DNA of 64,000 bases from Somniosus microcephalus. Its lineage: Eukaryota. This document shows positions 1 through 64,000 of this stretch, one piece after another. Below the pieces are notes generated by a model that saw only the letters and a program-made list of their open reading frames with translations, had not been told where the DNA came from and ran no database searches. The stretch is taken from contig CM126207.1 in NCBI GenBank assembly GCA_052327205.1, forward strand, positions 192,634,001 to 192,698,000. The letters run 5' to 3'. The position numbers and the translations under genes were made by a program. Each line of letters begins with the position of its first letter. Positions within the stretch are counted from its first letter, which is position 1.

Positions 1-945
1 GACCGAGTGTACTGTAGCCAAATTTATTGTTGATACAAAGATAGGTGGGAAAGCAAGTTGTGAGGAGGACACAAAGAGTCTGCAAAGGGATATAGATAGG
101 TTCAGTGAGTGGGCAAAAATTTGGCAGATGGAGTATAATGTGGGAAAAAGTGAGGTTATCCACTTTGGTAGGAAGAATAGAAAAGCAAAATATTATTTAA
201 ATGAGAGAGACTACAGAATGCTGTGGTACAGAGGGATCTGGGGGTCCTTGTACATGAAACACAAAAAGTTAGCACGCAGGTGCAGCAAGTAATGCAGAAG
301 GCAACTGGAATATTGGCCTTTATTGCAAGGGGGATGGAATATAAAAGTGGGGAAGTCTTGCTACAACTGTACAGGGTATTGGTGAGACCACACCTGGAGT
401 ACTGCATACAGTTTTGGTCTCCTTATTTAAGGTGGGATATACTTGCATTGGAGGCAGTTCAGAGAAGGTTCACTAGGTTGATTCCTGGGATGAAGGGGTT
501 GTCTTATGAGGAAAGGTTAAGCAGGTTGGGCCTATACTCATTGGAGTTTAGAAGAATGAGAGGTGATCTTATTGAAACATATAAGATTCCGAGGGGGATT
601 GACAGGGTGGATGCAGAGAGGATGTTTCCCCTTGTGGGGGATTCTAGAACTAGGGGGCATAGTTTCAGAATAAGGGGTCGCCCATTTAAAACATAGATAA
701 GAAGGAATTTCTTCTTTCAGAGGGTCGTGAATCTTTGGAATTCTCTACCCCAGAGAGCTGGGTCATTGAATATATTCAAGGCTGAGATAGACAGATTTTT
801 GAACTACAGGGGAGTTTAAGGTTATGGGGAACAGGCAGAAGAGTAGAGTTGAGGCCAAGATCAGATCAGCCATGATCTTATTGAATGGCAGAGCAGGCTC
901 GAGGGGCCGAATGGCCTACTCCTGCTCCTATTTCTTAAGTTCTTA
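1..945 (+). mobile_element. CR1 LINE, 3' portion of ORF2 and 3' UTR (decayed)
   Basis: ORF 223-696 has the CR1 C-terminal motifs LVRPHLEYCIQFWSP, LEAVQRRFTRLIPG and RRMRGDLIETYK; CR1-type tail ggccgaatggcctactcctgctccta. Confidence 0.9.
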
Positions 946-1040
946 TGACTACACTTCAAAAGTACTTCATTGACTGTAAAGCGCTTTGGAATGTCCTGAA
1001 GTCGTGAAAGGTGCTATATGAACGCAAGCCTTTTCTTAAT
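946..1040 (+). mobile_element. L2-type SINE/LINE 3' tail fragment
   Basis: aaagcgctttgg...gtcgtgaaaggtgctatatgaacgcaag; the same tail recurs near 12880-12930 and, inverted, near 12965-13008. Confidence 0.6.
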
Positions 1041-2165
1041 GAAGGAGGTGGTAAATTTCGCCATTGAGAACTTTTGATAAATGGGCAGAAATAAGACGAT
1101 AAAGCACTGAGTGAGGCAAGGAAAGAGAGAGGTAAATAGTGTAAATCAAAAGTGAGACAGACACTAAAGCATTGAGGAGAGAGAAAGATGGAATGGACAG
1201 TTAGAGGGTAAGGCAAAGCACTAACAGAAGAATGGGCAGTAAGACTGAATAAATTACTGATAGAGGTACATACAATGAAGATCCAAGATAAAACAGAGAG
1301 AGAAATCCAGATACACGGTAAGGAGCTTAGATATAGTATAGCGTCTGAAGAGTGAGAGAAGTAAAGAGGTGGAGAAATGGAAAGCAAGAAACAGGAGAAA
1401 TCAGAGAGAGGAGTGCGATGAACATTAAGACAAATTAAAGGATTGGAAAAAAAGACAAAAAGATGGACAGTTAGATAGCAAGGTCAGAGATAGTGAGAGG
1501 TGGCAAGGAGACAACATAAAGAAAAAAGAAAGGACTTGCATTTAAGTAGTGCCTTATTACTTCACTCAGAAATGTCTCAAAAATATTTTATAGAGAAGGA
1601 ACCATTTTGAAGTGCAGTTGTTATTATGTAGGCAAACACAGCAACCATTTTGTGCATAACAAGATCCCACAAAAAGAGATAAATCTGTTTTCCTTTTGGT
1701 GATGATGGTTGAGGGAGGAATGTTGGCCAAGACAACTCCTTGGCCTTCTCTGAATAGTGCTACAAGATCTGGAGCATCCACCTGAACAGACAGATCGGGC
1801 CTCGGTTTAACATTTCATCTAACAGTACAGTGTGGCGGAGACCACATAGGGACAATAACACAATTCACAACGTATAGCCAATGTGGTTATATGTACCTAA
1901 ACACAATTCACTATGTATAGCCAATGTTGTTATATGTACGTACTTGGTTGGGTTATCGGGGCAGGGTCCCTTTAAGAGCGTCGGTAGTGTGATGACGTCA
2001 TAGCCCTGCAACGAGGCTGAGACCCTCAGTCCTCATGGAGAATGAATAAAGTAACACGCGTTTTGCCTTTGTTGCAACAAAAGTCTCAGAGCCTGTTGAT
2101 TTCTAGCGACTCCAACATTGGTGACCCTGCTGCTCTTTTGGACGATTCCAAAGACCGCATCCGAA

Positions 2166-2969
2166 ATGGCGACGAACGCCGTTTCCATCAAATTACCCGA
2201 GTTTTGGGAACGACAGGCTGTCGCTTGGTTCGCCCAGGCCGAGGCTCAATTTGCACTCCAGGACATCACCGCGGACGACACGAGGTACTACTACGTCGTC
2301 TCTGCTCTCGGCAGCTCCACCGCGGCCAGAGTCGTGAGCCTGCTCGAGAACCCCCCAGAGCTCAACAAATTCGAAACGCTGAAAACACACCTCTTAGAAA
2401 CTTTTGGACTCACCGAAGCCGAGCGCGCACGCCGGCTTCTCTCTCTACCCGGGCTTGGCGACTCCAAGCCCTCGGAGCTGATGGACCACATGCTGGCCCT
2501 CCTGGGCACACACAGGCCGTGCTTCCTCTTCAAGGAACTGTTCCTTCAACAGCTGCCAGGTCAGGTACGGTTGGCTTTAGCCAACTCTTCCATTACTGAT
2601 TTCCACGACCTGGCCAAGGAGGCCGACAAATTTTTCTCCGCCGGGCAACAGTACTGCGCGGCCATGCGGAGCCCTGCCCCCACTGATACAGCCCAATGGC
2701 GGCAGCCCCCAAGCCTCTGCTTCTACCACGCGCAATTCAGCCCCAAAGCCAGGAAATGCCGGCCCCCGTGCAGTTTTCCCGCGTCGAAACAAACGAAAGA
2801 CCACTCGTCGGCTGCTATGGCTGGCGGCCGACCAGGCCTCCGACCCGGACGTCCAGGCCTACAGGACGGCGGTCATGGGCCTTCAACTAGCGGACGTCGC
2901 GTTCGACGATGCTGGCACCACACTCCTGTGCGACGTCTCTGTTGGGCAGCCACGTCCCGTCGTGCCTGA
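2166..2969 (+). CDS. Gypsy Gag-like protein
   Basis: MATNAVSIKLPEFW...WFAQAEAQF...LGDSKPSELM...CFYHAQF...C...PC; typical Gypsy gag; reads past the deletion junction near 2810. Confidence 0.8.
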   Translation: MATNAVSIKLPEFWERQAVAWFAQAEAQFALQDITADDTRYYYVVSALGSSTAARVVSLLENPPELNKFETLKTHLLETFGLTEAERARRLLSLPGLGDSKPSELMDHMLALLGTHRPCFLFKELFLQQLPGQVRLALANSSITDFHDLAKEADKFFSAGQQYCAAMRSPAPTDTAQWRQPPSLCFYHAQFSPKARKCRPPCSFPASKQTKDHSSAAMAGGRPGLRPGRPGLQDGGHGPSTSGRRVRRCWHHTPVRRLCWAATSRRA

Positions 2970-4179
2970 TGGGTGGAGACGGCAAGTTTTCGACGCCGTC
3001 CATAATCTTTCCCACCCGGGCAGGAAGCCGTCACAGAAGCTGGTGGCAGCTAAGTTCGTCTGGCATGGGCTCAGGAAGGACGTTCGCGACTGGGCCAGCA
3101 CCTGCGTGGTATGCCAACGCTCGAAAGTGCATCGCCATACTAAGGCCCCGTTGGCGCCTTTCGCGGTGCCCAAGAGGCGGTTCGACCATGTTAACGTGGA
3201 CCTGGTGGGGTCCCTGCCGCCCTCCCGCGGGTTCACCCACCTCCTCACAATGGTCGACAGAACCACCCGATGGCCGGAAGCCGTCCCGCTGTCGTCAACA
3301 ACGTCTGCCGATGTGGCTCGGGCGTTCATCAGCACTTGGGTCGCCTGGTTCGGCGCCCCATCTGACATTTCCTCCGACCGGGGGCCCCAGTTCACGTCGG
3401 AGCTCTGGAACGCTGTCGCCCGTGGCCGCGGGTTGAGAGTCCACCGCACCACAGCATACCACGCTCAGGCTAACGGACTGTGCGAACGGTTTCATCGCTC
3501 CATGAAGGCCGTGCTCCGGGCCAGCCTCCAGGACGACAGTTGGATCGACAGACTCCCGTGGGTCATGCTGGGACTCAGGACCGCCCCCAAGGAGGACCTC
3601 CAGTCATCCTCCACCGAGCTCGTCTACGGACAGCCGTTGCGGGTTCGCGGGGATTTCGTCCCCAACGCAACGGAACCTTGGTCTGCAGCCCATCAGCGGT
3701 CCGCCCTTCTGGATAACACCAAGGTTTTCGCGCCGGTGCCCACGTCGCAGTACGGCCTCCCGCAGTCCCACGTTCCGCTCGACCTTCGTGCGGCAGAGTA
3801 CGTTTTCGTCCATCACGACGCCCACCGGGGACCTCTTCAGCCACCCTACAATGGACCATTCCGCGTCCTGGAAACCGGGGACTAGACCTTCGTAGTGGAT
3901 GTCGGCGGTAAGCCGGACTACATTTCCGTGGACCGTCTTAAGCTGGCCCACCTGGATCTGGACCGACCTGTTGAGTTGGCACAGCCCCTGAGGCGGGGCC
4001 GACCTCCGGTTTCTGCACCCTCAGTCCACCACCGAGCGCCCGAAGTCCCACCGACGAACCCCCCGGTCCCTGCCCCGGAATTGAGGAGCCGTTCCGACCG
4101 CGTGATCCGGTCCCCCCAACGACTGACATTGCCAGTGCTAGTGAATTCTGGGGGGATGTATGTGGCGGAGACCACATAG
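2875..4179 (+). pseudogene. Gypsy integrase (HHCC + DDE core + GPF), stop at 3883-3885
   Basis: HNLSHPG...CVVC, VNVDLVG, SDRGPQFTS, NGLCERFHR, PPYNGPF; C-terminal part continues in ORF 3895-4179. Confidence 0.88.
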
Positions 4180-5574
4180 GGACAATAACACAATTCACAA
4201 TGTATAGCCAATGTGGTTATATGTACCTAAACACAATTCACTATGTATAGCCAATGTTGTTATATGTACGTACTTGGTTGGATTATCGGGGCAGGGTCCC
4301 TTTAAGAGCGTCGGTAGCGTGATGACGTCATGCGTCGGTAGCGTGATGACATCATAGCCCTGCAACGAGGCTGAGAACCTCAGTCCTCATGGAGAGTGAA
4401 TAAAGTAACACGCGTTTTGCCTTTGCTGCAACAAAAGTCTCAGAGCCTGTTGATTTCTAGCGACTCCAACAACAGCCTAGATTATGCGTTCAAGATTGGG
4501 AGTGGGACTAACAACTGAGCCCCACTCCAGATCTGGAAGATAAAGCAGAGATGGAGAGTAAGGACAAAAGGGAAGACTTCAAGTGAGAAGAGAATGCTCA
4601 GTAAGAGGTTTAGACAAAAATAAAGAGCAGTAGAATCTACTTATCCTGCACCTGCTTTACCAGGGTGACACACATTTGTACTCCATCTGCCATATGAGTG
4701 CACTACACACACTCTAACTGCTGCTGTCATCCTGCAGAACACCCATGATTTTTTTTCCAATCAAGTGAGCATAGTATCACAGGAGATGGATTTTTTTTTT
4801 ACACATACCATCGTTCTTATTAAGTTACCCAGAATTCTTAACTGGGAAGAGACGCCATGGCAACTCAGAAGGCCTAAATATACATACTCTGACCACAGAG
4901 AAGATCACAACGGAGAGAACACCACAGGAAAAATTATGACAAATATAATAAAAGGATTGTTTTCATTGCCTGAGTTCAGTTTCCCTTTCAAATTGCACGA
5001 CTCATCTCACCGCCTCTGCTACTTTCACTGACTGAATTCTCCAATTTGACAGTCGACAATGTCATTCCCACGGTCTATTGCTCATGTTACTTTTATTTTC
5101 TTTTTGTGGTCACCGCCTCGTGACCTCGAGGCTACCTCTTGTCACCAAGTGCACTCGGAAATCACAGCCAGTGCAGACATTCACTTCAGAGCCTCAGGTG
5201 CCAGACTAAGGAAAGCCACAAAAGTACATGGGTCAAAGATTTACTGATTAAATGTCATGCTTGACCATTAAATGAAACCAGGCATCTGACCCAGTTCCCA
5301 GCAGCTGCTGATGTTTGACCCTGTTATATTGCTGTCAGTTTTTGGTATATATGAGCTTTCCCACATCTGATCCCAACAGGAGTAATAATATCCCTCCCCT
5401 TCACACCCTGTATTGCAATCCTGCCAATAAAAGGCACTGTACAAATTGCCTGGATTACCATTCGCTCTTGTGTCCAATGTCTTTTTTTTTTCTTTGAAGC
5501 ACTGCAGCCGAGTCCCAGGCTGACACACCATCCAGTGCTCACAGCAGAGGAGAGGCTTGAATATGTTGTGCTAA

Positions 5575-6170
5575 ATCATAGAATGATACCGCACAGAATG
5601 AGGCCATTCGGCCCATCGTGCCTGTGCCAGCTCTTTGAAAAAGCTATCCAATTAGTCCCACTCCCCTGCTCTTTCCTCCCCATAGCCTTGCAAATTTTTC
5701 CTTTTCATGTATTTATCCAGTTCCCGTTGGAAAGTTATTGTTGAATCTGCTTCCACCACCCTTTCAGGCAAGTGCATTCCAGATCATAACTCACCGCATA
5801 AAAAAATTCTCCCCTCTGGTTCTTTTACCAATTATCTTAAATCTGTGTCCTCTGGTTACTGATCCTTCTGCCACTGGAAACCGTTGCTCCTTACTTACTA
5901 TCAAAACCATTCATGACTTTGAACACCTCGATCAAAACTCTTCATAACCTTCTCTGCTCTAAGGAGAATAACCCCGGCTTCTCCAGTCTCTCCGTGTAAC
6001 TGAAGTTGTTCATCCCTGGTACCATTCAAGTAAATCTATTCTGCACCCTCTCGAAGGCCTTGACATCCTTCATAAATTGTGGTACCTAGAATTGGACACA
6101 ATACTCCAGCTGAGGCCTAAGCAGTGATTTATAAAGGTTCAGTGTAACTTCCTTGCTTTGTACTCTATGG
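5575..6170 (-). mobile_element. CR1 LINE 3' fragment
   Basis: Reverse-complement CR1 tail (aatcatagaat...gaggccattcggcccatc) followed by decayed ORF2 C-terminus. Confidence 0.75.
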
Positions 6171-6329
6171 GGTCGATATTAACCTTCTGCTGATTGCAGC
6201 CTTGCATCGCTGCCGCAATTAGCCGATCCCCCCAACCCCCGATCTCTGCCCTGGCCTGCAACCCCCCCCCCCCCCCCCCACACACACCAACCCCTAATCT
6301 TTCCCTCGCCTTTGCTGGGCTCCAACCCA

Positions 6330-7812
6330 CTTTAATCCCCGATCTCTCCCAATTGCCTCCCTCATCTCCAACAACAAATGCGAGGAGCTCATGGACTCCT
6401 CTGTCACTAAGATTGAGACCATCCGTTCAGCTGCCTCTGCCGCTTCCCTCCCTTCCCCTAGCCCGCCAGGCCAAACTTCCCCCGCCCCACCCCCTGCTGC
6501 CCTAGCCCTGAACTCGCACCTTTCTCGAGTTTCTCTCCTATCTACCCTCATGCCTTCTCTGAGCTCATCTTGTCCATGAGGCCCACTTCCTGCTTCCTCA
6601 ACCCTATTCCCACCTAACTGCTGACCACCCAACTTCCCTCCCTGGCCCACATGTTAGCTGATATTGTCACAAATGACATCCTCTGTGACTGTGGAAAACT
6701 TTCCCTGCTCACCCTTCTCCACTTGCCTGTAGCCTTTGACACGGTTGACCACTCTATTCTCCAACACCTCTGCTCCATTGTCCAGCTGGGTGGGACTGCA
6801 CTCTCCTGGTTCCATTCTTATCTATCCAGTTGTAGTCAGAGAATCACCTGCAGTGGCTTCTCTTCCTGCTCCCGCACCGTTAATTCTGTAGTCCCCCAAG
6901 GATCTATCCATGGCCCCCTCCTATTTCTCATCTACATGCTGCCCCTTGGCGACATCATCTGAAAACACAACATAAGGTTCCACATGTACACTGACGATAC
7001 CCAGCTCTACTTCATCACCACCTCTCTCGACCCCGCCACTGTCTCTGATTTGTCACATTGTCCAACATCCAGTATTGGATGAGCAGAAATTTCTTCCAAC
7101 TAAATATTGGGAAGACGAACCATGGTCTTAAGTTCCCGTCACAAACTCCGTTCCCTAGCCACCGACTCCATCCCTCTCCCTGGTCATTGTCTGAGGCTGA
7201 ACTAGACTGTTCACAACCGGATTGTTCAAATTTGACTCTGAGCTGAGCTTCCGACTACACATCTGCTCCATCACTTCCACCTCCGTAACATCGCCCCTCT
7301 CCGCCCCGCCTCAGCTCATTTGCTGCTGAAACCCTCATCTGTGCCTTTGTTACCTCCAGACTTGACTATTCCAATGCACTCCTGGCCGGCCTCCCATCTT
7401 CCACCCTCCATAAACTGAAACTCATCCAAAACTCTGCTGCCCGTATCCTTACTCACACCAAATCCTATTCACCCATCACCCCTGTGCTCGCTGACCTACA
7501 TTGGCTACCGGTCCAACAACGCCTCAATTTTAAAAATCTCATCCTTGTTTTCAAATCCATCCATGGCCTCGGCCCTCCCTATCTCTGTAATCTCCTTCAG
7601 CCCTACAACCCTCCGAGATATCTGCGCTCCTCTAATTCTGGCCTCTTGCCCAGCCCCAATTTTAATCAATCCACCATTGGTGGCTGAGTCTTCAGCTGCC
7701 TCAGCCCGAAGCTCTGGTATTCTCTCCCTAACCCTCTCCATCTCTCTACATCTCTCAACCTCCTTTAAGATGCTCCTTAAAACCTACCTCTTCGAACAAG
7801 CTTTTGATCACC
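6330..7812 (+). mobile_element. L2 LINE (decayed RT), interrupted by a Gypsy insertion; resumes at 12833-12940
   Basis: AFDTVDHSIL, VPQGSIHGPLLFLIYM and LADLHWLPVQQRLNFK L2 motifs; 3' tail resumes after the TSD. Confidence 0.85.
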
Positions 7813-10800
7813 TGTTGCGTATGTACCTTTAAGAGAATAACTGGTCTCAGACTGCAGTATAAAAGGCGCTAGTGAGCCTCTGTTGTTTTCAGTTTCACTA
7901 TTGACTTCCATCAGTAAAGACGTGTTTTGTTCAACTCCTGCTGTCCGTGTCTCAATCATTCACGGACGTAATACTGGCGACGAGCAGATACGAACCTACC
8001 TACAGTCTGCACCACCTCCTGGGATCCATTCCTACAGCGAAGTGAGCAGAGGTCGAGGCCAGAAAGAAAAGAAAGTAAGAGGCAGTAGAAACGGGCGTCG
8101 ACCGTGGGCATCCGCCCTGTGTTGTGGAGTTGAAGATTGCTGGAGAAGCTGTCGGAAGCGGGGCCTGGTTCCTGTCGACGGTGCTTCAGCTAATCGGGCT
8201 GGTGGCAGGTAGTGCACTGATCCTTCCTGGGCTGCGGCGGTCGCGAACTCGAGCGGGTGGTTTGCAACGGGGCCGAGCAGCGTTGTCGGGAAGAGAGAGA
8301 GAGGGTGGAGCACACAGGGCGCGGCCGGTGCTACGAAGCCGGGCTGCGTATAGACCCGCGAAGAGGGAGGCAAGAGTCCCACAGGGTTGTTCCACAACGG
8401 GAAAATAATAAAAAAAAGAAATATTAAACGCGCAAGAAACCGCGAGGAGCTGCAGGTTGCAACGGGAACCACGGAAAGCAGCGCTAACAACAGCGGGGAA
8501 GAAGGCAAAGCACGGGAGGCGCCATTTTGTTAAATCGGGGAAGAAGGCAAAGCGCGGGAGGCGCCATTTTAGATTTGCAAGATGCCGAAGACTGGCTGTA
8601 TCACTGCTTTTGATAATACAATAGAGACTGGACCATGTATGTGGAAAGAGTCGAGGTATATTTCGAGGCAAACGAAATAGCGGAGGAGAAAAAGGCATCG
8701 ATATTGCTAAACTTAATGGGCGCTAGAACGTACGGCCTATTGCGGGACCTGATTACTCCAGCCAAACCGAAGGCGAAGAGTTTTAACGAAATTGTTGCTG
8801 TCCTACAGGAACACCTAAACCCTGCACCGCTGTTGATAGCAGAAAGATTTAAATTCCACAGGAGAACTCAGCATAAAGATGAGAGCAATGCTGAGTACCT
8901 TACGGAACTACACAAGCTATCAAAGCACTGCCAGTTCGGAGCAAGACTGGCAGATACCCTACGGGACAAATTTGTCTGTGGACTCCTGAGTGAAGGAACA
9001 CAGAAGAAGTTACTCTCAGAGAAAGAGCTGACGCTAGATAAGGCTTTCAGCGTGGCAGTATCGTATGAAGCAGCAGCCAGGGGAGCTGCAGAAATTCAAC
9101 AAAAACCACAGGAATACGGCACCCACGAAATGACACGGGGATTTGCAAAATGTTATCGCTGCGGCAGAACTAACCATGACCAGAAGGACTGCTGGTCCAA
9201 AGACAAAATATGCAGGCAATGCGGGAAGCTGGGACACATTGCACGAGTTTGCAGGTCTGGGAAGAAGACCAGCGACAACAAAAAGGCTACTAAGGAACCG
9301 TACAAGAAAGTACAAAAGATGACGGACAGTACTTCCGAAGACCAGATGAGCGATAGTGAATCCGGGAACAGGAGACTAAGCTGTCTCAAACTTCACAATG
9401 TAATCGCAAAAGAGGATCACCGAACCATTTGGGTCACCCTCACGATAGCAGGGTCCCAAGTTAAAATGGAATTGGATACAGGATCAGCGCTAACCGTCAT
9501 GAATCGACGAGACTACGAGCGGCTATTTTCACACATACCCTTGAGAGAGACATCCATCGTCTTGGCGACGTATACGGGGCAAAAAGTATACCCCAGAGGA
9601 AAAATAAGGGTGCCTGTCGAATACAACGGCAAGAAAATACGGAAATTGTATCTCTACATACTGCCAAATGGTGGACCACCGTTATTGGGACGGGAATGGA
9701 TCAGGAAGATAAACTTAAATTGGCACTCCATTCATGCAATGACGGTGGACGGTAAAAAAGATGAAGACGTCACTCCTGGACGATTGTCAACAATCTTAGC
9801 TAACGCCAAGGAGGTATTTCAACAAGAACTGGGCATGCTTAAAGGCGTAACCGCCTCAATAAAAATTGAAGAGAATGCAGTTCCCAAGTTTTTCAAAGCA
9901 AGACCGGTACCATATGCAATTCGCCCAGCCGTCGAGGCAGAGCTGGAGAATCTGGAGAAGGCAGGCGTGTTGTCTAAGGTCGACTGGAGCGAGTGGGCGA
10001 CACCCATCGTTCCTGTCATGAAGAAAACGTTAAGCAATAAGTCCGGGGAGCCAAGGAAGATTCGCATCTGTGGGGATTTCAAGGTGACGGTGAACCCAGT
10101 CCTTCACACAGTACAATATCCTCTTCCAAGGATAGAAGACATCTTCGCCTCACTGTCTGGAGGGAAGCGTTTTACAAAAATTGACCTAGCACAAGCATAT
10201 TTGCAGATGGAGGTTGAAGAGTCCTTTAGGAAGTATCTCACGATAAACACTCACAAAGGTCTTTACCAGTATCATCGATTGGTATTCGGAGTAGCATCGG
10301 CTCCGGCGATATGGCAAAGAGCGATGGAACAAGTCCTGCAAGGGATTCCGGGGACTCAGTGTTACTTGGACGACATCCTTGTGACAGGTGAAGATGACAG
10401 TGAACACCTTAACAACCTAGAACAGGTGCTCACTAGACTACGGGAACATGGGCTGCGAGCCAACCGCCCCAAGTGCGAATTTTTTAAGAAACAGATATCG
10501 TATTGTGGCCACGTGATTGATGAAGAGGGGTTACATAAGTCCCCTGACAAAATTGAAGCGGTTGTTAAGGCCCCAGCGCCTGAAAATGTGTCGCAACTGA
10601 GGTCATTCCTCGGATTGGTGAATTACTACCATAAGTTTTGGCCGAATTTGTCAACAATCCTGCACCCACTGAACGCCCTGCTACGAACGGGGGTAGCATG
10701 GAAATGGAGCGATGATTGTAAGCGGGCCTTTCAGAAGAGTAAGGACTTAATCACGTCAAGGGAAGTATTGGCTCACTACAACCCAGCACTGCCGATCAGA

Positions 10801-12832
10801 CTGGCGTGTGATGCATCTCCCTACGGCATTGGGGCGGTACTGTCACATAAATTCCTTGATGGGTTAGAGAGGCTGATAGCTTTTGCGTCACGGTCGTTAA
10901 CTTCTGCCGAGAGTAACTACGCCCAGATTGACAGAGGCCCTCAGCCTAGTGTGGGGGGGGGGGCGGGGGGGAAGAAGTTCAATCACTACCTGCACGGTCA
11001 AAAATTTACTCTACTAACCGATCATCAACCTCGTCTCCATTTTCAACCCTCAGAAGGGCATACCGATAATGACAGCACAACGGCTGCAGAGGTGGTCCCT
11101 TTTCCTAGGGGCACACCAATATGACATCGAGTACATAGGAACTAAACAGCATGGAAATGCTGATGGATTGTCACGCCTACCGTTGCCGACGGTGGAAGAA
11201 GACGACCTTGCAGTGGATCCAATGGAGTTATTCCACTCGACCATAGTCGAATGTCTCCCTGTGACGAATGCAAACATAGAAAAGGAAACACGGAATGACC
11301 CGACACTATCACGGATCTATGATTTAACGGTGAAGGGATGGCCAGCACATGGCGAAACACTGCTGCCAGCATTCTCGCCGAGAAGAGAACAGCTGTCAGT
11401 GTGCAGCGGAACCTTGATGTGTGGATCCAGAGTAGTAATGCCACCTAAGTTGACGGATAGAGTGCTCAATGAGCTTCATGAGGGTCATCTGGGTGGGGTA
11501 AAAATGAAGAACTTAGCCAGAGCGTTTGTGGGGTGGCCGGGAATCGATAGAGAAATCGAAGAGATGACCAAGAGCTGTGCAGGATGCCACAAGGTCCAAA
11601 ACGCCCCACCACAAGCTCCTCTGCATCCATGGGAGTGGCCCTCATCTCCATGGCAAAGGGTGCACATTGATTTTGCTGGTCCCTTCATGGACTCGATGTT
11701 TTTAATTGCGGTGGATGCACAAAGTGGCCAGAGGTAATAAAAATGTCCTCAACCACCACGGAAAAAACTATCACAGTTTTACGAACCATATTCACCAGGA
11801 ATGGGCTGCCTGAACAGATTTGCTCTGACAATGGACCACAGTTTGTGTCTGAAGAGTTCCGGAGGTTCTTAAAGAACAATGGTGTTAAGCATTACACATC
11901 TGCCCCATATCATCCAGCCACTAATGGATTGGCCGAGAGGTTTGTCCAAACATTCAAGGCGGCTATCAAGGAAATGTGTAATGAAGATATACCCCTACAA
12001 CACAAGGTGGACAACTTCTTGTTTGCCTACCGGAATGCAACACATGCGGTTACCAACCAAACTCCAGCCATGATGTTCTTCAATCGAAGACTACGATGCC
12101 GCTTGGATTTGGTTAAGCCAAACGTCCGAAGAGATGTGGAGAACAGGCAGTTTCAGAATATGATGAAAGGCCGACCAGGAGTTTTAAGATAGGTCAACCA
12201 GTTTTGGCCCGGGACTACCGCACTGAGAAATGGCAGCCAGGAACGATTTGTACACGACAAGGACCTCTCATGTATACCGTGGACGTTGGGGAGAGCATTG
12301 TAAGACGCCATGCTGACCAGATTCTAGAGTCACTGGAAAACGTCAACTCCACACCACGATCTGATACACCTGGTAATGAAATCGACGTTCCAATTGCAGC
12401 TACCGCAGAACCGGTAATATTGGAAGCAGATGAACCAAACAACGACATTGATCCCGACTCAACATTGCCAGAAGAACCTGATACCCCAAAGAGGCGTTAT
12501 CCAGACAGAATCAGGAAGCCTCCTCAAAGACTGAACTTATAATTGCTTAAACTTAACCAATGTATCTAGCAACCGTAATTGTGATTGTAATTAGTTATCA
12601 TTTAGTTGTTAAATGAATGTTATGTACTGTTCATCTAAAAGGGGAGGAATTGTTGTGTATGTACCTTTAAGAGAATAACTGGTCTCAGACTGCAGTACCG
12701 GCAGTGACCACCCCTGTATAAAAGGCGCTAGTGAGCCACTGTTGTTTTCAGTTTCACTATTGACTTCCATCAGTAAAGACGTGTTTTGTTCAACTCCTGC
12801 TGTCCGTGTCTCAATCATTCACGGACGTAATA
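7813..12832 (+). mobile_element. Full-length Gypsy LTR retrotransposon (Mag-like), frameshifted
   Basis: LTRs 7813-7973 and 12651-12832; 5-bp TSD TCACC; PBS TGGCGACGAG (complementary to tRNA-Ser(GCU) 3' end); PPT AAAAGGGGAGGAA. Confidence 0.95.
8582..12542 (+). pseudogene. gag-pol (2x CCHC, protease DTG, RT YLDD, RNase H, integrase) with several frameshifts
   Basis: ATG at 8582 (MPKTG...) is frameshifted into ORF 8635-11124; continues in ORFs 11069-11737, 11743-12192 and 12204-12542 (HEGHLG...CAGC, HIDFAGP, SDNGPQF, NGLAERFV). Confidence 0.93.
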
Positions 12833-13008
12833 TCACCTGTGTGACCTGATGTCAAATTGTGTTTGAGTACGCTCCTGTGAAGCGCCCTGAGACATTTTAC
12901 TACGTTAAAGGCGCTATATAAATGCAAGTTGTTGTTGTTATCAACTTGTCCTGCCACTTTCAAAGAAAAAAGATCTGCTTTATATAGCGCCTTTCACGAC
13001 CTCAGGAT

Positions 13009-14230
13009 GGTGGCACCAAGGTTGTCAACTATGTCTGATCCATTCACCTTGGATGAACTAAACGCATCCCTGTCGACAACCAAATCTGGAAAAGCTGCTG
13101 GTCCAGATGGTGTTTAACCAGAATTCCTTAAAGTACTGGGACCTCCTTCTTCTCTGAGGTACTGGCAACCAGTAAAATTCCATCTATTTGGAGGGAGGCT
13201 AAAATAATTGCCCTCATGAAGCAGGGGAAGAATGGTTGTGAAGCCTCCAGCTACCGCCCAATCTCCTTACTTTGCACTTGTTATAAAGTGCTGGAGAGGC
13301 TACTACTCCAAAGACTAGCCCCCATCATCGAGCCAACCATCCCTAAGGAGCAACCTAAAGTGGTAGCTTTAACAACGCACATCGAATCAGGCTTCCAGCG
13401 CCAGCTCAAGACCGCCGTAGCACTCGTGGACCTGTCAGCAGCGTATGACACAGCATGGAAGCAGGGACTGCTTTTCAAGCTCTCCACCATTTTACCCTGC
13501 AGAATAACGATCCATCTTCTCCACTCCATGCTTAGCAAGTGATGCTTCCGTGTGTACTCTGGCACCCAGAAGAGCAGATATAGGATATTGAACAACAGAC
13601 TCCCACAGGATTCTGTCCTGGCACCCATATTATTCAACGTTTACATCAGTGACCTGCCCGAAACGGAGTCCCACAAATTCATATACACTGATGACATTGC
13701 CTTGGCCACGCAAAACATGAATCTGCCCATCACCGAGGAGACCCTGACCAGTGATTTACAGAGGATGGAGGTCTACTTCCGCCGATGGCGACTTCGGCCA
13801 AACCCGCAAAAAACCGTCACGTCGACAGTCCACCTCAACACCCATCAAGCAAACCAAGCCTTGAAAGTCTCCTTTTGCGGTACAGAGGTAAACCATGACA
13901 AAAAACCCTCCTATTTAGGAGTCACGCTCAATCGCATCCTGTCATATAGACAACATCTCCAGAACCTTGGGAAGAAACTAAAGAGTAGGGTCAACTTGAT
14001 CCAGAAACTCGCTGGATCCACATGGGGAGCAGACGCTCAAACCCTCCGTATGGTAGCACTCACCCTGGGGAACTCTACAGTGGAGTACTGCTCTCTGGCA
14101 TGGCTATCAAGTCCGCATGTCAAATCCATTAATGTCCAGCTGCATTCTACTATGAGAATGATCAGTGGTACGCTTTTATCAACACCAACACCTTGGCTGC
14201 CCGTGCTTGCAAACATCACACCACAGACCC
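13009..14230 (+). mobile_element. Ingi/Vingi-like LINE, RT region (5' part; split by nested insertions)
   Basis: KAAGPDGV, YRPISLL, VDLSAAYD, LPQDSVLAPILFNVY, YTDDIALA, WRLRPNPQKT; clade assignment from memory. Confidence 0.7.
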
Positions 14231-14231
14231 C

Positions 14232-15747
14232 ATGAAGTCTCATGGCATCAGGTTAAACACGGGCAAGGAAACCTCCTGCTGATTACCATGACTGCCCTCA
14301 CTCAGCTGATGAATCAGTACTTCTCCATGTTGAACACCACTTAGAAGAAACACTGAGGGTAGCAAGGGCACAGAATGTACTCTGGGTGGGGGACTTCAAT
14401 GTCCATCAGCAAAAGTGGCTCGGTAGCACCACTACTGACTGAGCTGGCCGAGTCCTGAAGGACATAGCTGCCATACTGGGCCTGCAGCAGGTGATGAGAG
14501 AACCTACTTGACCTCCTCCTCACCAATCTACCTGTTGCAGATGCATCTGTCCATGACAGTATTGGTAGCAGTGACCATTGCACAGTTCCGTCTTCACACT
14601 GATGACACCCTCCATCGTGTTGTGTGGCACTACCACCGTGCTAAATGGGATAGATTCAGAACAGATATAGCAGCTCAAAACTGGCCATCCATGAGGCGCT
14701 GTGGGCCATCAGCAGCAGCAGAATTGTATTCCACCACAATCTGTAACTTCATGACCCAGTATATCCCTCACTCTACCATTAACATCAAGCCAGGGGACCA
14801 ACCCTGGTTCAATAAGGAGTGTAGAAGAGCATGCCAGGAGCAGCACCAGGAGTACCTAAAACTGAGGTGCCAACCTGGGGAAGCTGCAACACAGGATTAC
14901 ATGCATGTTAAAAAGAAGAAGCAGCATGCTATAGACAGAGCTAAGCAATCCCACAACCAACAGATCAGATCATAGCTTTGCAGTCCTGTCGCATTCAGTC
15001 GTGAAAAGTGGTGGACCATTAAACAACTGACTGGAGGAGGAGGCTCCATGAACATCCCCATCCTTAAAGAAGGTGGAACCCAGCACGCGAGTGCAAAAGA
15101 CAAGGCTGGAGCGTTTGCAACCATCTTCAGCCAGAAGTGCAAGTGGATGATCCATCTTGACCTCCTCCTGAGGTCCCCACCATCACAGAAGCCAGTCTTC
15201 AGCCAATTCAATTCACTTCACATGATATCAAGAAATGGCTGAGCGCACTGGATACAGCAAAGGCTATGGGCCCCGACAACATCCCAACTGTCATGCTGAA
15301 GACTTGTGCTCCAGAACTAGCCGCGCCTCTAGCCAAGCTGTTCCAGTAAAGCTACAACTCTGGCATACACCTGACAATGTGGAAAACTACCCAGGTATGT
15401 CCTGTCCACAAAAACAGGGCAAATCCAATCTGACCAATTACCACCCCATCAGTCTACTCTCAATCATCAGCAAAGTGGTGGAAGGTGTTCTCGACAGTGC
15501 TATCAAGTGGCACTTACTCACCAATAACTTGCTCACCAATGCTCAGTTTGGGTTCCGCCAGAACCACTCAGCTCCAGAATTCATTACAGCCTTGGTCCAA
15601 ACATGGACAAAAGAGCTGAATTCCAGAGGTGAGATGAGAATGACTGCCCTTGACATTTGACCGAGTGTAGTATCAAGGAGCCCTAGTAAAATTGAAATCA
15701 ATGGGAATCAGGGAAAAGTCATACCTAGCACAAAGGAAGATGGTTGT
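14232..15747 (+). mobile_element. CR1-group LINE (APE-to-RT part) nested in the Vingi-like element
   Basis: WVGDFNVH-type endonuclease motif, KPGDQPWFNKECRR, NYHPISLLSIISK, QFGFRQ; continues after the LTR insertion at 19386. Confidence 0.75.
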
Positions 15748-18700
15748 TGTTAAGTATGTGTATTGTATTGAACAATTAACACAAAGACTTAAACGTATAA
15801 CTCAAACAGGTCTTTACTGGTTGGAGGTAGGGACTATACTGAATACAAGATTACTGCACAGTGCTTATATACCGGTGTGTTCACCCCCGGTATTACGTCT
15901 ACAGCAGCCCGAGAAAGTAGTACATCTCTTAAGGTGGAACAGGCTTAAGCTCTCTTAAGGTGGAACAGGTTACATACACAACACTCCTCCCTTCTTAGCT
16001 TTATAGTCATCCCCCCATTTAACATAACGTAATAACATATATACATATATAACTTCATGTTTAACGTAACATATCACAGATTCAGTCTCTGCGGAAAACA
16101 GTTCACAGATTCAATCTCTGTGGTGTAGTCGGTTCACGTTACTCATTCAATAGTCCTTTCATGGATTTAACAGCTTGAACTTCCGAACTGATTTGGCTCC
16201 GTTCGGAGGGACCACGTGTGTGATCTGGTAGAGGTGATAATGGTTCAGATGGGTCACCTTCTGTTTTTACTTTTCCTTTTCTGCTTCTTGGAGACTCTCT
16301 GGGCTCCATTGTCAGCTGCCACAGCTGCCAGCTGCATGCGCAGTTCCTCCTTCTCTTCCTCCTGTTTCCGTCGTAGAGCCAGCTTCTCCCGATGTTCCGT
16401 AGACTTTTGGTGCTCCTCCATGATTTCTGCACTTTGGGAGTCGAAGTTACAAGCTGGGCAGGACAGGACATCGTAATATTCGGTGTCGTCCACCAGGTCA
16501 TAGTAATATTCGGTGTCGTCCTGAGCTAGACCAGTGAGAGGGTCGTCTATTTCCTCCATACCCAGCTGGACGTTAGCCAGCTCTTGTTCCAAATCCAGAC
16601 ATCTTTCCTGAAGAGACTTCTTCATGTGTACCTCTGCATCCAGCTTTTTCTGGGCTTTCAGCAAGTCGTTTACTAGTGACCTCATTTGTGATTTTAATAC
16701 TTCAACTTCCTTTGGAGATTGATTGGTCGGACTATGCAATCCCTCTACCGGAGCAGCTGTTTCAGCGGTCTGTTGTTCTACATTGACGTGAGTCAGCGTA
16801 CTTTTGGCATCCAATGGCTGCTCTGTTGCAGTCGTTTCAGTCTGTGTCGTCACATCAGCCATCTCAATGACTTTTGAGAGCTCCGAACCCTTTCCCTTTG
16901 AAGATCGCAGCTCGTGTTCAAGTTTTTCCCATTTCAGAGTCTTGTCCCTCAGCATATGAAGGAGTTGGCTGACCGTTAACTCTTCTGACACCAGATTATG
17001 GCACGCACCTTCAGAACCTGAATCAGCTTTGATTCGTTCGGCCTCCTCGCGCAGATGGTTGGTGTGCTCCTGCTCCATTTTCTCCATCAGTTGTTTCTGT
17101 TGCCTTTCCAGATTCTCCCACTCTGTAACAAAGAACTTTTTTATTTCATTCATCTCTTGCTCAAAACGGCGAATCATTTGTTCTAATTGCTGTTGTAGTT
17201 TGAAATGGAGTTGAGTTCGAGCCCAGTGGCCCTCAAAAATGTGCATATCAGTAGACTTGACAGACTCAGAATTCTCTGTTAAACTATGTTGTTGTTGCTC
17301 AGTGGAATTCTGTGCTGAAACTTTGTCTTTTGCACATGGGTTGGTCTTACCATCATCAGTTCTAGAGTCTGGGCTGATTATCTGCACCGAGTTCTCACTC
17401 TTTATGGCTTTTAGCGAGTGCCAGTCCATATTTATGTTTCTAAACCACTCCCGGCCTAGTAGTGGTGGACCTCCCTCTGGTAGCACATATAAGTCCATTA
17501 TTTGACTTCCTTCGCCCTTGTTGGCCACTGCAACCTTTATTGTCCCGATGGGGTACACTCTCTGCCCCGTGTAGGTTGTCAATATAATCTCCGTATCCTG
17601 TAGGGGAATATGTTGGAATAACCTTCTGTAATCTTTCTTATTCATGACCGACAATGCCGATCCAGTGTCCAATTCCATTTTTACTTGGACTCCTTCTATC
17701 TGAAGAGTAACCCAAATTGTCTGGAGGTCTGCACCCTTACCAACGTTGAGTACCCTTAAGCTAGCCAGTTCAATACTGCTTAAGCCAGCCTGTTCATTAC
17801 TGCTAGCGTCTGAATCGGACTCCTGTTCGGCCACCTTGTGTACCTTTGCGTATTTCCCTTGCGGTGACTTCTTGTTGCTGGTCTTCTTCCCTGACCTGCA
17901 TACTCTAGCTATATGTCCAAGCTTACCACATGTTCTGCATGCTTGGTTTTTAAACCAACACTGGTTCTGATCATGCGTTGTCTTTCCACAACGATAACAT
18001 TTAACAGAACTCACACCCAATTTGTGTGCACTGAGCTCCGGTGACCGTAGCTGCATTACTGCCGTGCCTCTCGCTGCGGCTTCGTGTGCTGCTGCCATAG
18101 TGACCGCCTTCTCAAGCGTCAGCTCATTCTCCTCGAGCAGTCGCTTTTGTGTATCCTGTTTAAATAAACCACACACAAATTTGTCTCATAGTGCATCTGT
18201 CAGTCCCGTTCCAAACTGGCAATATTTCGCTAATTTACGCAATTCCAGCAAATATTCAGCATTGCTTTCATGCTGTAGCTGCCTTCTGTCGTAAAATTTA
18301 AATCGTTCCGCTAGCATCAGCGGCGTGGGGTTTAGATGATCTTTCAGGACAGTGACAATCTCATCGAACGTCTTATCCGCCGGTTCATCTGGTGATAACA
18401 GGTGTTTCAATTGCCCGTATGTCTTCGCACCCATTAAATTTAATAATGTTAGTGCTTTATCAGCCTCACGAATTTTATTGGCCTTACAATAATTTTTAAC
18501 TCGTTCAACATATATGGCCCAATCTTCGATGTCACTATCAAAGTTGCTAATATTCCCGTGTTTAGGCATTGTAGTACTTTATCAGATTTGCAATTTCTCA
18601 GATTTTTTTTTTTTACTGCTATCCAAGATGGCGGCTTCCCGCTCTTGCCGTCGTCCTCCGCCCACAAAATGGCGGTTTTCCCGCGCTTGGCGGTCTTCAC

Positions 18701-19385
18701 CCGTCCCCCGACGCCGTCTCCCTTCAGCCCCGAGTGCGGCCCTTATCTCCGCCGCGATCGATGGCCCGCGCTTTTCACCGCGGCTCTCGCGCCTTCATTG
18801 TCTGCCGACGCTGCGCCTTTCAGCCCGAGTGCGGCCCTTATCAGGGATTTCGATCGATGGCCCGGCTGCGCCTCGCACTTGAAAGCGGCCCGGCCCTTAT
18901 CAGTGCTTGCGATCGATGGCCCGGCTGCGCCCCTCACTTCAAAGCGGCCCGGCCCTTATCTGCCGATCGCTATCGCCCTGTACCTCTCTCTTCCCCAGTC
19001 CTGTCTTCTACTCCGGTTCACAAGCTGATGGAGGCTTCAGGGTCCTAATGCCTGTCGCTTCCAGTGGGGTGGTGAGTGGTGAGGTTTGAAACCTCTCTTC
19101 AACCGCCGTGGAATAACTGCCGCAGGGTAAGAACCTGACTCGTCGCCAGTGTTAAGTATGTGTATTGTATTGAACAATTAACACAAAGACTTAAACGTAT
19201 AACTCAAACAGGTCTTTACTGGTTGGAGGTAGGGACTATACTGAATACAAGATTACTGCACAGTGCTTATATACCGGTGTGTTCACCCCCGGTATTACGT
19301 CTACAGCAGCCCGAGAAAGTAGTACATCTCTTAAGGTGGAACAGGCTTAAGCTCTCTTAAGGTGGAACAGGTTACATACACAACA
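15748..19385 (-). mobile_element. Non-autonomous chimeric LTR retrotransposon, copy A (Gag-PR-captured host domains, no RT/RH/IN)
   Basis: 236-bp LTRs at 15748-15983 and 19150-19385 with no difference seen; 5-bp TSD GTTGT; PBS TGGCGACGAG; PPT AAGAAGGGAGGAG. Confidence 0.95.
16254..18569 (-). pseudogene. Gag-protease-coiled coil-C2H2 fusion, copy A; one nonsense codon (CGA>TGA at 18186-18188)
   Basis: ORFs 18569-18186 and 18176-16254 are in the same frame and colinear with the intact 741-aa ORF at 22307-24532. Confidence 0.9.
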
Positions 19386-20400
19386 GTTGTGGTTGTTGGA
19401 GGTCAATCATCTCAGCCCCAGGACATTGCTGCAGCAGTTCCTCAGGGCAGTGTCCTAGGCCTAACCATCTTCAGCTGCTTGATTAATGACCTTCCCTTCA
19501 ACATAAGGTCAGAAGTGGGGTTGTTCGCTGATGATTGCATAGTGTTCAGTTCCATTCGCAACTCCTCAGATAATGAAGCAGTCCATGCCTGCATGCAGCA
19601 AGACCTGGACGTCATTCATGCTTGGGCTGATAAATGGCAAGTAACTTTCACGCCATGCAAGTGCCAGGCAATGACTATTTCCAACAAGAGATCGTCTAAC
19701 CACCACCTCTTGACATTCAATGGCATTACCATTGTGAATCCCCCACCATCAACATCCTGGGGATCACAATTGACCAGAAACTTAACTGCATCAGCCACAT
19801 TAATACTGTGGTAAAAAGAGCAGGTCAGAGGCTGGGTATCTGCAGTGAGTGTCTCACCTCCTGACTCCCCAAAGCCTTTCCACCATCTATAAGGCACAAG
19901 TCAGGAGTGTGATGGAATACTCTCCACTTGCCTGGATGAGTGCAGCTCCAACAACACTCAAGAAGCTCGACACCATCCAGGACAAAGCAGCCCGCTTTAT
20001 TGACACCCCATCCACCACCTTAAACATTCACTCCCTCCACCATCAGCACACTATGGCTGCAGTGTGTACCATCTACAAGATGCACTGCAGCAACTCACCA
20101 AGGTTTCTTCAGCAGCACCCCCCAAACCCAAGACCTCTACCACCTAGAAGGACAAGAGCAGCAGGTGCATGTGAACACCATCTTCTCCAAGTTCCCCTCC
20201 AACTCACACACCATCCTGGCTTGGAAATATATCGCTGTTCCTTCATAGTTGCTGGGTCAAAATCCTGGAACTCCCTTCCTAAAAGCAGTATAGGAGTACC
20301 TTCACCACACAGACTGCAGCAGTTCAAGAATGGAGGCTCACCACCGCCTTCTCAAGGGCAATTAGGGACACCCACATCCCAGGAACGAATATAAAAAGAA
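19386..20400 (+). mobile_element. CR1-group LINE RT and 3' end (continuation of 14232-15747)
   Basis: VPQGSVLG, FADDC, AWADKWQVTF, YKAQVRSVMEYSPL; A-rich end near 20395. Confidence 0.8.
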
Positions 20401-20926
20401 ACACCTAAGCCGCAAATATGCACTTTCCAGAGAATACAACCGCTACACCAGCAAAGACATGCCGATCCAGGCCGACTTGAACAACCTACCACCAACCCGT
20501 CTCAAAGCTAGAAGGCCATTTTGGACTGTCGACGAAGCCCTTCAGTGATCTCCCCTCAGCCTTGATGACCGATGGCAAAATGCTTGGAAGAACTGTAACA
20601 TACGGAATGGATTCCTTATAGAGGACCCCACAGTACAATCTGAAGGATCAAACCTTCCTCGCAAAATGTGGACAACCATCAACCGCCTCAGAACTGGTCA
20701 TGGTAGATGCTGTCACCTTCTCCATAGATGGAAGATTAAAGCATCTCCATCATGCGACTGTGGAGCTCCTAATCAGACCCTGGAGCACATCAGTGAGCAC
20801 TGCCCTCAGAGGAAATTCGCAGGCAGTCTACAAGATATCCACGGTTACACCAGAAGCTTTGGCCTGGGTATCTGACTTAGATATTGGCATTTGATTTGCT
20901 TTTCTACTACCATACGAAAGAAGAAG
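20401..20926 (+). mobile_element. Ingi/Vingi-like LINE 3' end (continuation of 13009-14230)
   Basis: NRLRTGHGRC...W...SPSCDCGAPNQTLEHISEHCP C-terminal Cys/His motif; ends catacgaaagaagaag. Confidence 0.7.
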
Positions 20927-21483
20927 TTGTAATGTAGAAAACACAGTAGCCAATTTACCTCAGTTTAACATCTCATCTGAAAGACAGCACGTCCCACAGT
21001 GCAGCACTCCCTCAGTACCAAAATCTGTGTATGTGAACCCCCAGGCATCTCTATTCCTGAACATCCTTTAAAATTATACCATTTAGTTTATATTACCTCT
21101 CCTCATTCTTCCTCCCAAATGAAGTTCACTATTGTGTATGGTCACTGTCTTTGACGTACTGCAATTAAGTTCCAGGCTAACATGTCATCCAGTGCTTACA
21201 GCAGAGGAGAGGTTTGAATATGTTGAGCCAAATGTGCCTCAGACTCTTGTATCTTTTCTCTCCTCAAGGTGCTGACCCTTGCTGGATGTGGTTCTATTGT
21301 GGCCATGCGTGAGCTTAGGACAGATGAGCAAATCCTTTCCCATTGGAGCATCACATCCATGCCTGATTCTATGCTCACCTGCTGTCTACACATGTATTTT
21401 CCAGCGGGTTGTGTTCAGGAGAGGAAATGCTGGCTGACCTTCTCCTCCCTAGCTGACAGGGTACTGAGCCCAATTATACTACC

Positions 21484-24400
21484 TGTTGTGTATGTAATAT
21501 GTGTGCTACTTTGAACCTATGGACAGGACTGCACTACTTGTTGGGCGTAGTGATACGCAGTACCACTCCTGGCCATAGGGGTATAAATAGTACTGTGGGT
21601 ACTGATTCCCCTCAGTTCCCGCCTGTGGGCATGAAGTAAAGACCTATGTATAGTCCCTACCTCCAACCAGTAAAGACCTGTTTGAGTTATACATTTAAGT
21701 CTTTGTGTTAATTGTTCAATACAATACACATACTTAACACTGGCGACGAGTCAGGCTCTTACCCTGCGGCAGTTATTCCAGGCGGCTTCGTCCAAAGACA
21801 GGACGTTGAAGAGAGGTTTCAATCCTCAACACCCCACTCAAAACTGAAGGGCAGCAGAAATCCTGACAGCTTCCAGCGACTGGAAGTGACAGGCATTAGG
21901 ACCCTGAAGCCTCCATCAGCTTGTGAACCGGAGTAAAGACAGGACTGGGGAAGAGAGAGAGGTAGGGCGATAGCGATCGGCAGATAAGGGCCGGGCCGCT
22001 TTGAAGTGAGGGGCGCAGCCGGGCCAGCGATCGGGACCAAAGATAAAAGCCGCACTCGGACTGAAAGGCGCGGCGGCTGCAGAAGCTCAAGGTGCGAGAG
22101 TCGCGGTGCACAGCGCGGGCTATCGATCGCGGCGAAGATAAGGGCCGCACTCGAGGGCTGAAGGGAGACGGCGTCGGGGGACGGGTGAAGACCGCCAAGC
22201 GCGGGAAAACCGCCATTTTGTGGGCGGAGGACGACGGCAAGAGCGGGAAGCCGCCATCTTTGATAACAAGTAAAGAAAATAAAATCTGAGAAATTGCAAA
22301 TCTACAATGCCTAAACACGGGAATATTAGCACCTTTGATAGTGACCTCGAAGATTGGGCCATATATGTTGAAAGAGTAAAAAATTATTGTAAGGCCAATA
22401 AAATTCGTGACCAAGATAAAGCTCTAACATTATTAAATTTAATGGGTGCGAAGACGTACGGGCAATTGAAACACCTGTTATCACCAGATGAACCGGCGGA
22501 TAAGACGTTCGATGAGATTGTTACTGTCCTGAAAGATCATCTAAACCCCACGCCGCTGATGCTAGCGGAACGATTTAAATTTTACGACAGAAGGCAGCTA
22601 CAGCATGAAAGCAATGCTGAATATTTGCTGGAATTGCGTAAATTAGCGAAATATTGCCAGTTTGGAACGGGATTGACAGATGCACTACGAGACAAATTTG
22701 TGTGTGGTTTATTTAAACAGGATACACAAAAGCGACTGCTCGAGGAGAATGAGCTGACGCTTGAGAAGGCGGTCACTATGGCAGCAGCACACGAAGCCGC
22801 AGCGAGAGGCACGGCAGTAATGCAGCTACGGTCACCGGAGCTCAGTGCACACAAATTGGGTGTGAGTTCTGGCAAATGTTATCGTTGTGGAAAGACAACG
22901 CATGATCAGAACCAGTGTTGGTTTAAAAACCAAGAATGTAGAACTTGTGGTAGGCTTGGACATATAGCTAGAGTATGCAGGTCAGGGAAGAAGACCAGCA
23001 GCAAGAAGTCACCGCAAGGAAAATACGCAAAGGTACACAAGGTGACCGAACAGGAGTCCGATTCAGACGCTAGCAGTAATGAACTTGCTAGCTTAAGCTG
23101 TAATGAACTGGCTAGCTTAAGAGTACTCAACGCTGGTAAGGGTGCAGACCTCCAGACAATTTGGGTCACTCTTCAGATAGAAGGAGTCCAAGTAAAACTG
23201 GAATTGGACACTGGATCGGCATTGACGGTCATAAATAAGAAAGATTACGGAAAGTTATTCCAACATATTCCCCTACAGGATACGGGGATTATATTGAAAA
23301 CATACACGGGGCAAAGAGTGTACCCCATCGGGAAAATAGAGGTTGCAGTGGCCCACAAGGGCGAAGACAGTCAAATAATGGACTTATATGTGATATCTGA
23401 AGGAGGTCCTCCACTACTAGGACGGGAGTGGATTAGGAAAATGAATATGGACTGGCATTTCCTACAAACAATAACGAGTGAGAACTCGGTGAAGATAGTC
23501 GGCCCAGACTCTGGAACGGATGATGGTAAGCCCAACTCAGGTGCAAAAGACAAAGTTTCAGCACAGAATTCCACTGAGCAACAACAACATAGTTTAACTG
23601 TGGATTCTGAGTCTGGCAAGTCTACTGATGTGCCCATTTCTGAGGGACACCGGGCTCGAACTCAACTCCATTTCAAACTACAACAGCAATTAGAACAAAT
23701 GCTTCGCCGTTTTGAGCAAGAGTTGAATGCAACGAAAGAGTTCTTTGATATAGAGTTGGAGAATCTGGAAAGACAACAGAAGCAGCTGATGGAGAAAATG
23801 GAGCAGGAGCACACAAAACGTCTGATGTCAGAGGAGTTAACGGTCAGCCAACTCCTGCATATGCTGAAGGACAGGACTCTGAAATGGGAAAAACTTGAAC
23901 ATGAACTTCAATATTCAAACGAAAGGGGTTCGGAGCTCTCAAAGGTTATTGGAAGAGCTGAGGTGGCAACACAGACTGAGATGACTGCAACAGAGCAGCC
24001 CTTGGATGCCAAAAGTACGCTGACTCACGTCAACGTAGAACAACAGACCGCTGAAACAGCTGCTCCGGTAGAGGGATTGCATAGTCCGATCAATCAATCT
24101 CCAAAGGAAGTTGAAGTATTAAAATCACAAATGAGGTCACTAGTAAACGACTTGCTGAAAGCCCAGAAAAAGCTGGATGCAGAGGTACACATGAAGAAGT
24201 CTCTTCAGGAAAGATGTCTGGATTTGGAACAAGAGCTGGCTAACGTCCAGCTAGGTATGGAGGAAATAGACGACCCTCTCACTGGTCTAGCTCAGGACGA
24301 CACCGAATATTACGATGTCCTGTCCTGCCCAGCTTGTAACTTCGACTCCCAAAGTGCAGAAATCATGGAGGAGCACCAAAAGTCTACGGAACATCGGGAG

Positions 24401-25105
24401 AAGCTGGCTCTACGACGGAAACAGGAGGAAGAGAAGGAGGAACTGCGCATGCAGCTGGCAGCTGTGGCAGCTGACAATGGAGCCCAGAGAGTCTCCAAGA
24501 AGCAGAAAAGGAAAAGTAAAAACAGAAGATGACCCATCTGAACCATTATCACCTCTACCAGATCACACACGTGGTCCCTCCGAACGGAGCCAATTCAGTT
24601 CGGAAGTTCAAACTGTTAAATCCATGGAAGGACTATTGAATGAGTCACTCTAGCAACGTGAACCGACTACACCACAGAGATTGAATCTGTGAACTGTTTT
24701 CCGCAGAGACTGAATCTGTGATCTGTTTTTGACATGAAGTTATCTATGTATCTATGTTATTCTGTTATGTAAACCTGAAGTTATATATGTATATATGTTA
24801 TTACGTTATGTTAAATGGGGAGATGACTGTAAAGCTAGGAAGGGAGGAATGTTGTGTATGTAATATGTGTGCTACTTTGAACCTATGGACAGGACTGCAC
24901 TACTTGTTGGGCGTAGTGATACGCAGTACCACTCCTGGCCATAGGGGTATAAATAGTACTGTGGGTACTGATTCCCCTCAGTTCCCGCCTGTGGGCATGA
25001 AGTAAAGACCTATGTATAGTCCCTACCTCCAACCAGTAAAGACCTGTTTGAGTTATACATTTAAGTCTTTGTGTTAATTGTTCAATACAATACACATACT
25101 TAACA
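21484..25105 (+). mobile_element. Non-autonomous chimeric LTR retrotransposon, copy B (intact ORF)
   Basis: 256-bp LTRs at 21484-21739 and 24850-25105 with no difference seen; 5-bp TSD CTACC; PBS TGGCGACGAG; PPT AGGAAGGGAGGAA. Confidence 0.96.
22307..24532 (+). CDS. 741-aa Gag (2x CCHC)-aspartic protease (LDTG)-STK10/SLK-like coiled coil-optineurin-like coiled coil-DNAJC21-like C2H2 zinc finger fusion
   Basis: Uninterrupted ORF; N-terminal ~385 aa closely resemble Gag-PR of the 7813-12832 element; C-terminal half has no pol motifs; host-gene similarities recognised from memory. Confidence 0.9.
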
Positions 25106-26834
25106 CTACCCTGTACCCCACTGCTGCCTGGGATGAGACCAGCTGAGAAGAGATTGTTGTTGTAACCTGAGACCGACTGTTCTGAGTGGACCAGTACTCT
25201 GCCCCCAAGCCATTTGGGGGAGCATCCAGACCAGCATGCACCTGTTTCTCCTGCCTCCCCAGCAGAGCCTTGACCTTGATGGTGAACTCCTGACTGCTTC
25301 CTCTGGCTACAAAACTCTACTGGGCTCCCGGAAAAAACACGTTCACACAGTTTGCAGCCATGAGAAGAGACTGTCTCCACCGGTCCTCTTAGGTTGTTCC
25401 AGTCAAGTCTGTGTTGTAACAAAGCTACTTGTATGTAGCAGTACATCCCGTGGGCTCAGCATCTATCATAAAACTCAATAATATTCAACAACCTGAATGA
25501 ATGAGAAATTCTGATTTACACTCAGGTACGATGAGTGCCACACTATGCAACTACCTCTTATCTTGGCACAGAAATACAATTGTCCACGTTCAGTTGTTCA
25601 ACAATTTGTTTTTTTGATTTCACTGACTGTTGTGTACTGTACCATTCAATAACAGAGAGTTTTGTACTAGGTTGGCCTTGATAATATGACACATTTCTTT
25701 CTGGCAAGGATTTTGGCTGGATAAATGAGGGACTTTTTGAGTATTTGTGAAAGGTATAATGTCAGATTGGAGGACGAATGGAGTATCACTTGGGCTCCTG
25801 TTGTTTCTAATCTACATTTAATGACTTTGGTATTGAAACCAAGTGTCACTTTGCCGATGACACTAAACTAGGGAAAGCAGCAGAGACAGAGAGTGCAGTT
25901 AAAGAAAAGCAGAAGGATTTAGATGGGCAACGTCATTTGGCAAACAAACGCTAAAATGCAATCTGACATTGATAAATATAAAGTGCTATGCACCCGTCGA
26001 AAAATATTGAGCATCAATGAATGGGCATGAGAGACTTAGAAAGAGACCTGGGAATGAGATGAGATGAATCATTTTCAATGTCTGGGCAATGTGGCTTAGC
26101 AATTTAATAAAAGTAAACTGAATGCTGCAATACATAAACAACAACACCAAAAACTTGCATTTACACCGCATCTGTATCCAAGTGAAATGTCCCAAGGTGC
26201 TTCACAGGAGCGTTATTGGGCAAAATTTGACACCAAGCCAAAGAAGGAGACATGAGGGCAGGTGAGCAAAAGCTTGGTTTTAAGGTGTCTTAAAGGAGGA
26301 AAGAGAGGTGGAGAAACAAAGCGGTTTGGGGAAGAAATTCTTGAGCTTAGAGCTTACATGGCTGAAGGCATGACCACCAATGGTGGAGCAAAGGGGATCG
26401 ACAGAAAAGTGGAGCACAAATCTCCAGAAGTTATGCTAACTTTTACCATGAAGTGCTCCATTCTGGTCACTGCTACGATTTGGGCAAACTCTCGATACTT
26501 TTACTGTGCCCATTGTAAAAGTCAGCTTCCATGGATGAGCCCGTGTTCGCTGTGAACTGAAATGTGATATTATGCGTGAAGTTATCTGAAATAGAGTGCC
26601 CCGTATATCTTTGGCTACAAATCACACGTCAGGTTTTATTAAAAAATAAAATTAGCTGGGGCAAAAGTCAAATGACAGCAGAAGCATAAATCACAGTGTA
26701 TCACTTACAGAATCGATCAGAGGGAAAGGGTGAGAAAATTGGCAAAATGGTGTGCTGTTGGCTAGTGTCCAATAATAGTCACTAGCCATATGTGGCTAAT
26801 TCTTTCTTGATCATAGGCAATTGCCTATTAAAAG

Positions 26835-28635
26835 ACAACCCTTTTTAAAGGGGCACAAATAATAAGGACTGTAACTTAAAACAAATAAAAAGGAACCTTA
26901 ACAAGTCAAATTAAAAATTTGTTCCGGGGGGTGGGGGTGGGGGGGGGGTTGCTGGGCGGGGTGGGTGATGCATTCTGGTGCCCACTGGTCGCGGAAGGCC
27001 TTGAGCGTGCCGGCAGACACTGCGTGCCCCATCTCTAGGGCCGCCCAGGCACGAACGTGGCTGCGGAAGAGAGGCAGGCAGTCGGTCCGAATGACCCTCT
27101 CGACCGCCCACTGCCTGGACCAGTTGATGGCCACTTTGGCCAGGCCCAGGGGCTGACCTATTAGGAGGTCCCCCAATCTGCCCACTCACCCCCCCCCCCC
27201 GCACCGGGTGACCAAAGATCAGGAGCGTGGGACTGAAGTGCAGCCAAAAATCGAGGAGCAGCCCCTTCAAATAGTGGAAGAGGGAGCAGACTTGGTGTAC
27301 TCTTTTTGATGGGGTGTTTAAACAAATTGACTATAAATTAATAAAACTTTAAAGAAAACTTAACAAATTAAAATAAAATTTGATTGTCCGGGTTGATAAT
27401 GCACTCCAGTCCCCGCGGCGCCCACCGGTCGCGGAATGCCTCAAGCATGCAGGCGGACACCACGTGCTCCATCTCCAGGGCCACCCGGGCGCGAACATGG
27501 CCGCGGAAGAGAGGCAGGCAATCGGGCTGGACGACCCCCTCAAACGCCCGCTGCCTGGACCAATTGATGGCTTTTTTAGCCAGGCCCAGGAGCAGTCCTA
27601 CGAAGAGGTCCTCCGACCTGCCCGCTCCCCTCCGCACCGGGTGACCAAAGATCAGGAGCGTGGGGCTGAAGTGCAGCCAAAAATCGAGGAGCAGCCCCTT
27701 CAAATAGTGGAAGAGGGGGCAGACTTGGTGTAAGTACATCCTCTTTTTTGGGAAAACAAATAAATTAGACAAATAAATACTGTAAATAAACCATTAAAAC
27801 TTCAAATAAACCTTACGAATCAAATTAAAATTTGGTTTTCCAGCCCAATTATGCACTCCAGTCCCCGCGGCGCCCACCGGTCACGGAAGTGATCGAGCGC
27901 GCCGGCGGACACCGCGTGCTCCATCTCCAGGGCCACTTGGGCGCGAACATAGCCGCAGATGAGAGGGAGGCAATCCGGCCAGATGACCCCCTCGACCACC
28001 CGCTGCCTGGACCAATTGATGGCTTTTTTAGCCAGGCCCAGGAGCAGTCCTACGAAGAGGTCCTCCGACCTGCCCGCTCCCCTCCGCACCGGGTGACCAA
28101 AGATCAGGAGCGTGGGGCTGAAGTGCAGCCAAAATTCGAGGAGCAGCCCCTTCAAATAGTGGAAGAGGGGGCAGACTTGGTGTAAGTACATCCTCTTTTT
28201 TGGGAAAACAAATAAATTAGACAAATAAATACTGTAAATAAACCATTAAAACTTCAAATAAACCTTACGAATCAAATTAAAATTTGGTTTTCCAGCCCAA
28301 TTATGCACTCCAGTCCCCGCGGCGCCCACCGGTCACGGAAGTGATCGAGCGCGCCGGCGGACACCGCGTGCTCCATCTCCAGGGCCACTTGGGCGCGAAC
28401 ATAGCCGCAGAAGAGAGGGAGGCAATCCGGCCGGATGACCCCCTCGACCACCCGCTGCCTGGACCAATTGATGGCTTTTTTAGCCAGGCCCAGGAGCAGT
28501 CCTACGAAGAGGTCCTCCGACCTGCCCGCTCCCCTCCGCACCGGGTGACCAAAGATCAGGAGCGTGGGGCTGAAGTGCAGCCAAAAATCGAGGAGCAGCC
28601 CCTTCAAATAGTGGAAGAGGGGGCAGACTTGGTGT
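26835..28635 (-). repeat. Tandem array of four ~450-bp Tx1/L1-clade 3'-end fragments
   Basis: Each unit encodes PLFHYLKGLLL.FWLHFSPTLLIFGHPV...F.DRWAP.GLECII plus an A/T-rich 3' UTR; units 3 and 4 are nearly identical with a 452-bp period. Confidence 0.85.
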
Positions 28636-29145
28636 AAGTACATGAGGGAGAAAGGAATAGAAAGATATGCTGATAGGGTGAGATGAAGTAGGGTGGCAGC
28701 ACGGTGGCATAGTGGTTAGCACTGTTGCCTCACAGCGCCAGGGACCCGGGTTCGAATCCGGCCTCGGGTGACTGTCTGTGTGGAGTTTGCACATTCTCCC
28801 CGTGTTTGCGTGGGTTTCCTCCGGGTGCTCCGGTTTCCTCCCACAGTCCAAAGATGTGCGGGTTAGGTTGATTGGCTATGATAAATTGACCCTTAGTGTT
28901 AGGGGGATTAAATACGTGGGGTTACAGGGATAGGGTGGGATATGTGTTGGTGTAGGGGTTACGGGGATTGGGTGGGATATGTGTCGGTGCAGGCTCGATG
29001 GGCCGAAATGGCCTCTATCTGCACTGTGGGGTTTCTGTGATCTCTGTGATTTCTGGGAGGAGGCTCGTGTGGAGCATAAGCACCGGCACAGACCTGTTGG
29101 GCTGAATGAATGGCCTGTTTCTATGCTGTAAGTTCTATGTAATTC
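28636..29145 (+). mobile_element. CR1 3' UTR fragment interrupted by an HE1 SINE
   Basis: agtacatgagggagaaaggaataga...gggtg|ggaggaggctcgtgtgg; uninterrupted equivalent at 44940-45090. Confidence 0.7.
28695..29052 (+). mobile_element. HE1-type V-SINE (tRNA-derived)
   Basis: tRNA A/B boxes (tggcatagtgg, gggttcgaatcc) and V-domain tgtgtggagtttgcacattctccccgtg...gggtgctccggtttcctcccac. Confidence 0.88.
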
Positions 29146-29179
29146 CTGCAACCCAAACCTCTCAAGCAACCATCCCCAT

Positions 29180-29350
29180 CTCCCCCAATATTGGACTGGT
29201 AGCTATTGGTTGCATCATGACCAGCAGGGGGCAGGGTCCGGAACGTATGACATCTGGGATCGATGTGGGAGACGTTGAGAACGTGTTTACATCACGAAGC
29301 CGCACGTTATAAAAGGGCGGAGAGGCTGCGGTTGCCACTACAAGATGGCG
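29180..29350 (+). promoter_or_regulatory. Likely GLG1 proximal promoter / CpG-rich 5' region
   Basis: CCAAT/ATTGG boxes (~29185-29210), CCGGAA ETS-like site (~29238), TATAAAA followed by GGGCGG (~29308-29320), YY1-type CAAGATGGCG overlapping the ATG. Confidence 0.6.
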
Positions 29351-29803
29351 GTGTGTGGACGTGGGAACTCAGTGCTGGCGGCGGGGGGCCGGCGGTGGCC
29401 GCGGGCCTCGCATTGTCTGCTGGCGGCTGTCCTCACTTTACTCCTCCCGAGCCTCCGCGCTGTGGCTCTGACAGACCGCAGTCGCCCTCGGGAATCGGTC
29501 GTCTTGGGTCACCGAAACCAGCAGCAGGAGATGGAGGCGGGCGCCCAGGCCCAGTTCCAGGGCCCGGTTCAAGCTCAGCCGCAGGGCCCGGTTCAGGTTC
29601 AGCCCCGTCCTCCGTTCCAGGCTCAGCCCCAGGCTCAGTTCCCGGGCCAGCCCCGTCCTCCGGGCCAGTTCCAGGCCCCGCGGAAGAACATCTGGCGGAT
29701 TTCGGAGGATCCGATGTGTCACGAAGACGTGGCCCGGCTCTGCCCCAAACACACCTGGCAGAACAACTTCGCGGTGCTCGAGTGTCTACAGGACGTGCGG
29801 GAG
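29345..29803 (+). CDS. GLG1: Golgi glycoprotein 1 (ESL-1/MG-160/CFR) exon 1
   Basis: MAVCGR start, hydrophobic signal peptide, Q/P-rich linker, then WRISEDPMCHEDVARLCPKHTWQNNFAVLECLQDVRE matching remembered GLG1 (WKLAEEESCREDVTRVCPKHTWSNNLAVLECLQDVRE); phase-0 donor GAG|GTAAG at 29803/29804. Confidence 0.95.
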
Positions 29804-30439
29804 GTAAGCGGCGGCCTCGGGAGGGCGGGCTGGCCTGGACAGAGCAGTTCAATAAGCCCCGCACCTGGCGTTTGTTGGTAGAGGCGTTCACTGGCTGTTG
29901 ATCCTTGCTCCTGAGTGGGCAGAATGGGGGGAGTGGCCTGGCGATCGGTCTCAGCTTCTGGGCGGTTTGGACTGGTTGCTGGACACTGTTCCTGGGGCAG
30001 AATGGGGATCAGACTGGCTGACAGGCACTGCTCCTGAGTGGGTAGTGAAGCATCAGGCTTTGCTGTTGATCACTGCTCCTTGTTGTGGTGGGTGGGGGTC
30101 CTTTAGGCTGCCCTGAGCGGGGCGGGGGAATTGTCTGCCTGCTGATTGCCTCCAGAGTCGGCAGTTGGCCTGACTCCCGAGTGAACAGGAGTCGTGTTGC
30201 TGTGAAGAATACGTGGGGCGTGACAGCTGCTGGTCACTACTGCAGGTCAGAAGGTCTGCCCAGCACTTGAGGACTTTTTAGAGTCTGTCTTTGTCCTCCT
30301 GAGGTTTTGCAGTTTAAAGTATAGCCACGTGTAACTGGGACTCTTGGTTGGGGCAACCAGCCAAATAAAATTCAGCTACTCAGCCCAAGCCGCCTTGTTA
30401 ATATCCATGGCAATGGTTACCAATATGGTGTAACCCTTG

Positions 30440-31802
30440 TACGATAGCAAAATACTGCAGATGTTGGAAATACGAAATAACAACAGAAAATGCTGGAAAA
30501 ACTCAGCAGGTCAGGCAACATCCGTGGAGAGAAATTTGAGTTGACATTTCTGGTCGAATCCTTCTTCAAAACTGGAAAGAAAAGAAAATAGATCGAAGGC
30601 AGGGCTGCGATCGGACAAAAGAAGTGAAAGAAACAAAAGAAGTAAGAGACAATAAAAAGTATTTGAGGCTAGACGAGATGGGTAATAGGCTGAGATTAGG
30701 TGTAAAGTGTACTGGCAGGGCAAGAGATAGCTGCCAGGTGTGAGTGAAACAAAAGGAAAGGGGGGGGGGGGAGAAAGGCGTGGAAAAATTACAAGAAAAA
30801 ATGTAATAGGGGCCGAGGTTATGATCTGAAATTGTTGAACTTGATATTGAGTCTGGAAGGCTGCAGAGTGCCTAATCGGAAGATGAGGTGCTGTTCCTCG
30901 AGTTTACGTTGAGCTTTCGTGGAACAATACAAGAGGCTAAGGACGGTGAGGTCAGAGTGGGAATGGAGTGGTGAATTAAAATGACAGGCGACCGGAAGCT
31001 CGGGGTCACCCTTACGGACTGAACGGAGGTGTTCCGCAAAGCGGTCACCCAATCTGCGTTTGGTCTCCCCAATGTAGAGGAGACCGCATCGTGAGCAGCG
31101 AACACAGTATACTAGATTGCAAGAAGTACAAGTAAATCGCTGTTTCACCTGGAAGGGGTGTTTGGGGCCCTGGACAGTGGGAAGGTATAGAGGCAGGTGT
31201 TACATCTCCGCTTGCACGGGAAGGTGCCAGGGGAAGGGCTGTTTGGGGTGATAGAGGAGTGGACTAGGGTGTCTCAGAGGGAGTGGTCCCTACGGAATGC
31301 TGAAAGGGGAGGGGAAGATACGTTAGGTGGTGGGATCACTTTGGAGGTAGCGGAAATGCCGGAGGATGATCCGTTGAATGTGGAGGCTGATAGGGTGAAA
31401 GGTGAGGACAAGGGGAACCCTATCGTGGTTCCGGGAGGGAGGGGCAGGGGTGAGGGCAGAAGTGCGGGAGATAGAACTGACTCGGTCGAGGGCAGTGTCA
31501 ACCACGGTAGAGGGGAATCCTCGGTTGCGGAAAAAGGAAGACATGTCTGAAGCACTGGTGTGGAAGGTGGCATCGTCGGAGCGGAGATGGAGAAACTGGG
31601 AGAATGGAATAGAGTCCTTACAGGAAGCGGGGTGGGAGGAAGTGTAGTCCAGGTAGCTGTGGGAGTCAGTGGGCTTGTAGTGAATATTGGTCGATAACCT
31701 ATCCCCAGAGATGGAGGCAGAGAAGTCGAGGAAGGGAAGAGTCAGAGTAGGACCATGTAAAGGTGAGGGAAGGGTGGAAATTGGAGGCAAAGTGAATGAA
31801 AT
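30440..31802 (-). mobile_element. Penelope-like element, left inverted arm (RT C-terminus + GIY-YIG endonuclease + 3' tail)
   Basis: LPFLD, HYKPTDSHSYLDY, NLVYCVRCSRCGLLYIGETKRRLGDRFAEH. Confidence 0.9.
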
Positions 31803-33200
31803 GAAACCGGCCGTTTCCTGCTCTCGCTCCGAACTTGACAATTTCATTCACTTTGCCTCCAATTTCCACCCTTCCCTCACCTTCACATGGTCCATCTCTG
31901 ACTCTTCCCTTCCCTTCCTCGACTTCTCCGTCTCCATTTCTGGGGATAGGTTATCGACCAATATCCACTACAAGCCCACTGACTCCCACAGCTACCTGGA
32001 CTACACTTCCTCCCACCCCGCTTCCTGTAAGGACTCTATTCCATTCTCCCAGTTTCTCCGTCTCCGCCGTATCTGTTCCGACGATGCCACCTTTCACACC
32101 AGTGCTTCAGGCATGTCTTCCTTTTTCCGCAACCGAGGATTCCCCTCTACCGTGGTTGACACTGCCCTCGACCGTGTCAGTTCTATCTCCCGCACGTCTG
32201 CCCTCACCCTTGCCCCTCCCTCTCGGAACCACGATAGGGTTCCCCTTGTCCTCACCTTTCACCCCACCAGCCTCCACATTCAACGGATCATCCTCTGGCA
32301 TTTCTGCTACCTCAAGTGATCCCACCACCAAACGTATCTTCCCCTCCCCTCCCCTTTCAGCATTCCGTAGGGACTGCTCCCTCCGAGACACCCTAGTCCA
32401 CTCCTCTATCACCCCAAACAGCCCTTCCCCTTCGCCTGGCACCTTCCCATGCAAGCGGAGGAGATGTAACACCTGCCCCTATACCTCCCCCCTTCCCACT
32501 GTCCAGGGCCCCAAACACCCCTTCCAGGTGAAACAGCGATTTACTTGTATTTCTTGCAATCTAGTATATTGTATTCGCTGCTCACGATGCGGTCTCCTCT
32601 ACATTGGGGAGACCAAACGCAGATTGGGTGACCACTTTGCGGAACACCTCCGTTCAGTCCGTAAGGGTGACCCTGAGCTTCCGGTCGCCTGTCATTTTAA
32701 TTCGCCGTTCCATTCCCACTCTGACCTCACCGTCCTTGGCCTCTTGTATTGTTCCACGGAAGCTCAACGTAAACTCGAGGAACAGCACCTCCTCTTCCGA
32801 TTAGGCACTCTGCAGCCTTCCGGACTCAATATCGAGTTCAACAATTTCAGATCATAACCTCGGCCCCTATTACATTTTTTCTTGTAATTTTTCCACTCCT
32901 TTTTCTCTCTTTTTTCCCCCCCCCCCCCTTTCCTTTTGTTTCTCTCGCACCTGGCAGCTATCTCTTGCCCTGCCAGTACACTTTACACCTAATCTCAGCC
33001 TATTACCATCTCGTCTAGCTTCTAATACCTTTTTATTGTCTTTTACTTCTTTTGTTTCTTTCACTTCTTTTGTCCGATCGCAGCCCTGCCTTCGATCTAT
33101 TTTCTTTCCAGTTTTGAAGAAGGGTTCGACCCGAAATGTCAACTCAAATTTCTCTCCATGGATGTTGCCTGACCTGAGTTTTTCCAGCATTTTCTGTTAT
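31803..33200 (+). mobile_element. Penelope-like element, right arm
   Basis: ORFs 31687-32319 and 31835-32857 encode the same RT thumb and GIY-YIG region; 3' tail carries a hammerhead-like core near 33113-33140. Confidence 0.9.
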
Positions 33201-34397
33201 TATGGCGTAACCCTTGGTTGTCTAGAGAATGGCGATTATTTAAAAAAAAAAAAAAATTAAGTAACTCCACACGCAGAAATTTTGAGGTTGAAACTCTCAG
33301 GTTAATTGAGGTATGTGTCCAGCACGACCCAATACGCTATATAGTAATGGTCACTGTATATCCAGAGGGACACCTTGTATAGATTCAGGCCTGCATGTGT
33401 TAAATGCATTTTTTCTTTGACTGTGTTGCATGCCTAGATAATGCAAGAACAGTTTATTTCAAAACTACTGGTTTAATTCTGATAACTTGTCCTAGAACTA
33501 GTTCCTCTTAACGCCACTACATTTCCCTTTAGTTTTTCAAAATGATCTAGATATGGTGGCATTAGGAAGGAGCACATTACTCTTCCTCTTGCTATGTTGA
33601 GATTTGAAATGCTTGATCTGTATTTGTCAAAACACCGATGATGAATACCTAATGAGCTGGGATGCCTTGTTTGAGAGAATGTTAAACACTAGCTGAATAG
33701 AACCCTTGTTAATACAATGAGAATAATGACAATGCCTTGTAAGTGACATTTGACTTGTGATTGAAGAGCTGGAGAAGTGTTGGCACTGGTTTAGGACCAG
33801 TATAAATGAAGCTATCTGGAATTGGTTTCTTGCAGGAGGTTTTAGTCATTTATTGTCCCCAGCACTGGGATCAAATGTTGTTTGTGGGGGAAATGTCTAA
33901 TGAAGGTCTGTTTGGTAGTGGGACTTGGGCAAAACCTGCATTGCTTGTAAGCTACCATTAGCTGGGCTCTTCTAATGAGCTGCTGGTGCAGAACATGCCT
34001 ATATCTTGCTGTATGCTGACAAATTTTACACACGTGTGTGATTCAGTGACTGTTAATTGCATTTTAGTGTGCACCAACCACCCGAATGCTGAGTACTGTG
34101 TACATTTTAAAATTGGTCTTCCAGCAGCAGGGCTTAGCTGTTCTACTGAAATGCAAATGAAAGTATAATGAGTCGGTCAGAACGGCCACACTAGGTGTAT
34201 CTTTAGGCAGTGTTACATTGGGAGGAGAGTGATGCTCCCGCTGTTGGCGGTGCACTGAATGCAGATGAATTCCACCTCTGCAGTGCCTGGAGCCCATTTT
34301 ATTTTGTAGTTCTTCAGTATGGAGGTTGGAACCACCACAAGCAAAGGTCTTTCTATCCACCCTTGGAAGTACACACATTTAATAAACAAGGAGAGAA

Positions 34398-34725
34398 TCA
34401 TGGGATAGAATCAGAATGGTTACAGCACAGAAGGAGGCCATTTGGCCCATTGCGCCCATGCCGGCTCTCCAAGAGCACCTCGGCTCGTCTCGCTCCCCCG
34501 CCCTTTCCCCGTAGCCCTGCAAATATTTTTCTCTTCAGGTACTTATCCAATTCCCTTTTGAAAGCCACCATTGAATCTGCCTCCACCACCCTTTCGCTGC
34601 GTAAAAAGTTTTTCCTCATGTCGCCTTTCGTTCTTCTGCCAATCACCTTAAATCTGTGTCCACTGGTTCTTGACCCTGCCGCCAATGGGAACAGTTTCTC
34701 TCTATCTACTCTGTCCATGCCCCTC
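34398..34725 (-). mobile_element. CR1 3' fragment
   Basis: DRVDREKLFPL...SRTSGHRFKV plus CR1 tail. Confidence 0.75.
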
Positions 34726-37292
34726 CAGAAGTGCTTGGAAGTTGGAGCATGCTGTGCAAATCAAATCTCAGACATAACTATCTAGGGATTCCAGTATCTG
34801 GAGTTCAGCTTCATATTTGCACTGTTATCTAATAGCTGCAGAATATATTCTGTGATACGGATTCCCTCTGTCCTGTGCTGCATCCTGAGAATCAGACTCC
34901 GAGTGATTACTCTGACATGTTGAGTTTTAATATTGAATCTACAGTTGGTAAATTCCAGAGATTGCATTGTAGGGTTTTTGACTTGGTTGCTCAAGTTTGA
35001 ATATTCTTAGGTTAGGTGCTGGAGACTCATGACTCTCATGCCAATAGACAATGAGTGAGTCTGCAATAGTTGAATGGAGGAACTGGTGCAGTAACAGACT
35101 ATTGGAGCAAGTAGAATCTAGAGATCTCCCTCTCCTACACGCTGGACTTAAGAGAAGACTGGATGGTACCTCTTAAATCAGACCAGCGGCCTAGCTGAAA
35201 GCTGGTTTCCTATGTAAGCAGAACTGTGATTTGTCATCCCAGCTCTATTAGAATTGCTTACTGCAGCAATTTAGTCACAAGATCAGTGATGCGTTGTAAG
35301 AGTTTTGAGTTGAACAGTTTTTTAATGAAATTTCTGAGCTGCAGATATCAATTCTCTTCCTTTTACTGCATATTAATTGTAGAGCTTTGCTGATTTGGGC
35401 TGTCTATGTAGTTGTTTAATTGGTTCCCACATGGAGTGTTGGCTACTTCTGTTAAGTGGAATGAACACAATTGCTCCAGATAGACTTTCTATTTCTGTGC
35501 ACTAAGCAGTAATCTTGTGCTGTAAATGAAGGCCAGCATATGCACTTGACTATTCATTTGGTCTTGAATAACTGGATCTGCAGTTGAGCAGTTTTTATTC
35601 TACAAGGGCAGGGTGCACGAGAGAAAGAATATCAGAGTTCTGACATTTGCAGTGTAAAAATTGCTTGTTTAGTCACAGTAAAAAAAAATAAAAAAAAATT
35701 GTGTTTTTTTAAAAATTGTCCATTTTCTCTTGTTTGTTCACCCCTGGGCTGCTGTCTCCTGGAGGCATTAACTCCATGCTTGGGCACAGTTGCCCTGGCA
35801 GGCATGTGTTATCTGCCCCAAATGGCTGTTCACATTATATGCCTGACTGTTGGTAGACTATTTGATGGTGATGAGCATCACAGGTCAGCCCAGTGCTGTC
35901 CTCTCCTGCAGGACCTTTGCCGGGCGTCTTCACACAAGGGTTGCTGCATATCGACCAGGAGCAGGCACCTGGGCTGATTTTTGCATCCTTTAACCCAGGG
36001 ATGCTACATGGAATTTCAGTTAATTTTGATTTCCATTTACTGATGTGCATATTCTGACCTTTGTGTAAACATAGACTTGATGCACTGTTTTCATTGTACA
36101 GAACTAGTGGAATAGCACAGTATCAGAATGAGGAGGAGTGAGTGACAAACTACCATAAAAGTGGAGCAGACGTTCCAAAAATAAACCAGACAAAAACAAG
36201 CTAATAGTGATACCACAGAGGGGGAGGGGATGCGAAAGATGGTTTGAGTCTGTCATTTCTTGAGCGGATGTGACTGCTCCTAAATTGCTACTCTGTTAAT
36301 GGTTGCAACATCGCAAATATAACCTATAACTCCAACTGGTTTTCTGTATTGTGCCTCCTTGTTTTGCCCTCTGCACCCATGTGTGTTGAACCACTTTTTA
36401 TGGTGCCTATTGCCTGTTCCTATCATTTCCCTGCATCCTGTGACCTGTTTTATTCCAATTTCTTTGCTTAATGTTGGAAATTTAAAGTGAATCCTCTTGT
36501 GGTCAGTTGACTTCTTTGCTGTTTTGAATTACACACTCAATGTCACTTTTGAAGGTTCTTCCCTTTTACTATCTGATTCCTTTAATGAGATTTGAAGTGT
36601 TGGCCTCCCCTTGCTATTCCCTGACTGCTTTCATTGTTGCCGTTGGTACATACTGGTCATTCTGTGTGTGTGAGTCTAAATAATGAGCAGTGGTAGACTA
36701 TTCAACTAGATGGGGGCAGGGAGCACCACAGCTTAGCTCAACGTTAACACCAGATGTGTAGACAGGCACGTTATCCAGCAGGGTAATGATCAGGTGTGGG
36801 GTTTCCTCCTTGCCAATCTGGAATGGCTGCACCCGCCCCACCCAGAGCCCCAGGTTTCTTGGTGGCGATCAGGGATGTAAGCCAGGGGCTGTGATTTATT
36901 CTGTATAGCCCATTAACATGCAGCAGAATAGGGCTGCTGGTTTATAGGTTAAAACGGGTATTTGACCAGTTTGTTGAATGTAAATCTGAAGTCTGTCACC
37001 ACATTCTCCTAAAGATGCTGCAGTAACCCTGTTTTATCCAGTGCATTAGCTGAATTTGTAATTATAATGAATGAATTTTCTTCAGGAATCTGAAATATTC
37101 CTGAATTTGCCTGTTTGTCAGGAGCTGGGATTTTCCCAGTTTTTTTGTTTTAGTGGAAACTGATGTTTCAGATTGTGATTTTGGGTTGATTGATGTCTCA
37201 TCCACTCTGTTACTAATAATTCCTTTCCTGGATTCTCCTAACACTTCTATAACACTAGCTGCATTGACCTGTTGTACAGTATATGCTAACTT

Positions 37293-37598
37293 CACAGAAT
37301 CACAGAAACCCCACAATGCAGATAGAGGCCATTTCAGCCCATCAAGCCTGCACCGACACATATCCCACCCTATCCCCGTAACCCCACGTATTTAATCCCC
37401 CTAACACTAAGGGTCAATTTATCATAGCCAATCAACCTAACCCGCACATCTTTGGACTGTGGGAGGAAACCGGAGCACCCGGAGGAAACCCACGCAAACA
37501 CGGGGAGAATGTGCAAACTCCACACAGTCACCCGAGGCCGGATTCGAACCCGGGTCCCTGGCGCTGTGAGGCAGCAGTGCTAACCACTATGCCACCGT
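37293..37598 (-). mobile_element. HE1-type V-SINE
   Basis: Near-exact reverse complement of 28695-29052 with one fewer internal ggggttacgggga repeat. Confidence 0.88.
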
Positions 37599-40500
37599 GA
37601 CTGTAACTGCTAGGCATTTCCTCAGAGTAACAGAAAAAGCACCAGAAAAATTTCTGAATTTGTATTCTTTCCAGGGTTTTTCTGATTTACAGGCAGCATC
37701 TGTGGAAACAGCCAATGCTTTGAGCTCATGTCCTTTCCAGAACTGTTCGACTGTCCTTTCCACAGATGTGCACTGATCTGTGTTTCCAGTTTTATTTTTC
37801 TAGATTTCCAGCATTTGCATGTTTTTTTTTCCTGCATTATGTTCAGTGAAGGCTTGGCCCCACCAGGCTGTGTATAAATCCAGTGCTCACTGTTTTAAAC
37901 AACATCTAGATCATTTACCTTGGCACTAATTGCGATTAATGCAGGAAAGGATTACCGCCCTGCAATCGATCTAGCGGTTGTGTAGGCTTTTAGAATTTGT
38001 ACTATTATGAGCTCAGTGACAACCACTGAGGTTGATGGAAATGAGGCTGGGTCAGCATTGGTGCTTACCTGAGTAGTATCAACTTTGGAGTGCTCAGCAG
38101 AATCCAAATGGATGCTGGAAGACATACCTGCTTCCTAAATTCAACAGATGATCTGGGTTTAAGGAATGCTGGTCAGTGCCACATTCCTTTTTTAGTTAAG
38201 TTATCTATTGAAATGTTCTTAAATTAAAATAAGTCAATTTTTCAGTATTCTGGGGACGGGCCAAATGACACACAAATGTAATTGATAATTACGTTTTTCC
38301 TTCAACAAATGAAGTTCATAAAATCTTTTCACGCAAGATTTTTGTCCTGAGGGTAGATGCGTAAGATTCTGTTGTAGCCAAAGGAAAGGCCTGATTTCGG
38401 CATCAAAGCTGGACGAGTGGCACAATCTGAGAGTCCCAAACATTGCTGCCTTGCTCATAAACCTTGCACTGTTTGTTTTGCCTGTTTGTGGCTGACTGCA
38501 ACAAGCAAGTCGGCAGCAAGCAAGAAGCATAAATTTAGCAGCACTGCTGTCACCGTGGTAGCAGTTTAACAATTCTGAAGTGTTGGGCGATGCCTCCATT
38601 CACTAAGTCAAATAGTATAATGTTTGTGGTCTCTGAGGGGAAGGCATCCTTGAGCAGCTCAGTATGTTGCGTGCATGAATGTCCCAACAATTCGACCCAA
38701 CATTTTGTGGTTTCCTTCAGTATAGCATATGCAACAAAAGAACCTGGCAACTGTCGCTCCTTCCCCTAGAATGAAATTGAATTGGCCCAGTTGGTAGTGC
38801 AGTCACCTCTGGGTCTTAAAGTAGACCATTTGAGCAACCGTTAAAGGATTTCAGCTCATTAGACTGATCCGAGAATACTGACAGGTGTCGCCTTTTGAAT
38901 TGGGTGCTCAACAGAGGTCCTGGCTGTTCAGGCAGCATAATCCGAAGAAGAGCAGCGAGTTCTGCTGGTGTACTTTCTCAGCACCAAAAACTGGTTGATC
39001 ATTGCTGTTTGTGGAATGTTGCTGGTACTGAGTGTAGATAACAGCATTTCAATGGTAATTCATTGCATGATGTGTTTTGAGATGTTTCACTATAATTAGC
39101 TGCTGTATAAGTATTAAATCTGCTATGTTGTTTGGGTCAAATTTTCTTCGCCACTGCTTCTCTTTCTTTCTCCCCCCCCCCCCCCCCCCCCCCACAAAAG
39201 AAATTGCATTCTGTTTTCTCTTGTCACAGCCCCTGCAAGTGCTAACACTTGGGTAGCTTATTTGCCTGTGCCATGATCTAGTTTCTTTGCATTGGATCTA
39301 TCTTGCTTTTAGGACATGATTTGCTTTGGGCAGACCTTGGATTTTCATTTTATCTCCATTTTGCCTGCTTTAATTTGCACAGATAGAGGCTGATTCACTT
39401 TCTGGAATAACTGATTAGTACACCAGTTGGTGCAGCTATTCAAGAGAGCTATTGAAGGATTTTTTTTTTTTTTTAAACTTCAAACCTACAGATTGATGTA
39501 CCCACTTCAGGTAGTTTGATATTTTAGATTGGTTTGTTACAGATGACCTGTAAAAGTGAAGGTGCTGAGGGCCTGGGCCTGATTTTAGAAAACGAGATGT
39601 GCAGGTTACCAGGCTCTTGCGCATCTCCTCCTTCATGCTGCAATTTTGCCCTGGGCATGTTTGCTTTCAGCGTTCTACAACTAACATCACTGAGCAAGTA
39701 TACTTTGAGGTGTTCCCCAGTGCAGATGACCATGCCTGTAATGTCATCAAAGGCACCAAAACCTCATGAGAACGAATGGTGAGGTACGCCTATCGACTAA
39801 GTGCTAGCAGTGCTGAAGCTAATGGCTCCCATCAGCTGCATGTATTGTTGGTATGTCACCTTGACCATTGCTGCCCTGTATGGGTGCCCTTCATACAGGG
39901 AAGATCCTGCCAGTTATGAACATGAAGTTGCCTGTGAGCATTTCTATTTTAGAGACTCTACCCTATGAAATGATGGGCTGTTTCATAACATAAAGCAGCC
40001 AATTGAGAGCCGTGACTAACTTCTGGCAATGGACTGCTCTGAAGATGGCTAAGGTAAGAGGAATACCATGGGGAAATTGAATCCATTCACTGGAACCTCC
40101 CAGTTAACTGCTGGTTCTGTATGCTGAAGTTATATTAACCTTCTTAGTAAAGCTTCCAATTAAATGTGAGGAATTTGGATTTAAATAGACCTGGTAATTC
40201 TGGTGAGCAGCTGGTACCTTCTAACAGGAGGGCTCGGGAATGGGTGCCTCATTCTTAATTATGTATATTGCTGATTTTTTTTTTTAACTAGTCTGACAGT
40301 CTTCATGGAAATTTCGCAACTTATCTTTTTTGAAAGTTGCAGTGCAATCCGAGCAAGTCATTTACTTGCATTTGTTCTTCAGTTGGACTTATGTATTGCA
40401 CAAGTTTACAAAATTCCAAATTGCTGGCCAGAAGTTTACTCCCAAACTTTTATTGGCCTGATCTGTCCTCACCTCTGACTCCCTCCTTTTGTTAGAACAT

Positions 40501-42934
40501 TTGCTATTTTGGATTTTTTTCTGACAACATCTGGTTATTCTGGTGCCTCTTACTGAAATGGCTTCCTGTTTACTCCTCCACACATTTGTCCTTTGCACTT
40601 GGCTTGGTTTGCTTTCAATCAATGTCACTGCAGTATTGTGCAGGCTGGAGCACGTCAGCATTGTTGGTAATTCTGTTTGTACTATTGGGAATGTTTGCGG
40701 ACCTTGATTTTGCCTGTATGCTTTTAGGATGATCTATTTTATTAATCCGTCTGAGGGTGAGGGAACTGTTGCTGTCTCAGATTAATCTTGCATGGCTTTG
40801 GGCAAGTTGTTTCAATTGGTTAGAGCCCATGATTGAAGGAGCTGAGCCCTTGTCCGTGATGAGTCTTCCATTATGAAAGCTCCTTCATGCACTTGGATTC
40901 TCTTGTTTTGTGGAGGAAATTCTGGGATTATAGAGCCATCTGCTCATATCTAGGGGGTGGGTTAGTGGTATTGAGCCATATAGACCAGGGAGATCGCAGG
41001 TTCAGTCTCTGGTGGGTGTTGTTATCCAGTCTGAACTGGGCCAGTGGTGAAGCTATGGCAATTGCCCTTTGCCTGCCTGCGCTAGGGAAGGGAAAACCCC
41101 TCGTGGTGGAGGGGTTCCACTACTGATTTTCTATCAGATAACCCTTGCTGGATAGTATATGTGTTTTGATGTTGAGAATAAGATGGACTTGTTTATTATA
41201 CCCTCATGTAGTGCCCATTGAATTATATCAAAGCACGAGTCACTGTCTTAGGCAGAGGAGCAGTAAAGGATAAAACTGGGCAAAAATGTAACTGATGTTA
41301 AAAGGACACTAGGTGTAATGTATGCTCAAGTTGCCTGTGACCTGTGTATGTTGAAGCTGGGGGCAGTCTGTGTATGCACACACATTGATGTGTGAGGGAG
41401 GAACAACCAACTAATCTTGCTAGATGGTGCTTCTGGAAGTCCAGGGGGTCAGGGCGCATTAATCAGGCTGGAGGAATCTTCTCTTGCAGCATGCAACCTG
41501 GACTTAAAGTGGGATGAACCCAGCTGCACCACAAATGTTTTGAAAGTGGCAGTATAAAATCATCTGGAAAAGGTCAGTCTTGGGGTAAAGATTGGGTTTG
41601 TTGCTGTCTGACAGGATAGGCATCCTTGTTTTATCCTTTCAAATGTAATTAAAAACATTGTTTAGCATTTTGAGAGCTGTAATGGGTCCAAATACTCCTG
41701 AAGTGCAAATTCCAAGCATGGTTATGCAGCTTTCCGGTTGATTCTTGGGCTTTAATTCCATGTGCGGACTGTTGCAGCAGCTAATGGCTATATAGGGCTT
41801 CGTGATGCATTTACTAATAGAAGCTATTTGAGATGAAAGTGTTCAGGCAATCTGATTATGTATGCTCACCTCATTGTGCTAACTATTGCATGCCTGTGTA
41901 GAAACTAATTGGATTCTAACCCTCTGATGTCTAGCATGGGAAAAGGGGCAGTCTGTTGAACTCTTGTTTATTGAAAGCAAATATGGCACTAATGTAGGAA
42001 ATTGCTGTGGTACAGCCCCCACCCAGTACTATTCTCGTCAGGATCTACACTATCTGGGCTGTGAGCCTCAGATGAATGAACCCCAAGTTAAAGGAATGAG
42101 CCTTGGTGTAGTACTGTAATGTGCGAGGCTCTGCAATGACAGGACCTGGGAAGTCGTATATGGGACAACAGATAGTGAGTCACCGGCTTTTGTCAAGAGG
42201 TTTAGATGATTGTGTCAAAGGTTGATGGCAGAAGCAGCTTATAATGGATATGACAGTGTTTATTACAACTTTGAACCAGTTTGGCAATATTTTTAGTCAA
42301 GTTCATGAGCTTTATTTTGTTTTGCCCATGATGTCTTTAATGAGTTTGGGTGGTTTTGGAAGTGCAACTTTGTAACTGGTATTTAGGTCGTTCAGGGCTC
42401 ACTATGTATAATTGTTTGCACATATATAATCTGTAGTAGTTCTCCTGCAATGCTACTTATTGGGAAATCGAGGATATGGGCTGTTATAAGGAAGTGGATC
42501 TTATGCATTGGTTATGGTAGATGGGACAATATGGTTTGTGGCAGCTGGCTGTTTTGTTTGTAAGGATTGCGGTATGTGGGAGTAATGAAGTGGTTGGGGT
42601 ATTGAGTTGCAGAGGTGGTGAGAATTGGTAAGGAAACTATTGAGGATTTTTGAAGTATTTAGTGTAGCAAATGGGAAGGAAGCATCAGGGAGTAGTTGAG
42701 GGATGCAGAAAGTAATGGAGTAGTGAGTATAGGGGGGTTGGAGTAGTGAGAAATTGGAACTTGTGTACTTGGAATTTGGAGGGAAAAAAGATAGTGACAG
42801 GAATTGAAAGAGAAAAACAGAGAGCAGACCTTTGAAATAAGACTGTGGGGGAGAGGCCTTTTAAAAGTACATCACCATTGGGGTGTCCTTCACGAGCTCA
42901 GGAATGGCATCAGTGAAGCTCCGGCCTCCCACCT

Positions 42935-43200
42935 TCCGTAAACCTTGGCTCATCCAAAACTCTGCTGCCCATAGCCTAACTCGCACCAAGTCCTGTTCAC
43001 CCATCACTCCTGTGTTCATTGATCTACACTGGCACCCGGTCTGGCAACGCCTCGAATTTAAAATTCTCATTTTTGTGTTCACATCTCTCCGTGGCCTCTC
43101 GCCTCCCTCTCTCTCTAACCTCCTCCAGTCCTACAACCGTCCACGATCGCTGCGCTCCTCCAATTCTGGCCTCTTGCGCATCCCTGATTTTCATCGCCCC
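42935..43200 (+). mobile_element. L2 LINE fragment
   Basis: LIQNSAA.SLTRTK..SPITPV..DLHW.PV.QRLEFKIL; similar to 7420-7680. Confidence 0.75.
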
Positions 43201-44269
43201 AGTGTGACTCATCAAGCGGAGAAACCTACAAAGGGATTAGTGACGAGAGCTGCTCAGCAAACCTTTCTTCAGACTGCTAATGTTCCTTTACTCAGGTTGT
43301 GTCTCTCCTTTATTTGTTAGCACAGATGGATGTGAGTCCACAGGACCCACTCATAAGTGGTGGGTACTTAATGCTTGAGTATTTGAAAAAATGCCTGCGG
43401 GTAAATTTAACTTTTATTGCCGGGCAAAAAAAAACGGCCAATAGCAAATCATCTGCCTGTTTTACACCCAGAAAGATTTTCTTTTCCATTGAACGCAGAC
43501 ATGTCCTACTATTATTGCCCAGACCACCCCATAACCAAACGTCCAGCCTCAGACAGACACCATGACCGTTCCCCAGACATGGACCGACCCCATTATTATC
43601 GCTGGTACTCAGACAGACCTCATTACTGCATTACCATTGGCCACACTCAGACTGACCCATAGCCATTGCCCGGGCCGGATAGAGCCCGCTGTTATTTCCC
43701 AATTCAAACATACCTTTACTCGATAATCTTCATTGACGAGGAAGCTGGTGCTACTAATACAGCAATGAAGTCTGGCTTTCTCTTGAGACTGATGCAGCCT
43801 GAAATTAAACACAAGTCACCTTTCCACGTGAGCCACAGAGGTTCTCTGCCGATACTTACCCCACATTCTAAGATGCAAAGCAATGACACAAGTTAACGGT
43901 CATTAGCAAAGAAGAAGCATCTTCCCCAGGGAGACTGGGCAGACACAAAGGCATTTCCTTCTGTAATCGCGGATTTGCAAGAGGTTTGGCCACTGAGAAG
44001 TACTTCACTGAATGTAGTGGGGTGCCCACATTCCTACTCTGTCTCAGGGCACAGACTGACCCATTTTTCATTACCAAGCTCAGATGACATTGAAAACTAC
44101 CTGCATTTATATAGCATCTTTAACGTAGTGAAATGTCCCAAGGGGCTTCACAGGAGCGTTATCAAACAAAATTTGACACCGAGCCACATAACGAGATATT
44201 AGGACAGGGAGGTCAGAATTGGAGGAACTGAGTAAGCCAGTTTGCTGAGACACTTAACAGGTTGGTGTA

Positions 44270-44504
44270 CTCTTTTGGTTGGGTGCACTAAAACAATTAA
44301 ACTGTAACTAATAAAACATTAAAGGAAACTTAACAACTTAAATTAAAATTTGATTGGCTGGGGTGATGATGCACTCCAGTCCCCGCGGCGCCCACTGGTC
44401 GCGGAAGGCCTCGAGTGTGCCGGCAGACACCGCGTGCTCCATCTCCAGGGCCACCCGGGTGTGAACGTGGCCGCGGAAGAGAGGCAGACAGTTGGGCCGA
44501 GTGA
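44270..44504 (-). mobile_element. 5'-truncated Tx1-clade LINE with 14-bp TSD
   Basis: Same C-terminus as the 26.8-28.6 kb units; flanked by direct repeat AACAGGTTGGTGTA at 44256-44269 and 44505-44518. Confidence 0.82.
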
Positions 44505-44774
44505 AACAGGTTGGTGTAATGATACTGACTGTTGTTGCCGGAGTCCGAAGGGGCATAAGATCTAGTTAGGTTAAGGAAATACCCAGTGCAAACCTAGAGG
44601 GAGAGGTGGGTCCTGGCAAAGCGATGCCCAGACCTTTACACTGTTCACTCTATCTAGTGCCGGCACTTCAGTCAAGCTCTTCTGGTAGCCAGAGGCACAC
44701 AATTCCTACTGATAAAGGGGAGGGGAATCTGTCTCTACAGCTTTACATTTACATGGAGATCCGGTGGCAGTTCA

Positions 44775-45095
44775 CGAGATGTAGGGGAGTCCAAAACTAG
44801 GGGCCATAAATATAAGATAGGCTCTAATAAATCCACGAGTGAATTCAGGAGAAACTTCTTTACCCCGAGAATGGTTAGAATGCGGAACTTGCTACCACAA
44901 GGAGTAGTTGAGGTGAACAGCATAGATGCATTTAAGGGGAAGCTAGATAAACACATGAGGGAGAAAGGAATAGAAGGATATGCTGATAGGGTGAGATGAA
45001 GTAGGGTGGGAGGAGGCTTGTGTAGAGCATAAACACCGGCACAGACCTGTTGGGCCGAATAGCCTGTTATGCGCTGTAAATTCTTCTATGTAATT
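44775..45095 (+). mobile_element. CR1 3' end
   Basis: aaaactaggggccataaatataag...aggagaaacttcttt...ttgggccgaatagcctg. Confidence 0.7.
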
Positions 45096-45984
45096 CTAAA
45101 GTTCCCCCACTTTATATTGGAGTGTCGTTGGCTGCAGGGGTTTAAATTGTCCCCAAAGCTGCTGCGTTCACCAAGGGCCACCGTGACGCTTTCTACAGAG
45201 TCGGATATTACACGGTGTGGGATTGCAGAAGATGCAGTCAGTTTTCCAAAATAGCTGCTTGGCTCACCAGTAAACGCCTCTGGCGGTGTCCAGTGACATC
45301 CGAACCCGCATTGACCAAGGGAGTGGCTGCTTGCTGCCAAGTACTTTCTTCAGGGTCCCGTGTTCACAGTGCTCCATCACGATCAAAAACTCCGACCTGT
45401 GAGCTAAGAACACAGATACAGGTTGTTAACTCACTGTGCAAGAGGCTTCTGCCTGGTTTTCAAATGCAATTGCCTAAGCAGTGGGACTACAAGCGGGGTA
45501 GCAGTATTGCAGGTACCTTCCACTCAGGCCCACAGCTTTCTATATGAAATGAGGTTGCCACGTGTCCAGTTTTGAACTGAAGACTCCAGCTTTTGCTTGG
45601 GCCTATAACCCATGTGAGTCAACTGAGTTACAGGACACGGTGAAGGGTATGAGAGTAGAAATTGGCCATTGTAAATTCCTAAAATATTTTATATATAACT
45701 CCTAAAACATTCAACTCCTATTATATACATGTTATTTCTTCCTTTCTTCTGGATCTGGTGAAGTGGAGCCATTAGTTAATATGGTTTTCAACTATATTTC
45801 ATTCACATCAGAACTTTAGTCATAATCCACCCCATGCCCCTCCCACTCCTCCGCCGTTGGGTTCTGATTTGGGCAGAAAAGTGGTAATCCTACAGATGAC
45901 TGGGGGGAGGGGAGAAAAGGCTCTATCCAGGACTGTTGTTCAGCCTCAGTGAAATTCCCCATTCAGATTTCCCAGTAAAGGATC

Positions 45985-47670
45985 TAGAACATAAGAAGTA
46001 GGAGCAGGAGTAGGCCATACGGCCCCTCGGGCCTGCTCCGCCATTCAATAGGATCATGGCTGATCCGAACCTAGACTCACGTCCACTTCCCTGCCCTCTC
46101 CCCGTAACCCCTAATTCCCTTATCTGCTAGGTGACTGTCAATCTCTGTTTTAAATTTATTTAATGTTGCAGCTTCCACAGCTCTCTGGGGTAGCAAATTC
46201 CATAGATTTACTACCCTCTGAGTGAAGAAGTTTCTCCTCATCTCAGTTTTGAAATGGCAGCCCCTTATTCTAAGATTATGCCCCCTAGTTCTAGTCTCAC
46301 CCATCAGTGGAAACATCCTCACCGAATCCACCCGATCAAGCCCCCTCACAATCTTATATGTTTCGATAAGATCGCCTCTCATTCTTCTGAACTCCAATGA
46401 GTAGAGGCCCAACCTACTTAACCTTTCCTCATACGTCAACCCCCTCATCTCCGGAATCAACCGAGTGAACCTTCTCTGAACCGCCTCGAGAGCAAGTATA
46501 TCTTTTCTTAAATATGGAAACCAAAACTGCACGCAGTATTCCAGGTGTGGCCTCACCAATACCCTGTATAGCCCCCTGTTTGTCCAGTGTTGGGATATTT
46601 TTAGTGTCCTCTACTGTAAAGACTGATACAAAATATTGGTTCAGCGTTTTTGCCATCTCCATGTTCCCCACCACTAGTTTCCCGGTCTCATCCTCTAAGG
46701 GACCAATGTTCACTTTTGCCACCCTTTTTCTTTTTATATAACTGTAGAAACTATTGCTATCCGTTTTTATATTTTTTGCTAGTTTACTTTCATAATCTAT
46801 CTTCCCTTTCTTAATTAATCTTTTAGTTATTCTTTGCTGGCTTTTAAATACTTCCCAATCTTCTATCCTCCCACTAGATTTGGCTACTTTATATGCCCTT
46901 GTTTTCAGTTGGATACTATCCTTTATTACTTTACTAAACCACGGACGGCTATCTTTTCTTTTACTCCCCTTTTTCCTCAGTGGAATATATTTTTCTTGAA
47001 AGTTGTGAAATATCTCCTTGAATGTAGACCACTGCTCTTGTACCGTCCTACACTTTAATCTATTTTCCCAGTCCACTTTAGTCAATTCTACTCTCATACC
47101 TTCATAGTCTCCTTTATTTAAGCTCAGTACGCTGGTTTGAGATCCAACTCTCTCACCCTCCAACTGAATTTGGAATTCAACCATGTTATGGTCACTCATT
47201 CCAAGGGGATCCTTTACTGGGACATTTTTTATTAATCCTGTCTCATTACACAGGACCAGATCTAAGATTGCCTGCCCCCTGGTTGGTTCAGTTACATACT
47301 GCTCAAGGGACCCGTCCCTAATGCACTCTATGAACTCTTCCTCAAGGCTGCCATGCCCAATTTGATTAGTCCAGTCAATATGAAAGTTAAAATCCCCCAT
47401 GATTATAGCTGTCCCCTTATTACAAGCCCCAACTATTTCCTGATTTATACTCCGACCAACAGAGTTGCAACTGTTAGGAGGCCTATAGACTACACCCACT
47501 AGTGACTTTTTCCCCTTATTATTCCTTATCTCCACCCAAACTGTTTCACTATCCTGATCCTTTGACCCAATATCATTTCTGACTATTGCAGTGATTCCAT
47601 CCTTGATTAACATAGCAACCCCACCTCCCTTTCCTTCCTGTCTGTCCTTCCTAATTGTCAAATACCCCTG
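45985..47670 (-). mobile_element. CR1 LINE with internal deletion (endonuclease joined to ORF2 C-terminus, RT core missing)
   Basis: ORF 47724-46429 has APE motifs (VYRPP, MGDFN, LDLV, SDHN); joins near 46570 to VRPHLEYCVQFW (ORF 46559-46077). Confidence 0.85.
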
Positions 47671-48361
47671 TATGCAAGAGGGATATTTCTGGTCAAATTT
47701 ACAGGCTTTATTTTGTATTTGCAAATAGTGTCTTTAATGAGTTTGGGTGGTTTTGGAAGTGTAACTTTGTAATGGGTATCCAGGTGGTTTAGAGATTACT
47801 GTATGTATAATTCTTTTCACATTATCTATACTAGTTCTGCTGTAACGCTGCTCTAAGAAGCAACAGAAAAGGATTAAATCCAGCAAAACAGCTTAAATGG
47901 CCTCTACTATTTCAGTAAGTGGTGCAGGAAAGCTAGCTCAGAAGTAGTTAGGAGGTGCATGTGGGAAGACCAAGGAGGGGGTTGGTCACGTGAGGGGAAT
48001 ATACCAACGAGAAATAACCATATATATTAAAGGCTTTTGATAATTAAAAATAAACCTTTTAAGACTTGGAAGCATGAGTTCCAGGCCTGACAAAAACATG
48101 ACCGTGTAACATGCATGCTGTTCCAAGCTTTTAAATATATTATTACAGTAGATAGATATAGCACTGGAGAGGGATGATGTAATTGAGGGGCCAAAGATTG
48201 GTTTAATTTAAGGAATAATAGAGGAGCTGTTATGCTACTGGGTGTAGACTACAGGCCACCAAATTGTGGGAAGGAAATATCGGAGCAAATTTGCAAGCAA
48301 TTTACAGAAAAATGCAAGAACTACAGAGTTGTGATAATAGGAGACTTCAATGATCCTAATA

Positions 48362-48693
48362 CAGGAAACTTTGTGATATCCGGCACTGACGGGACCGGCG
48401 TGTTGCCGATCTATCAAAACTGCCGGACATACAAAGTTAATGTTGAAGCATACGGAGGTTTTCATCTCTGTATCTGACAACAAACACTGTTGCTTAGCAA
48501 CAGCTTCTAAAGAGTCGGCTGCAGCTGCAAGCGTCTCTAGCTGAAGCTGTTGCTATAGCTACAGACCTTGCAGTGCCTGACTGGGAAAAGAAAAGAACGA
48601 GAACTAAAAAAACTTATAGAAAACGGCTCCTGATTTTTGCCGTTAGATTGAGTATTCCAGACATACAACCTCCAGATAAACCAAAGTTTCCTG
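48362..48693. mobile_element. MITE / non-autonomous Tc1-mariner (pogo/Tigger-like) DNA transposon
   Basis: Terminal inverted repeats CAGGAAACTTTG / CAAAGTTTCCTG flanked by TA on both sides; removing it restores the CR1 sequence cctaatatagactgg (PNIDW). Confidence 0.8.
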
Positions 48694-48839
48694 TATAGAC
48701 TGGGATAGTAACAGTGTAAAGGGCAAAGAAGGGGAGGAATTCCTGAAATGTGTGCAAGAGAACTTTCTTGATCAGTGTGTTTCTAGCCCAATGAGGAATG
48801 AAGCAGTGCTGGATCTAGTTCTGAGGAATGTAGTAAGTC

Positions 48840-49210
48840 ATGGTGTGGAGATGCTGGTGTTGGACTGGGGTGGACAAATGTAAGAAATCACACACCAGGT
48901 TATAGTCCAACAGCTTTACTTGAAATCACAAGCTTTCGGAGTGCTGCTCCTTCGTCGGGTGAAGTGGAGAGATGCATAAAAACACAGCTTATATAGTCAG
49001 AATAATGTCAGACGTTTACAGGTAATCTTTCTAACTGCCATTTATCACACCTCGGCAGAGAGATAATCACAGCAATCAAAGGTGTAAATGGTGTCCAAAC
49101 AGGTCAGTCAGGAAAACATTACATCAAAGAGCAATGAGGTGGGGTCACAAGGGGTCAAATGTTGCAGATGCTGGGGTCTATGAAAAACAAAAGCAGACAA
49201 AAAACAGGTA
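48840..49210 (-). mobile_element. Penelope-like 3' / pseudo-LTR fragment with hammerhead-like core
   Basis: Minus strand at ~48930-48960 reads ccgacgaaggagcagcactccgaaagc (CUGANGA-stem-GAAA-like, with a mismatch). Confidence 0.55.
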
Positions 49211-50354
49211 GAGCAGTTTTCAGTCTGAGCATTTAGTGAACAGTGATCATATCAAGCTTGGGGCTAACCTCGGAGTTGAAAAGGAATCTGATTCAGGTGG
49301 AATTGAATCAAAAATTGGCAGGCAAAACAGTAATTGAACAATGGGAGGCCTTCAAAGAGGAGATGATTTACATAGAGTAGACACATTCCCATGAGGGGGA
49401 AAGGAAGGGCACCCAAAGCTGGAGCTTCCCCTGGATGACTAAATATAGAGGTTAAAATGAGACAGAAAAAGGAGGCTTATGACCATTTTGTTTTCAAATT
49501 CCTCCAGAGATGGCTTTGCCTTCTCCAGCTCTACAACCCTCTGATTTCTGCACTGCTCCAATTTTGGCCTCTTGGTGGCCGTGCTTTCAGCTGCTAGGCC
49601 CTAAACTCTGGAATTCCCTCCCTAAACCTCTTCGCCTCTACCTCTCCTCCTTTAAAACACTTGTTAAAACTTCGCTCTTTCTGTCCTAATATCGCCTTGT
49701 GTGGCTCAGTGTCAAATTTTGTTTGCTTACACTCCTGTGAAGCACTGTGGACATTTTACTGCATTAAAGGTGTTATATAAATGCGAGTTCTTGTTAATAC
49801 AGTAGCGAACCAAGCTGAATTTAGAAGGTACAGAGATCTTAAAAAAAGGGAATGAGAGGCAAAGTGAGAAATGAGAAATTATTAGTGGCTAACAAAAGGG
49901 AACCCAAAAGGCTTTTATAAACACATAAATAGTAAAAGGGTAGGCAAAGGAAGAGTGGGACTGAATAGGGACCAAAAAGGAGAGTTTCTTGTGGAGGCAG
50001 AGGGCATGGCTGAGTTACTAAATGAGTACTATGCATCTGTCTTCACTAGAGAAGAGGATGCTGCCAATGTACCAGTAAAGGAGGAGGCAGTAGCAATATT
50101 TACAAAATATTTGATAGAAGAGGTCTTCAAAGTAGAAAAGTCATCCGGTCCAGATGGGATGCATCCTAGGTTACTGAGGGAAGTAAAGGTGGAAATTGTG
50201 GAGGCTCTGGCCACAATCTTCCAATCCTCCTTGGATATGGGGGTGGTGCTGGAGGATTGCACATGTTTCAATGCTTTTTTTCAAAATGAGAGGGATAAAC
50301 CTGGCAACTACAGGCCAGTCCGTGTAATGTCGGTGGTGGGGAAGCTTTGAGACA

Positions 50355-53300
50355 TGATGGGCCTTCAATAACCACAAAACTAGAAGTTATAGACTTAAAC
50401 AAGTTGGCTTTTAATCACTAAGATCAGAGCTAACATCTCAACACGCCGACTGGTTCACAGGAATGAGTCATACAGATCCTGGGATCTTTATGTCGGAGAA
50501 GTCAGGGGCGGAGCCAAGAGCCAAGACCTGGAACCTCCCAGGTTAGTCGGGAAAGAGGAAGTGAAACTATACACAGTGGGGGAGGGTAATATACATGAGT
50601 GCAAAACGAATACAGGATCAAGACAAACAGATTTCATTATATTCACCCCTTCTGTAGATTTAGTCCATCGGGGTGATGTTTCTTAAAAGTTGGTATAAGT
50701 GAGTCTGTCAGGAGGTTTTGCAGTTCTCCGTGATCGACGCAAAGCCGGTTGGGGTGCCTCTAGGGGAGTGGATTCTGGTTCCTCCGCTGTCCGGGCCTCC
50801 GCAGTGTCTTCCAGGTTATCTGCAGTGTCCTCCAGGTTAAAGTTGGGTATTGATACCTCTGGGCGTCCTGCCTCTTTGTAGTGTAGGTCTTCATCGGGTA
50901 GTCTCCCATCGTTATCTCCGCTCCCCGAGGGAGCGAGGTCTTTTATGGAAACAGTGTCCTCTCACCCATCAGAGTATTCGATATAGGCGTACTGAGGGTT
51001 TGCATGGAGGAGCTGTACCTTTTCCACAAGGGGGTCCGTTTTATGGCCTCTCACGTGCTTCCGCAATAGTACTGTCCCCGGAGACGTCAGCCACGCGGGT
51101 AGAGATATGCCCAAGGTGGATTTCCGGGGGAAAACGAACATCTTTTCGTGAGGGGTAGCGTTAGTGGCAGTACATAAGAGACCTTATGGAGTGGAGCACG
51201 TCTGGGAGGACTTCCTGCCAGCGGGAGGTCGGAAGGCCTTTTGACTTTAAGGCTAACGTGACAGCCTTCCAAACAGTAGCATTCTCCCTTTCCACTTGCC
51301 CATTACCCCGGGGGTTGTAGCTAGTGGTTCTGCTAGTGGCTATCCCCTTCGAGAGCAAGAACTGGCGCAGCTCGTCACTCATGAATGACGTCCCCCTATC
51401 GCTGTGTATGTAGTTCGGCATGCCAAACATGCAGAATAGATTACAGAGACACTTAATGACCGTGGCACTGGTCATGTCTGGGCAGGGGATGGCGAAGGGG
51501 AAGCGGGAATATTCATCGATGATATTGAGGAAGTATACGTTATGGTCGGCAGAGGGAAGGGGTCCCTTGAAGTCCAGACTTAGGCGCTTGAATGGCCGTG
51601 TGGCTTTGATAAGGTGTGCACGGTCAGGCCTGTAGAAACGAGGCTTGCATTCCGCACAGATGCGGCAGGCTCTGGTCATTGCCCTGACCTCCTCGATGGA
51701 GTGGGGCAGATTGCGGGACTTTATAAAATGGTATAGTCGGGTGACCCTGGTGACACAGGTCGTTGTGGAGACCCTGTAATTTGTCCGTATGAATGCTGGC
51801 ACACATTCCCCGCGATAGGGCGTCTCTGGGTTCATTAAGGGCTCCCGGCCTGTACATAATATCATAGTCGAACGTGGATAGTTCGATCCTCCACCTGAGT
51901 ATTTTCTCATTCTTGATTTTCCCCCTTTGTTATTAAACATGAAAGCCACCGACTGCTGGTCGGTGAGCAGGGTGAAACGTTTGCCGGCTAGGTAGTGTCT
52001 CCAGTGCCGCACTGCCTCCACTATAGCCTGTGCCTCCTTCTCGACAGAAGAGTGCCTGATTTCAGGTCCCTGAAGGGTTCGGAAGAAGGCGGCCACAGGT
52101 CTCCCAGCCTGATTGAGGGTCGCAGCTAAGGCAAAGTCTGATGCATCGCTTTCGACTTGAAAGGGAATGCATTTGTCCACTGCACACACTGCAGCCCTTT
52201 CAATGTCCTGTTTAATACTGGTGAAAGCCTCCCGAGCTTCAGCTGATAGTGGGAAGGACGTCTATTTAATGAGGGGTCGGGCCTTATCGGAGTAATTGGG
52301 CACCCATTGGGCATAATACGAAAAAAATCCCAGGCACCTTTTTAAAGCTTTGGGATTGTGTGGCAGGGGCAGTTCCTTTAGGGGGCGTAATCGGTCAGGG
52401 TCCGGTCCAATTACCCCATCTTCCACCACACAGCCGAGGATACAGAGACGGGTTGTGTTGAAGACACATTTGTCTTCGTTATAGGTTAGATTCAGCTTTA
52501 GGGCAGTTTTTAAATCTCGAGATTTAGATCGTGGTCTTGCTGGTTGTGCCCGCAGATAGTGACATTGTCCAGATAGGGGTAGGTAGCTTGTAGTTTATCC
52601 TTGTCAACCATGCGGTCCCTCTCACGTTGGAAGACCGAGACCCCATTTGTTACCCCGAAGGGCACTCTGAGAAAATGGTAGAGGCGCCCGTTCGCCTTGA
52701 AGGCGGTGTATGGGCGGTCCTCCGTTCTAATGGGGAGCTGGTGATACGCGGATTTGAGGTCGATAGTCGAGAAGACTCGGTATTGCGCAATCTGGTTGAC
52801 CATTTCTGATATGCGGGGTAAAGGGTAGGCGTCCAGCTGGGTATAAATATTAACAGTCTGGCTGTAGTCAATTACCATCCGTTTCTTTTCGCTATTTTTA
52901 ACTATGACTACTTGGGCACGCCATGGGCTGGTACTGCATTCAATAATGCCTTCCCGCAAGAGTCTGTCCACTTCCGCCTTGATAAAGTGTCTGTCTTCCA
53001 GACTGTACCGTCTACTTTTGGTTGCTATGGGCCTACAGTTCGGAGCGAGATTAGCGAATAAAGAGGGCGGGCTGATTTTTAAGGTTGATAGGCCACAGAC
53101 TGTGAGTGGCGGCTGGGACCCGCCATATGCTAGCGTGACACTTTTGTGGTGGCACTGGAAGTCCAGGCCCAAGATTACATTAACAGAGTTCTGGCATCAC
53201 GAGGAGTTTAAAATCCTTGTAGTCTGTGCCTTTTACAGTCAGTGTTACCACACAGTAGCCCAAAATGTCCGAAGTGTGGGGCTTAGCAGCCATAGCAATT

Positions 53301-54681
53301 CTGTTCCGTGTAGGGGTTACCGTTAATGAGTGCCGCCGTACCAGGCTAGGGTGGATAAAACTCTCGGTACTCCCACAGTCAATTAAACATTTCGTTAAAT
53401 TCCTGTTTACCTGTATGTCCATCATGGATTTTGTCAACGGGTGTGGCCTGGATTGATCCACCGTGATCGAAGCCACTGTTGGGCCCTGGGCGGCCGTTGA
53501 GTCGGGAAAAGATGGCGGATCCCAAGATGGCGGCACGCACGAGGCGGTGACTGAGTTGGAAATCGGATTCCCCCTGCAGACTTTGCTAAAATGCCCCTTT
53601 TTCTTACATTTGAAGCATGTAGCGTCCTTCGCTGGGCATCGTTGTCTGGGGTGCTTGGCCTGGCCGCAGAAGTAGCATTTCGGGCCTCGAGACATTGCCG
53701 CTGTAGTAGGACTCCTGGGTGAACTTCTGTGTGGGGACTCCGGCGGCGTAGAGCTGGTCTGAGACCTGGATGGGGAAGATGGCTGATTCCAAGATGGCGG
53801 CCCCCTCGGCGCGCACGAGGCGGTGAGGGCCGCATGGCCGGAAGAATAAGAGTCAGAGTTTCTCTGGGCCACGTCCAGCGATTGCGCAGTGGCCACTGCC
53901 TTTTTTAAGTCCAGGACCTCCTTCTCCAGCAGTCTCGCCAGATATAATTCGATTTGAGGCCCGTGATGAAGAAATCGCAGACCAATTCGTCAGAGTACAC
54001 GTTGGCCGTCACGGCCTTGCAGTTACAGTCCCGGACCAGGTCCTTTAGGCCCTGTAAGAAATCGTCCATTGATTCCTCTGGTCGCTGCCTGCGTGTAGCC
54101 AGCAGATGTCTGGCGTACACTTCGTTTACCGGCCTCTGGTATTGGGCCTTCAGGATAGTGATGGCCTCCGTGTAAGAGGTGGCGTCCCGGATGAACGAAT
54201 AAATCCGATGACTTACGCGAGTAGTCAGTACACTCAGTTTATCTACCTCGCTAGCGGATGAGGCCCCCGCGAAGAGTTCGAAGCATTTGAGCCAGTGTCC
54301 AAATTGATTTGATGCTTCAGCAGAATGTGGATCCAAGTCCAGACGCTCTGGTTTTAGGAGTCGATCCATCCTAGTATTCTTTAGTGATTAAAATTGATGG
54401 GCCTTCAATAACCACAAAACTAGAAGTTATAGACTTAAACAAGTTGGCTTTTAATCACTAAGATCAGAGCTAACATCTCAACACGCCGACTGGTTCACAG
54501 GAATGAGTCATACAGATCCTGGGATCTTTATGTAAGAGAAGTCAGGGGCGGAGCCAAGAGCCAAGACCTGGAACCTCCCAGGTTAGTCGGGAAAGAGGAA
54601 GTGAAACTATACACAGTGGGGGAGGGTAATATACATGAGTGCAAAATGAATACAGGATCAAGACAAACAGATTTCATTACA
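50355..54681 (-). mobile_element. Full-length Gypsy LTR retrotransposon, frameshifted
   Basis: 287-bp LTRs at 50355-50641 and 54395-54681; 5-bp TSD AGACA; PPT AGAAGGGGTGAA; no tRNA-like PBS seen. Confidence 0.93.
50690..54369 (-). pseudogene. gag-pol (2x CCHC, protease IDCG, RT, RNase H, integrase) broken into several ORFs
   Basis: ORFs 54369-53905, 53896-53180, 53172-52510 and 52189-51161: IDYSQ, DLKSAYHQ, PFGVTNG, YLDN, ESDASD, TDQ, SDRG, NGQVER. Confidence 0.9.
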
Positions 54682-54934
54682 AGACAATAATCTGGGACAA
54701 AATTAATTGGTATTTGGAAAAGTATGGGCTAATAAATAAGTCAGCGTGGATTTGTTAAAGGCAAATAGTGTTTGACTGACTTGATTGAGTTCTTTGAAGT
54801 AATTGAAAGGGTTGATGAGGGTAGTGGTGGTTGATGTATATATGGACTTTCAGAAGGCGTTTGGTAAAGTACCACATAATAGACATGTTAGCAAAATTAA
54901 AGCCCATGGGATTAAAGGGACAGTGGTGGCATGA

Positions 54935-56570
54935 ATACAAAAGAATGGAGAGGGATGATGTAGGCATAGAAATCAGGCAGGGGGATTGTGATCTACTTGA
55001 ACAAATTAGCATTGAGAGGGAGGAGGTACTAGCAGTTTTAGCGGGCTTAAAAGTGGATAAATCCCCAGGCCCTGATGAGATGTATCCCAGGCTGTGTGAG
55101 GCAAGGGAGGAGATTGCAGGGGCTCTGACACAAATTTTCAAAACATCTCTGGCCACAGGGGAGGTGCCAGAGGACTGGAGGACAGCTAACGTAGTACCAT
55201 TATTCAAGAAGGGTAGTAGGGATAAACCAGGGAATTACAAGCCAGTGAGCCTAACATCAGTGGTAGGGAAATTATTTGAAAAAATTCTGAGGGACAAAAT
55301 TAGTCTCCACTTGGAGAGGCAAGGATAGTCAACATGGCTTTGTCAGGGGAGATCATGTCTAACCAATTTGATTGAATTTTTCGAGGGGGTGACTAGGTGT
55401 GTGGATGAGGGTAGTGCAGTTGATGTAGTCTACATGGACTTCAGTAAGGCTTTTGACAAAGTCCTGCATGGGAGACTGGTCAAGAAGGTAAGAGCCCATG
55501 GGATCCAGGGCAATTTGGCACATTGGATCCAAAATTGGCTTAGTGACAGGAGGCAGAGGGTGTTGGTCGAAGGTTGTTTTTGTGACTGGAAGCCTGTGTC
55601 CAGTGGTGTACTGCAGTGATCGGTGCTGGGTCCCTTGCTGTTTGTAGTGTACATTAATTATTTAGATATGAATGTAGGAGATATGATCAGTAAGTTTGCA
55701 GATGACATGAAAATTGGTGAGTGGTAAATATTGAGGGAAGCCTCGGGCTATAGGACGATATAGATGGGTTGGTTAGATGGGCAGAGCAGTGGCAAATGGA
55801 ACTTAACCCTGAAAAGTGTGATGCATTTTGGGAGGACTAACAAGGCAAGGGGAAAACACAATGAATGGTAGGACTCTAGGGAGGATCAGAGGGACCTTGG
55901 TGTGCATGTACATCGATCCCTGAAGGCAGCAGGACAGGTAGATAAGGTGGTTAAAAAGGCATATGGGATACTTGCCTTCATTAGTCAAGGCATAGAATAT
56001 AAGAGCAGGGAGGTTATGATGCAGCTGTACAAAATGCTAGTTAGGCCACAGCTGGAATACTGTGTGCAGTTCTGGTCGCCACACTATAGGAAGGATGTGA
56101 TTGCATTGGAGAGGGTGCAGAGGAGATTCACCAAGATGTTACCTGGGCTGGAGCGCTTCAGCTATGAAGAGAGACTGGACAGGCTGGGATTGTTTTCCTT
56201 AGAGCAGAGAAGGCTGAAGGGGAACCTGATTGAGGTGTACAAAATTGAGGGGCATAGATAGGGTAGATAGAAAGGAACTTTTCCCCTTAGTAGAGGGGTC
56301 AATAGCCAGGGGACATAGTTTCAAGGTGAGGGGATTTGAGGAAAAACTTTCTCACCCAGAGGGTGGTTGGAATCTGGAACTCATTGCCTGAAAGGGTGGT
56401 AGAGGCAGGAACCCTCAACATTCAAGAAGCATTTAGATGAGCACTTGAAACGCCATAGCATACAAAGCTACGGACCAAGTGCTGGAAAATGGGATTAGAA
56501 TAGATGTGTCTGCGCCAGCCATCAAGACCTGATGGGCTGAAGGGCCTCTTTCTGTGCTGTATAACTCTGA
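54935..56570 (+). mobile_element. CR1 LINE (RT to 3' tail) nested within another CR1
   Basis: KSPGPDEMYPR, YMDFSKAFDKV, VRPQLEYCVQFWSP; the outer CR1 resumes near 56572. Confidence 0.82.
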
Positions 56571-56989
56571 CTAAAATTGGCTAAGCAACAGAAAGCAAAG
56601 AGTAGTGGTGAGTAGTTTTTCCAGACTGAAGGGAAATAGTGGTGCACACCCCTAGATTTCCATATTAGCACCACTGTTCTTTCTGATATATATTAATGAT
56701 CGGGACTTTGGTATACAGGGTGCGATTTCAAAGTTTGCAGATGATATGAAACTCAGAAATGTTGTAAATAATGAGGAGGATAGTAACAGACTTCAGGAGG
56801 ACATAGACTGTTGAAATGGGCAGTCACATGGCAGATGAAATTTAACACAAGTGTGAAGTGACACATTTTGGTAGGAAGAATGAGGAGAGGCAATATGAAC
56901 TGTGACACAGAATGTACAGCACAGAAACAGGCCATTCAACCCAACTGGTCCATGCCGGTGTTTATGCTCCACACTATCTCCTCTCCCTA

Positions 56990-57185
56990 CTTCACCTGAG
57001 AGCAGACAGGGCCTTGGCTTAACAGCTCATCTGAAAGATGTTACCTCTGACAGTGCAGCAGTCTCTCAGTACAGTACTGCACTGGAGTGTCAGCCTAGAT
57101 TTCTATGCTCAAGTCTCGAGTGGGGCTTGAACCCACAACCTTCTGACTTGGAGGCGAGGGCTACCAACTGAGCCACTGGCTGACG
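56990..57185 (-). mobile_element. tRNA-derived SINE (Deu/Sac-like) fragment
   Basis: ggggcttgaacccacaaccttctgact...ccaactgagcca is a reverse-complement tRNA-like head; core tcatctgaaaga...gacagtgcagca. Confidence 0.6.
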
Positions 57186-57389
57186 CTGGGGCGGGCGGGG
57201 GCATCCGTCTGCTTGTCTTGTATAGATCCTCCCACCATGCTAAAGGCTGTAGAAATGAAGAGATTCCAACTCTTCCCACTACAGCTACTTGATGGTGTTA
57301 CCTGCAGACTGGGTATGAAACCACATACTCCTATATTCGGGGATTACTGCCTACCATCATTGGGCTGCAGAAATTGACCAAGAGATTGA

Positions 57390-59220
57390 TTTAAGAGGGG
57401 AAAAAGAGTATGAGAGTAAACTTGGAAGGAACATAAAAGCGGACTGTAAAAGCTTCTACAAGTATGTAAAAAGATTAGTGAAGACAAATGGGTCCCTTAC
57501 AGTCAGAAATGGTAGAATTTATAATGGGGAACAAGGAAATGGCAGAGCAATTAAACAAATACTTTGGTTCTGTCTTCACGGAAGAGGACACCAATAACTT
57601 CCCAGAAATGTTAGGGAACGAAGGGTCCAGTGAAAAGGAGGAATTAACGGAAATTAGGATTGGGGGAAAAAAAGTGCTGGAGAAATTAATGGGACTGAAA
57701 GCTGATAAATCCCCAGGGCCTGATGATCTGCACCCCAGAGTACAAAGAGGTAGCCATGGAAATAGTGGATGCATTGGTTGTCATCTTCCAAAATTCTATA
57801 GATTATGGAACCGTGATTGGAGGGTGGCAAATGTAACCCCACTATTTAAAAAAGGAGGGGAGAGAAAACAGGGAACTACAGACTGGTTAGCCTAACATCA
57901 GTAGTAGGGAAAATGCTCGAGTCTATTATAAAGGATGTGATAACAGGACACTTAGAAAATATCAACGGGATAAGACAAAGTCAACATGGATTTATGAAAG
58001 GGAAATAGTGTTTGACAAACCTACTGGCGATTTTTGAGGATGTAACTGGTAGACTAGATAAAGGAGAACCAGTGGATGTGGTGTATTTGGATTTTCAGAA
58101 GGCCTTTGATGAAGTCCCACAAGAGGTTAGTGTGCAAAATTAAAGCACATGGGATTGGGGGTAATATACAGGCATGGATTGAAAATTGGTACAGACAGGA
58201 AACAGTAGGAATAAATGGGTCTCTTGGGGTGGCAGATGGTGAATAGCGGGGTACTGCAGGGATCAGTGCTTGGGCCCCAGCTATTCACTATGTCAATGAT
58301 GATTTGGATGAGGGAACCAAATGTATTATTTCCAAGTTTGCTGACGACATGAAACTAGGTGGGGTTGTGAGGATGCAAAGAGGCTTCAAGGTGATTTAGA
58401 CAAGTGAGTGGGCAAATACATGGCAGATGCAGTATAATACAGATAAATGTGAAGTTATCCACTTCGGTAGGAAAAACAGATAGGCAGAGTATTATTTAAA
58501 AAGTGATAGATTGGGAAATGTTGATGTACAAAGGGACCTGGGTCTCCTTGTACACCAGTCACAAAGTAAACATGGAACTGCAGCAAGCAGTTAGGAAGGC
58601 AAATGGTAGTTGGCCTTCAGTGCAAGAGGATTTTGGTACAGGAGCAAGGATGTCTTACTACAGTTATACAGGGCCTTGGTGAGACCGCACCTGGAGTACT
58701 GTGTGCCGTTTTGCTCTCCTTACCTAAGAGAGGATAGACTTGCCATAGAGGGAGTACAGCGAAGGTTCACCAGACTGATTCCTGGGATGGCAGGACTTGT
58801 ATGAGGAGAGATTGGGTCAACTAGGCCTGTATTCATTAGAGCTTAAAAGAATGAGAGGGGATCTCATTGAAACATATAACATTCTGACCGGGCTAGACAG
58901 ACTGGATGCAGGGAGCATGTTTCCCCTGGCTGGGGGGTCTAGAACAAGGGGTCACAGTCTCAGGATACAGGGTAGGACATTTAGGACTGAGATGAGGAGA
59001 AATTTCTTGACTTAGGGTGGTGAACCTGTGGAATTCTCTACCACAGAAGGCTGTGGCGGTCAAGTCACTGAACATATTTAAAAAGGAGATCGATAGATTT
59101 CTAGACACAAGGCATCAAGGGGTATGGGGAGAGAGTGGGAATATGGTATTGAGATAGAGGATCAGCCATGATATTGAATGGTCGAATGGCCTACTCCTCC
59201 TATTTTTCTATTTCTATGAA
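57390..59220 (+). mobile_element. CR1 LINE, 5'-truncated, decayed
   Basis: KSPGPDDLHPR, LVRPHLEYCV, RMRGDLIETY and CR1 tail. Confidence 0.85.
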
Positions 59221-60254
59221 ATGAGTTACTGCAGATCGGCCCTTCCAACCGGCAGAATCATTGTTTAATTTGCCTTGGTGCATGTGAAAAAGCTACGGCA
59301 CCATTTAAGTGGGCAGAATCACTTACAAGCATCACTGCCTAGTGTGAAGGTGGGCTATACAGAACAGGAAGGGCCATCTTCATCCCTGGTCTGTACTGAG
59401 TTGGCTGGTCTCGGGCAGGGCAGCAGTTGGGGCTGCAGTTCCCCTCCGCATTCCCAGGATCGGGTGGGGAAAATCAGCCAGCTTCCTGATCCCTGCTGAG
59501 AAATGTGCAGGTGGGTGTTGGGTGAGGACAGGATTGAACTTAGCTTCTTGGGTTGAGATACTGAAGGGTTCCCATGGAACTGTACCCCAGCAAGGAGTCC
59601 TGTTCTGCAGCAGAGGGAACAAAGCAAGCAGGAAGACTAAAACTAATATTTCATCAGAGGCTAAAAGTGAATTCCAGCCTCAAACTGAGTCAATCGTTGC
59701 TGTTTGAGCACATCCTGAACAATTTCATGTTTTGGAAATGGAATCTCTACTTTTACCATCAGCTGAACGCAGTTGACAATGGTGCAGGTGATAAATTGTA
59801 AAATACGTCGAGACACACAGCTGACAGGCTCCACACAGCAAGTACTGAAGGACTGGGGTGGTTCTGGACAGCAGCTCTCTGGTAAATGAGCCATTCAGGA
59901 TATATTACAGAAAGAGAACAATCATTTCTGGAAGTAAGATACAGCCTGTTCTTGAATCAAACTGCTCGGATAAGAAAGGGACATCCCAAAGTGAAACTCA
60001 GCCAATACTTTTCAAGTAGCCACTGTTGTAATGTAAGGAAACGTGGTGGTTAATGCCAGCGGATTATGTCACCAAGGTGCGGAGAGTCAAGGATAGATCC
60101 TTGGGGCATTCCTGAGGTGACAGTGCCAGGAGAAGTGGGCTTGAGGAGGTGATTAGAGGTGGAGAAGAGGAGTCTTGGGTTGCCCTTGTCCTCCAGGATG
60201 ATTTTAGAATAGGTGGTTTTAGCAGGAGAAAGTGGTACAGGGTACACAGAAGCT

Positions 60255-60635
60255 GGCGTTGTTCTCTTTAGAGCAGAGGAGATTTGATGGAGGTGTTCAA
60301 AATCATGAAGGGTCTTGATAGAGTAAATAAGGAGAAACTGTTTCCAGTGGCAGAAGGGTCATTAACCAGAGGACACAGATTGAAAGTGATTGGCAAAAAG
60401 AACCAGAGGCAACATGAGGAAATATTTTTTTACATGGCGTGTTGTGATCTGGAATGCACTGCCTGACAGGGTGGAGGAAGCAGATTCAACAGTAACATTC
60501 AAAAGAGAATTGGATAAATACTTGAAGGAAAAAAATTACAAGGCTCTGGGGAAAGACTAATTCGATAGATCTACCAGGCACAGGCACGATGGACCCAATG
60601 GCGGCCTCCTGTGCTGTATCATTCTGTGATTCTCT
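60255..60635 (+). mobile_element. CR1 3' fragment (preceded by a minus-strand L2 scrap ~60050-60250)
   Basis: EVFKIMKGLDRVNKEKLFP...TRGHRLKV. Confidence 0.7.
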
Positions 60636-62079
60636 GTGGACGTCATTGTGAGAATCTTGTGGTTTCACTGACTCTATAAACTACTTGAACTGTACTGATG
60701 TGGTTTGAATCACTTGCCTTTGTGCCTTGTAGCTGTTGTGTAGTTTTTCCAGTTATTTTAAGTTTATTGATGTGGTCTGGTTTCCATCAGCTCTACTTCA
60801 ACTGGTCTGAGGAAGGAGAATTGATTGACCCAAGAAATGCTAGGTAGATTGAAAACTGTGGCTGGTCTTGGACCAGTTGATTAGAAATTATTTCCTGCAT
60901 TCCTTTCTAGTAAGTGTGTGGATTTGCTGTTTAGGTGGCTGAATGATTTAATTGAATAATAAAGGAAAACCGTGCCACGAGAGAGAGGGTTATCAACAAG
61001 CCTAAGAACTGAAGCAAAATGTGACAAAGATGAATTAGTTAAATGCTGCATTTTGTTACTGCGGGCATTGAGGTGACTAGCTACTGTCAGCTCGAGCTGT
61101 GATTCTTGCTGTGTTTTCGACAGAACTGGCTGTAACAAAAATAGAATTTTCATCCTGTTAATCATACACCTCCATCTTTTAAAGGTGGTGGTAACTCCAT
61201 TCTAAAATGGACTCCAAGCGCTTCATTAGACACTAGTGGCTGCTCAGACATTTCGAAGATTACTTGAGCCTTAAAGGGGAAAAATATCTAACACAAGAAC
61301 CTTTGACTGCTCTTCAGTTTCTGTTCATTGTCATTGTAAGATGGGTGAAGCTCTGCAAGCAGTGTTTGTGTGTACATCCCATGTCTTGAAGAATTTGCCA
61401 AAAGGTTTGGACATTTTAAAACGGTCAGTAATATGTATTGGCGATTTTGCTGTGTTGTATCCTGTCTGCTTTTGCTTCTTTGAATCATTTATTGTTATAA
61501 CCTATTTGGGCAGTAGTTTAGCCTGTGCAGAGTAGCCTAAAGGTGTGATATATTCCATATGCTGAAATGACTAGGAATGTAGTAGGTGTTCTGTGCTTGC
61601 AACCCCATTGTTTGATCTAGGCTATGCTGAACCAGTGTGGCAGAAAATAAAAAGCACAGGTTCCAGTTGGTACGAGGTGCTGGCTACCAGATCCAACTAT
61701 TTTGTTTTTTATTTCTGTTTACAGTATTCACGCCTTTTACTTATCAGCTGTGGTTAGTGACTGAAGTTGAAGTATGCTGTATATCAGGTTTAGATAGTTT
61801 ATTTAGTTTCTACGAATATTGTTTTGTCCAGAGATTGTATTACTTTGTGTTAGGTTGTTCTGTTTATCTCATTGCTCATGCTTGAATTAAAAAAAAATTC
61901 TCTTGCCGTGCTGATGCCACCTATAGTGTTCCATTGGATTCATTGACCAATCCGATCACATTCCTGCTGGCTTATTCAATGGATTTATTGTACTGTATTA
62001 TCCTTCCTGTTAGCCTCTGCTGTGGTTATGCCTGTACCAACCTACAGGGGACCAATGAAGAAATGAGATGATTAGAAAG

Positions 62080-63710
62080 TAAGAACATAAGAAATAAGAG
62101 CAGGAGTAGGCCATACGGCTCCTCGAGCCTGCTCGCCATTCAATAAGATCATGGCTGATCATCGACCTCCACTCCACTTTCCTGCCTGATCTCCTCCATA
62201 TCCCTTGATTCCCCTAGAGTTCAAAAATCAATCTATCTCAGCCTTGAATATACTCAAAAGACTCAGCATCCACAGCCCTCTGGGGCAGAGAATTCCTAAG
62301 ATTCACAACCATTTGAGTGAAGAAATTCCTCCTCTTAGTCTTAAATGGCCTACCCCTTATCCTGAGACTATGCCCCCTAGTTCTAGACACTCCAGCCAGG
62401 AGAAAGAACCTCAGCATCTAACCTGTCAATCCCCTTCAGATTCTTGTATATTTCAATGAGATCACCTCATTGTTCTAAACTCCAGAGAGTATAGGCCCAT
62501 TTGACACAATCTCTCATCCCAGGAATCAATCTAGTGAACCTTTGTTGCACTGCCTTCAAGGCAAGTATATCCTTCCTTAGATAAGGAGACCAAAACTCTG
62601 CACAGTACTCTAGGTGTGGTCTCACCAAAGCCCTGTACAATTGTAGCAAGACTTCCTTGCTCTTATATGCCAACCCCCTTGCAATAAAGGCCAACATGCC
62701 ATTTGCCTTCCTTATTGCTTGCTGTACCTGCATGCTAGCTTTCTGTTTCTTGCACGAGGGTATCCAAATCTCTCTGAACACCAACATTTGAAAGTTTATC
62801 ATATAAAAAATATTCTGTTTTTCTACTTACCAAAGTGAATAACCTCACATTTCCCTACATTATACTCCATCTGCCACCTTACTGCCCACTCACTTAGTCT
62901 ATCTATATCCCTTTGCAGATTTTTTTTTTTGTGTTCTCATCACAGCTTACTGTCCCACCTAGCTTTGTATCATCAGCAAACTTGGATACATTACACTTGG
63001 TCCCTTCATCTAGGTCATTAATATAGATTGTAAATAGTTGAGGCCTCAACACTGATCCTTGCTGCACCCCACTAGTTACAGCCTGCCAACCTGAAAAAAT
63101 CTGTTTATCCCTACCCTGTTTTCTGTCTGTTAACCAATCCTCTATCCATGCTACTATATTACCCCCAACCCCATGAGCCCTAATCTTGTGCAATAACCTT
63201 TTATGTGGCACCTTAACAAATGCCTTTTGGAAATCCAAATATACTACATTCACTGGTTCCCCTTTATCTACCCTGCTAGTTACATCCTCAAAAAACTCTA
63301 ATAAATTTGTCAAACATGATTTCCCTTTCATAAAATCATGTTGACTCTGCCTAATCATGTTATGATTTTCTAAGTGACTTGATACCACTTCCTTAACAAT
63401 GGATTCCAGCATTTTCCTGATGACTGATGTCCGGCTAGCTGGCCTGTAGTTGCCTGTTCTTTCTCTTCCCTCCTTTCTTGAGTTACATTTGTGACCTTTC
63501 AATCTACTGGGACCATTCCAGAATGTAGGGAATCTTGGAAGATCAAAACCAATGCATCCACTATCTCTTCAGCCACCTCTTTGAACCCTAGGATGTAGGC
63601 CGTCAGGTCCAGGGGATTTGTCTGCTTTTAGTCCCATTTGTTTCTCTTTCTCTACTTGTATTAATTACGTTAAGTTCCTCACCCTCATTAGACCCTTGGT
63701 TCCCCACCAT
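62080..63710 (-). mobile_element. CR1 LINE, 5'-truncated
   Basis: GNYRP, LDFQKAF, QGSVL.PQLFTIYINDLD, KFADDTKL, LVRPHLEYC. Confidence 0.87.
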
Positions 63711-63809
63711 TAGAAAATATGCATGTATGAGCATGACACATGATTTGTTCACTAGTCCTATCACCATCTCGTCTCGTGTTTTGAATACCTAATGTCTCTT
63801 CTCTTTTGT

Positions 63810-63955
63810 TCTCTCCCAGCCTGGCCTCTTGATCTATTTCATTTCCTGTGCTTCTTTAGTCTTGACAAAGGGTTTTCACCCAAAACGTTGACTCTATTTT
63901 CTCTCCACGGATGTTGCCTGGCCTGCTGAGTTTCTCCAGCATTTTCTGTTATTTT
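63810..63955 (+). mobile_element. Penelope-like 3' tail fragment
   Basis: ctctccacggatgttgcctggcctgctgagtttctccagcattttctgtt matches the tail at 33140-33200. Confidence 0.65.
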
Positions 63956-64000
63956 ACATGATTTCTTATGCTTGAGATTCATTCAGGATACTGAGTTGAT

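Follow-up and report, generated by a model that had tools for sequence, protein, structure and literature searches.

A transcribed, non-autonomous Ty3/Gypsy family of a shark with captured host coiled coils in place of pol and a likely circular RNA origin

Capture of host genes by LTR elements is already known. One example is Bs1 of maize, an LTR element whose chimeric ORF is described as containing partial exons from three host genes that are unlinked (PMC5131818, PMC7264820, PMC5408686). The shark family described here is comparable to Bs1 in the exonic capture from several genes, the chimeric ORF and the re-copying with fixed switch points. Bs1 is reported at 1-5 copies with one of its three pieces out of frame (PMC5131818), whereas the shark family belongs to a vertebrate and numbers about 10,000 copies; its four donors are all in the host frame, its subfamilies exchange pieces, and it has a back-splice junction.

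LTR-mediated retrocopies of animals are the subject of Tan et al. 2016 (PMC5131818) and include the mouse four-gene 'Super' and HERV-K/FAM8A1. According to that text, they share with the shark family the mRNA pieces between LTRs, the microsimilarity at the switches and the multi-gene chimeras, as well as sense co-transcription; they are often in frame and some were re-mobilised. These retrocopies are rare, with 5 loci in zebrafish, 4 in chicken, 8 in mouse and 3 in human, and the older ones mostly carry loss-of-function changes (14/21); the word 'circular' is absent from the main text (PMC5131818).

Pseudogenes derived from circular RNAs are known as well. Dong et al. 2016 count 33 copies of circRFWD2 and report an enrichment of LTR sequence in their flanks; as in the shark family, the genomic copies have a non-colinear exon junction, and the authors term the mechanism 'mysterious' (PMC4897178). 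In the shark family, in contrast, the circle lies inside a complete LTR element with a Gag-protease frame, entry equals exit, and the copies number thousands. In the literature searched (most subscription papers, Repbase and Dfam lay outside its scope), we found no description of the family, its scale or its one-turn anatomy.

A further comparison is with the acutely transforming retroviruses with gag-onc fusions, such as MC29 and FBJ-MSV. These are defective and helper-dependent, and spliced host coding sequence replaces pol. Host coding sequence in the place of pol, fused to gag, is common to both. Unlike these viruses, the shark family is Ty3/Gypsy without env and inherited in the germ line, and the catalytic domains (kinase, J domain) are missing from its captured parts. 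No ORF for an env lies inside the element and its relatives are of the Gypsy type, so it is not a retrovirus of the gag-onc type.

Element structure and captured pieces

The window, the whole stretch of 64,000 nucleotides of Somniosus microcephalus that was analysed, contains a young non-autonomous LTR element at 21484-25105, as the initial annotation had proposed; it is of the Ty3/Gypsy type. The structural features it listed were all recovered, namely LTRs without differences, a perfect TSD, PBS and PPT, and an intact Gag-protease ORF with two CCHC knuckles and LDTG (Table 1). The many dispersed young copies fit a non-autonomous LTR element too. A Pfam search of the 741-aa ORF gave no match to RT, RNase H or integrase, and a PKK match at aa 458-508 (E 2.5e-8) above the cut-off. 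A PDB sequence search with the captured tail returned 0 matches, and one with Gag-protease returned weak zinc-knuckle matches only. The ESM Atlas gave a single match at 0.80, which is a lead only.

Table 1. Features of the window copy and a second family member (positions in the window)
Feature	Position	Strand	Basis or remark
Second family member, 236-nt identical LTRs, different U3, TSD ACAAC	15748..19385	-	window sequence
TSD CTACC, left	21479..21483	+	flank comparison
5' LTR, 256 nt, TG...CA, TATAAA at 21582	21484..21739	+	identical to 3' LTR
PBS-like TGGCGACGAG	21741..21750	+	putative PBS; motif also 3' of the LTR in gag-pol relatives
Single ORF, 741 aa: Gag, protease, captured host tail	22307..24532	+	ORF list and translation
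Two CCHC zinc knuckles (aa 191-204, 211-224)	22877..22978	+	sequence; PF00098 below curated cut-off
Aspartyl protease, LDTG at aa 300-303	23165..23449	+	PF13975/PF00077, below curated cut-off
3' part of STK10 coding exon 9, predicted disordered, with 69 nt deleted in frame	23476..23646	+	86-88% DNA identity to host exon
STK10 exons 11+12, joined at 23729 (PKK coiled coil)	23642..23823	+	91-94% DNA identity to host
Intron-less OPTN coding exons 5-8 (aa 226-384 of shark OPTN); net loss of 21 nt in frame	23816..24267	+	80-91% DNA identity
DNAJC21 piece: C2H2 (jaz-type) zinc finger C674/C677/H690/H696, helix, basic SKKQKRK tail	24273..24523	+	protein match; approximate borders
Mostly untranslated remnant: end of STK10 exon 8 and beginning of exon 9, joined 24551/24552	24524..24644	+	ends at exon 9 exit point
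Polypurine tract	24837..24849	+	sequence
3' LTR	24850..25105	+	256 nt, 100% identical to 5' LTR
TSD CTACC, right	25106..25110	+	flank comparison

The pol order of Ty3/Gypsy (PR-RT-RH-IN) can be read only through a gag-pol relative at 8617-12192 of the window, in which RVT_1, RNase H and integrase follow one another in this order. Gag-protease of the element is 56% identical to the gag-pol ORF at 8617. Three gag-pol relatives that we compared have the PBS motif in common, at a DNA identity of only about 65% and with no LTR match. Neither the parent before capture nor the autonomous helper was found among them. Judged by structural hallmarks, the single-ORF relatives may belong to the Mag group. 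Likenesses to such elements are a pair of CCHC knuckles, a single frame for gag and pol, a 5-bp TSD and TGGCGACGAG past the LTR; the relatives keep protease, RT, RNase H and integrase in this order, whereas the last three are gone from the shark family.

Among the best 120 of 520 matches to aa 387-741, 18 are optineurins (best 71%, E 7e-50) and the other 102 are kinases with a PKK domain, those that carry a name being STK10 (best 78-81%). The initial annotation had placed an STK10/LOK (SLK) piece at about 23642-23823. The PKK coiled coil there stands, but the STK10 sequence begins at about 23476 and has an additional remnant further 3' (24524-24644). The donor is STK10 and not SLK, because older copies are 96-99% identical in DNA to the host STK10 locus. 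For aa 652-741, all 9 matches have the DNAJC21 domain set and 8 are named DNAJC21 (E 2e-3 to 0.13), and a shark DNAJC21-like protein matches the piece at 43% (E 9e-5). The OPTN and DNAJC21 parts, searched with HMMER against 1.84 billion representatives, gave seven matches, of which four are optineurin-like and one is DNAJC21-like; the other two, a bacterial coiled coil and an insect zinc-finger protein, were dismissed as compositional and unrelated.

Compared with the host genes, the window copy crosses two STK10 and three OPTN exon joins without introns. For these two donors, intron-less host exons lie between LTRs, as in an LTR-mediated retrocopy. In the case of OPTN exons 3-8, the captured exons are nearly whole. 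Capture of genomic DNA is ruled out by the absent introns, and chance coiled-coil similarity by the DNA identity to host exons. Neither a poly(A) tail nor LINE hallmarks were found inside the element. The DNAJC21 assignment is by protein match only; in the host, the N-terminal exons of DNAJC21 (C1:2.65-2.68 Mb) are far from its last exon (C1:4.77 Mb, C1211), and a search for the exact splice-donor pattern inside the host zinc finger was uninformative, with 0 matches. A fourth donor, CGNL1, was found in another subfamily with 212 contiguous codons.

The switch points are positioned on short shared words, for example GAGG, CAAAGCTGA and GCAGAGG at the STK10/OPTN joins. All seven joins and net indels within the window ORF preserve the host frame; in the window lineage, however, the 3' join at which DNAJC21 gives way to STK10 is out of frame.

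Order of the STK10 exons and its origin

Three copies (L021, L022 and L024) run directly from the final base of STK10 exon 12 into the first base of exon 8, and a fourth (L023) has the same BLAST borders. This junction has 1,140 genomic matches, with 0 for the control. The window copy lost the back-splice junction and kept the permuted exon order. In the mapped copies (window, L009, L021-L024), STK10 matches are confined to exons 8, 9, 11 and 12. Exon 10 is missing in each of the 10 copies read. The exact-boundary non-colinear junction of the sister copies, together with sequence confined to exons of the circle, is what is expected of a circRNA-derived retrocopy. The STK10 entry and exit overlap at host bases 167197008-167196995, by about 11 bases around TATTGGATGAG; the exit point is present in 10/10 copies and the entry in 7/10, having been deleted later in three. 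Exons 8-12 sum up to 1,242 nt, which is divisible by 3, and two turns can be read without a stop.

The exact exon 12-exon 8 back-splice and the entry and exit at the same bases make it most likely that the founder copied one turn of an STK10 exon 8-12 circular RNA. A linear RNA is an improbable source of the scrambled order. Trans-splicing, an exon 8-12 tandem duplication that was later lost, or a jump of RT between mRNAs would yield an identical join; GATGAG-like words occur at both element switch points, so that shared words alone could set entry equal to exit, and a comparison of STK10 introns 7 and 12 gave no inverted repeat. However, all five exons occur once each in the present-day 120-kb host STK10 locus, a jump of RT would have to strike both splice boundaries to the base although the ends of exons 7 and 12 have AG alone in common, and the STK10 copy is exactly one unit in length.

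With a circular template, the first step, which the sequence strongly suggests, would be as follows. The RT of a single-ORF gag-pol element would have jumped near the integrase tail onto a co-packaged STK10 exon 8-12 circle, gone one full turn over the back-splice junction and rejoined the element directly after the protease. RT, RNase H and integrase would thereby give way to the 414 open codons of the circle, which join the element in frame on either side. Past the STK10 exit point, the sequence resembles the tail of integrase in gag-pol relatives, with an RRYP motif.

Copies, subfamilies and transcription

The exon 9-11 STK10 junction is family-wide, being present in 10/10 copies with 10,415 genomic matches and 0 for the control. 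STK10 is the sole module common to all subfamilies, which exchange or lose the others and carry OPTN, CGNL1 or neither. The STK10-OPTN junction has 4,278 genomic matches, so the window type, which is the most derived, accounts for about 41% of the counted copies (4,278/10,415; the mismatch limits of the two patterns differ). The second family member in the window has a stop in gag, a longer STK10/OPTN join and a 30-nt duplication in the DNAJC21 piece.

The shared junctions show that the exon 9-to-11 deletion was fixed early, and that OPTN, DNAJC21 and CGNL1 RNA pieces were switched in later at short shared words, with recombination between subfamilies; a first-generation copy would be expected to retain exon 10. 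The window type appears to have arisen by recombination between an OPTN-bearing and a DNAJC21-bearing subfamily, with its 5' half from the former and its 3' half from the latter, the back-splice junction having been lost. The serial capture of spliced mRNAs in the initial annotation is upheld for the spliced RNA and the template-switch words, but not for three linear mRNAs entering one lineage: STK10 came first and was likely circular, the window type looks recombinant, and CGNL1 was captured elsewhere.

The family was also proposed to be still mobile, and this agrees with the copies. Of 431 candidates, 40 were scored, and every one of them showed 100% identity across 1,065 nt; 8/8 copies examined have differing 3' flanks. 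A domesticated single-copy gene is ruled out by the many near-identical copies, and an assembly artefact by the thousands of dispersed copies and by reads in other samples.

The family is transcribed. At an identity of at least 95%, 10,364 of 16.65 M and 10,478 of 14.40 M RNA reads matched the element in two runs of one study, whose species label may differ from the species of the window, and 30/30 bins were covered. First mates of run X22 are mainly on the minus strand, as sense RNA gives in most stranded libraries. Furthermore, the element RNA likewise bears the exon 12-8 junction.

Selection on the tail and its possible roles

Gag has a dN/dS of 0.16. For captured STK10 and OPTN against the host, dN/dS is 0.41-0.59 over 258 codons (kappa 1-3, p 0.002-0.046). 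A polarised test over 241 codons, at which the host agrees with at least three of four older copies, gave 0.43-0.60 (p 0.058 at kappa 3); the eight older copies were chosen as top protein matches, which biases them toward intact frames. The captured coiled coils are under modest purifying selection (dN/dS about 0.4-0.6), a borderline result.

A tail of the same origin could also be a neutral passenger, with only Gag-protease and the cis signals mattering, which we regard as rather unlikely. The frame would stay open through the youth of the copies and frame-keeping microhomology switches, and a long ORF would shorten the 3' UTR and stabilise the RNA. By chance, words shared by these coding sequences fall in frame in 44-83% of cases, so the in-frame joins are weaker evidence than one in three implies. 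Significance is gone without CpG codons (dN/dS 0.49-0.70, p 0.02-0.24), modules are freely swapped or lost, and the DNAJC21 module, compared with L022, has a dN/dS of 1.5-2.2, which is not significant and shows no constraint. Yet the window lineage is 6-20% diverged from host exons with 0 stops in about 350 captured codons, and constraint is stronger on helical exons (0.32-0.48 in the polarised test) than on linkers (0.58-0.77). The untranslated remnant has 9 non-synonymous and 2 synonymous changes over 34 codons, a small and not significant difference.

It is equally doubtful that the tail evolved as a functional module for Gag-protease dimerisation, for LC8/dynein via ATQTE or for targeting by its basic end, with adaptive swapping. 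Long helical segments come from all four donors, and ATQTE, presumably an LC8-binding motif, is retained in the OPTN piece of the window copy and of L009-L012. The zinc finger retains its four ligands, while over 27 residues basic residues went from 7 to 3 and acidic ones from 3 to 6, and the most derived type is the abundant one described above. However, STK10 alone is common to every subfamily, and the TQT motif is absent in the CGNL1 and STK10+DNAJC21 types, because OPTN is missing there; the dN/dS excess of the zinc finger is not significant and stems in part from one 4-codon block. Only tentatively, and with slightly more weight, may the host-derived coil tail of the circle-founded family be seen as a selected, exchangeable part of Gag, its roughly 10,000 transcribed copies encoding a chimeric protein that would act in assembly or transport.

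Among the candidate roles in the initial annotation is that of a decoy that counters autophagy mediated by OPTN or signalling through TBK1, which is very improbable. The OPTN piece is genuine, at 71% identity to a shark optineurin, and DSFVEIR, which we take to be the LIR motif of OPTN, is retained in older OPTN subfamilies. OPTN oligomerises (PMC5962687), which would in principle allow a coiled-coil piece to pair with the host protein. Nevertheless, the window type begins past DSFVEIR and has the LIR deleted, and other subfamilies spread without OPTN. In shark OPTN, the NEMO-type coiled coil (44-111), whose human counterpart at the N-terminus binds TBK1 (PMC5027247), UBAN (497-590) and the zinc finger (641-666) lie outside the window piece, and they were captured in none of the copies read. 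The absence of the parts that bind TBK1, LC3 and ubiquitin leaves the decoy idea unsupported.

Taken as a whole, the best explanation, at a probability of about 0.72, combines the capture of a circle, later switches, a selected Gag-protease and a tolerated coiled-coil tail. The element's own Gag-protease would be under strong selection, with RT and integrase borrowed from an autonomous relative. The tail would be translated with Gag, held open and helical by modest selection, and is most likely a tolerated, soluble coiled-coil appendage in the place of Pol and not the mimic of one host pathway.

The paper on circRNA pseudogenes leaves open the route by which circular RNAs enter genomes (PMC4897178). 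The shark family preserves an apparent mechanism, a template switch of an LTR element onto a circle with one turn and entry equal to exit. It also takes exon shuffling by LTR elements about three orders of magnitude beyond Bs1 in scale, and its thousands of copies allow a real test of selection on captured host sequence for the benefit of the element. In sharks that carry the family, about 10,000 STK10-, OPTN-, DNAJC21- and CGNL1-like copies confound annotation, read mapping and expression estimates, and at 10,415 copies of about 3.6-4.5 kb the family would add tens of megabases to the 6.4-Gb genome.

The element and its family

The initial annotation had described an intact LTR element without reverse transcriptase, RNase H or integrase, and this description was confirmed by its identical LTRs, target-site duplication, primer-binding and polypurine motifs and single ORF. 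None of the three enzymes was matched in the 741-residue ORF, while a PKK match above the cut-off lies in its tail. The element is of the Ty3/Gypsy type, presumably of the Mag clade.

Features of the window element, related copies and host loci (window positions unless a copy or contig is named)
Feature	Position	Strand	Remarks
Element	21484-25105		LTRs 256 nt each, 100% identical; target-site duplication CTACC
PBS motif	1 base past 5' LTR		TGGCGACGAG
Polypurine tract	24837-24849
Single ORF	22307-24532		741 aa; two CCHC knuckles, LDTG protease, then tail of ~350 aa
Second young member	15748-19385	-	different U3, stop in gag, identical 236-nt LTRs
Broken single-ORF gag-pol Gypsy relative	8617-12192	+	PBS motif as in the element; 56% identity in Gag-protease
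Its LTR-like repeats	~7813-7973, ~12651-12832
GC-rich open frame	29279-29881	+	no Pfam match; presumably resembles first coding exon of Golgi glycoprotein 1
Protease and knuckle matches	53180-53989
CGNL1 piece	L021:735-1375		212 codons; also in L023, L024
Open frame past element ORF	L024:2299-3252		318 codons, no Pfam match; presumably resembles viral envelope-type glycoprotein (RQRR site)
Host OPTN	C17:85.87-85.91 Mb
Host STK10	C8:167.17-167.28 Mb
Host DNAJC21 exons	C1:2653208-2675274, C1:4771317-4771481, C1211:24191-24355		scattered; order fits no single gene model

A DNA search of the 6.45-Gb genome gave 431 candidates; 40 were scored and all 40 are identical over 1,065 nt. Eight fetched copies are 99.0-99.9% identical across about 3.1 kb with differing flanks, and seven of them are stop-free, colinear and 2-3 bases off the window ORF, the eighth carrying a deletion. 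The window-type STK10-OPTN join has 4,278 genomic matches (at most one mismatch) and the STK10 exon 9-11 join, present in every one of the 10 copies read, has 10,415 (at most two mismatches), with reversed-pattern controls of 0. The still-mobile family proposed earlier is real, active and very large.

Eight older copies, chosen as the top protein matches, show three builds: STK10 with a long OPTN piece (L009-L012), STK10 with DNAJC21 (L022), and STK10 with CGNL1 and DNAJC21 (L021, L023, L024). CGNL1 (cingulin-like 1), a fourth captured gene, lies within STK10 exon 12 and is 91% identical over 212 aa to a shark cingulin-like 1. The LTRs of the second young member have only their last 92 bases in common with those of the window element, which suggests U3 exchange between subfamilies.

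Three gag-pol relatives have the PBS motif in common with the window element and about 65% DNA identity in gag-protease; no LTR similarity to it was found and no autonomous helper was identified among them. Besides the relative in the window, two more sit in STK10 introns. Some 4 kb separate the element from the GC-rich open frame downstream of it, and window 205-64000 is otherwise dense with LINE-like, Penelope-like and other Gypsy fragments, judged from translations.

Origin of the captured pieces

Searching with aa 387-741, the best 120 of 520 matches comprised 18 optineurins and 102 PKK kinases, the named kinases being STK10; among named proteins the nearest come from sharks. Pairwise, the window tail matches OPTN aa 226-384 at 71%, STK10 aa 616-679 at 78% and STK10 aa 400-479 at 53%, with a gap. 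Four consecutive OPTN exons are present intron-less in the window copy (80-91% identity), as are STK10 exon 9 and STK10 exons 11 and 12, the latter two joined at 23729; past the stop of its ORF follow STK10 exons 8 and 9, joined at 24551/2. In the older copy L009 six OPTN exons are joined, and the same host exons are matched at 96-99%, apart from one at 86% because of a deletion. Therefore the STK10 and OPTN pieces were captured from spliced RNA, and both assignments of the initial annotation hold. Its third, DNAJC21, is based on protein similarity: all nine matches of aa 652-741 have the DNAJC21 domain set and eight are so named, with weak E-values; a shark DNAJC21-like protein matches the window piece at 43%, and DNAJC21 matches the piece of the sister copies at 60-72%. 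That the element captured host genes is virtually certain.

Relative to the element copies, host OPTN exon 6 (C17:85885346-85885539) contains an extra base, so that the shark reference protein can no longer be read through it; this is either an assembly error or a frameshifted allele. The host DNAJC21 locus may be misassembled or duplicated. An intron-less STK10 3' end at C3:354658271-354658948 (L044:4212-4945; aa 753-977, five exons, 98-100% identical) is a separate processed retrocopy.

The STK10 order in the family is permuted, namely exon 9 (3' part), 11, 12, 8 and 9 (5' part), and exons 8-12 are each single-copy in the host locus. Exon 12 runs from its last base directly into the first base of exon 8 in L021, L022 and L024; this junction has 1,140 genomic matches, and only AG is common to the ends of exons 7 and 12. 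Exons 8-12 amount to 1,242 nt and read stop-free across two turns. The entry into STK10 after the protease linker and the exit before the integrase-like tail coincide on ~11-14 bases of exon 9. This core is most simply read as a single turn of a circular RNA, and we put its circular origin at a probability of roughly 0.8. Removal of the starting template by RNase H would, we infer, force the exit after one turn; the exit at the entry site could also be due to GATGAG-like words common to both switch points. OPTN, too, may come from a circle. Its long piece (L009:1722-2600 against C17:85879049-85890333) begins some 8 bases inside exon 3 and stops roughly 4 bases short of the exon 8 end; the six exons would sum to 909 bases as read in the element.

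Later joins are placed on short shared words. OPTN took the place of the stretch bearing the back-splice, CGNL1 was inserted into exon 12 and DNAJC21 into exon 8. OPTN exon 8 of the window type is joined to the border between STK10 exon 8 and DNAJC21, suggesting that this type is a recombinant of two subfamilies.

Probable selection on the tail

Between the window copy and L009, dN/dS is 0.16 in Gag, 0.07 in the knuckles and 0.31 in the protease, so Gag is under strong purifying selection. For captured STK10 and OPTN against the host, dN/dS is 0.41-0.59 (258 codons, p 0.002-0.046, kappa 1-3), 0.43-0.60 over the 241 codons at which host and older copies are in agreement, and 0.49-0.70 (p 0.02-0.24) with CpG codons removed; helical exons have 0.32-0.48 versus 0.58-0.77 in linkers. 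The DNAJC21 piece has 1.5-2.2 against L022 (not significant); it retains its four zinc ligands and has traded basic residues for acidic ones. Joins and net indels in the window ORF, 7 in all, keep the frame, but shared words have a chance in-frame rate of 44-83%, and the final return to STK10 is out of frame. A single-sequence AlphaFold2 model of the tail shows long helices with disordered linkers between them (pTM 0.29). The tail is therefore probably translated and weakly constrained. Some selection on it is somewhat favoured, a specific adaptive role is doubtful, and any role is one that we infer.

The TBK1-binding N-terminal coil of human OPTN spans 26-119 according to PMC5027247. The NEMO domain of shark OPTN is at 44-111. 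The suggested OPTN decoy fails because the TBK1-binding coil, UBAN and zinc finger are in none of the copies read, and in the window type the LIR is missing as well; the LIR and LC8 motifs are putative assignments.

Transcription and relation to known captures

Near-identical element DNA was found in runs under several organism labels, and of the four runs mapped, two are sets of DNA-type contigs that bear two further labels, with 30/30 and 21/30 element bins covered. Two RNA runs of one study, whose species label need not be that of the window, gave 10,364 of 16.65 million and 10,478 of 14.40 million reads at at least 95% identity and cover 30/30 bins; one (X22) has a strong bias toward sense RNA and the other (X23) has no such bias. 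No GT..AG ends were seen among the 15 read joints listed. Some RNA reads depart from the element at window 23457, continuing in a protease linker of greater length, others do so at 24219 and continue in different sequence, and 23789-24253 is skipped by 16 reads. These represent additional transcribed variants, one of them without the OPTN piece.

The window element is analogous to gag-onc fusions. It is established that LTR elements capture host mRNA, form multi-gene chimeras and give in-frame products (PMC5131818). The closest case, according to papers citing it, is maize Bs1, with three genes and 1-5 copies. LTR-flanked pseudogenes derived from circular RNA are also known, their mechanism being given as unknown in PMC4897178; supplements of both papers may list further cases. 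The literature searched, repeat libraries apart, describes neither this family nor one-turn capture of a circular RNA within an LTR element. LTR capture itself is already known, and the window family is a variant thereof.
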